This document shows positions 1-64,000 of a DNA stretch of 64,000 nt, piece after piece. The first letter of the stretch is position 1, and each line of letters starts with the position of its first letter. The translations under genes and the position numbers were made by a program. The notes under the pieces are model-generated. The model searched no databases. It was given only the letters and a program-made list of their open reading frames with translations, and was not told where the DNA came from. This DNA comes from Anaerolineae bacterium (lineage in GTDB: Bacteria > Chloroflexota > Anaerolineae > S140-20), in contig JALUTT010000059.1 in NCBI GenBank assembly GCA_027021705.1, positions 69,687-133,686 on the forward strand, read 5' to 3'.

Positions 1-174
1 CTCAACGCCTCCATCGTCACCCGCGCCATCGTGGGGGCGGTCGTCTTCCTGCTCCTCTCCGCCGGGGAGCCCTTGGGCGACTTCTTGGCCGAGGAGCGCC
101 AGGACGAGGTGGTCGCGGAGCTGACCGACTTTTTCCTCTGTGGCCTGCAGCCGTGTAAGGGGGAGGAGGGATGA
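1..174 (+). CDS. 3' end of probable TetR/AcrR-family regulator (partial)
   Basis: Frame 1 is open from base 1 (LNASIVTRAIVGAVVFLLL...ELTDFFLCGLQPCKGEEG*). Its TGA overlaps the next ATG (ATGA). The C-terminal helix pattern and efflux context suggest TetR. Confidence 0.5.
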   Translation, partial: LNASIVTRAIVGAVVFLLLSAGEPLGDFLAEERQDEVVAELTDFFLCGLQPCKGEEG

Positions 175-1292
175 TCGAGCGGACGCTGACGGTAATGCGC
201 AAGGAGTTCCTCCACATCCGGCGGGACCCGCGCACGCTGATCATTATGTTCCTCATCCCCGTCATCCAGTTGATCCTGCTGGGCTACGCGGCCACCACCG
301 ACGTGAAGCACATCGCCACGGCGGTGCTGGACTACGACCGCTCGGCCCAGAGCCGGGAGCTGGCCGCCACCTACCAGGCGTCCAACTACTTCGACCTGGT
401 GCGCTACGTGGACGACGAGGAGACGCTGGCCTACCTGCTGGATCGGGGGGAGGTGCGGGCCGGGTTGATCATCCCCGCCGGCTACGGCGAAGATGTCGTC
501 GCCGGACGCCCGACCAACATCGCTTTCATCATTGACGGCTCCGATCCCAATGTCGCCAACACCGTCTTCTCCGCCTCCCAGTCCGTGGGGCAGGCCCACA
601 ACCTGCGACTGATCGAGCGCCGGTTCGGCACCGCCGCCGAGGACCTGCCCGGCGTCCAGGTCCACCCCCGGGTCTGGTACAACCCGGAGATGAAGAGCGT
701 CAACTTTATGATCCCCGGCCTGATGGCGATGGTCCTCTTCCTGCTCACCACGATGCTCACCTCCCTCTCCATCGTGCGGGAGCGGGAGCGGGGGACCATC
801 GAGCAGTTGATGGTCACCCCCATCCGGCCCATCGAGTTGGTGGTGGGCAAGGTGGTGCCCTACGTCGCCGTCGCCTTCTTCGACCTGCTGGAGGTGCTGA
901 CCATCGGCGTCTTCTGGTTCGGCGTGCCCATCCAGGGCAGCGTGTTGCTCCTGCTGGCCCTCTCGGGGGTCTTCCTGATGACCTCCCTGGGATTGGGTAT
1001 CTTCGTCTCCAGCGTCGCCAACACCCAGCAGGAGGCGATGTTCATGGTCTGGCTGATGCTCTTGCCGTCCATCTTCCTGGCCGGCTTCTTCTTCCCCATC
1101 GAAGCTATGCCGCTGGCGCTGCGGATGCTGAGCTACCTCGTGCCGCTGCGCTACATGCTCGTCATCTTCCGGGGCGTCATCATGAAAGGCGTGGGGCTGG
1201 GGGTGCTGAAGGAGCAGGTCGCCGCCTTAGCCCTCTTCGGCCTCGTCATCATGGTGCTGGCCGCCACCCGCTTCCGCAAGCGGCTGGAGTGA
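171..1292 (+). CDS. ABC-2 type transporter permease (YbhS/YbhR-like)
   Basis: KEFLHIRRDPRT N-terminus, WYNP, IVRERERGTIEQLMVTP and multiple TM helices. SD GGAGG upstream. Confidence 0.92.
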   Translation: MIERTLTVMRKEFLHIRRDPRTLIIMFLIPVIQLILLGYAATTDVKHIATAVLDYDRSAQSRELAATYQASNYFDLVRYVDDEETLAYLLDRGEVRAGLIIPAGYGEDVVAGRPTNIAFIIDGSDPNVANTVFSASQSVGQAHNLRLIERRFGTAAEDLPGVQVHPRVWYNPEMKSVNFMIPGLMAMVLFLLTTMLTSLSIVRERERGTIEQLMVTPIRPIELVVGKVVPYVAVAFFDLLEVLTIGVFWFGVPIQGSVLLLLALSGVFLMTSLGLGIFVSSVANTQQEAMFMVWLMLLPSIFLAGFFFPIEAMPLALRMLSYLVPLRYMLVIFRGVIMKGVGLGVLKEQVAALALFGLVIMVLAATRFRKRLE

Positions 1293-1307
1293 GACACGTT
1301 ACCGACC

Positions 1308-1402
1308 ACCCTCCCGCAGGTCACCCGGTGGCCGGCGATAGCAATGGCCTGTCGAAAGCTGCCTATGAGGCGCTTCAGGCCATGGGGGGACCTGCGGGAG
1401 GG
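1308..1402. repeat. Divergent relative of the MITE family (inner inverted repeat kept, different interior)
   Basis: ACCCTCCCGCAGGTC at 1308 and ACCTGCGGGAGGG ending at 1402. No 8-bp TSD is recognisable. Confidence 0.65.
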
Positions 1403-1437
1403 CCCCTGGGAATAGGTCAAGTACCTCGGAACGCCGT

Positions 1438-2367
1438 ATGGAACCTCAACCCATCATCGAGATGCGGGACCTCACCCGGGCTTTCCGGGGCAGGGTCGCC
1501 GTGGACCACCTGAACCTGACCATCTATCGGGGCGAGATCTTCGGCCTGGTGGGGCCGGACGGAGCAGGCAAGACGACGACCATCCGCCTGCTGGCCGGCA
1601 TCATGCGTCCCACCGAGGGGACGGCCATCGTCGCCGGCCACGACGTGGCCCGGGACCCGGAGGCGATCAAGACCCGCATCGGCTATATGGCCCAGCAGTT
1701 CAGCCTCTACGGGGACCTGACGGTGCTGGAGAACCTGAACTTCTTCGCCGACATCTACGAGGTGCGCGGGCGGGAGCGGGAGGCCCGCATCGAGCGGCTG
1801 CTCCGCTTCGCCCGGCTGACGGAGTTCACCGGTCGGCGGGCCGCCCACCTCTCCGGCGGGATGCAGAAGAAGCTGGCCCTGGCCTGTGCCCTCATCCACC
1901 AGCCGGAGATCATCTTCCTCGACGAGCCCACCACCGGCGTGGACCCTGTCTCTCGCCGGGAGTTCTGGGAGATCCTCACCGAACTGCACCTGGAGGGGGT
2001 GACCATCTTCGTCAGCACGCCCTACATGGACGAGGCCGAGCGCTGCTCCCGGGTGGGGCTGATCTACGAGGGGCGGATCATCGTCTGCGACGTGCCGGGC
2101 AAGGTGCGGGGGATGGTCCAGGGCGACCTGCTGGAACTGCGCCCTGACGACTTCCGGCGGGCGCGACAGCTTATGGAGACGCTGGAGGGGGTACTGGAGG
2201 TTCAGACCTACGGGGACCTGCTCCACGTCTTCGTAGACGATGCGGACCGGCGGCAGGAGACGGTGGCGAAGGCGCTCCGGGAGGCCGGCATCGGCTTCAC
2301 CGGCTTGCGCCAGACCCGTCCTCGAATGGAAGAGGCCTTCATCTCGTTGATCCGGCGGCAGGAGTGA
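1438..2367 (+). CDS. ABC transporter ATP-binding protein
   Basis: Walker A GPDGAGKTT, signature LSGGM, Walker B IFLDEPT. Confidence 0.93.
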   Translation: MEPQPIIEMRDLTRAFRGRVAVDHLNLTIYRGEIFGLVGPDGAGKTTTIRLLAGIMRPTEGTAIVAGHDVARDPEAIKTRIGYMAQQFSLYGDLTVLENLNFFADIYEVRGREREARIERLLRFARLTEFTGRRAAHLSGGMQKKLALACALIHQPEIIFLDEPTTGVDPVSRREFWEILTELHLEGVTIFVSTPYMDEAERCSRVGLIYEGRIIVCDVPGKVRGMVQGDLLELRPDDFRRARQLMETLEGVLEVQTYGDLLHVFVDDADRRQETVAKALREAGIGFTGLRQTRPRMEEAFISLIRRQE

Positions 2368-2376
2368 GCGCGTCCT

Positions 2377-3336
2377 ATGGGGGAGCAACCGACGGCGGAC
2401 CGTCACGCCATCATCACCAAGGACCTGACGAAGAAGTTCGGTGACTTCACGGCGGTGGACCACGTCACCTTCAGCGTCCGGCGGGGGGAGATCTTCGGCT
2501 TCCTGGGGCCGAACGGGGCCGGCAAGACGACGACCATCCGCATGCTCTTGGGGCTGCTCCGCCCCACCGAAGGGACGGCCTGGGTCCTGGGCTACGACAT
2601 CCGGGGGGATGTGCGGGCGATGCGGGAGCGCATCGGCTACATGTCTCAGCGCTTCACCCTCTACCGAGACCTGACGGTGGACGAGAACCTGAACTTCTAC
2701 GGCCAGGCTTACGGGGTGCGGGGGGAGCGGCTGCGGCAGCGGAAGGCGGAGATCGTCCAGATGGCCGGCCTGGTGGGGCGGGAGCGGGAACTGACGAAGA
2801 ACCTGGCCGGTGGCTGGCGTCAGCGGCTGGCCCTCGGCTGTGCGATGGTCCACGAGCCGGAACTGCTCTTCCTGGATGAGCCGACGGCGGGGATGGATCC
2901 GGTCTCCCGGCGGGCCTTCTGGGACCTGCTCTACGAGCTGGCCGAGGGCGGGACCACCATCTTCGTCACCACCCACTACATGGACGAAGCGGAGCATTGC
3001 CACCGGCTGGCCTTCATCTATGCCGGGCGCATCGTCGCCCTGGGCTCCCCCCAGGAGATCAAAGAGACGGTGATGCAGGGGCAGGTGCTGGAGATTGACT
3101 GCGATCAGCCGGACCGGGCGCTCCAGATTCTACGGACAACGGGGCACTTCGACGAGGTGGCTCTCTACGGGGCGCTCATCCACGTCGTGGCCCCGGAGGT
3201 GGATCGGTATCGGGGGGAGATTCAAGCCCTGCTGAGCGGAGAGGGCATCACAGTGCACAGCATGGATGTCATCGCCCCATCGTTGGAGGACGTCTTCATC
3301 TCCAGCGTGCGTCAACAGGAGCAGCGGGCGGGATAA
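2377..3336 (+). CDS. ABC transporter ATP-binding protein
   Basis: GPNGAGKTT, LAGGWRQ, LFLDEPT, TTHYMDEAE. Confidence 0.93.
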   Translation: MGEQPTADRHAIITKDLTKKFGDFTAVDHVTFSVRRGEIFGFLGPNGAGKTTTIRMLLGLLRPTEGTAWVLGYDIRGDVRAMRERIGYMSQRFTLYRDLTVDENLNFYGQAYGVRGERLRQRKAEIVQMAGLVGRERELTKNLAGGWRQRLALGCAMVHEPELLFLDEPTAGMDPVSRRAFWDLLYELAEGGTTIFVTTHYMDEAEHCHRLAFIYAGRIVALGSPQEIKETVMQGQVLEIDCDQPDRALQILRTTGHFDEVALYGALIHVVAPEVDRYRGEIQALLSGEGITVHSMDVIAPSLEDVFISSVRQQEQRAG

Positions 3337-3419
3337 GGCGGACGCTGTGATCGGTTCCTCGGGTTCCGTGTCTGCCGGACGGGGTATCTGACTGCTACAT
3401 TGCTTTGTGGGAGGTCGTG

Positions 3420-4922
3420 ATGCGGAGGGTGCTGAAGATCGTCTTCGTGGTTGGGGTGCTGGCCCTCCTCGCCGGCGGCGTCGTCGGCACGGTGCGCTAT
3501 TTCTCCGTCCACCCTGACCAGTGGGAGCGGCTCCTGGTGGAACTGGAGCTGAAAGAGGCCGGCCCGGCCCGGCGGGAGGGCATCGTCGCCTCCGGCTTCA
3601 TCGAGGCCACCCAGGTCGCCGTCAGCAGCCAGGTCGGAGGCCGCGTCCTGGCCGTCCACGCCGACGAGGGCGAGGAGGTAGAGGCCGGTCAGGTGCTCGT
3701 CGAACTGGACCCGGCTCTCCTCGACGCCCAGATCGAGGTCGCTCGGGCGGAGATCGAGGCCGCCGAGGCCCAACTGGCCCAGATCAAGGCCGGCGTCAAG
3801 CCGGAGACCATCGCCGTGGCCGAAGCCGAACTGGAGCAGGCCAAGGTGGCCCGGGACGTGGCCCGCCAGGCCTGGGAGGATGCCCAGACGCTCCTGGAGA
3901 ACCCCCAGGAGCTGGAGATGCAGGTCGCCATCGCGGCGGCCCAGGTCAAGGTGGCCGAGCACCAACTGGCCCAGGCCGAGGCCCTGCGGGACGCAGCCCA
4001 GGTGGGAGCCGACGCTTTCGAGCAGGCGATGGAGAAGATCGGCCCCGGCGGGCAGGTGGAGATCGCCAGCGGTCCCCTCCCCGCCCTCGCCCCGCTGCTC
4101 CAGCAGCTCCTCCCGCCGGAGGTCTACAAACAGGTGATGAGCGGCCAAGATGGGACCTACACCAGCGGCAACATCACCGTCGTCGTCTCCGGGGGGATCG
4201 CCACCGTCTACAAGAAGATCGGGATGCAGTTCGAGGCCCACCTGTTGCCCCTCCGCTACTGGCAGAGCAACGTCGCCGTCAACCAGGCCCAGGCCGCCCT
4301 CAAAGGGGCCAAAGCGACCCTCTATCGCCTGAACCAGCTCAAGGAGAACCCCGTCGCCCTCCAGGCCCAGGTGAACGCGGCCCAGGCCGACTACGAGACG
4401 GCGAAGGCCAGCGTCCAGGTGGCCCAGGCCGCCCTCGACGCCCTCAAGGCCGGCGCGACCGAGGAGGAGATCGCCGTCGCCGAGGCCCAGGTCGAGCAGG
4501 CCCGAGCCGCCCTCGCCTCGCTGGAGGCTCAGCGGGAGCTGCTCACGCTGACCGCCCCCCTCTCCGGCCTCGTCCTAGAGCGGGTCGTCCAGCCGGGGGA
4601 GCTGGCCGCGCCGGGAGCCACCCTCCTGACCATCGCCGACCTCAGCGAAGTGACGCTGACCATCTACGTGCCGGAGACGGCCATTGGGCGGGTGCGGGTT
4701 GGGCAGCGGGTGGAGGTGATGGTGGACACCTTCCCTGACCGGGCCTTTGAGGGGACGGTGGCCCGCATCGCCGACGAGGCCGAGTTCACCCCCCGCAACG
4801 TCCAGACGAAGGAAGAGCGGGTCAACCTGGTCTTCGCCGTCGAGGTGCGCATCCCCAACCCCGATGGGGTCCTGAAGCCGGGGATGCCGGCCGATGCGGT
4901 GATTGTGGAAGGGGAATCGTGA
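3420..4922 (+). CDS. HlyD/YbhG-family membrane fusion (adaptor) protein with long hairpin
   Basis: N-terminal TM, SGFIEA, lipoyl half-motifs (EGEEVEAGQVL, APLSGLV), AEFTPRNVQTKEER, LKPGMPAD. ATG 3420 follows GGAGG. Confidence 0.88.
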   Translation: MRRVLKIVFVVGVLALLAGGVVGTVRYFSVHPDQWERLLVELELKEAGPARREGIVASGFIEATQVAVSSQVGGRVLAVHADEGEEVEAGQVLVELDPALLDAQIEVARAEIEAAEAQLAQIKAGVKPETIAVAEAELEQAKVARDVARQAWEDAQTLLENPQELEMQVAIAAAQVKVAEHQLAQAEALRDAAQVGADAFEQAMEKIGPGGQVEIASGPLPALAPLLQQLLPPEVYKQVMSGQDGTYTSGNITVVVSGGIATVYKKIGMQFEAHLLPLRYWQSNVAVNQAQAALKGAKATLYRLNQLKENPVALQAQVNAAQADYETAKASVQVAQAALDALKAGATEEEIAVAEAQVEQARAALASLEAQRELLTLTAPLSGLVLERVVQPGELAAPGATLLTIADLSEVTLTIYVPETAIGRVRVGQRVEVMVDTFPDRAFEGTVARIADEAEFTPRNVQTKEERVNLVFAVEVRIPNPDGVLKPGMPADAVIVEGES

Positions 4923-4935
4923 ACCTATCCCGGAG

Positions 4936-5051
4936 GTATCTACAGCCTACCCTCCCGCAGGTCACCGGTCGAGGGCGCTTTCAGCCCCGATGGGCCATTG
5001 GAAGCACGGTTTCGCGTCGGAAACGCGCCTAACCTGCGGGAGGGTGAGCAC
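4936..5051 (+). mobile_element. MITE copy A (right end eroded)
   Basis: Inner IR ACCCTCCCGCAGGT...ACCTGCGGGAGGGT. Flanking direct repeat TCCCGGAG at 4928-4935 and 5052-5059. Confidence 0.85.
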
Positions 5052-5077
5052 TCCCGGAGATCGAAGAGGAGCAGGCG

Positions 5078-6301
5078 ATGAACAAGGCGGTTGTGTGGAT
5101 CCTTCTGCTGCTGGCGTTGTTGCCCCTCGGCTGTGGGACGCCCTCGGTCGAGGCCCAAGGGCCCATTGAGGCCTCCGGCACCATTGAGGGGCGGGAGATC
5201 GTGATCGCTGCCGAGGTGGGCGGGACGGTGGCAGAGCTGGCCGTCCGCGAGGGTGACGAGGTGGCCCCGGGCGACCTTCTGCTGCGGCTGGATGACCGGA
5301 TCGCTCAGGCCCAGCGGGCGGAGGCCGAAGCTGCCGTCAGGACGGCCGAGGCCAACCTGGCCCGGGTGAAGGCCGGCCCTCGCCCCCAGGAGATCGCCGC
5401 CGCCGAGGCTGCCGTGGCCGCTGCCCAGGCCCGGCGGGATGGGGCCTACACCGCCTGGCAGGACGCGCTGGCCGCCCTGGAGGCTCCCCAGGACCTGGAC
5501 GTACAGATCGCCGCCGCCCAGAGCGATCTGGAGATCGCCAAGAAAGAGGTGGAACGGCTGGAACTGGAGCTGAAGGCCGTCGAGATGAAGCGCAACCTGA
5601 CCGAGGAAGGCACCGACGACCGCAAGGTCCAGGATGCCGTCTGGCGGGCGACGAAGGAGGCGATTGAGGCGGCGAAGGCGAACCAGCGGGTCGTCGAAAT
5701 CCGGCTCTACTGGCTGCGCAAGATGAAGGAGGAGCCGCTGAAACTCCAGGCCCAGGCCAACGCCGCCGAGGGAGCCTACCGCCTGGCCGAGGCCGCGTTG
5801 CGGGTCGCCCAGGCGAAGCTGGCCGAGGCGAAGGCCGGCCCCACCCCCGAGGAGATCGCCGTCGCCGAGGCCCAGGTGCGTCAGGCCAAAGCGGCCCTGG
5901 GGCTGTTGCAGGTCCAGCAGGAGAAGCTCACCCTCACCGCGCCGGCCGGCGGGCTGGTCAGCAGCGTCGAGGTCCACCGGGGCGAAGCGGTCCTGGCCGG
6001 CACCCCCCTCCTGACCTTGGTGCAGCTCGACCCGGTGGTGCTGACCCTCTACATCCCCGAGGAGAAGATCGGCCTGGTGAAGGTGGGGCAGCGGGTGGAG
6101 GTCTCCGTGGACAGCTTCCCCGGTGAGACCTTCGTCGGGCAGGTCGTTCACATCGCCGAGGAGGCCGAGTTCACCCCCCGCAACGTCCAGACCAAAGAGG
6201 AGCGGGTGACCATCGTCTTCGCCGTCAAGGTCCACATCCCCAACCCCGACGGGCGGCTCAAGCCGGGGATGCCGGCCGACGCGGTGATCGTGGGGTCGTA
6301 G
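5078..6301 (+). CDS. HlyD/YbhG-family membrane fusion protein, probable lipoprotein
   Basis: Signal ending PLGC, ASGTIEG, AEFTPRNVQTKEER, LKPGMPAD. Confidence 0.88.
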   Translation: MNKAVVWILLLLALLPLGCGTPSVEAQGPIEASGTIEGREIVIAAEVGGTVAELAVREGDEVAPGDLLLRLDDRIAQAQRAEAEAAVRTAEANLARVKAGPRPQEIAAAEAAVAAAQARRDGAYTAWQDALAALEAPQDLDVQIAAAQSDLEIAKKEVERLELELKAVEMKRNLTEEGTDDRKVQDAVWRATKEAIEAAKANQRVVEIRLYWLRKMKEEPLKLQAQANAAEGAYRLAEAALRVAQAKLAEAKAGPTPEEIAVAEAQVRQAKAALGLLQVQQEKLTLTAPAGGLVSSVEVHRGEAVLAGTPLLTLVQLDPVVLTLYIPEEKIGLVKVGQRVEVSVDSFPGETFVGQVVHIAEEAEFTPRNVQTKEERVTIVFAVKVHIPNPDGRLKPGMPADAVIVGS

Positions 6302-6307
6302 CGCGGT

Positions 6308-7525
6308 CTACGCCCACGCCCTTTCGTCCACCATCGTCGGCGCATCCTCGGCGATGCTCCCCGCCGGAACCAACTCGATGGCGTCGGCCCGGACGCGACA
6401 CAGGTCCTGGATGGCACGGCGGAGGGCCTCAACCAGCGCTTCCCGGTCGGCCTCCTCCTGGAGGAGCTCGGCCCGGATGGTCATCTCGTCCCGGTGGGCG
6501 GGGCGGGTGATGGTAGCCTGGACCCTGCCCACGCCGGCCACCTGCGCTGCGGCCGCCCGAAGCTGGTTGGGGTGCACGAACATCCCCCGCACCTTGACCG
6601 CGTCCCCCACCCGTCCCACCAGGATGATGGAGCGGTCGCGCTGGCGACTCCTCCCCGGTGCCGGGTCCACGTTGACCGCCAGATCGCCGGTGCCCAGGCG
6701 GATCAGCGGGTAGGTGGCGTTGAAGGTGGTGACGACCACCTCCCCCACATCGCCGGGGCCGACGGACCGGCCGCTTTCGGGGTTGACGACCTGGACGATG
6801 GAGGATTCCAACAGGCGCATGGGAAGGCCCCCCTCGGTGTTGTAGGCCAGGAAGCCCAGCTCTGCCGTGCCGTAGGCGTTGGTGACCCGAAGCCCGTAGC
6901 CTTCGACGAAGGTCTGCCGCAGCGAGGGGGGCAGCGGCTCGGCGGAGACGAGGACCTTGCGCAGGGCGGACCACTCGCGGAAGTCCACCCCCATCTCCTT
7001 CGCCTTCTCCAGCAGGGCCATCAGCCAGGAGGGGGTGCCGATGTAGCCGGTGACCCCCAGGTCCAGCATCATCTTGAGCTGCAGGCCGGCGTTGCCCACC
7101 CCGGCGGGGATCACCGTTGCGCCGAGGTCCCGGAGCACCCGGTCGAGCACCAGGCCGGTGGGGATCAGGTGGTAGCCGAAGGTATTGATCACCACATCGC
7201 CCGCCCCGAAGCCGGCGATCTGAAGCACCTCGCGGACCGTGTCGGCGACGGCATCCTCCCCCGTCGAGGGCTCGTAGAGGGGGCCGGGGGAGAGGAAGAC
7301 GTGTTGCAGGCGCTCCAGCGGCACCGCCAGGAAGCCACCGAAGGGGGGATCGGCCTGTTGGAGCTGGGCCAGCCGGTCCTTGCTGGTCACAGGGACCCGG
7401 TCCAGGTCCTCCACCGTCTGGATTTGGTCCGGGGCGACACCGGCCTCGTCGAAGATGCGGCGGATGGCCGGTGCGTTCTCATAGGCGTGTTGGACGATCT
7501 GACGTAGCCGCTCTGCCAGGTCCAT
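6308..7525 (-). CDS. Phenylacetate-CoA ligase-like (PaaK family) AMP-binding protein
   Basis: HAYENAP, VPVTSKD, YGTAELG, PLIRLGTGDL, GRVGDAVKVRGMFVHP. Confidence 0.85.
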   Translation of the reverse strand: MDLAERLRQIVQHAYENAPAIRRIFDEAGVAPDQIQTVEDLDRVPVTSKDRLAQLQQADPPFGGFLAVPLERLQHVFLSPGPLYEPSTGEDAVADTVREVLQIAGFGAGDVVINTFGYHLIPTGLVLDRVLRDLGATVIPAGVGNAGLQLKMMLDLGVTGYIGTPSWLMALLEKAKEMGVDFREWSALRKVLVSAEPLPPSLRQTFVEGYGLRVTNAYGTAELGFLAYNTEGGLPMRLLESSIVQVVNPESGRSVGPGDVGEVVVTTFNATYPLIRLGTGDLAVNVDPAPGRSRQRDRSIILVGRVGDAVKVRGMFVHPNQLRAAAAQVAGVGRVQATITRPAHRDEMTIRAELLQEEADREALVEALRRAIQDLCRVRADAIELVPAGSIAEDAPTMVDERAWA

Positions 7526-7544
7526 CGTTTCCTCCTCCCGTGAT

Positions 7545-8348
<804 letters not shown>

Positions 8349-8371
8349 GGTCTCCTTCCCACGGTGGGGCG

Positions 8372-8398
8372 GGGGAGCGCCCGGCGGGGGCGCTCCCC
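8372..8398 (-). other. GC-rich intra-operon hairpin downstream of the binding-protein gene (likely mRNA stabiliser or partial terminator)
   Basis: GGGGAGCGCCC-5 nt-GGGCGCTCCCC perfect 11-bp stem with no U-tract. Confidence 0.6.
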
Positions 8399-8413
8399 TC
8401 GCGCGTTGGGCCG

Positions 8414-9814
8414 TTACTCCTTCGGTCGCAGGTCCGGTGTCTCCGTCCAGTCCTGGATGACGACGAAGGCGTCGGGTCCGCCCTGGATCATCCGAATCTG
8501 TGCCATATGGGGGGAACGGCTGCCGCCGGAGTAGTCCACCCGCAGCACGCCGTCCAGGGCCTCATAGGGGCTGATGGCGATCAGGGCGTCGTGGACGGCC
8601 TCACCGGTGAGGTTCTCGTAGCCGACGGTGTCAATGGCGTGCTTGATGGCGGCCGCGGCCATATCCACGCCGGCCACCATCAGCAGGTAGCCCACGTTGT
8701 GCTCCGCCGGCTCTCGGTTGTTGGCCTCGAAGAGGCTCTGGGCGTACTGGATGCCGGGGTGGTCGGTGTCGTTCCACCACAGGTAGGGGAAGGCGGCGAT
8801 GAGCCCGACGGCGTAGGAGGGATCGGCCAGGAAGGCGTAGGTGGCCAGGTCCATCGCCCAGTTGTCGGCGGCGACCACGAACTGGTCCCGCAGGCCCAGG
8901 CTGTACAGGTCGTTGAGGATGGCCGCCGGACCGAAGGCGAGGGTGTTGGTCCAGATGACGTTGGCGCCGGCCGCCTGAGCGTTCAGGATGGCGGTGGTGG
9001 TGTCGGCGGTGGGGGAGACGTCGAAGGTCTCCTCCAGGACCAACTCGATGCCCAGCTCCTCCAAGTAGGCCCGGCTCTCATCGGTCAGCGCCCCCTGACC
9101 GAAGGCGGTGGGCCAACTGATGTAGGCCAGCTTGATCTCGTCCCCGGCCCCCTCGGGCTTGTAGGTGTCCCAGTTCTCCTTGAGGAACTTCATCACCAGG
9201 CCGAACTGGTCGGGGTAGATGGGGCCGAGGCCAAAGGTGTAGCCGGAGTTCACGTAGAAGCCCCGGGCGCTCAGCCCGGCGGTGATGTTGGGGATCTTGT
9301 CCTCAACCATCCGCTGGGCCAGCGCTTCCACCTCGCCGGAGCCGTAGGTGATCATCACCAGGATGTTGTCGTCCTCGCTGGTGAAGCGCTCGTAGGCGGC
9401 GACGGCCTCGTCAATGTTGCCGGCGGTGTCGGCGAACTTCACCTCCAGGGTGGCTCCGTAGATGCCCCCTGACTCGTTGATGGCGGCCACCGCGTCCTCA
9501 ACGCCGTGGATGAGGGGGGCTGTGATCGCCGCGTAGGGGCCGGACAGGTCGCCGAAGTGGTAGATGGTGATGGTCTTCCCCGTCAGGTCCGGTGGACCGG
9601 CCGGGGCGGCCTCCGTGGGAGCCTCAGTGGGGGCCGGGGTGGGCGAGGGGGGTTGGGTGGGCTTCGGGGTAGGGGTGGGGGGCTTGGTCGGCTCCGCCGC
9701 TGTGGGGGGAGCCTCCGTCGGGGCAGGAGCCTTGGTCGCCGGGGGGGCACAGGCCCCCAGGACCAGCGACCCCACGATCAGGAAGGATAACAGGGAAAGC
9801 AGGTGTTTGCGCAT
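8414..9814 (-). CDS. LIV-family ABC substrate-binding lipoprotein
   Basis: Lipobox LGAC, Pro/Thr linker, DLSGPYA and INESGGIYG periplasmic-binding motifs. Confidence 0.9.
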   Translation of the reverse strand: MRKHLLSLLSFLIVGSLVLGACAPPATKAPAPTEAPPTAAEPTKPPTPTPKPTQPPSPTPAPTEAPTEAAPAGPPDLTGKTITIYHFGDLSGPYAAITAPLIHGVEDAVAAINESGGIYGATLEVKFADTAGNIDEAVAAYERFTSEDDNILVMITYGSGEVEALAQRMVEDKIPNITAGLSARGFYVNSGYTFGLGPIYPDQFGLVMKFLKENWDTYKPEGAGDEIKLAYISWPTAFGQGALTDESRAYLEELGIELVLEETFDVSPTADTTTAILNAQAAGANVIWTNTLAFGPAAILNDLYSLGLRDQFVVAADNWAMDLATYAFLADPSYAVGLIAAFPYLWWNDTDHPGIQYAQSLFEANNREPAEHNVGYLLMVAGVDMAAAAIKHAIDTVGYENLTGEAVHDALIAISPYEALDGVLRVDYSGGSRSPHMAQIRMIQGGPDAFVVIQDWTETPDLRPKE

Positions 9815-9884
9815 CTTCCTCTCCTCCTTGAGCAGTGCAGAAGGGCCGTCGCCCTCGTCGGGAACCGATGACGATGCTCGGATG

Positions 9885-10006
9885 GTAACGGTTCACCCTC
9901 CCGCAGGTTAGGCGCGTTTCCGACGCGAAACCGTGCTTCCAATAGCCCATCGAGGCTGAGAGCGCCCTCGACCGGCGACCTGCGGGAGGGTAGGCTGAAC
10001 AGATAC
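9885..10006 (-). mobile_element. MITE copy B (122 bp, full length)
   Basis: Ends GTAACGGTTCA...TGAACAGATAC on the + strand. Flanking direct repeat CTCGGATG at 9877-9884 and 10007-10014. Confidence 0.9.
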
Positions 10007-10051
10007 CTCGGATGGACGGTGGAGCCGTTTATCACCCCCCTTCATCGGTGG

Positions 10052-11116
10052 TCAGCGGTGGGAGAAGGGCCGCAGACGCCAGGCGGCCTTGACCAACTGC
10101 CAGCGGTGGGCCAGCCCCCGGGGCTCGAAGATCAGGAAGAGCATCAGCGCCGTGCCGAAAAAGAGGGGGCGTAGCGCCTGCACCGCACCGGCGGCCGTCG
10201 AGGGGAAGAGGCGGATGAAGAAGGGGCCGAAGAGCGTGGCCGCCTCGATCAGCAGTTCCACCACCGTCGCCCCCAGGATCGCCCCCAGGTTGGTCCCCAG
10301 CCCACCGATCACCAACATCCCCAGGAAGAAGATCGAATCGGTCAGGCCGAAGGTCTCCGAGTTGATGTGGCGCAGGTAGTGAGCGGAGAGGGAGCCCGCC
10401 ACCCCGGCGTAGACGGCGGCCAGGAAGAAGGCCTGGAGCTTGTACCGGAAGAGGCTGATGCCCAGCACCTCGGCGGCCAGGTCGTTGTCGCGGATGGTGA
10501 CGAAGGCCCGGCCCAGCCGGGAGCGGGAGACGTTGTGGGCGGCGATGGTCGAGAGGATTAGGACGGTCAGGGTCAGGTAGAGGTAGCGCTGGGGGGTGTT
10601 GAAGGCCAGGCCGAAGAGGACAGGCACCTGGACGTTCAGCCCCTGGGCTCCGTTGAGCAGGTCGGGAAAGGCGTTGCGGGTGAACCAGGGGATGATGAAC
10701 TGGGCGGCCAGGGTGGCCATGACCAGGTAGAAGCCTTTGACCCGCAACGAGGGCAGCCCGAAGATCAGCCCTACAATCCCCGTGCCCACGGCGGCCGCGG
10801 GCAGGGCCAGCAGGAAGGGCCAGCCCAGGTTGTTGACCAGCAGCGCCGAGATGTAGCCCCCCGTGGTCATAAAGGCCGCTTGACCGAGGGAGATCTGGCC
10901 GGTGTACCCGGTCAATAGGTTCAACCCCTGCACGGCGATGATGGTGATGCCGATGCGGTTGACCAGGGCGACCAGGCTCTGGCTGGCGTAGAGGGGCAGG
11001 GTGTAGAGGGCCAGGATGAAGGCGAAGAGCAGCCCCCACTGCCACCGCCGTCGAATGACGGCCATGTCGGATGCGTAGCTTTCGTCGAATTCACCAGCCG
11101 GACGCAGGACAGCCAT
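10052..11116 (-). CDS. LIV-type ABC permease (LivM-like)
   Basis: GLNLLTGYTGQISLGQAAF, GRAFVTIRDNDLAA, IGGLG. Confidence 0.92.
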   Translation of the reverse strand: MAVLRPAGEFDESYASDMAVIRRRWQWGLLFAFILALYTLPLYASQSLVALVNRIGITIIAVQGLNLLTGYTGQISLGQAAFMTTGGYISALLVNNLGWPFLLALPAAAVGTGIVGLIFGLPSLRVKGFYLVMATLAAQFIIPWFTRNAFPDLLNGAQGLNVQVPVLFGLAFNTPQRYLYLTLTVLILSTIAAHNVSRSRLGRAFVTIRDNDLAAEVLGISLFRYKLQAFFLAAVYAGVAGSLSAHYLRHINSETFGLTDSIFFLGMLVIGGLGTNLGAILGATVVELLIEAATLFGPFFIRLFPSTAAGAVQALRPLFFGTALMLFLIFEPRGLAHRWQLVKAAWRLRPFSHR

Positions 11117-11119
11117 AGG

Positions 11120-12040
11120 TCAAATCCGTTCGATCCGCTTCTGGCCGAAGAGTCCTTCGGGTCGGATGAGGAGCACGATGAGCAGCACCAGGTAGGGCAT
11201 GATCTCGGCGGCGTTGCGCACGCTCTGCGCTTTGGCGGCTGCGACCACCCCTTGGGAGAGCCCGATGATCAGGCCGCCGACGATGGTCCCGGGGATGGAC
11301 TCCAGCCCGCCCAGGAGGACGGCGGGGAAAGCGGCCAGCACGACCACCGAGAGGCTCAGGTCGAGGCCGCTGGAGGTGGCCAGCAGGACGCCCCCCGTCG
11401 TGGCGACCATCGCCGCCATCGCCCAGGAGAGGCCGAAGATGCGGTGAATGCGCAGGCCGAGGCTCTGGGCCAGCTCGTGGTCCTCCGAGGTCCCCCGCAT
11501 CGCCAGGCCGGTGCGGGTGAATTGGAAGAAAGCCCCGATCACGATGACGCCCAGGATGGCGATGATGAAGGACCAGACCAGGTTCTGCTTTAGGATGATG
11601 ATGATGGGGCGACCGTTGTGGGTGAAGGGGGTGGTGATCCGGTAGGGGTTGGCCGCCGAGAAGATCTGAGGGAAGTTGCGCTGGGCACCGCCGAAGAGGA
11701 GCAGGGCCAGCCCTTGCAGGACCTGGCTCAGGCCCAGGGTCATCAGGATGATGGAGAGCAGCGGTTGGCCGGTCATCGGGCGCAGGGCCAGCCGTTCGAT
11801 GGCCAGCCCTAGGAGCGCCGAGAGCAGGAGGGCCAGCACAATGGAGAGGGCCAGCGGCAGGCCCTGCTCGACGGAGAGCCACCAGGTGATCAGCGCCCCC
11901 ATCAGCAGCAACTGGCCCTGGGCGAAGTTGAAGATGTAGGACGACTTGAAGATGAGCACCAGCCCCAGCGCCATCAGGGCGATAGGGCCGCCGGCCAGCA
12001 GGCCGGTGACGGCGAATTGGGGCAGCAGTTGCCAGTTCAT
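11120..12040 (-). CDS. LIV-type ABC permease (LivH-like)
   Basis: ALGLVLIF...FNFAQG, GLAMRG, LGGLESIPG, RPEGLFG. Confidence 0.92.
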   Translation of the reverse strand: MNWQLLPQFAVTGLLAGGPIALMALGLVLIFKSSYIFNFAQGQLLLMGALITWWLSVEQGLPLALSIVLALLLSALLGLAIERLALRPMTGQPLLSIILMTLGLSQVLQGLALLLFGGAQRNFPQIFSAANPYRITTPFTHNGRPIIIILKQNLVWSFIIAILGVIVIGAFFQFTRTGLAMRGTSEDHELAQSLGLRIHRIFGLSWAMAAMVATTGGVLLATSSGLDLSLSVVVLAAFPAVLLGGLESIPGTIVGGLIIGLSQGVVAAAKAQSVRNAAEIMPYLVLLIVLLIRPEGLFGQKRIERI

Positions 12041-13968
12041 ACCGGCGCCTCCTCTCTCAGCGTGGCGATGCGCACCGTGGTCTCGACGACACCCTCACGC
12101 CCATCCCGATACCGGACCGGCGCTTTGACCCTCACCCGATCCCCGTCGCCGTACATCGCGGTGATGATGGTCTGATAGCGTTCTCCCAGCAGGCCCCGGC
12201 GCAGCTTCCGGGTGCGGGTGAGCTCCCCCTCGTCGGCGTCGAAGGCTTTGTGCAGCAGGACGAACTTGCGCACCCGGGCCGCCGGCGGCAGCGTCCGGTT
12301 GACCCGCTCCACATCCTGGCGGATCAGCTCGTAGACCTCCGGCTTCTGGGAGAGGTCCACGAAGGTGGTGTAGGGCAACCCCCGCCGCTCTGCCCACCGA
12401 CCGACGTTCTCGAAGTCAATGGTGATCAGCGCCGTCACGTACTCCTTGTCCGCCCCCCCGATGGTCATCGCGTCCCGGATGTAGGGGCTGAACTTGAGCC
12501 GACCTTCGATGTACTGGGGCGAGTACTTCTCGCCGCTGGCCAGGGTGATCATATCCTTGAGGCGGTCCAGGTAGATCAGGTGGCCGTCGGCGTCCAGGAG
12601 GCCGGCGTCCCCGGTGCGGAACCAGCGCCGGCCCTCCTCATCTACGAAGAAAGCCTTGGCCGTGGCCTCCGGGTCTTTGTAGTAGCCTTGGAAGACCGTC
12701 GGTCCCCGCACCAGGATCTCCCCGTTCTCGGCGATCTTCAGCTCCATGCCGGGGATGGGCACGCCGACCGTCTCGAACTTAACGTCGTCGCCCACGTGCA
12801 TCGTGTGGGCCTGGGCCTCCGTGGAGCCGTAGAGCTGCTTGATGTTGACCCCGATGGCCCGGAAGAAGCGGATGACTTCGGGGCTGAGGGCGGCGCCGGA
12901 GGAATAGGCTGAGCGAACGCGGGTCAGCCCCAGCTTGTCCCGCAGTGGGTGGAAGAGGGCGACCTCTCCCAGGGCGTTTAGGATGCGCCAGAGCAGCCCC
13001 ACGGGGCGGCGCTGCTCGAAGCGCCGTCCGGCCACCCGGTACCCTATGGGCATGAAGAGCCGGTAGAGCAGGCGGTTGATCCAGGTGCTCTCGGCGATCC
13101 GGACCTGGACCATCGCTGCCATATCCTCCCACAGGCGGGCGCTGAAGAGCATGGAGTGGGGGGCGATCTCGCGGATGTTCTCCTGCACCGTCTCCGGCGC
13201 TTCGGGGAAGTTGACGATCATCCCGGTCCGCAGGTGGATGGTCAGCCCCAGCACGTTCTCCGTGATCCAGGCGGGAGGTAGGAAGGAGACGTACTCATCC
13301 TCGTCCCGGCGGGGATCCACCCGCATCACCAGGTCACAGCCGGCGATGAGGTTCTGGTGGCTGATCATCGCCCCCTTGGGCCGCCCTGTGGTGCCGGAGG
13401 TGTAGCAGAAGACGGCCAGGTCCTCCCCCCGCCCCTTGTCAACGAGGCGGGCGAAGAGGTCCGGCTGCCTGGCGTCCAGTGCCCGTCCCAGGGCTTGCAC
13501 CTCCTCGAAGCTGATCAGCCAGGGCTCGTTGTAGTTCCACAGCCCCTTGTCATCCCAGTAGATCACCCGGCGGACGGCGGGGATTTGCTCGCGGATGGCG
13601 AGGAGCTTGTCGCACTGCTCCTGGTCCTTGGCGAAGACGAAGACGGCGTCGGCGTGCTGGACGATGTACTGGATCTCGGGCGGGGTGCTGTCGGTGAAGA
13701 TGCCGACGGCGACGCCTCCGCCGGCCTGGATGGCCAGTTGGGCCCAGAAGTACTGGGGATCGTTGTCGCCGATGATGCAGACCTTCTCGCCCCGCTGCAG
13801 CCCCAGTTCGACCAGGCCCAGGCTGAGTTGGCGGACCTGCTGGTAGGAGTCGGCCCAGGTGTAGGGTCGCCAGATGCCCAGGTCCTTCTTGCGCATGGCG
13901 ACCTTGCGGTGGCCGTACTTCCGGTAGCCGGCGATCAGCAGTTTGGGCAGGGTGTCGAGGTGGTCCAC
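12037..13968 (-). CDS. Long-chain acyl-CoA synthetase (AMP-binding)
   Basis: YTSGTTGRPKGAM, YGSTE, WFRTGDAG, GELTRTRKLRR. GTG start. Confidence 0.9.
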   Translation of the reverse strand: MDHLDTLPKLLIAGYRKYGHRKVAMRKKDLGIWRPYTWADSYQQVRQLSLGLVELGLQRGEKVCIIGDNDPQYFWAQLAIQAGGGVAVGIFTDSTPPEIQYIVQHADAVFVFAKDQEQCDKLLAIREQIPAVRRVIYWDDKGLWNYNEPWLISFEEVQALGRALDARQPDLFARLVDKGRGEDLAVFCYTSGTTGRPKGAMISHQNLIAGCDLVMRVDPRRDEDEYVSFLPPAWITENVLGLTIHLRTGMIVNFPEAPETVQENIREIAPHSMLFSARLWEDMAAMVQVRIAESTWINRLLYRLFMPIGYRVAGRRFEQRRPVGLLWRILNALGEVALFHPLRDKLGLTRVRSAYSSGAALSPEVIRFFRAIGVNIKQLYGSTEAQAHTMHVGDDVKFETVGVPIPGMELKIAENGEILVRGPTVFQGYYKDPEATAKAFFVDEEGRRWFRTGDAGLLDADGHLIYLDRLKDMITLASGEKYSPQYIEGRLKFSPYIRDAMTIGGADKEYVTALITIDFENVGRWAERRGLPYTTFVDLSQKPEVYELIRQDVERVNRTLPPAARVRKFVLLHKAFDADEGELTRTRKLRRGLLGERYQTIITAMYGDGDRVRVKAPVRYRDGREGVVETTVRIATLREEAPV

Positions 13969-13969
13969 G

Positions 13970-14746
13970 TCACACGCTCTCCCCCAGGTAGGCGTTGATG
14001 ACCGCCTCGTTGTGCCGGATCTCCTCCGGGGTCCCCTCGGCGATCTTGGTTCCGAAATCCAGCACGACGACCCGGTCGGCGATGTCCATCACCAGCCCCA
14101 TATCGTGCTCGATCAGGAGGATGGTCGTCCCTCGGCGTTCGTGGATGTCCAGGATGAAGCGGGCCATATCCTCTTTCTCCTCCTGGTTCATCCCGGTCAT
14201 CGGCTCGTCCAGGAGCAGCAGGCGGGGTTCGAGGGCCAGGGCCCGTCCCAGTTCGACCCGCTTGCGGAGGCCGTAGGGCAGCGTGCCCACGATGGCCTTG
14301 CGGATGTGCTGGATCTCGAGGAAGTCAATGATCTCCTCCACCACCTGGCGGTGGGCGATCTCCTCGCGGTGGGCAGGCCCCCAGTAGAGCAGGCACTGGA
14401 GCATCCCGGCCCGCATGTGGACGTGTCGGGCGGCCATCAGGTTGTCCAACGTGCTGAGGCCGGTGTAGAGGGCGATGTTCTGGAAGGTGCGGGCGATGCC
14501 CAGTTGGGCGATGCGGTGGGGGGGCAGGCGGGTGAGGTCGTGGCCCTCGAAGAGGATGCGGCCCGCGTCGGGGTGGTAGAAGTTGTTGAGGCAGTTCAGG
14601 AGGGAGGTCTTGCCGGCCCCGTTGGGACCGATGATTGCCAAAATCTCGCCAGCGTAGACATCGAAGCTGACGTCGTTCAGCACCTGAGCTCGGCCAAAGC
14701 TCAGCGATACGTTCTGCACGCTGAGATGTACGCGATCCGTCGTCAT
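13970..14746 (-). CDS. LIV-type ABC ATP-binding subunit (LivG-like)
   Basis: GPNGAGKTS, ARTFQN, LPYG, LIEHDM, AYLGE. Confidence 0.92.
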   Translation of the reverse strand: MTTDRVHLSVQNVSLSFGRAQVLNDVSFDVYAGEILAIIGPNGAGKTSLLNCLNNFYHPDAGRILFEGHDLTRLPPHRIAQLGIARTFQNIALYTGLSTLDNLMAARHVHMRAGMLQCLLYWGPAHREEIAHRQVVEEIIDFLEIQHIRKAIVGTLPYGLRKRVELGRALALEPRLLLLDEPMTGMNQEEKEDMARFILDIHERRGTTILLIEHDMGLVMDIADRVVVLDFGTKIAEGTPEEIRHNEAVINAYLGESV

Positions 14747-14851
14747 CAGAAGGCTATCGGCGGAGGTGGACAGTCGGGTCAGGGCTGCGTTCCCAGGGTC
14801 CCAGGCGGTCTAGGGCTGCGAAAGGGGGCTGGTGAACCTGGGTGGGGGCAT

Positions 14852-14880
14852 AGGGTACCATAAAAGTGGGGCATCGTCAA
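14852..14880 (-). promoter_or_regulatory. Putative sigma70 promoter of the LIV/acyl-CoA ligase operon
   Basis: TTGACG-17 bp-TACCCT on the minus strand, ~105 bp upstream of the first ATG. Confidence 0.5.
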
Positions 14881-14959
14881 GGGGAAGTCGGCTTGCCTAA
14901 GCGAGTTTTGTATAACCCGAGGCCGGAGCACGAAAAATAACTCCGTTTTGAGGTTTCTT

Positions 14960-15412
14960 TCAAGCTGTGAGTGAAAGTGTCCAGGTGAGAAGAGGACGGC
15001 TACTTCCTTGTTCTTCCCCGACTATCTTAAAACCCAAGCGAGCGTAGAAGCCTCGTGCCGATAAGTCAGCAGGACATTTGAGGAAAATCGTCTGTTTCCC
15101 CAGTGTGATTGCTTCAATACGCAGTGCCTCGACCAATGCACGCCCGACTCCCTGTCGGCGGCACTGAGGAATCACGGCGATATGGTAAAGGGTGGTCTGT
15201 GCATCGCGGCGATGGTGATACTCGACGAAGCCGATTAGTCCTTGATGATCCTCTGCAACCAATACCTCCCCGCGATGGATAGACTCCGCTAAAGCCGGAC
15301 GCAAGACAAAGCCCAACTCGTATCGGTGTGCATCGGCAATGGTTTTGATGGCGTCCAGGTCGGCAAGAGAGGCTTTGCGGACCGTCAGGGTTTCATTCGT
15401 TCCAGAGGTCAA
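14960..15412 (-). CDS. GNAT-family N-acetyltransferase
   Basis: IAVIPQCRRQGVGRALV acetyl-CoA motif and ARGFYARLGF. Likely TTG start at 15412 after GAGGAGG (ORF extends to 15448). Confidence 0.8.
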   Translation of the reverse strand: MTSGTNETLTVRKASLADLDAIKTIADAHRYELGFVLRPALAESIHRGEVLVAEDHQGLIGFVEYHHRRDAQTTLYHIAVIPQCRRQGVGRALVEALRIEAITLGKQTIFLKCPADLSARGFYARLGFKIVGEEQGSSRPLLTWTLSLTA

Positions 15413-16001
15413 GACGCTCCTCCTCGGCTGGGGCAATGCTACTGCCACCGTGGCGGCTTCGGCGCGGACGGATGCTCAGGTGGTGTACCGTCTCGCGTTC
15501 GTCGTCCACTAGAATGGCTTCTCCTACTCGCTTCAGCTTCCTAATAAGCGCCTGGAGTTCGCTGCCCATATAATCCTGACTGAGCCGGTTAAGGGCGTTG
15601 ACGTCATCCCGAGTCGTGAGTTTGTGACTCAGGATCACATCGCATTGTGACAGCACCTCACGATCAATGGCCGATGGTTGCTGGCTGGCAACAATGAGCG
15701 AGAGGCCGGGCTGGCGTCCTTCCTTGGCCCAGCGCACCAACTGCTCTTTCGACAGCGTTGTGCCACCAGCAGGCATAAACTGATGGGCTTCATCGATCGC
15801 CAACCAGATGCGTGGCAGTGGTGAGGCCAGACCGAACTCTTCGCGCAATCGAGCGTCCGCGCGAGCACGGAAAAGATTGCGGGCAATGACGGAAATGGTC
15901 AGATTGCGCCGGCCGCGCGGTCCGCTTTCCAGTCGGCTCAGGTCGACAATATTAGCGATCCCAGGCTGGAAGATGGTGTCCATTGGCACATAACCTTCTT
16001 C
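15393..16001 (-). pseudogene. 5'-truncated HerA/FtsK-like (DUF87-type) ATPase
   Basis: Walker B LAIDEAHQF, KEGRQPGLSLIVASQQPSAID..VLSQCD. No Walker A. Fused in frame to a transposase fragment. Confidence 0.72.
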
Positions 16002-16823
16002 TTTGCCCTCCTTGACCCCGGCCTCGATGGTCTGGCGTCCGTTGTAGAAAGTGAACCAGCCCTCCAGGTCTGCGGTCACCGGCTCTTGGCCATAGTGCAG
16101 GAGGAGGCCGTATCGCTCCTGGTCACCGGTGTGGAACCGCTCCAGGGCGACGTCCAGCGGATAGGGGCAGTTGGCGACCATCTCGTTCTCCAAAGCCACC
16201 ATCTCGGCGTTCTTGCCCACCCGAATCCAGTCGGTATAGGGCCGAAAGAGTGGACACCTCCTGGGCCCACTTTTGACGTTCCTTTTCCACCTGGGCCAGA
16301 CGCTCTTGGGCCTGTTCTAATCGGGCTTGGGCACGGGCCTGCTTGACCTCCGCTCTCTCCAGCAGGGCTTTGTGCTGGGCAATGCGCCGGCTCAAAAGGG
16401 CTGTCCTCCGCCAGGGGCGAGCCCCTGTGCGTGCCTCGGCCGCCCGAACCAGAGCCTCGGCCTGGGAGGAAGAGATGGTATCGCCAGGATGCTGTTCCAC
16501 CGACAGCCACAGCCGGCCGTAGGTGGGACTGTGCAGGCTGACCAAGGCTGCTTGGTAGCCCAGTTGCACAGCGTCGCTCATCCAGCCGAAGGCAGCCCCC
16601 GGATAGGTGGTACTGGCGTTGGAGACGGGCCGCCCTGTCAGGTCACCGTCGTAGATCAGAACCCCTCGGTCCCGCAAAGCCAGCAGGACTTCCCGCTCGA
16701 TGAAGGGGCGGCCAATGACTTCCAGGGCCTCCTTCACGGCGGTTACGGTCTCCTCGGTGCAAGCCTTGAGGGTGCGGCTGACGCCGCTGTAGTCGGCCCA
16801 GCCTTCCTGCCCCCAGGCTTGGG
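16002..16823 (-). pseudogene. Decayed DDE transposase (IS1380/IS4-superfamily-like), internally deleted and frameshifted
   Basis: Fragments AWGQEGWADYSGVSRTL, IYDGDLTG, RLDSG and the YREK-type motif FYNGRQTIEAGVKEGK, in different frames. Confidence 0.7.
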
Positions 16824-16911
16824 ATGAGTTTACCCCAAGGCTGCTCAGTTGTAAAAGTTCTGTTTCTAGCCCGTTTTGAACGGTTTGGGCTCCATTTGCA
16901 CAAAAGTTGCG

Positions 16912-17412
16912 CTAGGGGTCGGGGAGCCACACCGCCACGGTCGTCACCGTGCCGCCGGAGCCGGGTAGATCGAAAGGTTCGCTCGTGCCCAGCGGCCGAC
17001 CTCCCCGGCCCGCATAGACCACCCAGCGGAAAGGCCCCTTGCCCAGGTCGGCCTCGGCTACCCACCACACCTGCCGGCCCACTACTCCCTCATCGCTCAC
17101 GGCGACCTCGTTCAGCGTCCCCTGCCAGCCCTCGACGTCGTGCCACTCGCCCCGGCCATCCTGCCACTGGACGATGGTCCACAGGGTCTGCCAGTGCACC
17201 TCGGCCCAGGGCCAGGCGGCGGGAAAGTGCGCTTGCAGTTCGATGAGGGCGCCGACAAGGGCCGGCGGGGTCACGTATGGTGGCGTGGGCGTGGCGGGCC
17301 GGGGCGGCAGCGCAGGCCGGGCCCGCGCCGGCCCCGGTAACAGGGCGAACAGGATCAACACACCCAGGCCGGCCGTTAGCGCGGCGCGGGGATGAATCTG
17401 GGTCTTGGCCAT
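16912..17412 (-). CDS. Small secreted Trp-rich hypothetical protein
   Basis: Hydrophobic signal ending PARA, Pro-rich linker, then a Trp-rich domain. Its start lies within the 3' end of the giant gene. Confidence 0.7.
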   Translation of the reverse strand: MAKTQIHPRAALTAGLGVLILFALLPGPARARPALPPRPATPTPPYVTPPALVGALIELQAHFPAAWPWAEVHWQTLWTIVQWQDGRGEWHDVEGWQGTLNEVAVSDEGVVGRQVWWVAEADLGKGPFRWVVYAGRGGRPLGTSEPFDLPGSGGTVTTVAVWLPDP

Positions 17413-20400
17413 CGTTCCCTCTCTCCCGGCTCGTCTTGGGGGCGGGGTGGCAGATGGCCCTCGGCGGGCCGCGCCGCCGATCCTCCGGCGGTCGCAGATG
17501 CTGCTCCCGCTGCGCGCAAAACCGAGTCCACCGGCCCCCTGATGTTGTCGTACTCACCGCCGATCACCTCGTGGCTCTCCAGCACCGCGCCATAGTCCGT
17601 GGCGGTGTTGGCCGAGTCCACCTGGGCCCACACCTGGGTCTCATCGGCCAGGAGCCAGGCAACATGGCTCAGGTCCGCCCAGTAGTAGGCATCGCCCACG
17701 GTGAGGGTGAGCACCCCGCCCGGCGTGAGGGCGGGCAGAGCGTCGGCGGTGACGCCCCACACGATCCCCTGCTCCCCCAACCGGCTCCAGGTCTGGTTGA
17801 CGCCGGTCGGCTCGGCCTCCGGGGCGATGTAGACATCCACCCAGAACTCATCGGTGACGGGCCTGTCCCCGACGTTCTGGATGACCACCTGCACGTTGTC
17901 GGGGGTGGCGACGATGCGCTTTACCACCAGATTGGGCGCCGGTACATGGTTCATCGCGACCATCGGCATGTAGATCGTCGGCGGGGGAATGACCTCCACC
18001 TCGAACGGCCCCGTCGTGGTCACGTTGCCCGCCCTGTCAGCGGCGGTGACCCACAGGAGATAGGTCCCGGCGGTCAGCGGATGTAGGTCGTAGCGCCACG
18101 CCTCTCCCGAACGCACCGGCGGCTCGCTGTAGAACTCGCCCGTCGGGGTCTGGACGTCCACCCGCAGGTGGCTCACCGGCCCGCCGTCGCTCACCACGCC
18201 CGCCAGCACCCGGACGGTGGCGGTGTAGACCGATGTGCTCACCACCTGCGTCACCGTGATCACTGGCGCGACGTTGTCTATGATGACGTTCATCGTCGTC
18301 GGGTCGGCGGTGCGGTTGCCCACCGCGTCTGTGCCGTAGAGAGAGATGGTCTCGGTCACGTAGTCCAGCGGCTCGTCGTTGGTCACCTGGTAGGACCAGC
18401 GGCCCGAAGTGGCGGCGCTGTAGCGCGGCGTCAGCACCAACCGGCTGCGGGTGTAGGCCCCGTCGTCGGTGGACGGGTTCAGGTCGCAGATGCGCAGCGT
18501 CCACGTGCCCGCTGCGTCCTCGCCCCGGAAGGATTGCAGCGGCTCGTAGGGCCTGGCCCGCTGCTCGTAGTAGGGAGCGGCCGGGTCCTGGTCCCCGTGC
18601 AGGCCGCCCAGACCCACCAGCTCAACGTCGTCCAGGAACAGGTCGTAGTTCTGGAAGTTGGTGCCGGAGACGCCATCGTCGTCGAGCAGCCGCACGCTCG
18701 TCCCGGACGGCGATTCCAGCGTGACCCGGAGGTCGTCGCGGTGGGCGTGAGCGGCGACGAAGCCGACGCTCACCTGGCCGATGGGAAAACTCTCGGTGAC
18801 CGTGAAGGTGCGCTCGATCTCGCCGCCGCTGCAGGTCGTGGTGCCGTCTATGGCGATGGGCGCGGAGGGCACGTCCTCCTGGACGATGACGGAGGGGCTG
18901 GGGGCGTCCGTCAGCAGGACGGCCGGCTCGCAGGCGGTGTCTATGCAGACCTCGACCCCGGCCACGCCGCCGTCGTCCAGCACGTCGCCCTCCAGGGCGA
19001 AGATGCCCCCCCGCAGCAGGCTGCCGGAGATGATCCCCGTGGCGGTCACGTCGAAGGTGACCGTCGGCGGCCTGGCATCCACCAGGAAGGGCTGCCAACC
19101 GGTCCATCCGCTCTCCTGCCCCCAGCCGTCCGCGGCCCTGAGGCGCAGGTTGAGGACCTGACCATCGGGGGCGCTGCTCGTATCCCAGGCGCACGACCAT
19201 TGGCCATCCTGCGGGGTACCGTCCGGGCAGGCGAACGCGCCGCTTCCCTGGACCTCCACCGTGACCCGGGGCACGCCGGAGTCGTCGTAGGCGTAGCCGT
19301 ACAGCGTGTTCTCCCCGGCGGGGATCCGGTAGGCCGGCTCCCGGAGCCCCAGGAAGACCGGGCCGTCGCCGTCCACCCGGTGGTCGGCCCACATCCGCTC
19401 CAGCGGCGGGCCGGAGGAGGGGTGGGCGTCGTCGTAGACCTGCGCCTCGACCGAGGCCCAGCGCACGCTGCTCAGCCCCGTGTCCACCACGCCCTGGAAG
19501 ACGAGCGTCCCCTCCTCGCCCGGACCGATGTCGCCCAGGTTCACCACCCGGTGGTCATCGCCGGGCGTCAGGCGCAGGGCATCGTAGGCCGAGAGGTCCA
19601 CCCACACGCCGGTGGCAGGGTCCGTGCCCGCGTTGCGGTAGCGGAGGGTGTAGGTGATGACCTGCCCGTCGCCCAGCAGCGGGACGTCGGCGTTCAGCCG
19701 GTCGAGGGAGGAACGGGCGTCGGTCGGACGGTCGCCCGGCGGCAGGTTCCACAGGTCGAACAACCCGTCGCCCAGGAAGTGATAGACGGCCCCCGGCGGC
19801 TCGACCGACAGGCGAACCCGGAGGTCGGCATCCCGGTAGGGGGTGGTCCTCCCATCGCTCCCGTTGGGGCAGACCCCCGCGCCCAACCCGTCCCAGTGGT
19901 AGCGGTGGCTGAGGGCGAACTCGTGCTCCTCCTCGGAGGGCGTCTCGACCACGCGGCTGCTGTCCACACTGTTGCCGTTGGGCATCACGGCCCACAGGCG
20001 CAGGCCGTCCTCCTCGCTGGCGAGGGCCACCAGATCCAGCGGCGTCGAGGCCGGGTCGGCGATGCCCAGGAGGTCGAAGGGCAGGTAGAGGTCGGTCTGG
20101 CCGTCGCGCAGGGCCGGGTCGAAACGGTACTGAGATGGCGAGAGAGCGCTTCCGAAGGCCCAGTCGCTCCCATCCCAGTTCAGCAGCAGGGCGGTGTCGG
20201 AATCGCGCACCCAGACCAGGTAGTCGGCGGCCATGCCGATGGTGGGCGAGAGGGGCGTGGCGCCGGGCAGATAGATGACCGTGTTGGTCATCGTGGCGCT
20301 GTAAGGGTTGAAGGCGGTGATGGTGCCACCGGGCCGGACGTCCAGGTAGACGAACAGGTCGCCGTCGGTGGACCAGTTGGCGCCGGTCCAGGCCAGGCGC

Positions 20401-23400
20401 AGCGCCTCATCGTTCCAGGTGACGTAGAAGGTCTGCTCGGCGCTCAGGGCGGCCCGGCTCGTCGCGTTGAGGCTGACCCGCCGGTCCACGCCGACCCGGG
20501 TGCAGCCGCTCTCCATCCAGCCGTCGTAGAGGCCGTCCGGGTCGTCCAGGACCACATAGTCGGGCGTGGTGGGGCCGTCCACGTAGACGGGGCCGATGCT
20601 CTGCGCCGTCTGCTGGCCGTACACGTCCCGGCAGGTGACCTGGACCGTCACCTTCTGGCCGTCGCCGGCCTGGTATTGGGCGCTGCGCGTGAGCGGGTCG
20701 TGCGCGGTGATGGTGGTCGTCACCGTGCCGGTCGTCTGGGCCGTCCATTCGGCCAGGTAGTCGGTCAGGCCGCTGCCGTCGCTGCTGGCGGTCCAGGTGA
20801 GGGTCAGCGTGGGTGAAAGAACGCGCAGGGTGTCGCCCGGGGCGAGGGGGCTACCGCCGCTGGTCAGGGTGAGGGTGACCGGGGCGGGTGGCACTACGTC
20901 CACGGTGATGACTTCGGTGACCTGCGCCGTGTGCCCGGCGATGTCGGTGGCCTGCGCCGTGACGGTGTAGGTCTCGCCGTCGGGCAGCGGCCCCGTGCCC
21001 AGGTACCAGGGCACGACCCACGGGCCACCGGCGGAGCCTACACTCCCCTCGAAGTGGCGCGTACCGGTGACGACGACCCGCACCTGGGGCCGGCTGACGG
21101 TGTCGGTGACCAGGCCGGTCAGATCGAGGATATCCGGCGCGTGGTAGTGGGTGGTGGTGAGCAGTGTGGGGGTGATGACGATGCTCGGCCGCTGGGCGTC
21201 CACGGTGACGGTGAGGGTGTCGGTGGCGACGTTCCCATCCCAGTCGGTGACCCGTGCCTGGAGCCGGTGCTGGCCCTCGCCGGCCGGGGTCCAGTTGGTG
21301 GACCAGTATGTGCCGGTGACGGTGCCGCTGGCCCAGGCGTCGGTGTAGAGGGTGGTGCTATCCACGGTGACAGTGAGGGCCCGCAGCGAGGAGGTGACCG
21401 ACTCGGCCTGGCCGGTGACGGTGACGGGGTCCAGGCTGCCCAGCACCGGCGGCACGCTGAGGATGGAGACGGTGAGGCTGGGCTGGCTCTGGGCCTGGAC
21501 CAGGGCCGTCGTGTGGAGGGTCTGTTGAGCGGAGGCCAGGGTGACCGTGGTGCAGTTGCCGGCCGTGTCGCAGGCTGTGGCCTGCTCGCCGCCGGCCGGG
21601 TCGCAGGCCGCAGTCCCCCCGCCGCCGGCCCCGACCAGGCTCAGCACCCGCAGCCCGTAGTCCCAGGCGGCCACGTAGGCGTAGTCGCCGGAGACGGCGA
21701 CGCCCCGGGCGTAGCCCGGCGTGTAGAGGCCGTCTGTGAACTGGGGGTTGGTGGGGTCGGAGACGTTGATGATGGGCAGGCCGCTGAGGCCATCGGCCAG
21801 GTAGACGGAACCTCCCTGGAGGGCCACATCCCCGGCATAGCCTGGCGTGTCGTAGGAGCCGACCTCGGTCGGGCTGGACGGGTTCGAGACGTCAATGACC
21901 CGCAGACCGGCCTGGCCGTCGGCCACGTAGGCGTGGGTGCCGGAGAGGGCGACGCCGACGGCATTCCCCGAGGTGTCGTAGGAGGCGACCTCGGTCGGAC
22001 TGGACGGGTTCGACACGTCAAGGACCCACAGGCCAGCGCTGCCACCAGCTACATAGGCATAATTGCCGGAGACGGCGACGTCGTAGGCCGGGGCGATGCC
22101 GGGCTCAATGCCCAGGAGAACTGGGGAGGCGGGGTTAGAGATGTCGAACACCTCCAAGCCATTTCCCTTATCGGCCACGTAGGCATAGTCCCCCGCGACG
22201 GCGACGCCCTGGGCATCCGGTGTCTCGGCACCCCCGACCAAGGTCGGATGGGTCGGGTCTGAGACATCCACGATGACCAGGCCGTCGGTATCGTCGGCCA
22301 GGTAGACATAGTTGCCGACCACGTCTACGCCCAGCACCTTCCCCGCTGTGTCGTACCGGCCCACAAGGGCCGGCTGGTCGGGCTTCGAGACGTCCACCAC
22401 GTAGAGGCCGCTCTCCCCGGCGGCGACGTAGGCGTGGGTGCCGGAGACGGCAACGGCGTGGGCGACGCGGGCGGAGCCCAGAGCGCCGACCTCTTCGAGC
22501 GTTGCGGGGAAGAGGTCGCAGACGGCGGTGAGTTGGTAGAGGGGCCGCGCCGTGTCGGACGTCCCGCCGGAGAGGGCGGCGTACCAGGGGGATTGGAAGT
22601 AGCGGTGCTCGGTGGCAACGCCCACGCCGCACGGCGTCTCAAAACGGTCCGCGTCCAGGCTGAAGTCCTGGGCGACGGTGGTGTAGCGGCAGTAGGGACC
22701 GACGATGGTGCGCGTCATCGTCAGGCGCGGGGCCAGGGTGTCCACCTCGCCGCGCCACGCGCCCCGGCTCTCCACGGAGTTGTCGGCGTGGCCGGCCGCG
22801 TCCCAGCCGCGCAGGTCGAGCCGGTAGGAGCCCTCCAGCCCGGCGGGCGGCGCGTCGGTCCAACTGGCCAGTTCCCCACCGGCGGGGGCGACCGTCGTCT
22901 CGCGCCACCGGCTCTGGTAGAGGGCGTTGATCTCGATCTCCGAAAGGGCGCGCGGGTAGATGCGCACGTCGTCCAGCCGCCCCTGCCAGTACGCCAGCGT
23001 AGATGGGTCGGCGGTCACGTCCCAGCGGAGCGTGGCCGAGGTGGAGGCATCGGCGAAGGTGTGGCTGCCGGATCCGAGGGTGGTATCGAGGGCAAAGGTG
23101 CCCAGGCGAACGATGCCCAGGCCGAGGTGCTTCCACACCTCGAGGTTGGCCGAGCCACAAAAAAGGATAGCCTTGTCGAGGGGGATGCTCTCGTCGGGCG
23201 TGGGCCAACGCGGGGCAGAGTACACCCACCTGCCGTCGAATTTAACGACGTAGCCAAAGGTCCACCGGGGATGGGGGATGAATTCTCGTAGGCTGAGGAC
23301 GGCGCAGGAGGAGTTGGCGACCGCATCCCGACCGATGTCGAACCGCTGCGCAGGGTAGGGGGTGCGGCCGGCGAACTGGTCGGTCGCGGCCCGCTCGACG

Positions 23401-26400
23401 CCGTTGACGTAGATCCGATACGTGGTGCCGTCGAAGGTGACCGCTACGTGGTTCCAGGTGTTTTCGGTGAGGATGCTGCCGGTGGTGAAGGTGTCCAGGT
23501 TGCTACCGTCGCCAAAGCCGACCTGCAATGCCGTGCGGTTCACGACCCGCAGGAAGGGGTAGGCGTAGGGAGCCTCGCTGTAGGCCCCGCTGCCCAGGAT
23601 GGGGTGGGCACCGTCGTCGGCCGGGGTGGGGTAGACCCAGGCCATCTGGGTGAAGCGGCCACGGCTCAGGTCGAGGCCGGCGTCCGGGGCGACGCCGACG
23701 TAGTCGTCCGTGCCGTCGAAGGGCAGGGCGTAGGCGCCGGCCGGGCCAGGCACGGCCTGCCTGGTGGGGTCATCCGCGCCAGTGTGCAGTGTGCCGTGGT
23801 GCTCCCAGCCCGAGACGTCGTCCAGGCGCGTGCCGTCGGCGGCCCAGGCGGTCTCGAAGGGCAGCCGCAGCAGCGGGCCGGCGCCCAGGTAGAGGGTTTT
23901 GATCTCGTCGGCGGAGAGGGCGCGGTCGAAGACGCGCACCTCGTCGATCCGGCCGGCAAAGGGTTCGTTGCCCCAGAGGTCCCGGCCGATGAGCAGGCCA
24001 TCGTCGGTATCGGGGTTGGCGGGAGCGCTTCCGGCGATGGTCTGGCGGGCCTGGCCGTCCACGTAGAAGGTGACGCTGTTGTCGGCACCCATCACGGCGG
24101 CGACGTGATACCATACCCCCGGCCTCAGTTGGACGTTCGTGGTGTCGTACTCCTGCACGCCAAAGGTGGCGAAGCGCAGGCCGGCCCCATTGAGGAAGAA
24201 CCCGAACCCGTCCACGCTGTGCCAGCGCTCGGTGCCGAGGATGCGCTGCACGCCGGTGACCCGGTCGGGGTTGATCCAGGCCATCACGGTGAAATCGTTG
24301 GTCAGTCGGTTGATGGCGCTGTTTCTGATCCAGACCTGGTCGTCCAGCCCGTCGAAACGGGCCGCGCCGCCGTCGTGGCCGGTCGCTCCGACGGTCGGGC
24401 AGAGCGCGCCATAGCACCAGCCATCGTTCCCCTGGCCGGAAACGTCCTGGAAGGTGACGTTGCCCCTCCGGTCGCGGTCGTCCTCGAAGGGGAGGTGGAG
24501 GAGTTCGCCGGCGGGCGGGGTCTCGTTGTAGAAGGGCGAGCCGGGCAGGGTGGACTCAAAGGCCGCCTCGACGCGGGAGACGCCGGCGACGGAGACATCC
24601 GGGCAGGTGGACGCGGTGGCGATAAAGGGCACGGTGGTCCCGGCCCCGTAGTTCCCATCCCACGTGGCCACCGTCGTGCCGCAGACCTGCACCGTGCCGG
24701 TCACGCCGCCGTCTCCGCCGCTGTCGCTCAGGCCGACCTGGCAGGCCGCGCCCTGGTGGACCCGCCCGTCCCACGTGTAGGTCGTCTGGGAGGCGAAGGC
24801 CCCCTGCTCGACCCAGTAGAGCGTCCTGCCCAGGCACCGGATCTCGATGCCGGATTCGTCGCCCGCTGCGTCGGTCGTCCAGGAGACGACGAGGGGCACG
24901 GGCCGGTCGGTGACGTCGCCCTGGAGGGTGACCGTGCCGGTGAGGGTGGCCGTGGGGATGCCCGCCAGGTCGAGGTGGGCAGCGGGGGCGGCGGCGTCCA
25001 CGTAGACGGTCGCCAGGTTGATGCTTGTCTGGTTGCCGACCCGGTCGGCGGCCTCGGCGTGGACGGTGTAGGAGCCTTCGGGAGCGCCGTCGGCGAAGAC
25101 GTACTCGACGCTCCACGTGTCCCCCGTCACCGTGGCGGCCTGGGTGCCCTGGCCGGCGGGCGTGCCGTCGGGGGTCAGCAGCGTCACCCGGAGGCTGCCC
25201 GCGGCCAGGCCGCTGCCGGCGTACCCGCCGGGGAGGGGCGGGTCGCTCACCGTGCCGCTCAGGCGCACCAGCCAGGCCTGTCCGATGGTAGGATGGGGAG
25301 CGGCGTCAATGCGCGAACCGTTGGCCGCGTCCAGGGTCACCACGGGGGGCGTGCCGTCCACGTAGAGGGTGTAATCCTGGGGCGAGCGCTGCCGGTGGCC
25401 GACCCGGTCCACGGCGCTGGCGCGCAGGGTGTAGCGGCCCTCACCGGAGGGGGTGAAGGTGGGGCACCAAGCAGCGCCGTTCGGAGCATCCATGCAGCGC
25501 GGGGCACTGACCCAGGTAAAGGCGCTCTGGCCCTCCCGGCGGAAGCCCAATCCCACTTGCATCACGTCGGAGGTGGGGTCGAGGGCCTCGATGTGCATCA
25601 CCACGTCCTGCTCGGCCCGGTAGTCGGGCGCGTCGGTGCGGACGGAGCGCAGGACCGGCGTGGGGTCGTCGGCGTCCACGGTGACGGGGTGGCTCTGGCG
25701 GTCCTCGGCCCACTTGCCCTGGTAGAGGAAGATCTCGCGCACCTGGCGGGGCGAGAGGGCATAGTCGTAGAGGGTGACCTCGTCTATGCGGCCGACGAAG
25801 GGCGTGAAGGCGTCCCACTGGCGCCCGATGTTGAGCGGGGTGTCGCTCTGGCAGACGGTGCCGGCGAGCGGCACGCTCCGATCCAGAGTGCCGTTGATGT
25901 AAAGGTTGACCTGCTGCCCATCGTAGGTCATCATCACGTGGTTCCACCGGTTCAGGAGCAGTTCACCCACGCTGTCGTAGGCCCGCCAGGTAGTGCAGTC
26001 CCCGGCCTGGAAGGAGAAGCGCACCCGGGTCGAGTTGGGCAGCAGCATCAGGCTGTAGTTGCGTTCCCCGCCGGTGCTGTTCTCTTTGGCCAGGATAACC
26101 TGTTGCTCGTTCTTGAGTTGGGTGGGCATGACCCACGCGCCGACGCTGAAGGTGGTGACGTCCAGGGCCGAGTCGTCGGGGACGGTGATGATGTCGTCCA
26201 GGCCGTCGAACTGGGGGGCCAGGCCGACCCGCCCCCGGGCGCCGACGGCCGGACAGGCGGCGCTGTCGCCACAGGCGCCGTGGTTGTCGTGGCCCGAAGC
26301 GTCCATGAAGAACGGCTCCCACCAAAACTGGGCCACGGCGTCGCCGGTGCGGTCGTAGTATTCCACCTTGATGGGGTGGACGCCCTGGGAGAGGGTGCGG

Positions 26401-29400
26401 GTGGCCCGGTATTCGGTGGCTGTCTGGTCGCGCCAGCCGTTGATGATGAGGCTGTCGTCCAGCCAGACGCGCATGCCGTCGTCGGTGCGGGCGATGAAGG
26501 TGTAGGTGCCGGCGTCGAAGTAGAAATCCCCGCTCCAGCGCACGGAGAAGTCGTCGGGGCCGATGGGGCTGGCGGGGCTGCCGGTGCCCCACTCGTGGTT
26601 GATGGGCCAGGTGTCGCAACCGGTGAGGGCCGGCTCGCCGCTCAGGGTGGTGTTGGCGTAGTATTCGGTCTGGAAGGCGCAGGTGGGCGTGGATTCGTCC
26701 AGGTGCATCTGGAACCGGGGGGCGGCGTGGAAGAGGACCTGAACGTCAGGGGCGGCGAGGGGCCGGTGGAAGACGCGCACGTCGTCTATGCGGCCCTCGA
26801 AATAGTCGTGACCGGCGTCTTTGGCGTAGCCGATGTTGACGCCGGTCTGCCGGTCAAAGTCGGAGGAGGATTTGCTGCCGGAGGCGACCAGGGCACCGTC
26901 CACGTAGAGCCGCTGTCCTCCCACGCTGCCGCCGAAGGTATGCACCAGGTGGTGCCACTCACCGTCAGCGTAGTTTTGGCCGGAGGAGCAGATCCTCTCC
27001 TGCCTCCACACCTGCGCACAGAGGTCGCCGTTTCGCAGGTAGATGTTACGGTCGTGGTTGTAGTTCCCGCTGCCCAGCGCACCGCTGAACGCGGAGAAGA
27101 TGCCGCAGTTGGGGCATCGGGTCTGGAACCAGAGGGAGACGCCGTAGGTCTGTTCCGAAACGTCAACGTTGACCTGGATGTTGTCGTTCACGCCGTCGAA
27201 GAGGACGGCCTGGTTGAGGCGGCCGCTGACGCCGGCGGTGGGGCAGGTCCCGCCGTTGGTGCTGTTCCAGGCGCATAAGCCGTTGCCCATACCAGCGACG
27301 TTGTCGAAACTGCTGGTGCCGGGGGCGTCGTCGAGGGGCAGGTGCAGGCCGGTGGCGCCGGCCTGGTAGAGTTCCAGCACCTCGTCGGCGGTCAGCGCCC
27401 GCTTGTAGAGGCTCAGTTGGTCTATCCGGCCCCGGAGGGGGATGGAGGGGTTTTGGTATTCCACTCGGACAGTGCCCTCCGTGTCGCCGGAGAAGGGGAT
27501 GTCGTGCACATAACTGGTCTCATCGGTGCCAAATGTCCAGCCGCCGCCGTCGAGCGGGTCGTCGCCGTCATCGGGGGCCGAGCCACAGCGCTCGCCGCGG
27601 CCGGTGTGGTCCCGGTCGTCCTCCCATATCCTCAACGTACCGCTGTTGAAGATGGTACGATAGACGTTCACGTCGTACCGCTGGCCGTTGCCGTGGTCAT
27701 CGTCAATCTGTCTTTGGTTGAAAATCTCGTTCCCGTTCCAGGCCATGCACAGTTCGGCTTTGCCGGCGCCGTCGTTCTCGTTGGTCACCTTGATGCTGTC
27801 TATGTCGATGTAGGCCCGATTGGTGGTGCGGCCAATAAAGAAGCCCTGGGTACTGGGGCTGGGGGCAGGCACCGCATCGCCCAGGTTCCAGCTTCCCCCT
27901 TGCTGGCCGTTGATGTAGAGCGTGGCGACGTTGCCGTCGAAGTTGCCGTCCGCGTCGAACGTGGGGCCGAAGGTGAGCACCACGTGGTTCCAGGCGTCGA
28001 GGGTCAGGACCTCGCTGCTGGTGCGCTGAATCCACTCGCTGCCGGTGCCAAAGCCAAAGCGGAGTTGGCGGCCGATGCGCAGCAGGGAGAGGTAAGCGTT
28101 GACATCGCCGCCGTTGGGGCTATCGGTGTTCTCATAGCTGAAGTACCTGCCCATGATGCCCTGGGGGTAGGTATTGCCGGAGGCGGGGTAGACCCAGAGC
28201 GCCAGGGTGAATAGGCCATCGTTCAGGGAGAGGGCGTCGTTGGGCGCCACCGAGATATAGTCGTGGCCATCAAACAGCGCGGCCTGGCCGTTCACCCCCG
28301 TGGCGCGGCCGGGGCAGTCGGGCCGGGAGCAGGAGACAGAACTGCCAAAGCCCGAAGCGTCCACAAAGGACGTTGCCCCGGGCGGCTCTTCAAAGCGCAT
28401 CTCAAAGACGGGCTGGATGTAGAGGGTGCGGATCTCCTGCGGGCTGAGGGGACGCTTGAAGACGCGCACGTCGTCTATGTAGCCGTCAAAGCGATTGCCG
28501 CCGTAGGCGCGGCCCAGGTGGACCGTGCTCTTTCCCAGGAAGGCGTCGTGCCCCGTTTCGACGGCCGTGAGTTCGCCGTTCACGAAGATGGCCATCTCGC
28601 CGGTAGCCTTGTCGTAGCGGAAGGCGAGGTGATACCACCCGCCGGTCGCCAGCGTGATGTCGCTTTGGAGCCAGTTGCCGTAGAAGTTTATACGGGGGTG
28701 ACCATCACGGACGCCCAGGAACAGCCCCTCGTTCGTCCTCTGCCGGTCCGTGCCCATGACCGTCCTGCTGTCGGAAAAGTCGTCCCCCTTGACCCAGGCG
28801 GAGACGGTGAAACTGCTGTCGTAAAGGCCCAGCGTTTCAGCGTCGGGGAGGGTCACCACGTCGTCGCTGCCGTCGAAATACAGGGCGTAGCCGAAAGCGC
28901 CGGGCTGCTGACGGGCCGGGCAACGGTCGCCGCTGCACGTGCCGTTGCGGGGCGGCAGGGCCCCGGAGTAGTCCAGGAAGGTGGTTGCGGTCACCGGTTC
29001 GTCCAGGCGCAGCCACAGTTCGGCGAAATTCGATTGCTCCCGCCGGTCGGTGATGAGCGCGCCGGCCACCTGGGTCAGGTCCATCCGGGCCGAGGGGGCC
29101 CCATCGCTTACCTGCACGTTGCCGGCCATCGTGGTCTGGCCCTGGGGCTCGAGGATGAAGGTGGTGAGCGGCACGTCGTCGGAGAGCAGGCCCGGAAAGT
29201 CGGTGCTCAGCAGGCCCTGAGCGTAGCGGCCCAGCAGTTGGTTTTCGACGGTGGCCTGGTAGTCCAGTTGGTCGCCGGGCCGGACGATGAGGTCGTTGGG
29301 GTTGTGGAGGCCGTCCCGGAGGCGTTGGACCTCGGCTTGCGAGAGCGCGTGGTCGAAGACGGCGACCTCGTCAATGGTGCCGACAAAGTAGAGGCCGACC

Positions 29401-32400
29401 TCGACGACCCCGGCGGCCAGGTCTTGCGCCACGGCCCAGGCCGAGTTGTCCAGGACGCCGTCAATGTAGAGCCTTCCCGTACCGTTCGCTTCCCGGACGC
29501 CGACCAGGTGATGCCAGTTGCCGTCGTTGATGGCCCGGCTCGAGGTCACTTGGAATCCATACCCGCCAGGGCCACGGGTGTACCAGCGTATGCGCCCATC
29601 ACTCTGCATCTCCATAGAGTAGCCCGAACTCCTATCGGGTGGGAACTGGTCCAGGATGTAGAGGCCGCCGCGATGGTCGGTCTTGACCCAGGCGGCCACG
29701 GAGAAGGGGCCTGGTCCAGAGATAGAGGTGTGGGCTTCCACCGGCTGCGGGCCGGAGCCGTTGAACTGCACGGCATACCCGTATCTGCCCGCCACGCCGG
29801 CGGTGGGGCAACTTTCGCCGCTGCAGGTGCCGGCGTTCCCGTAGCCGGACGAGTCGGCGAAGGCGGTCGCGCCCGCCGGCTCTTCGAAGCGCAACAGCAG
29901 GCGGGGAGCAGCGGCCTCCAATACCTGCGAGGTGAGCGAGAGCACGTTGGGGCTCGAATAGGCGCGGGGGTTGAAGCCATAGGCCCTTTCCAAGAAGTCG
30001 GAGAGCGTGTCGCCGTCGGCGTCGGCGTCGAGGGGATCGGAGGTGACCCAGGTGGTGAGGGCGGAGCCGTCGGCAGCGAAGCCGTACACGATCTCCCAGC
30101 CGTCCAGTTCCTCCCCGTCGGTCAGACCGTCGCCGTCGGTGTCCGGGCGGCGGGGGTCAGTCTTCAGGCGGAATTCCTCGGCATCGCTCAGGCCGTCGCC
30201 GTCGGTGTCGTAGAGGGAGGGGTCGCTGCCCTCCTGGAGTTCGAACCGGTCCGAGAGGCCGTCGCCGTCGTAATCCCACATGCTGTCGTTGGGATCGGAG
30301 CCGCTGTCGGCCGGGTTGAGCAGGCCATCACCGTCGAAATCCTTCTGGCGGGGGAAGACGAGGGGCAAGCCCAGGGTGTTGGTCACGGTAGTGTCCTGGC
30401 CCCAGGCCAGGCTGTAGCCGCCGTCCTTGGGGACGGGGGCGTAGAAGCCGTCCAGCGTGGCGGGGAAGACGTCGTACTTGAGGTTCTGGCCCAGGTCAAT
30501 GTGGTTGGTGGCCTTTTCCCAGCGGACATAGCAGATGGGGAATCCCGTAAGGGCCCAGCACTCCTGGGTGGGGATGGCGTACCCCTCGGCCAGATACAGC
30601 CTCACCGCGCGGTTGATGCCCGGTTCGTCCAGCCGCACACCGCTGCCGTCGGTAGCGACCTGGCGCACGATGAAGACTTTCTTGCCGTCCGTGGGGGTCC
30701 AATCCGTGATCTGCCCCAGGGAAAGGCTGTCATGGATGTCTTGCTCCACCGTCTGGTAGGTATACTCGAAGGTCGAAGACCGCAACATGAGCTGGTTGTA
30801 CTGCCAGGCATAGATGGCGGCTTTCCAATCGGCGGGGATCTTGGAGAGGCCAATGGTGGTGGTGACGGTGGCCTGGACGGCGAGGGCGTTCCCCACCGAG
30901 ATGCCCTTGGCCGGATCGAGGACGTTCTGCTGGAAGTTCTGGATGTCGAGGCGGTCGTCGGCTTCCATATCCACCATGATGTTGCTGGAGTAGATAGACC
31001 ATTTGACGAACTCGGACATCAGCCCGCTGATGCCCTTGCAGAACCACTGGCCGACCTTGCCCTCCTCCCAGCCGAAGGCGGCGCAGAGGGCGGCGATCAC
31101 GCCATCAATCAGGGCGATGACGGCGGCGATGATCTGCCCGACGACGGGGATCAGCGAGATGGCGAACATGATGACAGCCACAACGATGGTAGCGATGGTC
31201 CCGGCCAGCATGGCATTGAAGGCCAGGCTGCCAATCGTGACGCCGCTGGCGGCCCACATGGCGATGAACGCCCCCACGGCTGCCACTGCGCTGACGATCA
31301 GGCCGATGATGCCGGCCTTCTTGCTCGACTCGCTGACCGTATTGATGGCCTTGAGGCCCACGGCGAGGCGGCTCACGTTCAGTAGAAACACCCGGCCGTG
31401 GTCTATGACATCTTTGATCGCCATTCCCACGCTGACGACGGACATGACGACGCCGAGGGCCTGGCCGGCCGTCTCACCCTGGGCGGCCAGCGCCACCGTC
31501 ACCCCCACAGTGAGGATCGCGCCGGCGGCCAACCCGCCGATCCTGGCCTTGCTCATGCGGGATAGTTTGGATGTGATGTTGCCCAACGTGGCCTTGATGG
31601 TGCTCCATCTCAGGGCGTGTCTCGTCATCTGCAGCGCCTCGCCCAGGTAGGAGTAGAGAGCAATCACCCTACCCATTGGCGTCTTCAAATCCGCCGCCAA
31701 CCTTCGGAAACCCAAAGTCATCAATTCATCTAGCGTGTCTTCCAAATACAGCATATAGTCCTCGGCCAGGAAACTCACAACGATCCCTATGCCGCCTCTG
31801 CGGCCTCCTATATGCCGGGCCAGTCGGGATGCTTCCCGGGCCAGGGAGAGGTCCGATTCGCTGGCCTCCAGGTCCCACACGTGCTGCTCTCCAATGCGCA
31901 CCATCCTCGTCACGCCCAGGAACATGGAGAGATAAAAGGAGCGGGCCAGGGCCGTCTGCCCGGCGGCTACGTAAACGCTCTGCATGTCGGCGGGGTCGCT
32001 CACCGGGAAGACGTCCTGGAGGCGCACCTGGAGGAGGTCCCAATACTCGTTGATGGGATAGGATTCCCACTGGCCGTTGCGGTAGCGGAAGGGAGCCCAG
32101 CTCAAGAAGGCCATCGTCATCTCGGGGGCGCCGGCCGGGTCCGCATTGACGGCCAGCCGAGCGCCGTGGAGGGTAGCCAAGCTGGCGTCGTCCAGGTTGA
32201 CGCCACGATACCGCTCCTCGCGGGCGAAGAGCAGCGTGGGGGCGTCCGCTCGGGGTTGGCCGGCGTCCATAAAATAGGTGTTCAGGACATTGACCGTCTC
32301 GGTCATCATCACGGTAGCGATGTGGTCTCGGTCGGGGTAGGAGAAGTTTTCGACCTGCATCGTCGCCGTCACGGGGATACCCCAGCGGTCGGTGATGGTG

Positions 32401-35186
32401 GTGCTCGCGGTGATCTCGTCGGCGTCGAAACGGCTGGCGATGGTCGTGTCGCCGTACCGGGGGAAAATGGCGACATCGCGGACGCCGTTGCGGTCCTGGT
32501 CGCGTCCGGTGATAAAGACGGCCTCCAGCCCGTTCGCCAGCAGCCACAAGTGGTCGTCGAGGTTGGGGTTGTCATCGCCGTCCGGGTCTTCGAAGGCGAT
32601 GGCGACATCCAGGCCGTGGTCTTCGCGCACGTCCAGGCCGGTGAGGACCCATTCGTCGGTGTAGGTGTGGACGGGCCGCTGTTGGTTCAACATCCAGTTG
32701 GCGATGTCGTCGCACCAGGTGGCGGCCTCCTCCTCACTTGTGCCCGGCGGTATGGGTTTGCAGGAGTCGGTGAGCATCATCACCAGCCAGACGACACGCA
32801 CCTGGTGGGCCACGCCCCAGGTATCCGAACGGGGCCGGTAGACCATGCGGGCAGAGAAGGCCTCGCGCCCCCCGCCGGTTTCGTCGGCGACGACGTTCAG
32901 AGGGACGTAGACGAGGAGGGTGCCGTTGTTGTCCTTTTTACGCACCGAGATGCCGTATGCGTCCGTCTTGGCCTTGTCGAGCCACTCGTCCACCTCGGCG
33001 TTTTTGTCTCGGGTGGCGGGGGCGCCCGGCTTGACGGGCAGGTTGCCATAGCCGCCGTCGTAGGGGATGGTGATTTCGAGCATGGGCACCAAGCGCATGT
33101 CGCCGTTGGCGTCGCTGGCGGGGGGCGTGTCGCCGTTGGCCAGGGCGACGTCGGCGAAGGTCGAATCGTTGTCCCGGTGACGCTGTATCTGGCCTTCCTG
33201 GTCGCCGCTGGGCCAGTCCAGTACGTTCATCGCGTAGGTGAGGTGGGCGGCCTGGACGGGGCGGAGTTGAATGTCCACTATGACGGGGTAGCCTGGCTGG
33301 AGGCCATCCACCTGAAGTTCAAAGGCGCGGCCGGCATCGAAGGGCCTGCCGGGGTCCCCTATCTTCCTGGCGGGCGAAAGGTCCACCTGGTCCGAAACCC
33401 CGTCGCCATCGTTGTCCCGGTCGAAGAGATCAGGCGTGCCGTCGCCGTCGCTGTCCTTATCGCAGGGGGTGGTGTAAGGAGGGGAGCCGGCGGGTGGGAA
33501 GGTGCTCCAACATTCGTAGGTATCCGCGATGCCGTCCCCGTTGCTGTCCGGGTTGTTGGGGTCCGAGTACCACCGCTGCCCGCTGCCGACGGGGTATTCG
33601 AACCCCTGGACCTCGGTGGCGTCCGAGATGGCGTCGCCGTCGGTGTCGGGGTTCTCCGGGTCGGTGCCCAGGATCGTCTCCTGGGCGTAGGTCAGGCCGT
33701 CGTGGTCGGCGTCGCTATCGGGGTCGGGGGCGGGCGGGTCATCCGAGAGGGAGGTGGAGGCGGGAGGGATGGCGAGGGGCAGGTCGGCGGGTTGCGGTGA
33801 GGGCAGGGCGGGCTGTGCCTCGAGCGGGTCGCGGTGCGGGTCCCAATCGGAGGTCAGGATCTCCTGGAGAGCTTCACCTTCCGCCCGCGCTTCCTCCTGG
33901 CGTTGTCCCTGCGCCTCCCGCTCGGCCGCCAGGCGCTGCGAGAAGGCATAGACCCGGTGGCTCTGGAGCAGCGGCCCGACGACCATCGAGAACAGGATCA
34001 CCAGGACAAAGGTGACATAGACCTGCCGGGAGCGGCGGTGGGCCAGGAGCAGCAGCAGCAGGCCGAGGAAGCCCCCCGCCATGCTGCCTTGCTGCACGGC
34101 TCGTTGCCGCTCCCGGGCGGAGCGCGGCAGGCCCAACGCGCCCGCCAGCCGGGTCAGGGGGCTGCGAGCTTCAAGGAGCGGCCCGAAGTTCCAGAAGTCG
34201 GTCTGGATGTCCGCCTCCACCCGCTCGCCGCTGCGCTGAGGCGGGTAGGCCAGGTGGACAACCAGGCGCAGGGGCAGGCCCCGGTCGTCGATCCACACCT
34301 CGCCCCGGCCGGTGGCCCGGCGAAACTGGTCCGAGACGGACAGGGTGAGCCCGGCGGGAAGTTCGCCGTTCTCCCGTAGGTAGTCCTCGAGTTGCCGACG
34401 CAGGTACTCGGCGAAGGCAGGACCGTCCAGGTCGAAACGGTAGCGGGTGAAGGTGATGCGCCGTTCGCTCCCGTCGGCGGGCGAGGGGAAGGTGCGGGTT
34501 TCGCGGCTCAGTTCGCGCACGTTGGTCGCCCCGGCCAGGTAGGCCATCAGGTCGCTGTCGGGGGCAAAGGCGCCTGTGAAGTCGTCTATCTCTTGCCAGG
34601 CCCCACCGATGGGGCGGCCGTAGGCGCGGTCGCCCTCAACGCGCACCTCGACGCCGTCGCGGAGGCCGACCAGGCTGCCGCCGCCTTTCCACAGGGTCAG
34701 GTACAGGGTGCGGTCGGGCACATTAGCCTGTCCTTCGATGTGCAGCGAATCCCGGCGGCTACTGCGGCCCACGTTGACCAGCGCCGGGGCGGGGTAAGTG
34801 GTCTGCACGATCTCGGTGGCAAAGTGGTATGTGCCGGCCTCTTGAGCGCGTCGCCAGGCGCTCTGCACCTCCTCAACAGGGGAGGGGGCGGGTATGGGAC
34901 GTGAGGTGATACTGAGAGGCAGGATCAGGGAGAGGGTGATACCGTGAAGTATAAACAGCGTCCTTTTCGAGGGGAACCCCGCGCGGCCCGCTGAACGTCT
35001 CCGGCCGGTCCCCCCCGGCCGGGCAGAGGTGGGGGGGCTCCTGAAACGATACGCCTCCGAGGATGGGCTCTGGGGGCAGGTCTTGAGGGATCTAATCCGT
35101 AGTAGGGGCCCCCGGCAGATGGTGCTCAGGACCGACACGGCCAGCAGAAGCGCAGCAGCCAACCTGCAGATGACCCACCCGAGCAT
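17376..35186 (-). CDS. Giant (5936 aa) membrane-anchored surface protein: LppX/LolA-like domain, Ca-binding DxDGDG repeats, hydrophobic core, 7 LamG-like domains, PA14, LVIVD repeats, Ig-like domains, P-domain, CARDB-like C-terminus
   Basis: Single uninterrupted ORF with SD GGAGG upstream. Motifs: WHHLVGVR/IDEVAVFDHALS (LamG), DDFSVRWSG..TDDGMRVWLD (PA14), YAYVADG..GL (LVIVD), HAHRDDLRVTLESPSGT..GTWTLRICD (P-domain), IYMPMV. Confidence 0.9.
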   Translation of the reverse strand: MLGWVICRLAAALLLAVSVLSTICRGPLLRIRSLKTCPQSPSSEAYRFRSPPTSARPGGTGRRRSAGRAGFPSKRTLFILHGITLSLILPLSITSRPIPAPSPVEEVQSAWRRAQEAGTYHFATEIVQTTYPAPALVNVGRSSRRDSLHIEGQANVPDRTLYLTLWKGGGSLVGLRDGVEVRVEGDRAYGRPIGGAWQEIDDFTGAFAPDSDLMAYLAGATNVRELSRETRTFPSPADGSERRITFTRYRFDLDGPAFAEYLRRQLEDYLRENGELPAGLTLSVSDQFRRATGRGEVWIDDRGLPLRLVVHLAYPPQRSGERVEADIQTDFWNFGPLLEARSPLTRLAGALGLPRSARERQRAVQQGSMAGGFLGLLLLLLAHRRSRQVYVTFVLVILFSMVVGPLLQSHRVYAFSQRLAAEREAQGQRQEEARAEGEALQEILTSDWDPHRDPLEAQPALPSPQPADLPLAIPPASTSLSDDPPAPDPDSDADHDGLTYAQETILGTDPENPDTDGDAISDATEVQGFEYPVGSGQRWYSDPNNPDSNGDGIADTYECWSTFPPAGSPPYTTPCDKDSDGDGTPDLFDRDNDGDGVSDQVDLSPARKIGDPGRPFDAGRAFELQVDGLQPGYPVIVDIQLRPVQAAHLTYAMNVLDWPSGDQEGQIQRHRDNDSTFADVALANGDTPPASDANGDMRLVPMLEITIPYDGGYGNLPVKPGAPATRDKNAEVDEWLDKAKTDAYGISVRKKDNNGTLLVYVPLNVVADETGGGREAFSARMVYRPRSDTWGVAHQVRVVWLVMMLTDSCKPIPPGTSEEEAATWCDDIANWMLNQQRPVHTYTDEWVLTGLDVREDHGLDVAIAFEDPDGDDNPNLDDHLWLLANGLEAVFITGRDQDRNGVRDVAIFPRYGDTTIASRFDADEITASTTITDRWGIPVTATMQVENFSYPDRDHIATVMMTETVNVLNTYFMDAGQPRADAPTLLFAREERYRGVNLDDASLATLHGARLAVNADPAGAPEMTMAFLSWAPFRYRNGQWESYPINEYWDLLQVRLQDVFPVSDPADMQSVYVAAGQTALARSFYLSMFLGVTRMVRIGEQHVWDLEASESDLSLAREASRLARHIGGRRGGIGIVVSFLAEDYMLYLEDTLDELMTLGFRRLAADLKTPMGRVIALYSYLGEALQMTRHALRWSTIKATLGNITSKLSRMSKARIGGLAAGAILTVGVTVALAAQGETAGQALGVVMSVVSVGMAIKDVIDHGRVFLLNVSRLAVGLKAINTVSESSKKAGIIGLIVSAVAAVGAFIAMWAASGVTIGSLAFNAMLAGTIATIVVAVIMFAISLIPVVGQIIAAVIALIDGVIAALCAAFGWEEGKVGQWFCKGISGLMSEFVKWSIYSSNIMVDMEADDRLDIQNFQQNVLDPAKGISVGNALAVQATVTTTIGLSKIPADWKAAIYAWQYNQLMLRSSTFEYTYQTVEQDIHDSLSLGQITDWTPTDGKKVFIVRQVATDGSGVRLDEPGINRAVRLYLAEGYAIPTQECWALTGFPICYVRWEKATNHIDLGQNLKYDVFPATLDGFYAPVPKDGGYSLAWGQDTTVTNTLGLPLVFPRQKDFDGDGLLNPADSGSDPNDSMWDYDGDGLSDRFELQEGSDPSLYDTDGDGLSDAEEFRLKTDPRRPDTDGDGLTDGEELDGWEIVYGFAADGSALTTWVTSDPLDADADGDTLSDFLERAYGFNPRAYSSPNVLSLTSQVLEAAAPRLLLRFEEPAGATAFADSSGYGNAGTCSGESCPTAGVAGRYGYAVQFNGSGPQPVEAHTSISGPGPFSVAAWVKTDHRGGLYILDQFPPDRSSGYSMEMQSDGRIRWYTRGPGGYGFQVTSSRAINDGNWHHLVGVREANGTGRLYIDGVLDNSAWAVAQDLAAGVVEVGLYFVGTIDEVAVFDHALSQAEVQRLRDGLHNPNDLIVRPGDQLDYQATVENQLLGRYAQGLLSTDFPGLLSDDVPLTTFILEPQGQTTMAGNVQVSDGAPSARMDLTQVAGALITDRREQSNFAELWLRLDEPVTATTFLDYSGALPPRNGTCSGDRCPARQQPGAFGYALYFDGSDDVVTLPDAETLGLYDSSFTVSAWVKGDDFSDSRTVMGTDRQRTNEGLFLGVRDGHPRINFYGNWLQSDITLATGGWYHLAFRYDKATGEMAIFVNGELTAVETGHDAFLGKSTVHLGRAYGGNRFDGYIDDVRVFKRPLSPQEIRTLYIQPVFEMRFEEPPGATSFVDASGFGSSVSCSRPDCPGRATGVNGQAALFDGHDYISVAPNDALSLNDGLFTLALWVYPASGNTYPQGIMGRYFSYENTDSPNGGDVNAYLSLLRIGRQLRFGFGTGSEWIQRTSSEVLTLDAWNHVVLTFGPTFDADGNFDGNVATLYINGQQGGSWNLGDAVPAPSPSTQGFFIGRTTNRAYIDIDSIKVTNENDGAGKAELCMAWNGNEIFNQRQIDDDHGNGQRYDVNVYRTIFNSGTLRIWEDDRDHTGRGERCGSAPDDGDDPLDGGGWTFGTDETSYVHDIPFSGDTEGTVRVEYQNPSIPLRGRIDQLSLYKRALTADEVLELYQAGATGLHLPLDDAPGTSSFDNVAGMGNGLCAWNSTNGGTCPTAGVSGRLNQAVLFDGVNDNIQVNVDVSEQTYGVSLWFQTRCPNCGIFSAFSGALGSGNYNHDRNIYLRNGDLCAQVWRQERICSSGQNYADGEWHHLVHTFGGSVGGQRLYVDGALVASGSKSSSDFDRQTGVNIGYAKDAGHDYFEGRIDDVRVFHRPLAAPDVQVLFHAAPRFQMHLDESTPTCAFQTEYYANTTLSGEPALTGCDTWPINHEWGTGSPASPIGPDDFSVRWSGDFYFDAGTYTFIARTDDGMRVWLDDSLIINGWRDQTATEYRATRTLSQGVHPIKVEYYDRTGDAVAQFWWEPFFMDASGHDNHGACGDSAACPAVGARGRVGLAPQFDGLDDIITVPDDSALDVTTFSVGAWVMPTQLKNEQQVILAKENSTGGERNYSLMLLPNSTRVRFSFQAGDCTTWRAYDSVGELLLNRWNHVMMTYDGQQVNLYINGTLDRSVPLAGTVCQSDTPLNIGRQWDAFTPFVGRIDEVTLYDYALSPRQVREIFLYQGKWAEDRQSHPVTVDADDPTPVLRSVRTDAPDYRAEQDVVMHIEALDPTSDVMQVGLGFRREGQSAFTWVSAPRCMDAPNGAAWCPTFTPSGEGRYTLRASAVDRVGHRQRSPQDYTLYVDGTPPVVTLDAANGSRIDAAPHPTIGQAWLVRLSGTVSDPPLPGGYAGSGLAAGSLRVTLLTPDGTPAGQGTQAATVTGDTWSVEYVFADGAPEGSYTVHAEAADRVGNQTSINLATVYVDAAAPAAHLDLAGIPTATLTGTVTLQGDVTDRPVPLVVSWTTDAAGDESGIEIRCLGRTLYWVEQGAFASQTTYTWDGRVHQGAACQVGLSDSGGDGGVTGTVQVCGTTVATWDGNYGAGTTVPFIATASTCPDVSVAGVSRVEAAFESTLPGSPFYNETPPAGELLHLPFEDDRDRRGNVTFQDVSGQGNDGWCYGALCPTVGATGHDGGAARFDGLDDQVWIRNSAINRLTNDFTVMAWINPDRVTGVQRILGTERWHSVDGFGFFLNGAGLRFATFGVQEYDTTNVQLRPGVWYHVAAVMGADNSVTFYVDGQARQTIAGSAPANPDTDDGLLIGRDLWGNEPFAGRIDEVRVFDRALSADEIKTLYLGAGPLLRLPFETAWAADGTRLDDVSGWEHHGTLHTGADDPTRQAVPGPAGAYALPFDGTDDYVGVAPDAGLDLSRGRFTQMAWVYPTPADDGAHPILGSGAYSEAPYAYPFLRVVNRTALQVGFGDGSNLDTFTTGSILTENTWNHVAVTFDGTTYRIYVNGVERAATDQFAGRTPYPAQRFDIGRDAVANSSCAVLSLREFIPHPRWTFGYVVKFDGRWVYSAPRWPTPDESIPLDKAILFCGSANLEVWKHLGLGIVRLGTFALDTTLGSGSHTFADASTSATLRWDVTADPSTLAYWQGRLDDVRIYPRALSEIEINALYQSRWRETTVAPAGGELASWTDAPPAGLEGSYRLDLRGWDAAGHADNSVESRGAWRGEVDTLAPRLTMTRTIVGPYCRYTTVAQDFSLDADRFETPCGVGVATEHRYFQSPWYAALSGGTSDTARPLYQLTAVCDLFPATLEEVGALGSARVAHAVAVSGTHAYVAAGESGLYVVDVSKPDQPALVGRYDTAGKVLGVDVVGNYVYLADDTDGLVIVDVSDPTHPTLVGGAETPDAQGVAVAGDYAYVADKGNGLEVFDISNPASPVLLGIEPGIAPAYDVAVSGNYAYVAGGSAGLWVLDVSNPSSPTEVASYDTSGNAVGVALSGTHAYVADGQAGLRVIDVSNPSSPTEVGSYDTPGYAGDVALQGGSVYLADGLSGLPIINVSDPTNPQFTDGLYTPGYARGVAVSGDYAYVAAWDYGLRVLSLVGAGGGGTAACDPAGGEQATACDTAGNCTTVTLASAQQTLHTTALVQAQSQPSLTVSILSVPPVLGSLDPVTVTGQAESVTSSLRALTVTVDSTTLYTDAWASGTVTGTYWSTNWTPAGEGQHRLQARVTDWDGNVATDTLTVTVDAQRPSIVITPTLLTTTHYHAPDILDLTGLVTDTVSRPQVRVVVTGTRHFEGSVGSAGGPWVVPWYLGTGPLPDGETYTVTAQATDIAGHTAQVTEVITVDVVPPAPVTLTLTSGGSPLAPGDTLRVLSPTLTLTWTASSDGSGLTDYLAEWTAQTTGTVTTTITAHDPLTRSAQYQAGDGQKVTVQVTCRDVYGQQTAQSIGPVYVDGPTTPDYVVLDDPDGLYDGWMESGCTRVGVDRRVSLNATSRAALSAEQTFYVTWNDEALRLAWTGANWSTDGDLFVYLDVRPGGTITAFNPYSATMTNTVIYLPGATPLSPTIGMAADYLVWVRDSDTALLLNWDGSDWAFGSALSPSQYRFDPALRDGQTDLYLPFDLLGIADPASTPLDLVALASEEDGLRLWAVMPNGNSVDSSRVVETPSEEEHEFALSHRYHWDGLGAGVCPNGSDGRTTPYRDADLRVRLSVEPPGAVYHFLGDGLFDLWNLPPGDRPTDARSSLDRLNADVPLLGDGQVITYTLRYRNAGTDPATGVWVDLSAYDALRLTPGDDHRVVNLGDIGPGEEGTLVFQGVVDTGLSSVRWASVEAQVYDDAHPSSGPPLERMWADHRVDGDGPVFLGLREPAYRIPAGENTLYGYAYDDSGVPRVTVEVQGSGAFACPDGTPQDGQWSCAWDTSSAPDGQVLNLRLRAADGWGQESGWTGWQPFLVDARPPTVTFDVTATGIISGSLLRGGIFALEGDVLDDGGVAGVEVCIDTACEPAVLLTDAPSPSVIVQEDVPSAPIAIDGTTTCSGGEIERTFTVTESFPIGQVSVGFVAAHAHRDDLRVTLESPSGTSVRLLDDDGVSGTNFQNYDLFLDDVELVGLGGLHGDQDPAAPYYEQRARPYEPLQSFRGEDAAGTWTLRICDLNPSTDDGAYTRSRLVLTPRYSAATSGRWSYQVTNDEPLDYVTETISLYGTDAVGNRTADPTTMNVIIDNVAPVITVTQVVSTSVYTATVRVLAGVVSDGGPVSHLRVDVQTPTGEFYSEPPVRSGEAWRYDLHPLTAGTYLLWVTAADRAGNVTTTGPFEVEVIPPPTIYMPMVAMNHVPAPNLVVKRIVATPDNVQVVIQNVGDRPVTDEFWVDVYIAPEAEPTGVNQTWSRLGEQGIVWGVTADALPALTPGGVLTLTVGDAYYWADLSHVAWLLADETQVWAQVDSANTATDYGAVLESHEVIGGEYDNIRGPVDSVLRAAGAASATAGGSAARPAEGHLPPRPQDEPGERERWPRPRFIPAPR

Positions 35187-35451
35187 TCTCGTCCTCCCTG
35201 CAGGTGTGGGGGCACCAGCCTACCACCCACTGACTTGATAGGGAACCTCTGGGGTCCTAGGAGCTGGCCTAGGGAGGGCGGCGGGTGTCCGCTTGCTGTG
35301 CCCTACGGGGTGACTCTGCAGGGGCCTGCGCCTCCTGATCTGATGTGAGCCTACAATAAGGGAGTGCGGACCTTTTTGCCCGTACCTCGTTCCGAGTCCG
35401 CCGTGGCCTCAAGGCCCCCATCTTCGGGTTGAAAACGTCTTTTCTCCTAAC

Positions 35452-35479
35452 ATTATAGTCGAAACAGCAACTTGGGCAA
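35452..35479 (-). promoter_or_regulatory. Putative sigma70 promoter of the giant gene
   Basis: TTGCCC-16 bp-TATAAT on the minus strand, giving a ~260-nt leader. Confidence 0.55.
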
Positions 35480-35513
35480 CTCCGGTGATTTCCGGTGATA
35501 ACCCATAAGTCGC

Positions 35514-35623
35514 CGCCGGGCGCTGAACCGCCCGGCTGAGAGGGGGAGAGCTCCCCTCCGGGGGCCGCGAGACAGCCCGTTAGGGCTTTGCTCCCCTCAG
35601 CCCGGACCTTTCAGGTCCAGGCG
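35514..35623. repeat. Multi-hairpin palindromic (REP/REPIN-like) intergenic element
   Basis: GCCGGGCG-ctgaac-CGCCCGGC, an outer arm GCTGAGAGGGGGA...CTCCCCTCAGC, and GGACCT-ttc-AGGTCC. Confidence 0.5.
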
Positions 35624-36007
35624 GGCCGGGCGGATCCCCGAGATGCGGGCAATCACCGGCGGTGATTGCTCGCGTGTTCACAGGGGCCTATCTGGGGCAT
35701 TCCCGGAGCCCTTATATCTGGCCGTTGAGGGGGCATCGAGGCCGACAGATTACCCACCGGACACTTTGGGGATACTTTTCGCCGCCTCGCCGGACTGGAA
35801 CGTCTGGGTTCAGCGAGCAAAGCCCCTCGGGCTGACCCGTCGCCTCGCCGACCCGCCGCTGTCCTCCTGGGTTTTCGTTCGCGGCGAGTCCGCGACTCGC
35901 CTGCATCGGCAGGGGAAATGGAGAAAGTCAGGTGCGACGCACCTTCCAGGGCGCGTCGCACCTGCTCCCATCGGGTGTGTGCCCATCGGGGGCAAGGGGT
36001 CTGGGGG

Positions 36008-39000
36008 CTACGGACGGACGACCAGCGGCAGGAAGACCCGGTGCTGGTCGGCGACCAGGGCGATGGACGGCGAGGTGAAGACGACGCTGCCCGAGGCCAC
36101 AGAGAAGTGGTGAGGACCGGCCGTCCTGAAGGTCAGGCTGAAGCTCTTGCGCCCATCCGACCAGCCGCTCCCGTCGTCCGTCGGCAGCGTCGCCTGGGGG
36201 TCCGTCGCCGTGAAGGTCACAGGACCGCTGAAGTCGGTCTTCCGGTTGCCGAAGATGTCGTAGGCCGTCACCGTCACCGAGAGGGGAACGCCCACGGTCC
36301 AGGTGACCGGCCAGGTGGCCTCCAGACGACCCAGGGCGGCCGGCCCCACGTGGATGGTCCCGCTGGTGGCGGTGATGGTCCCATCGGTGACGGAGAGGTG
36401 GCGCTCCCCCGCCGTGCGCAGGACGAAGCCGCTGCCGTCGAAGGCGTGTCGTCCGGCGTCGGCCGGCGTGAAAGTGTAGGGCAGGCCGACCGTGTAGGGG
36501 AGCGTCGCCTGGGGGTCGTCGGCGGCGAAGTAGACGGTGCCTGTGAAGTCGTCCTTCACGTTGCCCCAGGCGTCCCGCACCGTGACGGTGATCACGCCGC
36601 TCCAGGACTGGCCGGCCGTCACCTGGGTCGGGTAGCCGCTCAGTTCGAAGGTCACGGCGCTCCCCGGACGGAAGGTGACCGTCGTCGTCCCCTGGGCATT
36701 GCCGGCCGTGGCGGTGATGGTGGCGGTCTGGGCGGTGGTGCCGGCGGTGAGGACCGCCGTCGCCTGGCCGTTGGTCGTTGTCGTCGTGTAGGGACTGCCG
36801 GGGAGCGAGCCGGCGCTGGTGGTGAAGGTCACCACCGTCCCGTCGGCCACGGCGTTGCCGTGCTGGTCGGTGACGGTCGCCGTGAGGGTTGCGGTGGAGG
36901 TGCCGTCGGCGGTGATGGCGGCGGGCGATGCCGTTAGCGTGAGGGTGACGGGCGGCCCCGGCGCGAAGGTGACCGTCGTCGTCCCCTGGGCGCTGCCGGC
37001 GGTGGCGGTGATGGTGGCGGTCTGAGCGGTGGTGCTGGCGGTGAGGACCGCCGTCGCCTGGCCGCTGCTCGTTGTCGTCGTGTAGGGGCTGCCGGGGAGC
37101 GAGCCAGCGCTGGCCGTGAAGGTGACCACCGTTCCATCGGGCACCGGGTTGCCGTGCCGATCCGTCACCGTCGCCGTCAGCGTCGTCGTCGAGGTGCCGT
37201 CGGCCACGATGCTGGTGGGCGATGCGGAGAGGGTGAGGGTGGCAGGCACGCCGGAGGCGAAGGTGACGTTGGTCGTCCCCTGGGCGCTGCCGGCGGTGGC
37301 GGTGATGGTGGCGGTCTGGGCGGTGGTGCTGGCGGTGAGGACCGCCGTCGCCCGGCCGCTGCTCGTCGTCGTCGTGTAGGGGCTGCCGGGGAGCGAGCCG
37401 GCGCTGGTGGTGAAGGTGACCACCGTCCCGTCGGCCACGGCGTTGCCGTGCTGGTCGGTGACGGTCGCGGTCAGGACGGTGGTGGCCTCGCCGTCGGCTT
37501 CGATGGTGTCCGGCACGGCGACCAGCGTCACCGTGTAGGGAGCGCCGGGCCGGAAGGTGACCGTCGTCGTGTCCTGGACGCTGCCGGCGGTGGCGGTGAT
37601 GGTGGCGGTCTGAGCGGTGGTGCCGGCGGTGAGGACCGCCGTCGCCCGGCCGCTGCTCGTTGTCGTCGTGTAGGGGCTGCCGAGGAGCGAGCCGGCGCTG
37701 GTGGTGAAGGTCACCACCGTGCCGTCGGCCACGGCGTTGTTGTGGGCGTCCACCACCGTCGCCGTCAGCGTCGAGGTGCTGACACCGTCGGCCTCGATGG
37801 AGGTGGGGTTCGCCGTCAGCGTGAGGGTGACGGGCGGCCCCGGCGCAAAGGTGACGTTGGTCGTCCCCTGGGCGCTGCCGGCGGTGGCGGTGATGGTGGC
37901 GGTCTGGGCGGTGGTGCTGGCGGTGAGGACCGCCGTTGCCTGGCCGCTGGTGGTCGTCGTCGTGTAGGGGCTGCCGAGGAGCGAGCCGGCGCTGGTGGTG
38001 AAGGTCACCACTGTCCCGTCGGCCACAGGCCGGCCCCCGCTATCGGTCACCGTGGCGGTGATGGTGGAGGTGGAGGTGCCGTCGGCGATGATGGTGTCGG
38101 GCACCGCCGTCAGCGTGAGGCTGGCCGGTGGGCCGGCGAAGGTGACGGTGACCGTCCCCTGGGCGCTGCCCGCCGTCGCCGTCACCACCGAGGTGCCGGG
38201 GGCGAGGCTGGAGGTCAACACCGCCGTCGCCTGGCCGCTGCTCGTCGTCGTCGTGTAAGGCGCGATGCTCCCCAGGCTGGCCGTGAAGGTGACGACGGTC
38301 CCATCGGCCACCGGCCCGCCCTGGCTGTCGGTCACCGTGGCGGTGATGGTGGAGGTGGCCGCGCCGCCGGCCGCGATGCTCTGGGGGGAGGCCGTCAGGG
38401 TGACGGTAGCCGGGCTCCTGGCGAAGGTGACCGTCGTCGTGTCCTGGGCGCTGCCGGCGGTGGCGGTGATGGTGGCGGTCTGAGCGGTGGTGCTGGCGGT
38501 GAGGACCGCCGTCGCCTGGCCGCTGCTCGTTGTCGTCGTGTAGGGGCTGCCGGGGAGCGAGCCGGCGCTGGTGGTGAAGGTGACCACCGTGCCGTCGGCC
38601 ACGGCGTTGCCGTGGGCGTCCACCACCGTCGCCGTCAGCGTCGAGGTGCTGACGCCGTCGGCCTCGATGGAGGTGGGGTTCGCCGTCAGCGTGAGGGTGA
38701 CGGGCGGCCCCGGCGCAAAGGTGACGTTGGTCGTCCCCTGGGCGCTGCCTGCCGTCGCCGTCACCACCGAGGTGCCGGTGGTGGTCGTGGCGGTGAGGAT
38801 CGCCGTCGCCTCCCCGTTGGTCGTCGTCGTCGTGTAGGGCGCGATGCTCCCCAGGCCGGCCGTGAAGGTGACGACGGTCCCATCGGCCACCCGGTTGTTG
38901 TAGGCGTCGGTCACCGTGGCGGTGATGGTGGAGGTGGAGGTCCCGTCGGCGGTGATGGTGTCGGGCACCGCCGTCAGGGCCACGGTGTCCGGGCTGCCCG

Positions 39001-42000
39001 GCGTCACCGTAATCACCCCGGTCAGGCCGTCGGTCAGGCCGCTCACGTAGGCCAGGACCTGGGTGGTGCCAACCCCCCGGGCGTGGAAGGTGGCGTAGGT
39101 GGACGTGTTGCTGGAGGAGGTCGGCCATAGGTCGCTGCGGGCCACGCTGCCGGTGGTGTTGGTCAGCGTCCAGTGGGCGGCCACGTTCTCCACGGGGCGT
39201 CCGCTGGCATCCCGACTGATGGCGTACATCTGCAGGGAGAGGCCGGCCGTGATCACCTGGGAGGGAATGGGGCTCCCCGTCCCGTCCGGCTGATCCTCGA
39301 TGGAGATGTGGTCGGGCTGACCGGTGGCCCAGACCTGCTTCGTGCGGGTCAACCGGCTGTCCTCCACCGAGAGGGAGGTGTCCCGCGCCCGGTCCTCGTT
39401 CAGGCTGTCGGCGTCGGGGTCGAAGGAGAGGTAGAAGGCGGCGGGAGATTGGCTGGTGGCGTTGGCGGTCATCTCGGCCACGACGAAGAAGGTGACTGTG
39501 CTGCCGGCCGCGATCTGGACCCGGCTATCCCCGTCGGTGTAGGTGATGGTCTGGGTGCCGGTGACCAGGGAGAGGGCGGTGACGGTGACGACGGGCGTGT
39601 CCTGGGTGGCCTCCCACGTGCCGTCCCCGTCGTCCCGGTAGACGTAGAGGGTTTCGATCAGGTTGTTGGCCGCCGTCGTCGTCAGCGGCGTGCCCGGCGT
39701 CAGCTCGAAGTGGAGGTCCCAGCGGACCAACTCGGCGTCGTGGTCGGTGGTCAGGCCGTTGTGCCGGACGGCGATCCGCATCAGGTCCTCCCGCTGGCCC
39801 TGGGGGACGCCCAGGGGGGCGCTGTCCTCGACCTGGTAGGCCACCTGGCCCCGGATGTTGCGCCAGGCGACCACCTCGTGCGTGCCGCCGTAGGAGGCGG
39901 TGTCGGCACCGGCGGCCACGATGTCCAGGTCGCCGTCCAGGTCCAGGTCGCCCAGGGCGATGGAGAGCAGGTCGGCTCGACCGGTCTGGTTGTTGTAGAC
40001 GGTGTAGTACCCGACGTCGTGGCGTACCCAGGAGGTGTCGGTCACCACCGTGCCAAAGGGGGTGCCGCTGTTCTCCCAGGCGATGGCCTCGTAGACCTCG
40101 CCGCCGCCGCTGGCGGAGACCAGGTCCGGGTCGCCGTCGCCGTCCAGGTCCCCCGTGTCCACGCTGTAGGCGTGGGCGTTCATCCAGGGGACGGTGCTGC
40201 CCACGTAGACGGCGGTATCCTGCCATAGTTCACCGCTGAAGGGGGTGCCGTCGTTCTCCCAGACCTCCAGTTGGAAGTCGCCCTCGATGTGGTAGGCGGC
40301 CACGATGTCCAGGTCGCCGTCGGTGTCCAGGTCGGCCAGGGAGAGGTCGTAGACGGTCGCGCCCCAGTAGCCGTGGTAGCGGCTCTGGAGGGTCACCGTG
40401 ACCGGATCGCGCCCCACGTTGACGCCGGACCAGGGGCCGCCGAAGGGGTCACCGTTGTTGCGGAAGGCCTGGATCTGGTAGGCATCGTCCCACTGGTCCT
40501 GGGGGACCGGGTTGGAAGCGGTGCCCTCGGGGTCGGCCCGGTTGAGGCCGGCCACCACGTCGGGCCGCCCGTCGTTGTCCAGGTCCCCGATGACCACCGT
40601 GTGGACGGTGTAGGTGATGGCGGCCACGTCGGTGGTGGCCCACCCCCCGCTGAAGGGGGTGCCGTCGTTCCGCCAGGCGATCAGCTTGTGCTCCGCGCTC
40701 TCCCGGGGGTAGAGGTCGCCGTTGCCGGAGACGATGTCCGGCCATCCGTCGCCGTCCAGGTCCGCCACGGCCAGCGCCCGGACGGGATCGCTGGCGTAGC
40801 TGCCGATGGCGTTGGAACTGCTCCAGGGAGCGTCGAAGGGGGTCCCGTCGTTCTCCCAGACGGTGATGTAGGGGCTGCTCTGCTCCCCGACCACCAGGTC
40901 CGGGTCGCCGTCCCCGTCCAGGTCCTGGGCGACGATGGTGTGGGCCGTGCTGCCCAGGGCACCGATGTCGTGGCGGGTCCAGGTCCCGGTGAAGGGGGTA
41001 TCGGCTCCCGGCGCGGTGAGGGGGTTCTCCCAGGCGATGATCTCGTAGCTCTCGTCGTCGGTGGTGGCGGTGACGATGTCCAGGTCGCCGTCACCGTCCA
41101 GGTCCACCAGGATCAGCTCGTTCACGTCGGCGTTGCTGGCGACGGCCCCGATGTCGGTCCGCTGCTCGTCGAAGGCGAGTCGCCGGTGGATGGCGCTGTT
41201 TGCCACCGTCTGGAGCTCATCGGCGGCGCTGCTGGCCTGACCGTAGGCGACGTCGGCGTCTCCGTCGTTGTCGAAGTCGGCGGCGACGACGGTGTGGATG
41301 GCCGCGTCGCTGGTGTCGAGGGCGGTGGCGCTCCAGGGAGCATCGAAGGGGCCGTTCTCCCCCGGTCCCACCAGCGGGTTCTGCCAGGACTGGAGGGCGT
41401 TGGTCGTCGTCCCGGCCCCGCTGAGGAGGTCATCGTCCCCGTCCAGGTCCAGGTCGGCGGCGAAGAGGGCGTTGACGGCGGCGGGGGCCGTTCCCACCGT
41501 CCCGCTGATCCAGCCGCTGGCGAAGGGGGTGCTGCCGGGGTTGCGCCAGAGGCGGAGCTGGCCGGTCTCCTCGCCCGAGGCGAGGTCTGGGTCTCCATCG
41601 TGGTCCCAGTCGGCGACGGCGAGGGCGAGGCCGTCACCGCCCAGGCCGCTCAGGGTCTGGGTCGTGGTCCAAGCGGCGGCGAAGGGGGTGCCGGGGTTGC
41701 GCCAGAGGCGGAGGGCGTCGGTGCTGCCCCCGCTGATGGTGACGATGTCCAGGTAGCCGTCCCGGTCTAGGTCGGTCAGGGCCAGGTCGTAGATGGGGTC
41801 TCCACCGCCCCCCATCGTCAGGGGAGCGCCGAAGGGGGTGGTGAAGGGGGCGGTGGGAGTGAGGGGGCTCTGCCAGAGGTAGAGGGTGCCGCTGATGTCG
41901 GCGGCCACCACGTCCGGCGCACCGTCCCGGTCCAGGTCACCGACGACCACGGCGGTCAGGTCGGCGCTCAGGGTGTTGGTGAGGGTGTTGCTGACCGTCC

Positions 42001-42439
42001 AGGTGTTGGTGAAGGGGGCCGTGGGGTTCTTCCAGAGCTTCACCTCGTTGTTGCCGCTGCCGCTGGCGGTGACGGTGACCAGGTCGTCCCAGCCGTCCCG
42101 GTCCAGGTCGGCGGCGGCCAGGTCCTGGATGGTGGCGGCGGCGGTGCCCACGGTGGTGCTGATGGGCCAGCCGCTGAGGGGGGAGCCGTCGTTGCGGCGG
42201 GCCTTCAGGTCGGCGCCATCGCCGTGGGCCAGGTCCAGCCGGCCATCGCGGTCCAGGTCGGCCACGGCCAAGGTGAGGAGGTCGTTGCCGATGCCGGCAC
42301 CGGCCGTGGCCGGGTCGAAGGTGTGGGTGTCGCCGGTGATCGGCGGGGTGGCCTGGGCCGGGGTGGGGAGCAACAGGGAGAGCAGGAGGGTGAAGAGAAC
42401 CAACCGGTGCATGGATCGGATCCAACGGGAAGAGGCCAT
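36008..42439 (-). CDS. Large secreted adhesin-like protein: 14 FG-GAP/VCBS repeats, 8 invasin/intimin-type Ig (Big_1-like) repeats, C-terminal VFLPLVVRP
   Basis: Fourteen D-x-D-x-D-G-x-x-D motifs and repeated TATVTD..GN.VADGTVVTFT units. Signal peptide ending AQA. ATG 42439 follows AGGAG (ORF extends to 42502). Confidence 0.88.
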   Translation of the reverse strand: MASSRWIRSMHRLVLFTLLLSLLLPTPAQATPPITGDTHTFDPATAGAGIGNDLLTLAVADLDRDGRLDLAHGDGADLKARRNDGSPLSGWPISTTVGTAAATIQDLAAADLDRDGWDDLVTVTASGSGNNEVKLWKNPTAPFTNTWTVSNTLTNTLSADLTAVVVGDLDRDGAPDVVAADISGTLYLWQSPLTPTAPFTTPFGAPLTMGGGGDPIYDLALTDLDRDGYLDIVTISGGSTDALRLWRNPGTPFAAAWTTTQTLSGLGGDGLALAVADWDHDGDPDLASGEETGQLRLWRNPGSTPFASGWISGTVGTAPAAVNALFAADLDLDGDDDLLSGAGTTTNALQSWQNPLVGPGENGPFDAPWSATALDTSDAAIHTVVAADFDNDGDADVAYGQASSAADELQTVANSAIHRRLAFDEQRTDIGAVASNADVNELILVDLDGDGDLDIVTATTDDESYEIIAWENPLTAPGADTPFTGTWTRHDIGALGSTAHTIVAQDLDGDGDPDLVVGEQSSPYITVWENDGTPFDAPWSSSNAIGSYASDPVRALAVADLDGDGWPDIVSGNGDLYPRESAEHKLIAWRNDGTPFSGGWATTDVAAITYTVHTVVIGDLDNDGRPDVVAGLNRADPEGTASNPVPQDQWDDAYQIQAFRNNGDPFGGPWSGVNVGRDPVTVTLQSRYHGYWGATVYDLSLADLDTDGDLDIVAAYHIEGDFQLEVWENDGTPFSGELWQDTAVYVGSTVPWMNAHAYSVDTGDLDGDGDPDLVSASGGGEVYEAIAWENSGTPFGTVVTDTSWVRHDVGYYTVYNNQTGRADLLSIALGDLDLDGDLDIVAAGADTASYGGTHEVVAWRNIRGQVAYQVEDSAPLGVPQGQREDLMRIAVRHNGLTTDHDAELVRWDLHFELTPGTPLTTTAANNLIETLYVYRDDGDGTWEATQDTPVVTVTALSLVTGTQTITYTDGDSRVQIAAGSTVTFFVVAEMTANATSQSPAAFYLSFDPDADSLNEDRARDTSLSVEDSRLTRTKQVWATGQPDHISIEDQPDGTGSPIPSQVITAGLSLQMYAISRDASGRPVENVAAHWTLTNTTGSVARSDLWPTSSSNTSTYATFHARGVGTTQVLAYVSGLTDGLTGVITVTPGSPDTVALTAVPDTITADGTSTSTITATVTDAYNNRVADGTVVTFTAGLGSIAPYTTTTTNGEATAILTATTTTGTSVVTATAGSAQGTTNVTFAPGPPVTLTLTANPTSIEADGVSTSTLTATVVDAHGNAVADGTVVTFTTSAGSLPGSPYTTTTSSGQATAVLTASTTAQTATITATAGSAQDTTTVTFARSPATVTLTASPQSIAAGGAATSTITATVTDSQGGPVADGTVVTFTASLGSIAPYTTTTSSGQATAVLTSSLAPGTSVVTATAGSAQGTVTVTFAGPPASLTLTAVPDTIIADGTSTSTITATVTDSGGRPVADGTVVTFTTSAGSLLGSPYTTTTTSGQATAVLTASTTAQTATITATAGSAQGTTNVTFAPGPPVTLTLTANPTSIEADGVSTSTLTATVVDAHNNAVADGTVVTFTTSAGSLLGSPYTTTTSSGRATAVLTAGTTAQTATITATAGSVQDTTTVTFRPGAPYTVTLVAVPDTIEADGEATTVLTATVTDQHGNAVADGTVVTFTTSAGSLPGSPYTTTTSSGRATAVLTASTTAQTATITATAGSAQGTTNVTFASGVPATLTLSASPTSIVADGTSTTTLTATVTDRHGNPVPDGTVVTFTASAGSLPGSPYTTTTSSGQATAVLTASTTAQTATITATAGSAQGTTTVTFAPGPPVTLTLTASPAAITADGTSTATLTATVTDQHGNAVADGTVVTFTTSAGSLPGSPYTTTTTNGQATAVLTAGTTAQTATITATAGNAQGTTTVTFRPGSAVTFELSGYPTQVTAGQSWSGVITVTVRDAWGNVKDDFTGTVYFAADDPQATLPYTVGLPYTFTPADAGRHAFDGSGFVLRTAGERHLSVTDGTITATSGTIHVGPAALGRLEATWPVTWTVGVPLSVTVTAYDIFGNRKTDFSGPVTFTATDPQATLPTDDGSGWSDGRKSFSLTFRTAGPHHFSVASGSVVFTSPSIALVADQHRVFLPLVVRP
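36670..39005 (-). repeat. Eight tandem ~285-bp Ig-domain coding repeats, some nearly identical
   Basis: Units 2 and 5 (APGPPVTLTLTANPTSIEADGVSTSTLTATVVDAH...) are almost identical in DNA. Confidence 0.85.
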
Positions 42440-42586
42440 CGCCGCTACACTCCTCGTTTGTCGGGTCGCTTGGATAAAGCGCTCAGAAGTCCTCTCGTTC
42501 AAGACCAGGGTAAACCAGTACTGATTGTAGGCGGGGAATGTTGGAAAGCGGTCAAGGTCCCATTAAAAAGAGGATAGAAAGCAAGA

Positions 42587-42610
42587 GAGGGGAGCCATCA
42601 GGCTCCCCTC
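42587..42610 (-). terminator. Rho-independent terminator of rpoC
   Basis: GAGGGGAGCC-tgat-GGCTCCCCTC followed by T-rich TCTTGCTTTCT on the minus strand. Confidence 0.75.
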
Positions 42611-42653
42611 CCGCTATGGTCCGCCCGTTAGGGGATCGGCGGTCAGCCGATGT

Positions 42654-46946
<4,293 letters not shown>

Positions 46947-47110
46947 ACTCGCCTCCCCGTGTATAGCGTACAGACAAGCAGAAAGAAGCGCTTGAGAGCA
47001 CCTCTCAGCGCTTCAGCCGACGACTCGTTTCCATAAAGGTCATAAGGCCTCGGTGCCTCCCTATGGAGAAAGGACGAATCGCTCCCTGGCCTCTGGAGGA
47101 ATTCTTGGTA

Positions 47111-47139
47111 ATTATACCCTGTTCCCTCCTTTCGGTCAA
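47111..47139 (-). promoter_or_regulatory. sigma70 promoter of rpoC
   Basis: TTGACC-17 bp-TATAAT on the minus strand. Confidence 0.75.
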
Positions 47140-47338
47140 GGCCCCACTGCTGAACTCAACTCGGGATAGTCACGAAGGGGGTTCATCACTGCTTCAGCAA
47201 GACCCAGATTCCCGAGGTCTCCGTGAGGCGATCTTCGCCTTGGGATGCCCCCGCAAAGGCGAGTCCGTTGCCCCTCGGGCCGCTTTTTAGATCTCGGGAA
47301 TCTCCACGGTTAAGGCATTGAAAAGCCCTTGCCGGTGG

Positions 47339-47367
47339 TTGCGTTTCGTTCCGTTCCATGCTATAAT
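47339..47367 (+). promoter_or_regulatory. Divergent sigma70 promoter (extended -10)
   Basis: TTGCGT-17 bp-TATAAT with TGn before the -10. Confidence 0.65.
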
Positions 47368-47605
47368 CGCTCAAACTCCATTCGAAGCTCCCTTGGGAAG
47401 CAGAGCTATCGTAGAGTTCTACAAGCGGTCCTCCCGCCGTTGCCTCTCTGGGGAGCTCCTGAATGCTTAAAGGAGGTAGAACGATGTAGCCCGAAGACAC
47501 AGGTGGTGGTCGTCCGTTGCCAGTGGAGCAGGATGACAAGTTTGGGAGATTGGGGAATTACCGTTGCTTTGTTGCTGTAGATGTTGGATCACAGGAGGTA
47601 GGCTT

Positions 47606-48199
47606 ATGCGCAGGTCCTATTTTCTCATCGCAGCCCTCGTCGTCGTCGTTGGACTCCTCGCGGCCTGCGGCGGGGGGGGTGGGGCTCCCGTCCCGATGCA
47701 GACGTTTGAGGGAAGTACCTTCACCATTGAGTATCCTAAGGATTGGAAGCAGAACAGCATGGACTTCCTTGGGATAACGATGGCCCTCTTCTCTGCCCGT
47801 CAGTTGAGCATGGAAGACCTGCAGGGGATGGACTTCGAGACGATGGCCGCTGAGGATCCCATCGCTATCGTGATGCTGGTTCCTGCGGAGATGGCCAGCG
47901 ATATGGGCTTTGAGGACATTGACCAGGCCCTCGGCGAAGTTGTCCCTGGTCAGGACGAGAATGTGGAAATCATTAAGCAAGAGGATACGAGCCTGGGGGA
48001 CGCTAAGGGGAAGCTGGTCATTGCCAAGGGCGACATTCCCGATGTGGGATCGGTGGGTCTCCACCTGGCCATCGCCAAGCGGGACGATAATAGCGTGATC
48101 GTTCTGATGGGGGTCTCACCGGGGAAGTCTCAGGATCAGAACTTGAAGATCTTCGAGTACATGCACAAGAGCTTCAAGTTCAAGAAGGCGGAGAAGTAG
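47606..48199 (+). CDS. Lipoprotein, possibly PsbP/DcrB-like fold
   Basis: SD AGGAGG, lipobox LAAC, FTIEYPKDW motif, C-terminal SFKF. Confidence 0.7.
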   Translation: MRRSYFLIAALVVVVGLLAACGGGGGAPVPMQTFEGSTFTIEYPKDWKQNSMDFLGITMALFSARQLSMEDLQGMDFETMAAEDPIAIVMLVPAEMASDMGFEDIDQALGEVVPGQDENVEIIKQEDTSLGDAKGKLVIAKGDIPDVGSVGLHLAIAKRDDNSVIVLMGVSPGKSQDQNLKIFEYMHKSFKFKKAEK

Positions 48200-48264
48200 G
48201 CAGACCGTTGGAATGGCCAGCCCCTTGGGTGGATGTCACCTGAGTTTCCGGCTTCAGAGCTGTA

Positions 48265-48299
48265 CAAAGCGGGCTTTCCCCTGGGGAGAGCCCGCTTTG
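48265..48299. terminator. Probable bidirectional terminator between convergent genes
   Basis: CAAAGCGGGCTTTCCCC-t-GGGGAGAGCCCGCTTTG long stem. Confidence 0.6.
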
Positions 48300-48376
48300 G
48301 TTTGTCCTGTACCTACCCTGGAGGTCCGGTAGGCGATTTAGCGCCGTAACGCATGCTGACAATAGGTGTCAGCGGT

Positions 48377-49273
48377 TCACGAGGAGGAAAGAGCCTGGCT
48401 GATGGACGTCCACTCTTCCAGGCTTAGGGTCTCTGCCCTGCGCCGGGGATCTATGCCAGCTTGGTGCAGGGCGGTTTCAATCTCCTCTTTGGGCCGGGCC
48501 AGCCCACCGCTGAGGGCGTTGCGCAGTTGCTTGCGGCGTTGGGAGAAGCCTGCTTGAACCACCCGGAAGAAGAAGCGGACATCAGCCACTTCGACTATAG
48601 GCTGCCGATGGGCTCGGACGCGCACCACGGCGGACTCCACCTTGGGCGGCGGGTAGAAAGCCCCGGGCTTCAGCCGGGCGATGATCTCCGGTTCTCCGTA
48701 GAACTGGACAGCTACGGCCAGGCTGCTCATCCGTCCGGGACGGGCTGTGATGCGTTCGGCCACGTCCCGCTGCAACGTCAGCACCATCAGCGTCGGTTTG
48801 TGGGGGGCTTCCATCAGATAGCGCAGCAGAGGGGAGGTGATGAAGTAGGGGATGTTGGCCACGACCTTGTAGGATAGCGGGGGAGGGGGCTCGCCGGAGG
48901 GCTGTCCGGACGGACGGAGCGGGGCGAAGAGGTCCTCCAACCGGAAGGCGAAGATGTCGCCCTCGACCAAATGGACATTGGGAAAGTCGGCCAACGACTG
49001 CCGCAGGATGGCGACCAATCGGGGGTCAATCTCGACGGCGACCACCTGTCCGGCTGCTTCGGCTAGGGCGCGGGTCAGTGTGCCCAGCCCTGCTCCCACC
49101 TCCAGAACCCAGTCCTCGGTGGTCAGTTCAGCGGCTTCGACGATGCGAGCCAGGGCTTTCTCGTCCACCAGGAAGTTCTGCCCCAGGCTTCGCCGAGGGT
49201 GCACGCCATACTGGCGCAGGAGCGCCTTGATCGCTGCCCGTCCTCCGCCCTTCCCCTTCGCTGGCGAGGTCAT
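48377..49273 (-). CDS. rsmA: 16S rRNA m6,2A dimethyltransferase
   Basis: LGQNFL, VLEVGAGLG, VVANIPYFITSP, FYPPPKVESAV, RRAETLS. Confidence 0.95.
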   Translation of the reverse strand: MTSPAKGKGGGRAAIKALLRQYGVHPRRSLGQNFLVDEKALARIVEAAELTTEDWVLEVGAGLGTLTRALAEAAGQVVAVEIDPRLVAILRQSLADFPNVHLVEGDIFAFRLEDLFAPLRPSGQPSGEPPPPLSYKVVANIPYFITSPLLRYLMEAPHKPTLMVLTLQRDVAERITARPGRMSSLAVAVQFYGEPEIIARLKPGAFYPPPKVESAVVRVRAHRQPIVEVADVRFFFRVVQAGFSQRRKQLRNALSGGLARPKEEIETALHQAGIDPRRRAETLSLEEWTSISQALSSS

Positions 49274-50709
49274 GGCCGCAGGACGTATCGGATCTTGTCG
49301 GGCACCGGTGTGAGCAGGTAAACATCCACCCAGCGGTACCAGAGCACCAGGTTGTCCTCGTCGTAGCCCAGGTCAATCCGGCGCCCCTTGATGGCCCCTC
49401 CCGTGTCGGCAGCCAGTCCGATCCCGTACCCTGGCACGTAGACGCGGCTACCTAGGCTGATCACGCGGGGGTCTACGGCGACGATCCCCTTGCGCATCTT
49501 GAGACCCGTTGCTGTGATTCCATAGCGGGGATGGTCCCGAGACTTGCCCGCTGTGGCGGCTGTGTAGGAGGTGGCCAGCATCCGGATGACCCGCCAGTAC
49601 TCCACCGGCCCTTCCGGCGTCTCCAACGTGCGCACGACGATCTTGGTGCCGTAGCTGTAGACTCTGGGCTGGGGGGGACGAACCACCCGCTCACTCTCCA
49701 CCGTGCGGCTGACCTCCTGACCGTTTTCGTAGCGAACACGGATCCGTCGTTCGTAGACACCGGGTTGGCCTTCCTGGGCCAGCCGCTGCTGATCCAACTC
49801 CAGCTCTGGGTCCGGCTGCCAGGTGGTCTCAAAGGGGATCGGCTCCTGCTGTACCAACACGTCTTCTTGGACTCGGATCACCTGGATCGTTTGGCCCGCT
49901 CCCAGAGGGGTGTCCAGAGAGGGCACGGTGTAATCCAGCCCCTGCAGAGAGATCCGTAAGTCCGCCAGCACTTCGCTCACCGTCTTCCGGTGGGTCCGGG
50001 TGCGTATCTGGCGGCCATCCACCTGGATGGTCACGGGCACCGAGAGGTCTAGGTAGATGTTGGTGCCAGCCTGGACCGGCGCGGAGAGGGGGGGGCGGAC
50101 GCTGTCGGCCAGGTAGAGGGTGATACCGGCCTGCCGAAGGGCTTCGCCCACCGTCGTCGCTGTGGTCTGGAGCGTCAGGGGGGGAGCGCCGCTCCTGTGG
50201 ATGGTGACGGGGACGGCCCGCTGGATGATCAGGTGGGTTGGGGAAGGGCTATCGCCAGGGCTTGAGGCGCGTATAGGAGAGGCGGGGTTGACGATGAGGC
50301 GGTCATAAGGCCCCAAGGTCAGGCCCGCCTCGGCCAAGATGGCCTGGGGGGTCCGCTGATGGGTGTAGACCTGCCAACGCTCTCCATCGGCCTCGAGAGT
50401 AACCGCCCCTGCCCGCTGGATGCGGATGGTCCTCTCGGGTCCCAGCAGGGCCTCTCGCGGTGGCTCCACGAGGTCTTCAGGGCGTAGGGCGATGCCGGCC
50501 TCCCGTAGCACGGCTTCCACCTGCCGCTGGCGGGTATGGACGGTGATCACCTGACCGTCTAGGTAGATGCGCACCGAGGGGCGGCGGGAGAGATAGCCGA
50601 CCGTCAGCAGACTGCTCAGGAGGAAGATGACCAGAAAGGCGAGGCTGGCTCGATAGCTTTCTTTTGCCCGAATCATTGCGGGCATCCACCACGTCTTTCG
50701 AAAGCGCAC
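49270..50709 (-). CDS. YabE/RpfB-like protein: TM, 4x DUF348, G5, 3D domain
   Basis: TVGEAL..AGI repeats and IVAVDPRVISLGSRVYVPGYG..AADTGGAIKGRRIDL. Conserved linkage to rsmA. Start uncertain. Confidence 0.85.
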   Translation of the reverse strand: MRFRKTWWMPAMIRAKESYRASLAFLVIFLLSSLLTVGYLSRRPSVRIYLDGQVITVHTRQRQVEAVLREAGIALRPEDLVEPPREALLGPERTIRIQRAGAVTLEADGERWQVYTHQRTPQAILAEAGLTLGPYDRLIVNPASPIRASSPGDSPSPTHLIIQRAVPVTIHRSGAPPLTLQTTATTVGEALRQAGITLYLADSVRPPLSAPVQAGTNIYLDLSVPVTIQVDGRQIRTRTHRKTVSEVLADLRISLQGLDYTVPSLDTPLGAGQTIQVIRVQEDVLVQQEPIPFETTWQPDPELELDQQRLAQEGQPGVYERRIRVRYENGQEVSRTVESERVVRPPQPRVYSYGTKIVVRTLETPEGPVEYWRVIRMLATSYTAATAGKSRDHPRYGITATGLKMRKGIVAVDPRVISLGSRVYVPGYGIGLAADTGGAIKGRRIDLGYDEDNLVLWYRWVDVYLLTPVPDKIRYVLRP

Positions 50710-50745
50710 CGGGCCCCCATTGGCTCTTGTGAGAGGGAAAGAGGT

Positions 50746-51021
50746 GGTGGTCGTGCACCCCCTGTCGAACCGGCCCTCAGCGACTTACCCGGACCTTTCG
50801 GCTCTGGCCAGGCACCCCTGCGGCACCCGGAGGGGACTCCTTACCGTTGCTTCCTCTCGGACCTGGCGGGGTTCGGAGGCCTCCGCCGCGCAGGACCCAA
50901 CCTTCATCGCCGTCGGGCCAGGGCAGGCTCGCTGGAGCACGGCCCTCGAGGGGGAGTTCGACCCCGCTATGGCGGATTGCGGGTACAGGGCACCGCCAGC
51001 TCCCCGTCTAGCACGACCACC
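50746..51021 (-). ncRNA. ffs: Large bacterial SRP RNA (with Alu domain)
   Basis: Minus strand starts GGTGGTCGTGCTAGACGGGGAGCTGGCGGTGCCCTGTACCCGCAATCCGC and has helix 8 CCAGGTCCGAGAGGAAGCAACGG. Termini are complementary. Confidence 0.92.
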
Positions 51022-51027
51022 GCCCGT

Positions 51028-51056
51028 AGTTTAATCCAAAAGGGCCGAACTGTCAA
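51028..51056 (-). promoter_or_regulatory. sigma70 promoter of the SRP RNA
   Basis: TTGACA-17 bp-TAAACT, ending ~7 nt before the RNA 5' end. Confidence 0.75.
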
Positions 51057-51065
51057 CAGAAAAAC

Positions 51066-51183
51066 GTATCTAGCCTACCCTCCCGCAGGTCACCGGTCGA
51101 GGGCGCTTTCAGCCCCGATGGGCTATTTGAAGCACGGTTTCGCGTCGGAAACGCGCCTAACCTGCGGGAGGGTGAACAGTTAC
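51066..51183 (+). mobile_element. MITE copy C (118 bp)
   Basis: GTATCT...TGAACAGTTAC. Flanking direct repeat AGAAAAAC at 51058-51065 and 51184-51191. Confidence 0.9.
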
Positions 51184-51214
51184 AGAAAAACCCCGAATCG
51201 CCTCCGATCCGGGG
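51184..51214 (-). terminator. Terminator after tRNA-Ser
   Basis: CCCCGGATCG-gagg-CGATTCGGGG-TTTTTCT on the minus strand. Confidence 0.75.
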
Positions 51215-51237
51215 TCTACACGAACGAGGAGATCAGG

Positions 51238-51324
51238 CGGAGAGGGTGGGATTCGAACCCACGGGGCATTGCTGCCCACGCGCTCTCCAGGCGCGCGCCT
51301 TAGGCCAGACTAGGCTACCTCTCC
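51238..51324 (-). tRNA. tRNA-Ser(GGA), CCA not fully encoded
   Basis: GGAGAGG acceptor stem, anticodon arm CGCGC-CTGGAGA-GCGCG, long variable arm, GGTTCGAATCCC T-arm, 3' end GCCT. Confidence 0.95.
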
Positions 51325-51338
51325 CCGTTGCCTGCTAG

Positions 51339-51367
51339 ATTATACCACTGGCTTTTGCCTTTGGCAA
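51339..51367 (-). promoter_or_regulatory. sigma70 promoter of tRNA-Ser
   Basis: TTGCCA-17 bp-TATAAT with extended TG. Confidence 0.75.
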
Positions 51368-51777
51368 ACTGGCAGTGTGGACTTATCAGCGCCTCGCCCC
51401 TAGAGATTCCCGAAGTCTAGCAGGCGGCCCTGAGAGGCAACATGCTCACCTTTCCAAGGGCACCCCAAGGCGAAGCTCTCTTCGTGGAGACCTCGGGAGT
51501 CTGGGTCTTGCTTGAGCCTGGATAAGCCCTATTGGCAAGGGGAATCCTGCTCGGCCCCTGAAAAAAAGAGGCGCTTGAGCTGTTGCAGCCCAGCGCCCCC
51601 CTTCAGAGGAGAGAGCGTTTCGGGGGGAACAGGACCGGGCGCGCGGAACTCGATCCTTCCCCCCTGCCGGTCCCTACCCTATAGGGTAGCTCAAAAATGT
51701 GTAAATTCCGTCGGAGAAAGGACAAAATTTGGTTAGAACCTGCTCGCTATGCATTCACGATGGCAGGGAGATTTTGC

Positions 51778-51806
51778 TTGCCCACCCCGGAAAGACAAGG
51801 TATAAT
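51778..51806 (+). promoter_or_regulatory. sigma70 promoter of the coiled-coil/OB-fold/TctA-like unit
   Basis: TTGCCC-17 bp-TATAAT. Confidence 0.65.
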
Positions 51807-51884
51807 CTGTCATAACGGCGGCATCGGGGGGCAGGTCCCACGAGGCTGCTTGTGGCTTCCCTTCAGCATCAGGAGAGGTGTGCG

Positions 51885-52928
51885 ATGGCAACCCCAGTGA
51901 ATACCGAAGCTCGTGAGCCCCAGGAGCAGATCCGAGAGGTTGCCCTCCAAGTCTTCCAGGAGCAGCGGGATGCCCTCTGGCGGGAGATCGTGGAAGGTGA
52001 GCTCGGGCGCTTGCGGCGAACCTTCGAGGCGGAGTTCCGGCAGGTGTGGAGGGCTATCGAGGCGTTAACCGAGGCCCAGAGACGTTCTGAAGCGCGGCTG
52101 AGCCGGCTGGAGGCCACCGTCCAGGCCCTGGCCGAGGCCCAGCAGCGAGCCGAGGAGCGGCTGAGCAAAGTTGAAGAACGGCTGAGCCGGCTGGAGGCCA
52201 CCGTCCAGGCCCTGGCCGAGGCTCAGCAGCGTACTGAGGAGCGGCTCAACCAGTTGGCCGAGGCCCAGCAGCGAGCCGAGGAGCGGCTGAGCAAAGTTGA
52301 AGAACGGCTGAGCCGGCTGGAGGCCACCGTCCAGGCCCTGGCCGAGGCCCAGCAGCGAGCCGAGGAGCGGCTGAGCAAAGTTGAAGAACGGCTGAGCCGG
52401 CTGGAGGCCACCGTCCAGGCCCTGGCCGAGGCCCAGCAGCGCACCGAGGAAGCTCTGGTCCGTCTGGCCGAGGCTCAGCAGCATATGGAAGAGCGCCTGG
52501 ATCAAGTAGACAAGCAGCTCAGCACCATCGGCAACATCTTGGGACTAGACGCTGAGGGAGATGCCCAGGAAATCCTTGCCTTCATCCTGGAGCAAAAGGG
52601 ATACCGCTTGCTAACTCCCCCCCACGGCCTGGACATAGACGGCGAGGTGGACCTGGTGATGCCGGTGAAGACACCGGAGGGAGAACGGGCCTGGATCGTG
52701 CTGGAGGCCAAGAAGCGGGTTCGGCTCAAGGAGTTGCGCCGTTGGGCGAAACGGCTGCAATCCAAAGCTTTTCTTCGACGCCTGAAAGAGGCAGGCATCA
52801 CCAAACCGCTGATCCCTTACCTCTTTGGGCTGCGCGTCTACGCCGTCGTGGACACCGAGGCCCGCAAGCTGGGCATCGGCGTGCTGGACCCTGACGGAGA
52901 GCGGGTGGCCCCCCGGGCGATACGCTGA
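51885..52928 (+). CDS. Heptad-repeat coiled-coil protein with C-terminal PD-(D/E)XK-like domain
   Basis: Repeats AEAQQRAEERLSKVEERLSRLEATVQAL, C-terminal GEVDLV...IVLEAKKR. SD AGGAGAGG. Confidence 0.75.
   Translation: MATPVNTEAREPQEQIREVALQVFQEQRDALWREIVEGELGRLRRTFEAEFRQVWRAIEALTEAQRRSEARLSRLEATVQALAEAQQRAEERLSKVEERLSRLEATVQALAEAQQRTEERLNQLAEAQQRAEERLSKVEERLSRLEATVQALAEAQQRAEERLSKVEERLSRLEATVQALAEAQQRTEEALVRLAEAQQHMEERLDQVDKQLSTIGNILGLDAEGDAQEILAFILEQKGYRLLTPPHGLDIDGEVDLVMPVKTPEGERAWIVLEAKKRVRLKELRRWAKRLQSKAFLRRLKEAGITKPLIPYLFGLRVYAVVDTEARKLGIGVLDPDGERVAPRAIR
52096..52445 (+). repeat. Intragenic tandem repeats built from 21-bp modules (84-bp main unit)
   Basis: GGCTGAGCCGGCTGGAGGCCACCGTCCAGGCCCTGGCCGAGGC recurs at ~52096, 52180, 52306 and 52390. 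Confidence 0.9.
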
Positions 52929-52983
52929 CCGAAGCGGAGCAGCCCACCGTCTCCCCTTCTACAACCCGATCCCTGAGTGGTCT

Positions 52984-54360
52984 ATGAGCGCCCACTGCCC
53001 CAGTTGTGGCCGCTTCGTTGGCCCTTACGAGCGATGTCCCTACTGTGGTGCCAACCTCGCCGGCCGCCTCTCCCTCCGGGTTCTCAAGCTCGGCGCCCTG
53101 ATCCTAGCCCTGGCCGGGTTCGCCCTCCTCTGGTTCGTCGCTGCCCGCTCTTCCATCCCCACCCTCTCCCCTCACGAGATCGAGCGGATGATGAACCTGG
53201 CCTACGTGCGGGTGGTGGGGCTGGTCACCCAAGGACCAAGTTACGATCCCGAGACGGCCTACCTCAGCTTCCGGCTGGAGGATGACGGCGGCGAGGTTCG
53301 GGTGATCGCCTACGCCAACGAGACCCGCGCCCTCCTGGAGGCCGGTTCTCTCCCCGGCCTGGGGGATTGGGTAGCCGCCGTCGGCACCCTCCGCATCCGT
53401 GAAGGCGTGCCGACGTTGATCCTCGATGCCCCCCATCGGCTGACGGTCGCCCGGCCAGAGCCCAGCCCCCGCGCTATTGCAGAGGTCGGCCCTCAGGATG
53501 CGTTTCGCCGGGTTACCGTGCGCGGTCAGGTGCGCGGCAATCGCCGGCCCTACGCCGGGCTGACCCTCCTGCGGCTGCGCGATGCGACAGGGGAGATCGA
53601 GGTCGCCATCCCCGACGACGTGACGGCGCTGACAGGACCCCTGGAGGTGCCCCCGATCGGCCAAGCCGTTCAGGTCACCGGCACCGTCACCCTCTACCGG
53701 GATCGGCCGCAGATCAGCTTGACCGATGCGGCGGAGATAGCGTCGCTGGAGGAGCCGGTCCCCATTGCCGAGCCCATCCCTATCGCCGGCCTGGGCAGCC
53801 GGGTAGGCCGTTGGGTGGAGGTGAGGGGGCAGATCCGACGGCTCTCTCCCTTCTCGGCCGGCCTCAAGGTGACGCTGGAAGACAGTACGGGACAGGCAAC
53901 GCTCCTCCTCTGGCAATCGGTCTACGAGATGCTGACCGACCCGGGGGCTTGGCAGGAGGGGGCGACGGTGGTGGCCCAGGGGGAGGTCAACCGCTATCGA
54001 GGTGAGATGGAGGTGGTGCCGGAGCTGGCTGGTGACGTGATGGTGGTGGTTCCGCCCGAAGAGCAGCCATCCCTCTCCCCCGGCGATCTCTCCATCGCCC
54101 TGTTGGGGCGGACCGTCGAGGTCGAAGGGGTGCTGGGGGAAAGGCGTTCCTTTAGCCGGGGGGTGACCTTCCGCTTGCAGGGCGGGGGCGGCACCGTGGT
54201 CCTGTTGCTGTGGCAGGAGGTCTACCAGGACCTGCCCGACCCGAAGGCCCTGCGCCCCGGCGTCCGGGTGCGGGTGCGAGGGAAACTGGACCGCTACCGG
54301 GGCGAGTTGGAGGTCATTCCCCGTCAGGGCCGCGACGTGCAGATCGTGAGCGAGCCGTGA
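52984..54360 (+). CDS. Zinc ribbon + TM helix + four OB-fold nucleic-acid-binding domains
   Basis: CPSCG..CPYCG and one TM, then four units of V.V.G.V...L.D.tG...G..V.V.G....YRG..E. ATG at 52984. Confidence 0.8.
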   Translation: MSAHCPSCGRFVGPYERCPYCGANLAGRLSLRVLKLGALILALAGFALLWFVAARSSIPTLSPHEIERMMNLAYVRVVGLVTQGPSYDPETAYLSFRLEDDGGEVRVIAYANETRALLEAGSLPGLGDWVAAVGTLRIREGVPTLILDAPHRLTVARPEPSPRAIAEVGPQDAFRRVTVRGQVRGNRRPYAGLTLLRLRDATGEIEVAIPDDVTALTGPLEVPPIGQAVQVTGTVTLYRDRPQISLTDAAEIASLEEPVPIAEPIPIAGLGSRVGRWVEVRGQIRRLSPFSAGLKVTLEDSTGQATLLLWQSVYEMLTDPGAWQEGATVVAQGEVNRYRGEMEVVPELAGDVMVVVPPEEQPSLSPGDLSIALLGRTVEVEGVLGERRSFSRGVTFRLQGGGGTVVLLLWQEVYQDLPDPKALRPGVRVRVRGKLDRYRGELEVIPRQGRDVQIVSEP

Positions 54361-54389
54361 AAGACGGCCGATGCGACGGAGAGGTCTCG

Positions 54390-55706
54390 ATGCTCTTCTG
54401 GCCTTCTCTCGGGTACGCGCTGATAGGGGCGCTCCTGGCCGCCCTCCTCACCCCCATCCCCGCCCTGCACGTCTACAACGTGGCCGGCCTACTCCTCCTC
54501 GCTTACGATGGGCTGCGTCCCCTCCTCCCGCCTGAGGGGTTGGCAATGTTCCTGATGGGAATGGTGACCGGCTACGCGATGCTCAACGCCATCCCTGCTG
54601 TCTTCTTCACCGCTCCCGACGAGAGCGTCCTCTTCGTCGTCCTGCCCGGCCAGAAGTACCTGCTCCAGCGCCGGGGGTACGAGGCTGTGCTGCTGACGGG
54701 TCTCGGAGGGCTGGGAGGCGTGATGGTGCTGGTGGCCTTGGCTCCTGTGGCCTCCCGCCTCTTTCCCACCCTGCGGGCCATCCTGCAACCCCACTTGCCC
54801 TGGATCCTGGTGACCATCACGGCCTACATGCTGCTATCGGAGTGGCCCAAAGGGACGGACCGGGCTCGGACTTCCTGGGGCAAGCTGGCCGAGGCGTGGC
54901 GCTCGCTGGGAGCCGGCCTGTTCACCTTCTTCCTCTCCGGCTTGTTGGGGATCATCCTCTTCCGTCGCAACTTGGTCCCCGTGACGGTGGCCTATCAGGG
55001 ATTGCTGCCGGCCTTCCTGGGGCTCTTCGCCATCCCCTGGCTGTTGCAGAACATCATCACCCGTATAGAGCTTCCACCCCAGTACGTCGCCTCTTCGGTG
55101 GACATCTCCCTCCCCCTGCTTCTGCGCGGCGTGGCCGCCGGAGCCCTGGGCGGCTTCCTGGCCGCCTTCTTCCCCGTCATCACCGGAGGGATCGGCGGGT
55201 TCCTGGCCGGTCACGCCACCGCCCAGCGGGATGACCGCCTCTTCCTCCTCTCCCAGGGCGCTTCTCGGGTCGTCTACTACGTAGGCGGGTTCCTGCTCTT
55301 CTTCGTGCCGGGGCTGCACCTCACCCGAGGGGGGATGGCCTGGATGGTGGACCCCCTCTACCGTCCGGGCGGACCGGAGGCCCTCTACCGGGCGGTGGCG
55401 GCCCTCCTGGCGGCCGGCCTCCTCGCCTTCTTCCTGCTCCCACCGCTGACCCGGCTGGCCCTGGGACTGGTAGGGCGTCTGGGCTACCGGACCACCTCGG
55501 TGGTCAGCCTGGGCCTCGTCCTGGCCCTCCTCCTGGGGCTGACGGGACCGGGAGGGCTGCTCGTCGCCGCCGTCGCCACCGGCATTGGCCTCATCCCCGT
55601 CTTGTGGGGATCCCGCCGGATGAACGGGCTGGGCCTGTTGCTGATTCCTGTGACGCTGAACATGCTGGGGGTGGGGAGCCGGGTGGCCGGCTGGCTGGGG
55701 CTCTGA
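54390..55706 (+). CDS. TctA-like (COG1784/DUF112-type) multi-pass membrane protein
   Basis: TPIPALHVYN, AIPAVFFTAPDES...VLPGQKYLLQRRGYEAV and >10 hydrophobic segments. An alternative GTG start at 54357 overlaps the upstream stop. Confidence 0.75.
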   Translation: MLFWPSLGYALIGALLAALLTPIPALHVYNVAGLLLLAYDGLRPLLPPEGLAMFLMGMVTGYAMLNAIPAVFFTAPDESVLFVVLPGQKYLLQRRGYEAVLLTGLGGLGGVMVLVALAPVASRLFPTLRAILQPHLPWILVTITAYMLLSEWPKGTDRARTSWGKLAEAWRSLGAGLFTFFLSGLLGIILFRRNLVPVTVAYQGLLPAFLGLFAIPWLLQNIITRIELPPQYVASSVDISLPLLLRGVAAGALGGFLAAFFPVITGGIGGFLAGHATAQRDDRLFLLSQGASRVVYYVGGFLLFFVPGLHLTRGGMAWMVDPLYRPGGPEALYRAVAALLAAGLLAFFLLPPLTRLALGLVGRLGYRTTSVVSLGLVLALLLGLTGPGGLLVAAVATGIGLIPVLWGSRRMNGLGLLLIPVTLNMLGVGSRVAGWLGL

Positions 55707-55712
55707 GGCGGG

Positions 55713-55740
55713 TTGAATTTGGGGGAAGGGGTGTTACAAT
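55713..55740 (+). promoter_or_regulatory. Putative promoter of the downstream lipoprotein/hflX genes
   Basis: TTGAAT-16 bp-TACAAT with TG extension. Confidence 0.5.
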
Positions 55741-55794
55741 TAAGGGAGGCGACGAAGGGACCTTCTGGGGCTGAGTTGGTGAGGGGAGAGCGAG

Positions 55795-56976
55795 ATGGAG
55801 TTGCGAGGATGGTGGCGAGGAGGGCTTGTGGGCATCGCGCTGCTGGTGGTACTCGCCTGTCAGATCGGCCGGCCGCCGGGCGGGGTCACCCCAGGGCCGA
55901 CACCGACCCGCTGGCTGCCGCCGACCCCGACGGGAACGCCGACTTGGACACCGTTGCCTCCCCTGAGCGTGGTCACCTTTACGCCGACGCCGACCGTCGT
56001 GCTGCCCACCCGCACGCCAACGCCCCGGCCGTCGCCCACCCCTACCCGGGGACCGACGCCCACGGTCGCCGTCGCTCCCCGTTCGTTGCAGGAGCGGACA
56101 GGTGCCGTGCTGGCCCGGCTGGCTGCCTTGGGGATCGAACCTCACTGTCTGCTCTGGACCGACAGCGATGGCGACGGTGAACGGGAATGGGTGGGCCTCT
56201 ACCGGGAGGCCGTCGGTTCACCGGTGCTGGGTTTTGTCCTGGACGGCGAGACGCTCTACACCTTGAGCCCGCCCGACACGCTAGGCGTCGGGTTGGGGGA
56301 GCGTCCCACCTGCAACCTGCAAGTGCGCCCGCTCAGCCCTTACCCGGTCATCCTGGTGTGGGGCAGCGCCGGTGCCCATCTCTCCCTGCTCCACCTCTTC
56401 CGCTGGGACGGTCGGGCCTACCAGGTCGTGGGGGCCTTCGGGGGAGATGGTGGGATTTCCTTCGTCGCTCCCGACCCGGGCTCCGGGTTGCCTCAGGAGA
56501 TCATCGTCCGGCAACGGGGAGACCCGGACCGCTTCGATCGGGAGGAGGTCTGGCAGTGGGACGGGGAACGCTACCGGCTGGACCGCTCGCGCTACGTCTT
56601 CAGCGCCCTGCGGGCACGGGGTGCTCCCTATCCCGACCGCTCCCCAGGGGACGCGGTCATCTCCTTCTACCTGGCCATCAACGACCGGGACCTGCCGGGG
56701 GCCTACGCCCTCTTCACGCCCCAGGCCCAGGCCAGTCGGCCCCGGGCGCGATGGTATGCCGGATTCGCCACCACGTTGGGCGTCGAGGTCAACGAGATCC
56801 GAACCGTCAGCGAGACCGCTGAGGACACAGCTACCATCGTGGTCCGCATCCGGGCCCAGGACAACCGGGGAGCCCGCGTTGAGGTGACTTCCTGGGAGGT
56901 AACCTGGACCGTGGTCGCCACGCCCGACGGCTGGCGGCTGGACCGCTCCACCCCAAAGCGGATCGGGAGCGAGTGA
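55795..56976 (+). CDS. Hypothetical lipoprotein with Pro/Thr linker
   Basis: Lipobox VLAC, PTPT repeats, DSDGDGE motif, C-terminal FYLAINDRD..AYALF domain. Confidence 0.7.
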   Translation: MELRGWWRGGLVGIALLVVLACQIGRPPGGVTPGPTPTRWLPPTPTGTPTWTPLPPLSVVTFTPTPTVVLPTRTPTPRPSPTPTRGPTPTVAVAPRSLQERTGAVLARLAALGIEPHCLLWTDSDGDGEREWVGLYREAVGSPVLGFVLDGETLYTLSPPDTLGVGLGERPTCNLQVRPLSPYPVILVWGSAGAHLSLLHLFRWDGRAYQVVGAFGGDGGISFVAPDPGSGLPQEIIVRQRGDPDRFDREEVWQWDGERYRLDRSRYVFSALRARGAPYPDRSPGDAVISFYLAINDRDLPGAYALFTPQAQASRPRARWYAGFATTLGVEVNEIRTVSETAEDTATIVVRIRAQDNRGARVEVTSWEVTWTVVATPDGWRLDRSTPKRIGSE

Positions 56977-57066
56977 TGGGGTTGCTGGAGCCCGGCGAGA
57001 TCCCCTGTTGCGTCATCGGGGAGGCCAGCACTCCACGAAGGCCGCCACGCCTTAACCCTAAGGAGG

Positions 57067-58488
<1,422 letters not shown>

Positions 58489-58492
58489 GGAT

Positions 58493-58705
58493 ATGACCCA
58501 ACGGATCTCCCAATGGCTCTCCGACTTCGCCAACTTTATGGCCCAGGTGCGAGGGTTGCCCCACATCATCGCCATTGTCCTGGTCATCCTGAACTTCATC
58601 TTTGGTTTTATCCCGGCCTTGGAGTGGTGGGCCAAGCACGATGTACTGCTGCACGTTGCCCTCTTGCTTGCCTTCAGTGGCTCCCTGCTCGCCTCGGCGC
58701 TGTAG
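58493..58705 (+). CDS. Small two-TM membrane protein
   Basis: 70 aa with two hydrophobic segments. Tightly packed between hflX and ROK, with an SD. Confidence 0.65.
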   Translation: MTQRISQWLSDFANFMAQVRGLPHIIAIVLVILNFIFGFIPALEWWAKHDVLLHVALLLAFSGSLLASAL

Positions 58706-58729
58706 AGAGGACCTGGGAGAGCAACCGAT

Positions 58730-59689
58730 ATGGAAGGCTCCATCATTGCTGTTGACTTGGGAGGCACTTGGCTGCGGGTGGCCCGCTACCGGGCCGATGG
58801 CACCCGCCAACAGCGCCTCAGGATGGCCACCCGCGCCGAGGAGGGGGCCGAGGCGGTGATCGAGCGGGTCGTCCAGGGCGTGCAGGCCGTTCTGCCGGAA
58901 GACGGAAGGGTCAAGGCCGTTGGTCTGGCGATGCCCGGTCCCCTCGACCCCTACCGGGGCGTCGTCATCGAGGCCCCCAACCTGCCCGGCTGGGAGCGGG
59001 TTCCCATCCGTGACCGGCTGCAGGAAGCCTTGGGCCTGCCTGTCTACGTGGGAAATGATGCCAACCTGGCCGCATTGGGCGAGCACCGCTATGGGGCTGG
59101 ACGAGGAGTGGGCGATCTGGTCTACATCACGGTGAGCACCGGTGTGGGGGGGGGGATCATCGTGCAGGGACGGCTCCTGCTGGGTAGTGGCGGGCTGGCG
59201 GGGGAGATCGGCCATATGGTGGTGGAGCCGGACGGGCCGCCCTGTCCTTGCGGGCGCTGGGGCTGTCTAGAGGCCCTTGCCAGCGGTACTGCCCTGGGGC
59301 GTCAGGCCCGCGAACTGGCTGCCCGGGGCCAGGCCGAGGTGATCCTGCGCCGGGCAGGCCGCCTGGAGGCTATTGACGGGGCAACCGTCGGCGACGCTGC
59401 GCTTCAGGGAGACCCGGTGGCCCAAGAGTTGATCCGGCGAGCTGGCTACTATCTGGGACTTGCCATCACCAACCTGATGCACCTGCTGAATCCGGCCCGC
59501 TTCGTCCTGGGCGGGGGGGTTACCCAGGTGGGGGACCTCCTCTTCGACGCGATCAAGACCACGGTCCGGGAGCGGACGATGGGGCCGCTCTACTGGGAGG
59601 GGGTGGAGATCGTGCCAGCCGAGTTGGGCGATGATGTGGGGCTCCTGGGGGCGCTGGCCCTTGTCCTCTCCGAAGCCGAAGCAGCGTAG
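58730..59689 (+). CDS. ROK-family sugar kinase (glucokinase-like)
   Basis: DLGGT, NDANLAALGE, STGVGGG, GEIGH, CPCGRWGCLE. Confidence 0.92.
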   Translation: MEGSIIAVDLGGTWLRVARYRADGTRQQRLRMATRAEEGAEAVIERVVQGVQAVLPEDGRVKAVGLAMPGPLDPYRGVVIEAPNLPGWERVPIRDRLQEALGLPVYVGNDANLAALGEHRYGAGRGVGDLVYITVSTGVGGGIIVQGRLLLGSGGLAGEIGHMVVEPDGPPCPCGRWGCLEALASGTALGRQARELAARGQAEVILRRAGRLEAIDGATVGDAALQGDPVAQELIRRAGYYLGLAITNLMHLLNPARFVLGGGVTQVGDLLFDAIKTTVRERTMGPLYWEGVEIVPAELGDDVGLLGALALVLSEAEAA

Positions 59690-61468
59690 ATGAACAGACT
59701 CTCCCGCTGGATTGTAGATGGCTATCGTGCGCTGGCGCGGGCGTACTACCACCTCCGGTATCGGGCCGTGGCCCGTCAGTTGGGCTCGCTGACGGAGCCT
59801 TCTTCAGGAGCCCCGCACGACCGACGCCCCGGCTTCATCATCATCCAGTTGGATGGCCTCTCCTACGATCACCTGGTCCAGGCGCTGGCTCAGGGGTACG
59901 CCCCCCACATCAAGCGGTTGCTCGCCTCCGGGCAGGTCCGGCTCGCGCCCTGGCGTTGTGGCCTGCCCAGTACCACGCCGGCCGTCCAGGCCGGCCTGAT
60001 GTTTGGCGACAACGAGGACATTCCCGGCTTCCGTTGGTACGAGAAGGAACGGCAGCGCTCGCTGGTCTGCAAGTGGCCCGGCCATGCCCGCCTGATCCAA
60101 TCGCGCCTGGCTGCCCGGCGACCTGGCATCCTGCGCGGCGGCTCCAGCTACTTCAACGTCCTGGACGGTGAAGCCGAGTGGGCGGTCTTCACCTTGAGCG
60201 CTCTCCGTCCCCCCCGCCTTTTCAGCAGCGTGCGGAGCCTGGGGGTGCTCTTCCTCTTCCTGCTCAGCCCTCGACGCATCCTGCGCATCGTAGGACTCAC
60301 CCTCTGGTATTACCTGAAAGACCTAATGCGTCGCCTTTGGGCTGCCCTGCAGCCAGGAAGGTCCTCTTATCGTCTCTTCGATCCCCTTTCTCCCCTCTTC
60401 CACATCTTCATCAACATCCTCTTCCAAGAAGTGCAGACCTTCGGCGTGATGCTGGACATCTACCGGGGAGCACCGGCCATCTACGTCAACTTCACCACCT
60501 ACGACGAAGTGGCTCACCAGGTCGGTCCTACCCACAAGCTCGCCTTTCAGGCCATCAAGCAGGCCGACCGCCAGATCCAGCGCATCAACCGGATGCGCGT
60601 GCACACCACCAGCCGCCGTTACGACCTCTACATCCTCTCCGACCACGGGATCACCCCCTCGGTTCCCTTCCAGGAGCGGTTTGGGCAGCGGCTGGGGGAC
60701 TACCTACGGGAGCAGATCGGCGATCCGTTGGTCTTGGAGGAGACGGGCGAAGCCCACGAGCAGACCCTGGCCAAGGCCCGTTACCTGGCCGACGAACTGC
60801 AGGGGCTGGAAGAACGGCTCTCCTCACGGGGGGCGGCCATCGTGCGGGCTGCCCGTCGCTACGTCAACCGGCGCATCCCTGCCGATTGGGAACACGAGGG
60901 CTGGGACCTGGCCCGTCGAAGAGATGTGGTCGTTCAGGACTCGGGTCCCTTAGCCCATGTCTACTTCAACGTGACCCAGGATCGGCTCATCCTGAGCGAT
61001 ATTGTGCTTCTCTACCCCCGGTTGCTCAACAATCTGCTGGACCATCCCGGCATCGGCCTGGTGGTGGGGCTGGAGGATGGGGCGGTGATCGTGATGGGCA
61101 AGGGAGGAACGCTCTCGGTGCGGGATGGCGAAGTCCGCCGGCACGGTGATGACCCGCTGGCCGGGCTGGCCGACCGGGATTACCTGCTGGAGCAGATCGC
61201 CCGGTTGGCCCGCTTTCCCCATTCCGGTGATCTGATCCTCTTCGGGGCCTGGCTGGAGGATGGGCGGGTGATCAGCTTCGAGAATCAGCGGGGAACCCAC
61301 GGGGGGATCGGTGGGCCTCAAGGATACCCCTTCCTCATCTACCCGGCGGAGATCGGGCTTGCTCTGAACCACGTGCGCAACGCGACGGACCTCTACACCC
61401 ACTTTCGTCGCTACCGCCTTCCCGAGAGGGTTCATCCCCGGAGCCGGCCGGGAAGTTCCGTCCAGTAG
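59690..61468 (+). CDS. Alkaline phosphatase superfamily (phosphodiesterase/NPP-like) protein
   Basis: IQLDGLS, LPSTTPAVQAG, YDEVAH, LSDHG, GTHGG. Confidence 0.8.
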   Translation: MNRLSRWIVDGYRALARAYYHLRYRAVARQLGSLTEPSSGAPHDRRPGFIIIQLDGLSYDHLVQALAQGYAPHIKRLLASGQVRLAPWRCGLPSTTPAVQAGLMFGDNEDIPGFRWYEKERQRSLVCKWPGHARLIQSRLAARRPGILRGGSSYFNVLDGEAEWAVFTLSALRPPRLFSSVRSLGVLFLFLLSPRRILRIVGLTLWYYLKDLMRRLWAALQPGRSSYRLFDPLSPLFHIFINILFQEVQTFGVMLDIYRGAPAIYVNFTTYDEVAHQVGPTHKLAFQAIKQADRQIQRINRMRVHTTSRRYDLYILSDHGITPSVPFQERFGQRLGDYLREQIGDPLVLEETGEAHEQTLAKARYLADELQGLEERLSSRGAAIVRAARRYVNRRIPADWEHEGWDLARRRDVVVQDSGPLAHVYFNVTQDRLILSDIVLLYPRLLNNLLDHPGIGLVVGLEDGAVIVMGKGGTLSVRDGEVRRHGDDPLAGLADRDYLLEQIARLARFPHSGDLILFGAWLEDGRVISFENQRGTHGGIGGPQGYPFLIYPAEIGLALNHVRNATDLYTHFRRYRLPERVHPRSRPGSSVQ

Positions 61469-61473
61469 GGAGA

Positions 61474-61502
61474 TTGGCAGAGCGGGGCAATCGGGTTATA
61501 AT
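61474..61502 (+). promoter_or_regulatory. sigma70 promoter of ftsY-prfB
   Basis: TTGGCA-17 bp-TATAAT. Confidence 0.7.
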
Positions 61503-61519
61503 TTGTGCAATGCCGGTCC

Positions 61520-61568
61520 ACCCTCCCGCAGGAGACGATTGATCGCGCCCTGAACCCTGTGGGAGGGT
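61520..61568. repeat. Short divergent relative of the MITE inner inverted repeat
   Basis: ACCCTCCCGCAGG...CCTGTGGGAGGGT around an unrelated 23-bp interior. Confidence 0.6.
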
Positions 61569-61605
61569 GTACAGTGCCCGACACCCGATCTCCTAAACGG
61601 TTTTC

Positions 61606-61727
61606 GTATCTATTCAGCTTACCCTCCCGCAGGTCACCGGTCGAGGGCGCTTTCTGCCCCGATGGGCTATTGGAAGCACGGTTTCGCATCGGAAACGCGC
61701 CTAACCTGCGGGAGGGTGAACAGTTAC
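61606..61727 (+). mobile_element. MITE copy D (122 bp, full length)
   Basis: GTATCTATTCA...TGAACAGTTAC. Flanking direct repeat CGGTTTTC at 61598-61605 and 61728-61735. Confidence 0.9.
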
Positions 61728-61751
61728 CGGTTTTCAGGAGGCGATTCAAAC

Positions 61752-62651
61752 GTGACCAGCTTTCTCGACAGCCTGACCCGCACCCGGCGGTCCGTCTTCG
61801 GGCGCATTGCCAACCTGTTGGGAGCGGGAGAGATCACCGATGAGACGTGGGACGAACTGGAAGCGCTGTTGATCCAGGCCGATGTGGGAGTCGAGACCAC
61901 CCTGGAGGTGATCGAGACGCTCCAGCGGCGGGTACGTCAGGAGGGGATCGTCCGCGCGTCGGACCTCTACCGGACGTTGCGGGAAGAGTTGCGGGCCCTG
62001 CTGCCCTCACCGCCGCCGTTGGCGCTGGAGAAGCCACGGATGCTGACGGTGGTGCTGATCGTCGGCGTCAATGGATCGGGGAAGACGACCAGCATCGGCA
62101 AGATGGCCTACTACTACAAGCGGCGGGGGCGCAAAGTGGTCCTGGCGGCCGGCGATACCTTCCGGGCTGCGGCCATCGAGCAGCTCCAGATATGGGGGGA
62201 GCGGGCCGGCGTTCCGGTCATCGCCGGGCAGCCGGGGGGGGATCCCGGCGCGGTGCTCTACGATGCCATCCGTGCCTCCCGGGCTCGGGGCTATGACCTG
62301 CTCATCGCCGACACGGCCGGCCGGCTCCACACCCAGTATAACCTGATGGCCGAGTTGAAGAAGATGCACGGTGTGGCCCGTAAGAACGTCCATGAGGCCC
62401 CCCACGAGACCCTGCTGGTGCTGGACGCCGCCACCGGTCAGAACGCCCTTTCTCAGGCCCGCTACTTCCAGGAAGCCGTCGAAGTCACCGGCATCATCCT
62501 GGCCAAGCTGGATGGATCGGCCAAAGGTGGGATGGTCTTTGCCATCGCCCGGCAGTTGGGGCTTCCCATCCGCTTTGTGGGCACCGGTGAGCGCATCGAG
62601 GACTGGGCGGAATTCGACCCGGACCTCTTCATCGAAGGACTCTTTGCGTAG
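61752..62651 (+). CDS. ftsY: SRP receptor FtsY (NG domain only)
   Basis: [43 protein letters not shown] start after AGGAGG. Confidence 0.96.
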
Positions 62652-62667
62652 AGGGAGGAACGAGGAG

Positions 62668-63769
62668 ATGGAAGAGTTGCAGCTTCGCATCGTGGCCCTG
62701 CAGGAGAAACTCGAACATATCTGGAGGTATCTTTGACATCGTCAAGAAGGAAGAGGAGCTGAGCCGACTGGAGAAGGAGGCCAGCCGTCCCACCTTCTGG
62801 GACAGCCCGGAGACGGCTCAGGCGGTGATGCGGGACCTGGCCGCCCTGCGGGAGGAGGTGGACCGCTGGAGGGCCTATCGGCAGCGGTTGGAGGATACCG
62901 CCGAACTGCTGCAACTGGCCGTGGAGGAGGATGACCAGGCTCTCCTTGAGGAAGTCGCTGCTGAGGTGGATGGGCTGGAGGCGGAGATGAAGCGGTTGGA
63001 GTTCAAGATGCTCCTCTCCGGCCCCCACGATCGGGCCGATGCCATCCTCGCCATCCACGCGGGTGCTGGTGGCACCGATGCCCAGGACTGGGCCCAGATG
63101 CTCTTGCGGATGTACCTGCGCTGGGCCGAGGCCAAGGGCTATAAGACGGAGCTCTTAGACAAGCTGGATGGGGAGGAGGCCGGCATCAAGCGGGCGATGG
63201 TGCGCGTCAGCGGCCCCTATGCCTACGGCTACCTGCGGGCGGAGCGGGGTGTCCATCGGCTGGTTCGTCTCTCTCCCTTCGACGCAGCCCATCGGCGTCA
63301 TACCTCCTTCGCGCTGGTCGAGGTCTGGCCCGACATCGCCGACGAGATCGAGATTGAGATTGACCCCAACGACCTGCAGATTGAGACCTTCCGGGCGGCC
63401 GGCGCGGGAGGACAGCACGTCCAGAAGAACGAGACCGCCGTGCGCATCACCCACATCCCCACCGGCATCGTCGTCTCCTGCCAGAATGAGCGCTCCCAGA
63501 CCCAGAACCGGGAGATGGCCCTGCGCATCCTCCGGGCTCGGCTGTACGAGTTGGAGGAGCGCAAGAAGCAGGCGGAGCTGGCAGCCCTGAAGGGAGATCA
63601 CGTCGAAGCGGGATGGGGCAACCAGATCCGCTCCTACGTCTTGCACCCCTACCAGATGGTCAAGGACCACCGGACCGGTTACGAGACAGGCAACGCGGCG
63701 GCCGTCCTGGATGGGGCCCTTGACCCTCTCATCGAAGCCTACCTGCGGGTGATCCCCGAGAGGGCCTGA
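62668..63769 (+). CDS. prfB: Peptide chain release factor 2, with programmed +1 frameshift at 62731-62737
   Basis: GGAGG-TAT-CTT-TGA-C slippery site, SPF anticodon motif, GGQ. Confidence 0.97.
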
Positions 63770-63937
63770 TCTCAGGAGGTGACAGGGAAGCCGGCCTGCT
63801 CCTGCGAGGGTCAGTTCCCTGTCGCCTCAGCTTCTTGAGATAAGCTTCTCAACGCCTGGGTAGTTATGTTTTGGTGATTGTTCCGAGTTTGGTGGAAGAT
63901 TCAGAGGAGGCGAAGGGTCCCCCCATCTTGAGGGCTT

Positions 63938-64000
63938 TCAAGCAGCCACGAGTTCGGCGAGGTCGTAATCGGCTGCCTGAGCGCCCAGCCAGCCCAAGAG
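63938..64000 (-). CDS. 3' end of an unidentified minus-strand ORF (partial)
   Basis: Reads LLGWLGAQAADYDLAELVAA* from the window edge. Too short to identify. Confidence 0.3.
   Translation of the reverse strand, partial: LLGWLGAQAADYDLAELVAA

Follow-up and report, generated by a model that had tools for sequence, protein, structure and literature searches.

The window, a stretch of 64,000 nucleotides from an Anaerolineae bacterium, contains on its forward (+) strand two neighboring genes that seem to belong together. Gene 1 (52984..54360, + strand) encodes P0001, a membrane-anchored protein of 458 aa in which four OB folds follow a zinc ribbon, and gene 2 (54390..55706, + strand) encodes P0002, a short and divergent permease of the TctA family (COG1784-like) of 438 aa. 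Gene 1 ends with a TGA stop codon (54358-54360), 29 nt ahead of the ATG at 54390 with which gene 2 starts on the same strand, and a motif resembling a ribosome-binding site, GGAGAGG (54378..54384, + strand), can be read in the sequence 5 nt before this ATG. A GTG at 54357 is an alternative start of gene 2 and overlaps the stop of gene 1 as GTGA. The preliminary description of the locus had given either a 30-bp gap or this overlap. The ATG, with its gap of 29 nt, is the favored start because the same length of 438 aa is found in the closest homolog, which has 94% identity at 100% coverage.

For gene 1, the analysis confirms the architecture initially read from the sequence, namely a CxxC..CxxC zinc ribbon, basic residues, one transmembrane helix, and four OB folds. 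The Pfam OB-fold family (PF01336) matches P0001 in four separate stretches (E 2.7e-27, 95 bits for a cut-off of 27 bits), and the model (mean pLDDT 88.4) shows a helix at residues 31-55 followed by four beta-barrels. The ribbon has the form CxxC-x9-CxxC (CPSC...CPYC) at residues 5-21 (52996..53046, + strand). All of 20 homologs keep C5, C8, and C21, and conservation of C18 among them is at least 90%; the matches to Pfam zinc-ribbon families are weak (E 0.06-0.8), and the motif CPSCGR..CPYCGA also occurs in two other bacterial loci (L045 and L091). Hydropathy and model both place the single transmembrane helix at residues 31-55 (53074..53148, + strand). It is the one hydrophobic helix of the protein, with a hydropathy peak of 2.43 at residues 36-54, a net charge of +3 in the N-terminal flank and of 0 in the C-terminal flank, and invariant residues R28, R32, and K35. 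All four cysteines of P0001 lie in the N-terminal ribbon, and the 402-residue OB part has none.

The OB folds follow each other on the + strand at residues ~60-160 (53161..53463, model strands at 73-156), ~161-262 (53464..53769, strands at 176-254), ~263-360 (53770..54063, strands at 277-356), and ~361-458 (54064..54357, strands at 377-456). The best PF01336 stretch (residues 177-248) falls in OB2, and the conserved motifs FS.G..., LLLWQ.VY, and Y.GE.EV.P are found in OB3. OB1, OB2, and OB3 are acidic, with net charges of -5, -2, and -6, respectively, and OB4 is the sole basic domain (net charge +3, pI 10.0); the OB part as a whole has a pI of 5.1. OB4 also has a weak match at residues 364-439 to the Pfam family DUF4131 (24 bits, E 3.5e-5, below the cut-off of 31.6 bits), which in Pfam denotes the N-terminal portion of ComEC, and several homologs of P0001 carry a precomputed match to this family. 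The top structural matches of the OB array in Foldseek were the HIN domain of p204 with dsDNA (E 1.2e-15), RPA70 with ssDNA, Teb1, CST, and POT1. P0001 thus has the fold and the tandem arrangement of RPA70, POT1, CST, Teb1, and the HIN-200 proteins, and its best matches were all DNA-bound structures, but it differs from them in being anchored to the membrane and in having three acidic domains out of four, with sequence identities of only 8-20%. The OB part matches TIGR00237 (xseA) with 36.5 bits, for a cut-off of 180 bits. Searches of Pfam and NCBIfam gave no catalytic domain of a YhcR-type nuclease or esterase, and the helix-hairpin-helix family PF12836 was absent among Pfam matches at E <= 1. 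The 248 homologs of P0001 are 455-800 aa long, and those with names are from Chloroflexota; many of them bear the JGI label "YhcR".

The product of gene 2 was rightly recognized as TctA-like. Like a canonical TctA, P0002 spans nearly the whole PF01970 profile (positions 1-418 of 423), with E 4.7e-26 and 91.8 bits for a cut-off of 28.9 bits; it is the sole match to this family in the genome and has no match among NCBIfam families. Yet it scores far from canonical members. In a sample of 151 genomes of the phylum, the full-length matches of canonical TctAs had 357-556 bits on PF01970 and open frames of ~500-520 aa, whereas four proteins of the P0002 type had 67-127 bits. A profile built from the P0002 type gave 394-500 bits to its own type and 18.5-47.7 bits to 21 canonical ORFs. 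We then placed 14 canonical, 15 bacterial P0002-type, and 59 archaeal sequences (88 rows) in a quick LG+G4 tree with SH-aLRT supports. The 14 canonical rows split from all 74 short forms (SH-aLRT 100), and the 15 bacterial rows of the P0002 type formed one clade (99) that is sister to the 59 sampled archaeal rows (95) and not nested among them. P0002 also has motifs common to the short archaeal forms: PG.H near residues 24-27, APD near 75-77, and GLF at 211-213. Judged from its sequence, gene 2 is not a canonical TctA and groups with the short archaeal TctA-like proteins. Public annotation names its homologs "tripartite tricarboxylate transporter permease", a routine label that our findings correct. 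The suggestion of an archaeal-type DNA import system in a bacterium holds at the level of the family; in the tree the bacterial proteins stand beside the sampled archaeal ones, which does not show a transfer from archaea.

The AlphaFold2 model of P0002 is all-helical (pLDDT 93.2). A Foldseek search of the PDB with this model gave nothing at E <= 0.001. The best VIA-align row was barley YS1 (Z 11.4, 278 residues aligned, rmsd 5.6), followed by INDY, TRAP, and Pho90 at Z 5-7, all of them values in the range that the tool calls common for helical proteins. As modeled, P0002 seems to resemble secondary transporters and not any known channel, and a carrier-type fold would offer no obvious conduit for long DNA. 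The role of a ComEC-like channel, assigned to the permease in the preliminary description, finds no support in this model.

The two proteins are predicted to dock. The predicted complex of P0001 and P0002 scored 0.65, against 0.01 for the best of three controls, a mark that 116 of 157 solved complexes attain but just 2 of 215 mismatched pairs. Three runs agreed in at least 88% of the contacts, with a pLDDT of at least 80 for the partners. The core of the predicted interface is the transmembrane helix of P0001, which together with OB1 (residues 67-75, 112-113, 135-140, and 148-151) faces residues 182-204 and 391-405 and several loops of the permease. Sequence searches of the PDB returned nothing for either protein, and no similar complex among the solved ones.

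The genomic context constrains what such a complex might do. Neither TctC (PF03401) nor TctB (PF07331) had a match in the 5.19-Mb, 94.9%-complete assembly, in searches that were positive in control genomes, which extends to the entire assembly the earlier remark that no tctB or tctC lies nearby. A grouping of the permease with canonical TctA, accompanied by tctBC, had been named in advance as the result that would speak against an import module; P0002 lies outside the canonical clade and tctBC were not found. The genome has a comEA-comEC operon on contig C70, where the Competence and HhH domains were found; it also has dprA and three T2SSE-type ATPases. There is thus no obvious need for a second importer, and the "non-ComEC" proposal cannot be kept as a replacement: since the genome retains comEA-comEC and dprA, the pair would be an additional route. 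The proposed logic, a one-helix DNA receptor facing outward and feeding a polytopic membrane protein, is that of ComEA and ComEC, but P0002 lacks the Competence domain (PF03772, Pfam, E <= 1), P0001 lacks HhH, and the permeases are not homologous. The genes flanking the pair (51852-52928 and 55795-56976) had no tblastn match in the loci of 11 relatives, and therefore we do not regard them as part of the module. PADLOC assigned no defense family to P0001 or P0002; its matches to the gene upstream of the pair were coiled-coil noise.

If the two genes form a module, they should tend to occur together. A motif scan for the short archaeal type, which is biased to one motif and does not include Methanococcus, Halobacteria, or Thermococci, gave at least 80 loci (77 archaeal and 3 bacterial). 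Among the matches listed, the upstream neighbor had PF01336 at E <= 0.01 in 12 of the 73 loci scanned, 10 of them above the cut-off. With a profile of ten small PF01336 neighbor proteins, an OB-type ORF was found within 3.5 kb of the permease in 29 of the 80 loci listed (26/77 archaeal and 3/3 bacterial), and directly upstream on the same strand in 22 of them. Among these same matches, DPANN archaea often carry the pair, and most loci of Methanosarcinales and Thermoplasmata have no adjacent OB gene. Within 41 relatives, the permease was present in 10 genomes and the OB protein in 9, all of which are among these 10, while none of the 31 others had the OB protein. The relatives with both genes have them adjacent (3 genomes), one gene apart (2), or on other contigs or 2.5 Mb apart (4); in G015 the OB gene is also present, on another contig. 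The OB protein was not found in two permease-bearing genomes: G301, which is 91% complete, and G002, which is 93% complete and has the gene at the end of a contig. The neighborhood with OB-fold genes named in the preliminary description does recur in archaea and bacteria, but it is not universal, and several relatives within Chloroflexota have the two genes unlinked. Only 4 of 301 genomes in the phylum sample carry the module, which is thus rare there, and bacterial loci were also found in Verrucomicrobiota and Ca. Euphemobacter.

Two fused proteins were found among 1.84 billion representatives. P0323 (529 aa) joins a zinc ribbon and transmembrane helix to a following TctA-like domain, and in P0269 (852 aa) the TctA-like domain comes after OB-like repeats. 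As called, P0269 has no N-terminal helix or signal ahead of the OB repeats; if nothing is missing from the protein, its OB array would be intracellular, but the gene call may be truncated. The number of OB folds varies from one in DPANN archaea to 4-6 or more in bacteria. The DPANN forms start directly with a hydrophobic helix resembling a signal anchor, and the charge bias of these anchors is weak.

The closest known counterpart of the pair is archaeal. In Methanococcus maripaludis, the adjacent genes MMJJ_13020 (OB-fold protein, single transmembrane helix) and MMJJ_13030 (TctA-like, 11 transmembrane helices) are reported to be each indispensable to natural transformation (Fonseca et al. 2023, PMC10133366), which bears out the link to a methanogen that the preliminary description had made. 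According to that report, deletion of either gene abolishes transformation and complementation restores it, deletion of the TctA-like gene of M. thermophilus leads to the same loss, and the transporter role of the pair is put forward as a hypothesis only (PMC10133366). Its view of short COG1784-type proteins as mostly archaeal was also sound: COG1784, equated with arCOG04469 and pfam01970, is portrayed in the literature as a euryarchaeal family whose genes mostly stand alone (PMC5898192). The locus studied here resembles the M. maripaludis pair in that a single-pass OB-fold membrane protein adjoins a short TctA-family permease, without TctB or TctC. It differs by the zinc ribbon and the four OB folds, by the bacterial host endowed with ComEA, ComEC, and DprA, and by the position of the permease in a separate bacterial clade, sister to the sampled archaeal forms. 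Family and layout suggest direct homology to MMJJ_13020 and MMJJ_13030. We found no paper on a bacterial form of the pair in the literature.

We lean, with some reserve, toward the explanation that genes 1 and 2 encode subunits of one membrane complex that imports nucleic acid, a bacterial form of the module made of a single-pass OB protein and a short TctA-like protein. The archaeal form of this module is reported to be genetically required for natural transformation (PMC10133366). For this explanation our computations show which domains the proteins contain, where the permease falls within its family, and that the two genes recur and occur together; the docking is predicted and holds against its controls. 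The outward orientation of the OB folds, nucleic acid as their ligand, and the transport by the permease of DNA, as opposed to nucleotides or oligonucleotides, are all inferences. In such a complex the zinc ribbon would stay in the cytoplasm, the single helix of P0001 would pack against the permease, and the four OB folds would capture extracellular nucleic acid on the outer face. The array might play a role like that of ComEA, or like that of TctC, the solute-binding protein without which this system would work, and would pass what it captures on to the TctA-like protein, which would import it. Rather than replacing the conventional ComEA/ComEC/DprA set, the pair would work alongside it. An outward array is consistent with the difference in charge between the helix flanks (+3 and 0), the invariant R28, R32, and K35, the restriction of cysteines to the ribbon, and the signal-anchor-like start of the DPANN forms. 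Several observations count against DNA import: the acidity of OB1-3, the carrier-like model of the permease, the presence of a ComEC set, the rarity of the module, the lack of the OB protein in G301 and G002, the start of P0269, and the listing of the M. maripaludis TctA-like gene as selenium-responsive (PMC11097638).

Several of these observations would fit an importer of small solutes, an alternative that we regard as possible but rather doubtful. The TctA-like protein would then be an ordinary secondary carrier whose substrate is a small anion, for instance nucleotides, short oligonucleotides, or another polyanion. The OB array would take over from TctC as a binding subunit tethered to the membrane, with its helix perhaps in the place of TctB, and the function would be nutrient scavenging and not transformation. 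Membership of P0002 in PF01970, a family of carboxylate transporters, agrees with this alternative, as does the likeness of the model to the carriers YS1, INDY, TRAP, and Pho90 and not to channels. The lack of TctB and TctC implies the need for another binding partner, and ComEC is already available for DNA itself. The pair is also frequent in DPANN archaea, which have reduced biosynthesis. In the view of Makarova et al., arCOG04469 probably transports carboxylates (PMC5898192), and MMJJ_13030 appears in a table of selenium-responsive transporter genes (PMC11097638). Yet the archaeal deletions are reported to abolish transformation by plasmid DNA, which requires the entry of long DNA (PMC10133366), the closest structural matches of the OB array are DNA binders, and the spread in the number of OB folds, with one in DPANN and 4-6 or more in bacterial forms, fits a polymer ligand better than a small solute.

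The orientation of the OB array matters here, since with a cytoplasmic array the complex might tether or process intracellular nucleic acid at the membrane, or regulate the permease from inside. The acidic OB1-3, the weak charge bias of the DPANN anchors, and the start of P0269 with OB repeats, in the absence of signal or helix, would suit such an arrangement. We nevertheless consider it improbable: the helix separates the OB folds from the cysteine-rich ribbon and the conserved basic residues, the DPANN forms begin with a signal-anchor-like helix, P0323 joins ribbon and helix to the N-terminus of the permease, and the gene call of P0269 may be truncated. As for the simplest account, an ordinary TctA carboxylate permease that lies by chance beside an unrelated OB-fold gene, it agrees with the public annotation of the homologs and with a PF01970 score above the cut-off, but very little else makes it credible. 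Score, length, and tree set P0002 apart from canonical TctA (92 vs 357-556 bits, 438 vs ~500-520 aa, SH-aLRT 100 for the separate clade), TctB and TctC are not found in the genome, and the partner is an OB array where that of TctABC is a soluble binding protein. Of the relatives, 9 of the 10 with the permease but none of the 31 without it were found to have the OB protein, fused forms exist, the pairing crosses domains of life, and the predicted docking scores 0.65 when the controls score 0.01.

Returning to the import of nucleic acid by a complex of both proteins, the pair may be a second route for this import in bacteria and, judging by family and layout, a relative of the pair that methanogenic archaea need for DNA uptake. 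A stronger version, which we put forward only tentatively and think on the whole unlikely, is that some bacteria own a second, ComEC-independent nucleic-acid importer homologous to the archaeal one, in which a TctA-like protein with a carrier fold would move DNA caught by a surface OB array, and the helix of the array would be an integral subunit of the permease. The OB-fold protein and the TctA-like permease are the only known genetic candidates for the crossing of the membrane by DNA in archaea. The bacterial module, a clade of its own with a zinc ribbon and enlarged OB arrays, sits next to an ordinary ComEC system. With it, this crossing can be put to the test in a second domain of life, and many sequences become available for structural and co-evolution work. 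It also raises the possibility that uncultured bacteria may take up DNA or oligonucleotides independently of ComEC.

A YdjM-like protein was considered as a third partner beside the pair and rejected, because the PF04307 matches of this genome sit on contigs C22 and C70. In one Verrucomicrobiota locus (L046), the ORF that follows the pair looks YdjM-like, by eye only.

Our results show that the two genes encode a real, conserved two-subunit membrane module, whose subunits are predicted to touch. In surroundings of ~63-72% G+C, gene 1 runs on the forward strand from an ATG at 52984 to a stop at 54358-54360 and encodes a 458-residue protein (P0001) with a CPSC...CPYC pattern at residues 5-21, a single hydrophobic helix and four separate stretches matching the Pfam OB-fold family PF01336 (E 2.7e-27); in its AlphaFold2 model (20-row alignment, pLDDT 88.4) a helix at residues 31-55 precedes four beta-barrels. 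Gene 2, on the same strand from an ATG at 54390 to 55706, lies 29 nt further on, with a GGAGAGG read 5 nt 5' of its start. Its 438-residue product (P0002) is predicted to be all-helical (pLDDT 93.2), spans positions 1-418 of the 423 of the Pfam TctA profile (PF01970) with only 91.8 bits, and matches no NCBIfam model. An alternative GTG at 54357 overlaps the stop of gene 1 as GTGA; we favour the ATG because the nearest homologue (94% identity, full coverage) also has 438 residues. The open frames, Pfam matches and models thus confirm the preliminary description of a protein with four OB folds adjoined by a TctA-like gene. The number of OB repeats varies widely among close relatives, since gene 1 homologues in Chloroflexota range from ~455 to 800 residues, the bacterial locus L045 has six OB stretches in a 949-residue open frame, and the DPANN proteins have a single OB.

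Judged by its sequence, gene 2 does not encode a canonical TctA, an identity ruled out by scores, length and the split in the tree. PF01970 was matched in 22 of the 151 sampled genomes of the phylum, where full-length canonical TctA (open frames of ~500-520 residues) reached 357-556 bits and four proteins of the present type 67-127 bits. With a profile built from the present type and distant relatives (A1), three proteins of this type scored 394-500 bits, against 18.5-47.7 bits for 21 canonical ORFs. A quick maximum-likelihood tree (88 rows, LG+G4, SH-aLRT support only), in which many rows are of odd composition and one fusion protein (P0323) sits on a long branch, separates, with support 100, 14 canonical proteins from 74 short forms. 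Of the latter, the 15 bacterial ones (gene 2, 11 from genomes of relatives, one from a Ca. Euphemobacter locus, and two fusions) make one clade (support 99), next to which the 59 archaeal rows together form another (support 95); these archaeal rows were all among the matches listed by one motif scan. In archaea an OB/TctA-like pair is linked to DNA uptake, and the present pair is a bacterial variant of it; kinship with ComEC is rejected. The proposed archaeal-type system in a bacterium therefore stands as regards kinship of the short type, but the bacterial clade is separate and transfer from archaea is not borne out.

The pairing is real, because neighbourhoods, co-occurrence, rarity and patchiness, fusions and docking all speak for it. 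One genome per species was scanned with a motif back-translated from the short type; >120 places were listed and 80 loci fetched, 77 of them from archaea (Methanosarcinales, Thermoplasmata, DPANN groups) and three from bacteria. PF01336 occurred at E <= 0.01 in 12 of 73 upstream neighbours, with 10 over the cut-off; DPANN proteins of 114-135 residues, which start with a hydrophobic helix, make up ten of the 12. A profile from ten DPANN OB proteins, run over the 1280 ORFs of at least 70 residues in the 80 loci, gave 31 matches, two of which (E ~2e-4, in 446-residue ORFs) were discounted. OB-type ORFs were found in 29 loci, ten being the seeds of the profile themselves, and lay immediately upstream on the same strand in 22 of the 80. 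Most Methanosarcinales and Thermoplasmata loci among those fetched had no OB-type neighbour, in agreement with the lack of a clear MMJJ_13020 homologue in M. thermophilus noted in PMC10133366.

Among 41 relatives, which are related and non-independent genomes, ten have the permease and nine the OB protein, all nine being among those ten; none of the 31 relatives without the permease has the OB protein. Conservation of the pairing, which the preliminary reading named as a check, is upheld by the 29 loci and by these nine of ten permease-bearing relatives. The genes are adjacent in three genomes (G000, G310, G317), separated by one gene in G305 and G311, and unlinked (on separate contigs, or with 2.5 Mb between them) in G302, G325, G121 and G315. 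A genome of another class (G015) has both on different contigs, and the OB protein was not found in G002, where the permease gene is at a contig end, or in G301 (91% complete). The permease is rare and patchy, present in 4 of 301 genomes of the phylum sample. Two relatives' loci carry additional ORFs: at L152 (G311:C18) the C-terminal third of the TctA-like gene recurs, ~3 kb downstream of the complete gene, as a 149-residue ORF (8849-9298; 53% identity to residues 268-438 of P0002), and at L151 (G305:C56) a 153-residue ORF (4043-4504), which separates the OB and permease genes, is MscL-like by its first residues only.

Two fusions occur in the best 150 of the 1174 matches among representative proteins: P0269 (852 residues) has OB-like repeats, seen by eye and without Pfam match, before a TctA-like domain at 415-851, and P0323 (529 residues) joins a zinc ribbon and helix to a TctA-like domain. 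Complex prediction scored P0001-P0002 at 0.65, whereas the best of three controls scored 0.01; 116 of 157 solved complexes attain this mark, as do 2 of 215 mismatched pairs, counts that hold only roughly because our own alignments were supplied. At least 88% of contacts are common to the runs, with partner pLDDT of at least 80. In the predicted interface, the gene 1 helix (residues 30-59) meets residues 182-204 and 391-405 of the permease, and OB1 meets residues 36-37, 219-223, 318-325 and 424-438. Such modelling supports binding between the two products.

The OB array would face outwards, because all four cysteines of gene 1 lie N-terminal to the helix, as do the invariant R28, R32 and K35, because the flank charge is +3 before the helix and 0 after it, because bacterial loci L091 and L045 share this bias, and because the DPANN OB forms start with a signal-anchor-like helix. 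In P0323, the C-end of the anchor helix and the N-terminus of the permease share one side of the membrane by covalent topology. Against this orientation count P0269, which as called has no N-terminal helix, and the weak charge bias of the DPANN forms.

The best-supported function is nucleic-acid capture and import, to which we lean with reserve. Fonseca et al. 2023 (PMC10133366) bear out the suggested link to natural transformation in a methanogen: transformation of Methanococcus maripaludis requires both of two neighbouring genes, MMJJ_13020 (OB-fold, one TM helix) and MMJJ_13030 (TctA-like, 11 TM helices), each deletion could be complemented in trans, and the M. thermophilus TctA-like gene is likewise essential; a transporter role is there only hypothesised. 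A full-text search of a limited literature collection found no paper on the bacterial form. The best Foldseek matches of the OB array are tandem-OB DNA binders at 8-20% identity, led by p204 HINab with dsDNA (E 1.2e-15) and including RPA70 with ssDNA, Teb1, CST, POT1 and Pyrococcus RPA. OB3 and OB4 share recurring conserved aromatic positions (FS.G, LLLWQ.VY, Y.GE.E). The negative net charges of OB1 (-5), OB2 (-2) and OB3 (-6) count against simple DNA binding; OB4 (+3) is the sole basic domain. A DUF4131 match of gene 1 (24 bits, cut-off 31.6) is sub-threshold and proves nothing.

The main rival, an importer of small solutes with a tethered receptor, seems to us possible though rather unlikely. 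The permease may fairly be read from its model as secondary-transporter-like, without close structure: sequence search gave no relative of solved structure, Foldseek gave nothing at E <= 0.001, and VIA-align ranks the YS1 transporter of barley first (Z 11.4, rmsd 5.6, 278 residues aligned) and then INDY, TRAP and Pho90 carriers (Z 5-7), values that the program warns are common for helical proteins. In Makarova et al. 2015 (PMC5898192), COG1784, arCOG04469 and pfam01970 are equated, and arCOG04469 is described as mostly stand-alone in archaea, with carboxylate transport suggested; a 2024 mSystems paper (PMC11097638) places MMJJ_13030 among selenium-responsive transporter genes. The claimed absence of a tctB/tctC-like partner extends to the whole assembly (5.19 Mb, 183 contigs, 94.9% complete), where gene 2 is the sole PF01970 match and neither TctB nor TctC is matched.

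If nucleic-acid import is indeed its function, the pair is an addition to ordinary competence genes and not a substitute for them, since the genome encodes ComEC with a Competence domain (786-residue open frame, contig C70), a ComEA-type HhH gene just upstream of it, and DprA. The non-ComEC module proposed earlier would work beside these ordinary genes. Three good T2SSE-type ATPases and an SNase-domain protein are also encoded. YdjM (PF04307) is matched on contigs C22 and C70 and nowhere beside the pair; the match at C70:20294-20524 (locus L204, outside the window; 38 bits, 338-residue open frame) is ~1.5 kb upstream of the comEA-like gene (22032-22223) and comEC (22998-23819). At a Verrucomicrobiota locus (L046), a further ORF beside the pair is YdjM-like by eye only.

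Neither flanking gene is kept beside the pair in the 11 relatives' loci. Downstream, a forward-strand gene (55795-56976, promoter-like site at 55713-55740) encodes a 393-residue protein with a Pro/Thr-rich N-terminal part and no Pfam or PADLOC family. Upstream, 55 nt before gene 1, a forward-strand gene (51852-52928, promoter-like site at 51778-51806) encodes 358 residues with near-perfect tandem coiled-coil repeats (LSRLEATVQALAEAQQR.EERL...), for which Pfam and PADLOC give coiled-coil noise only; by eye only, a D...EAK pattern in its C-terminal part recalls PD-(D/E)xK nucleases. Just upstream of the region, on the reverse strand, lie a bacterial large SRP RNA (50751-51016, 173.9 bits) and a tRNA (51238-51324).
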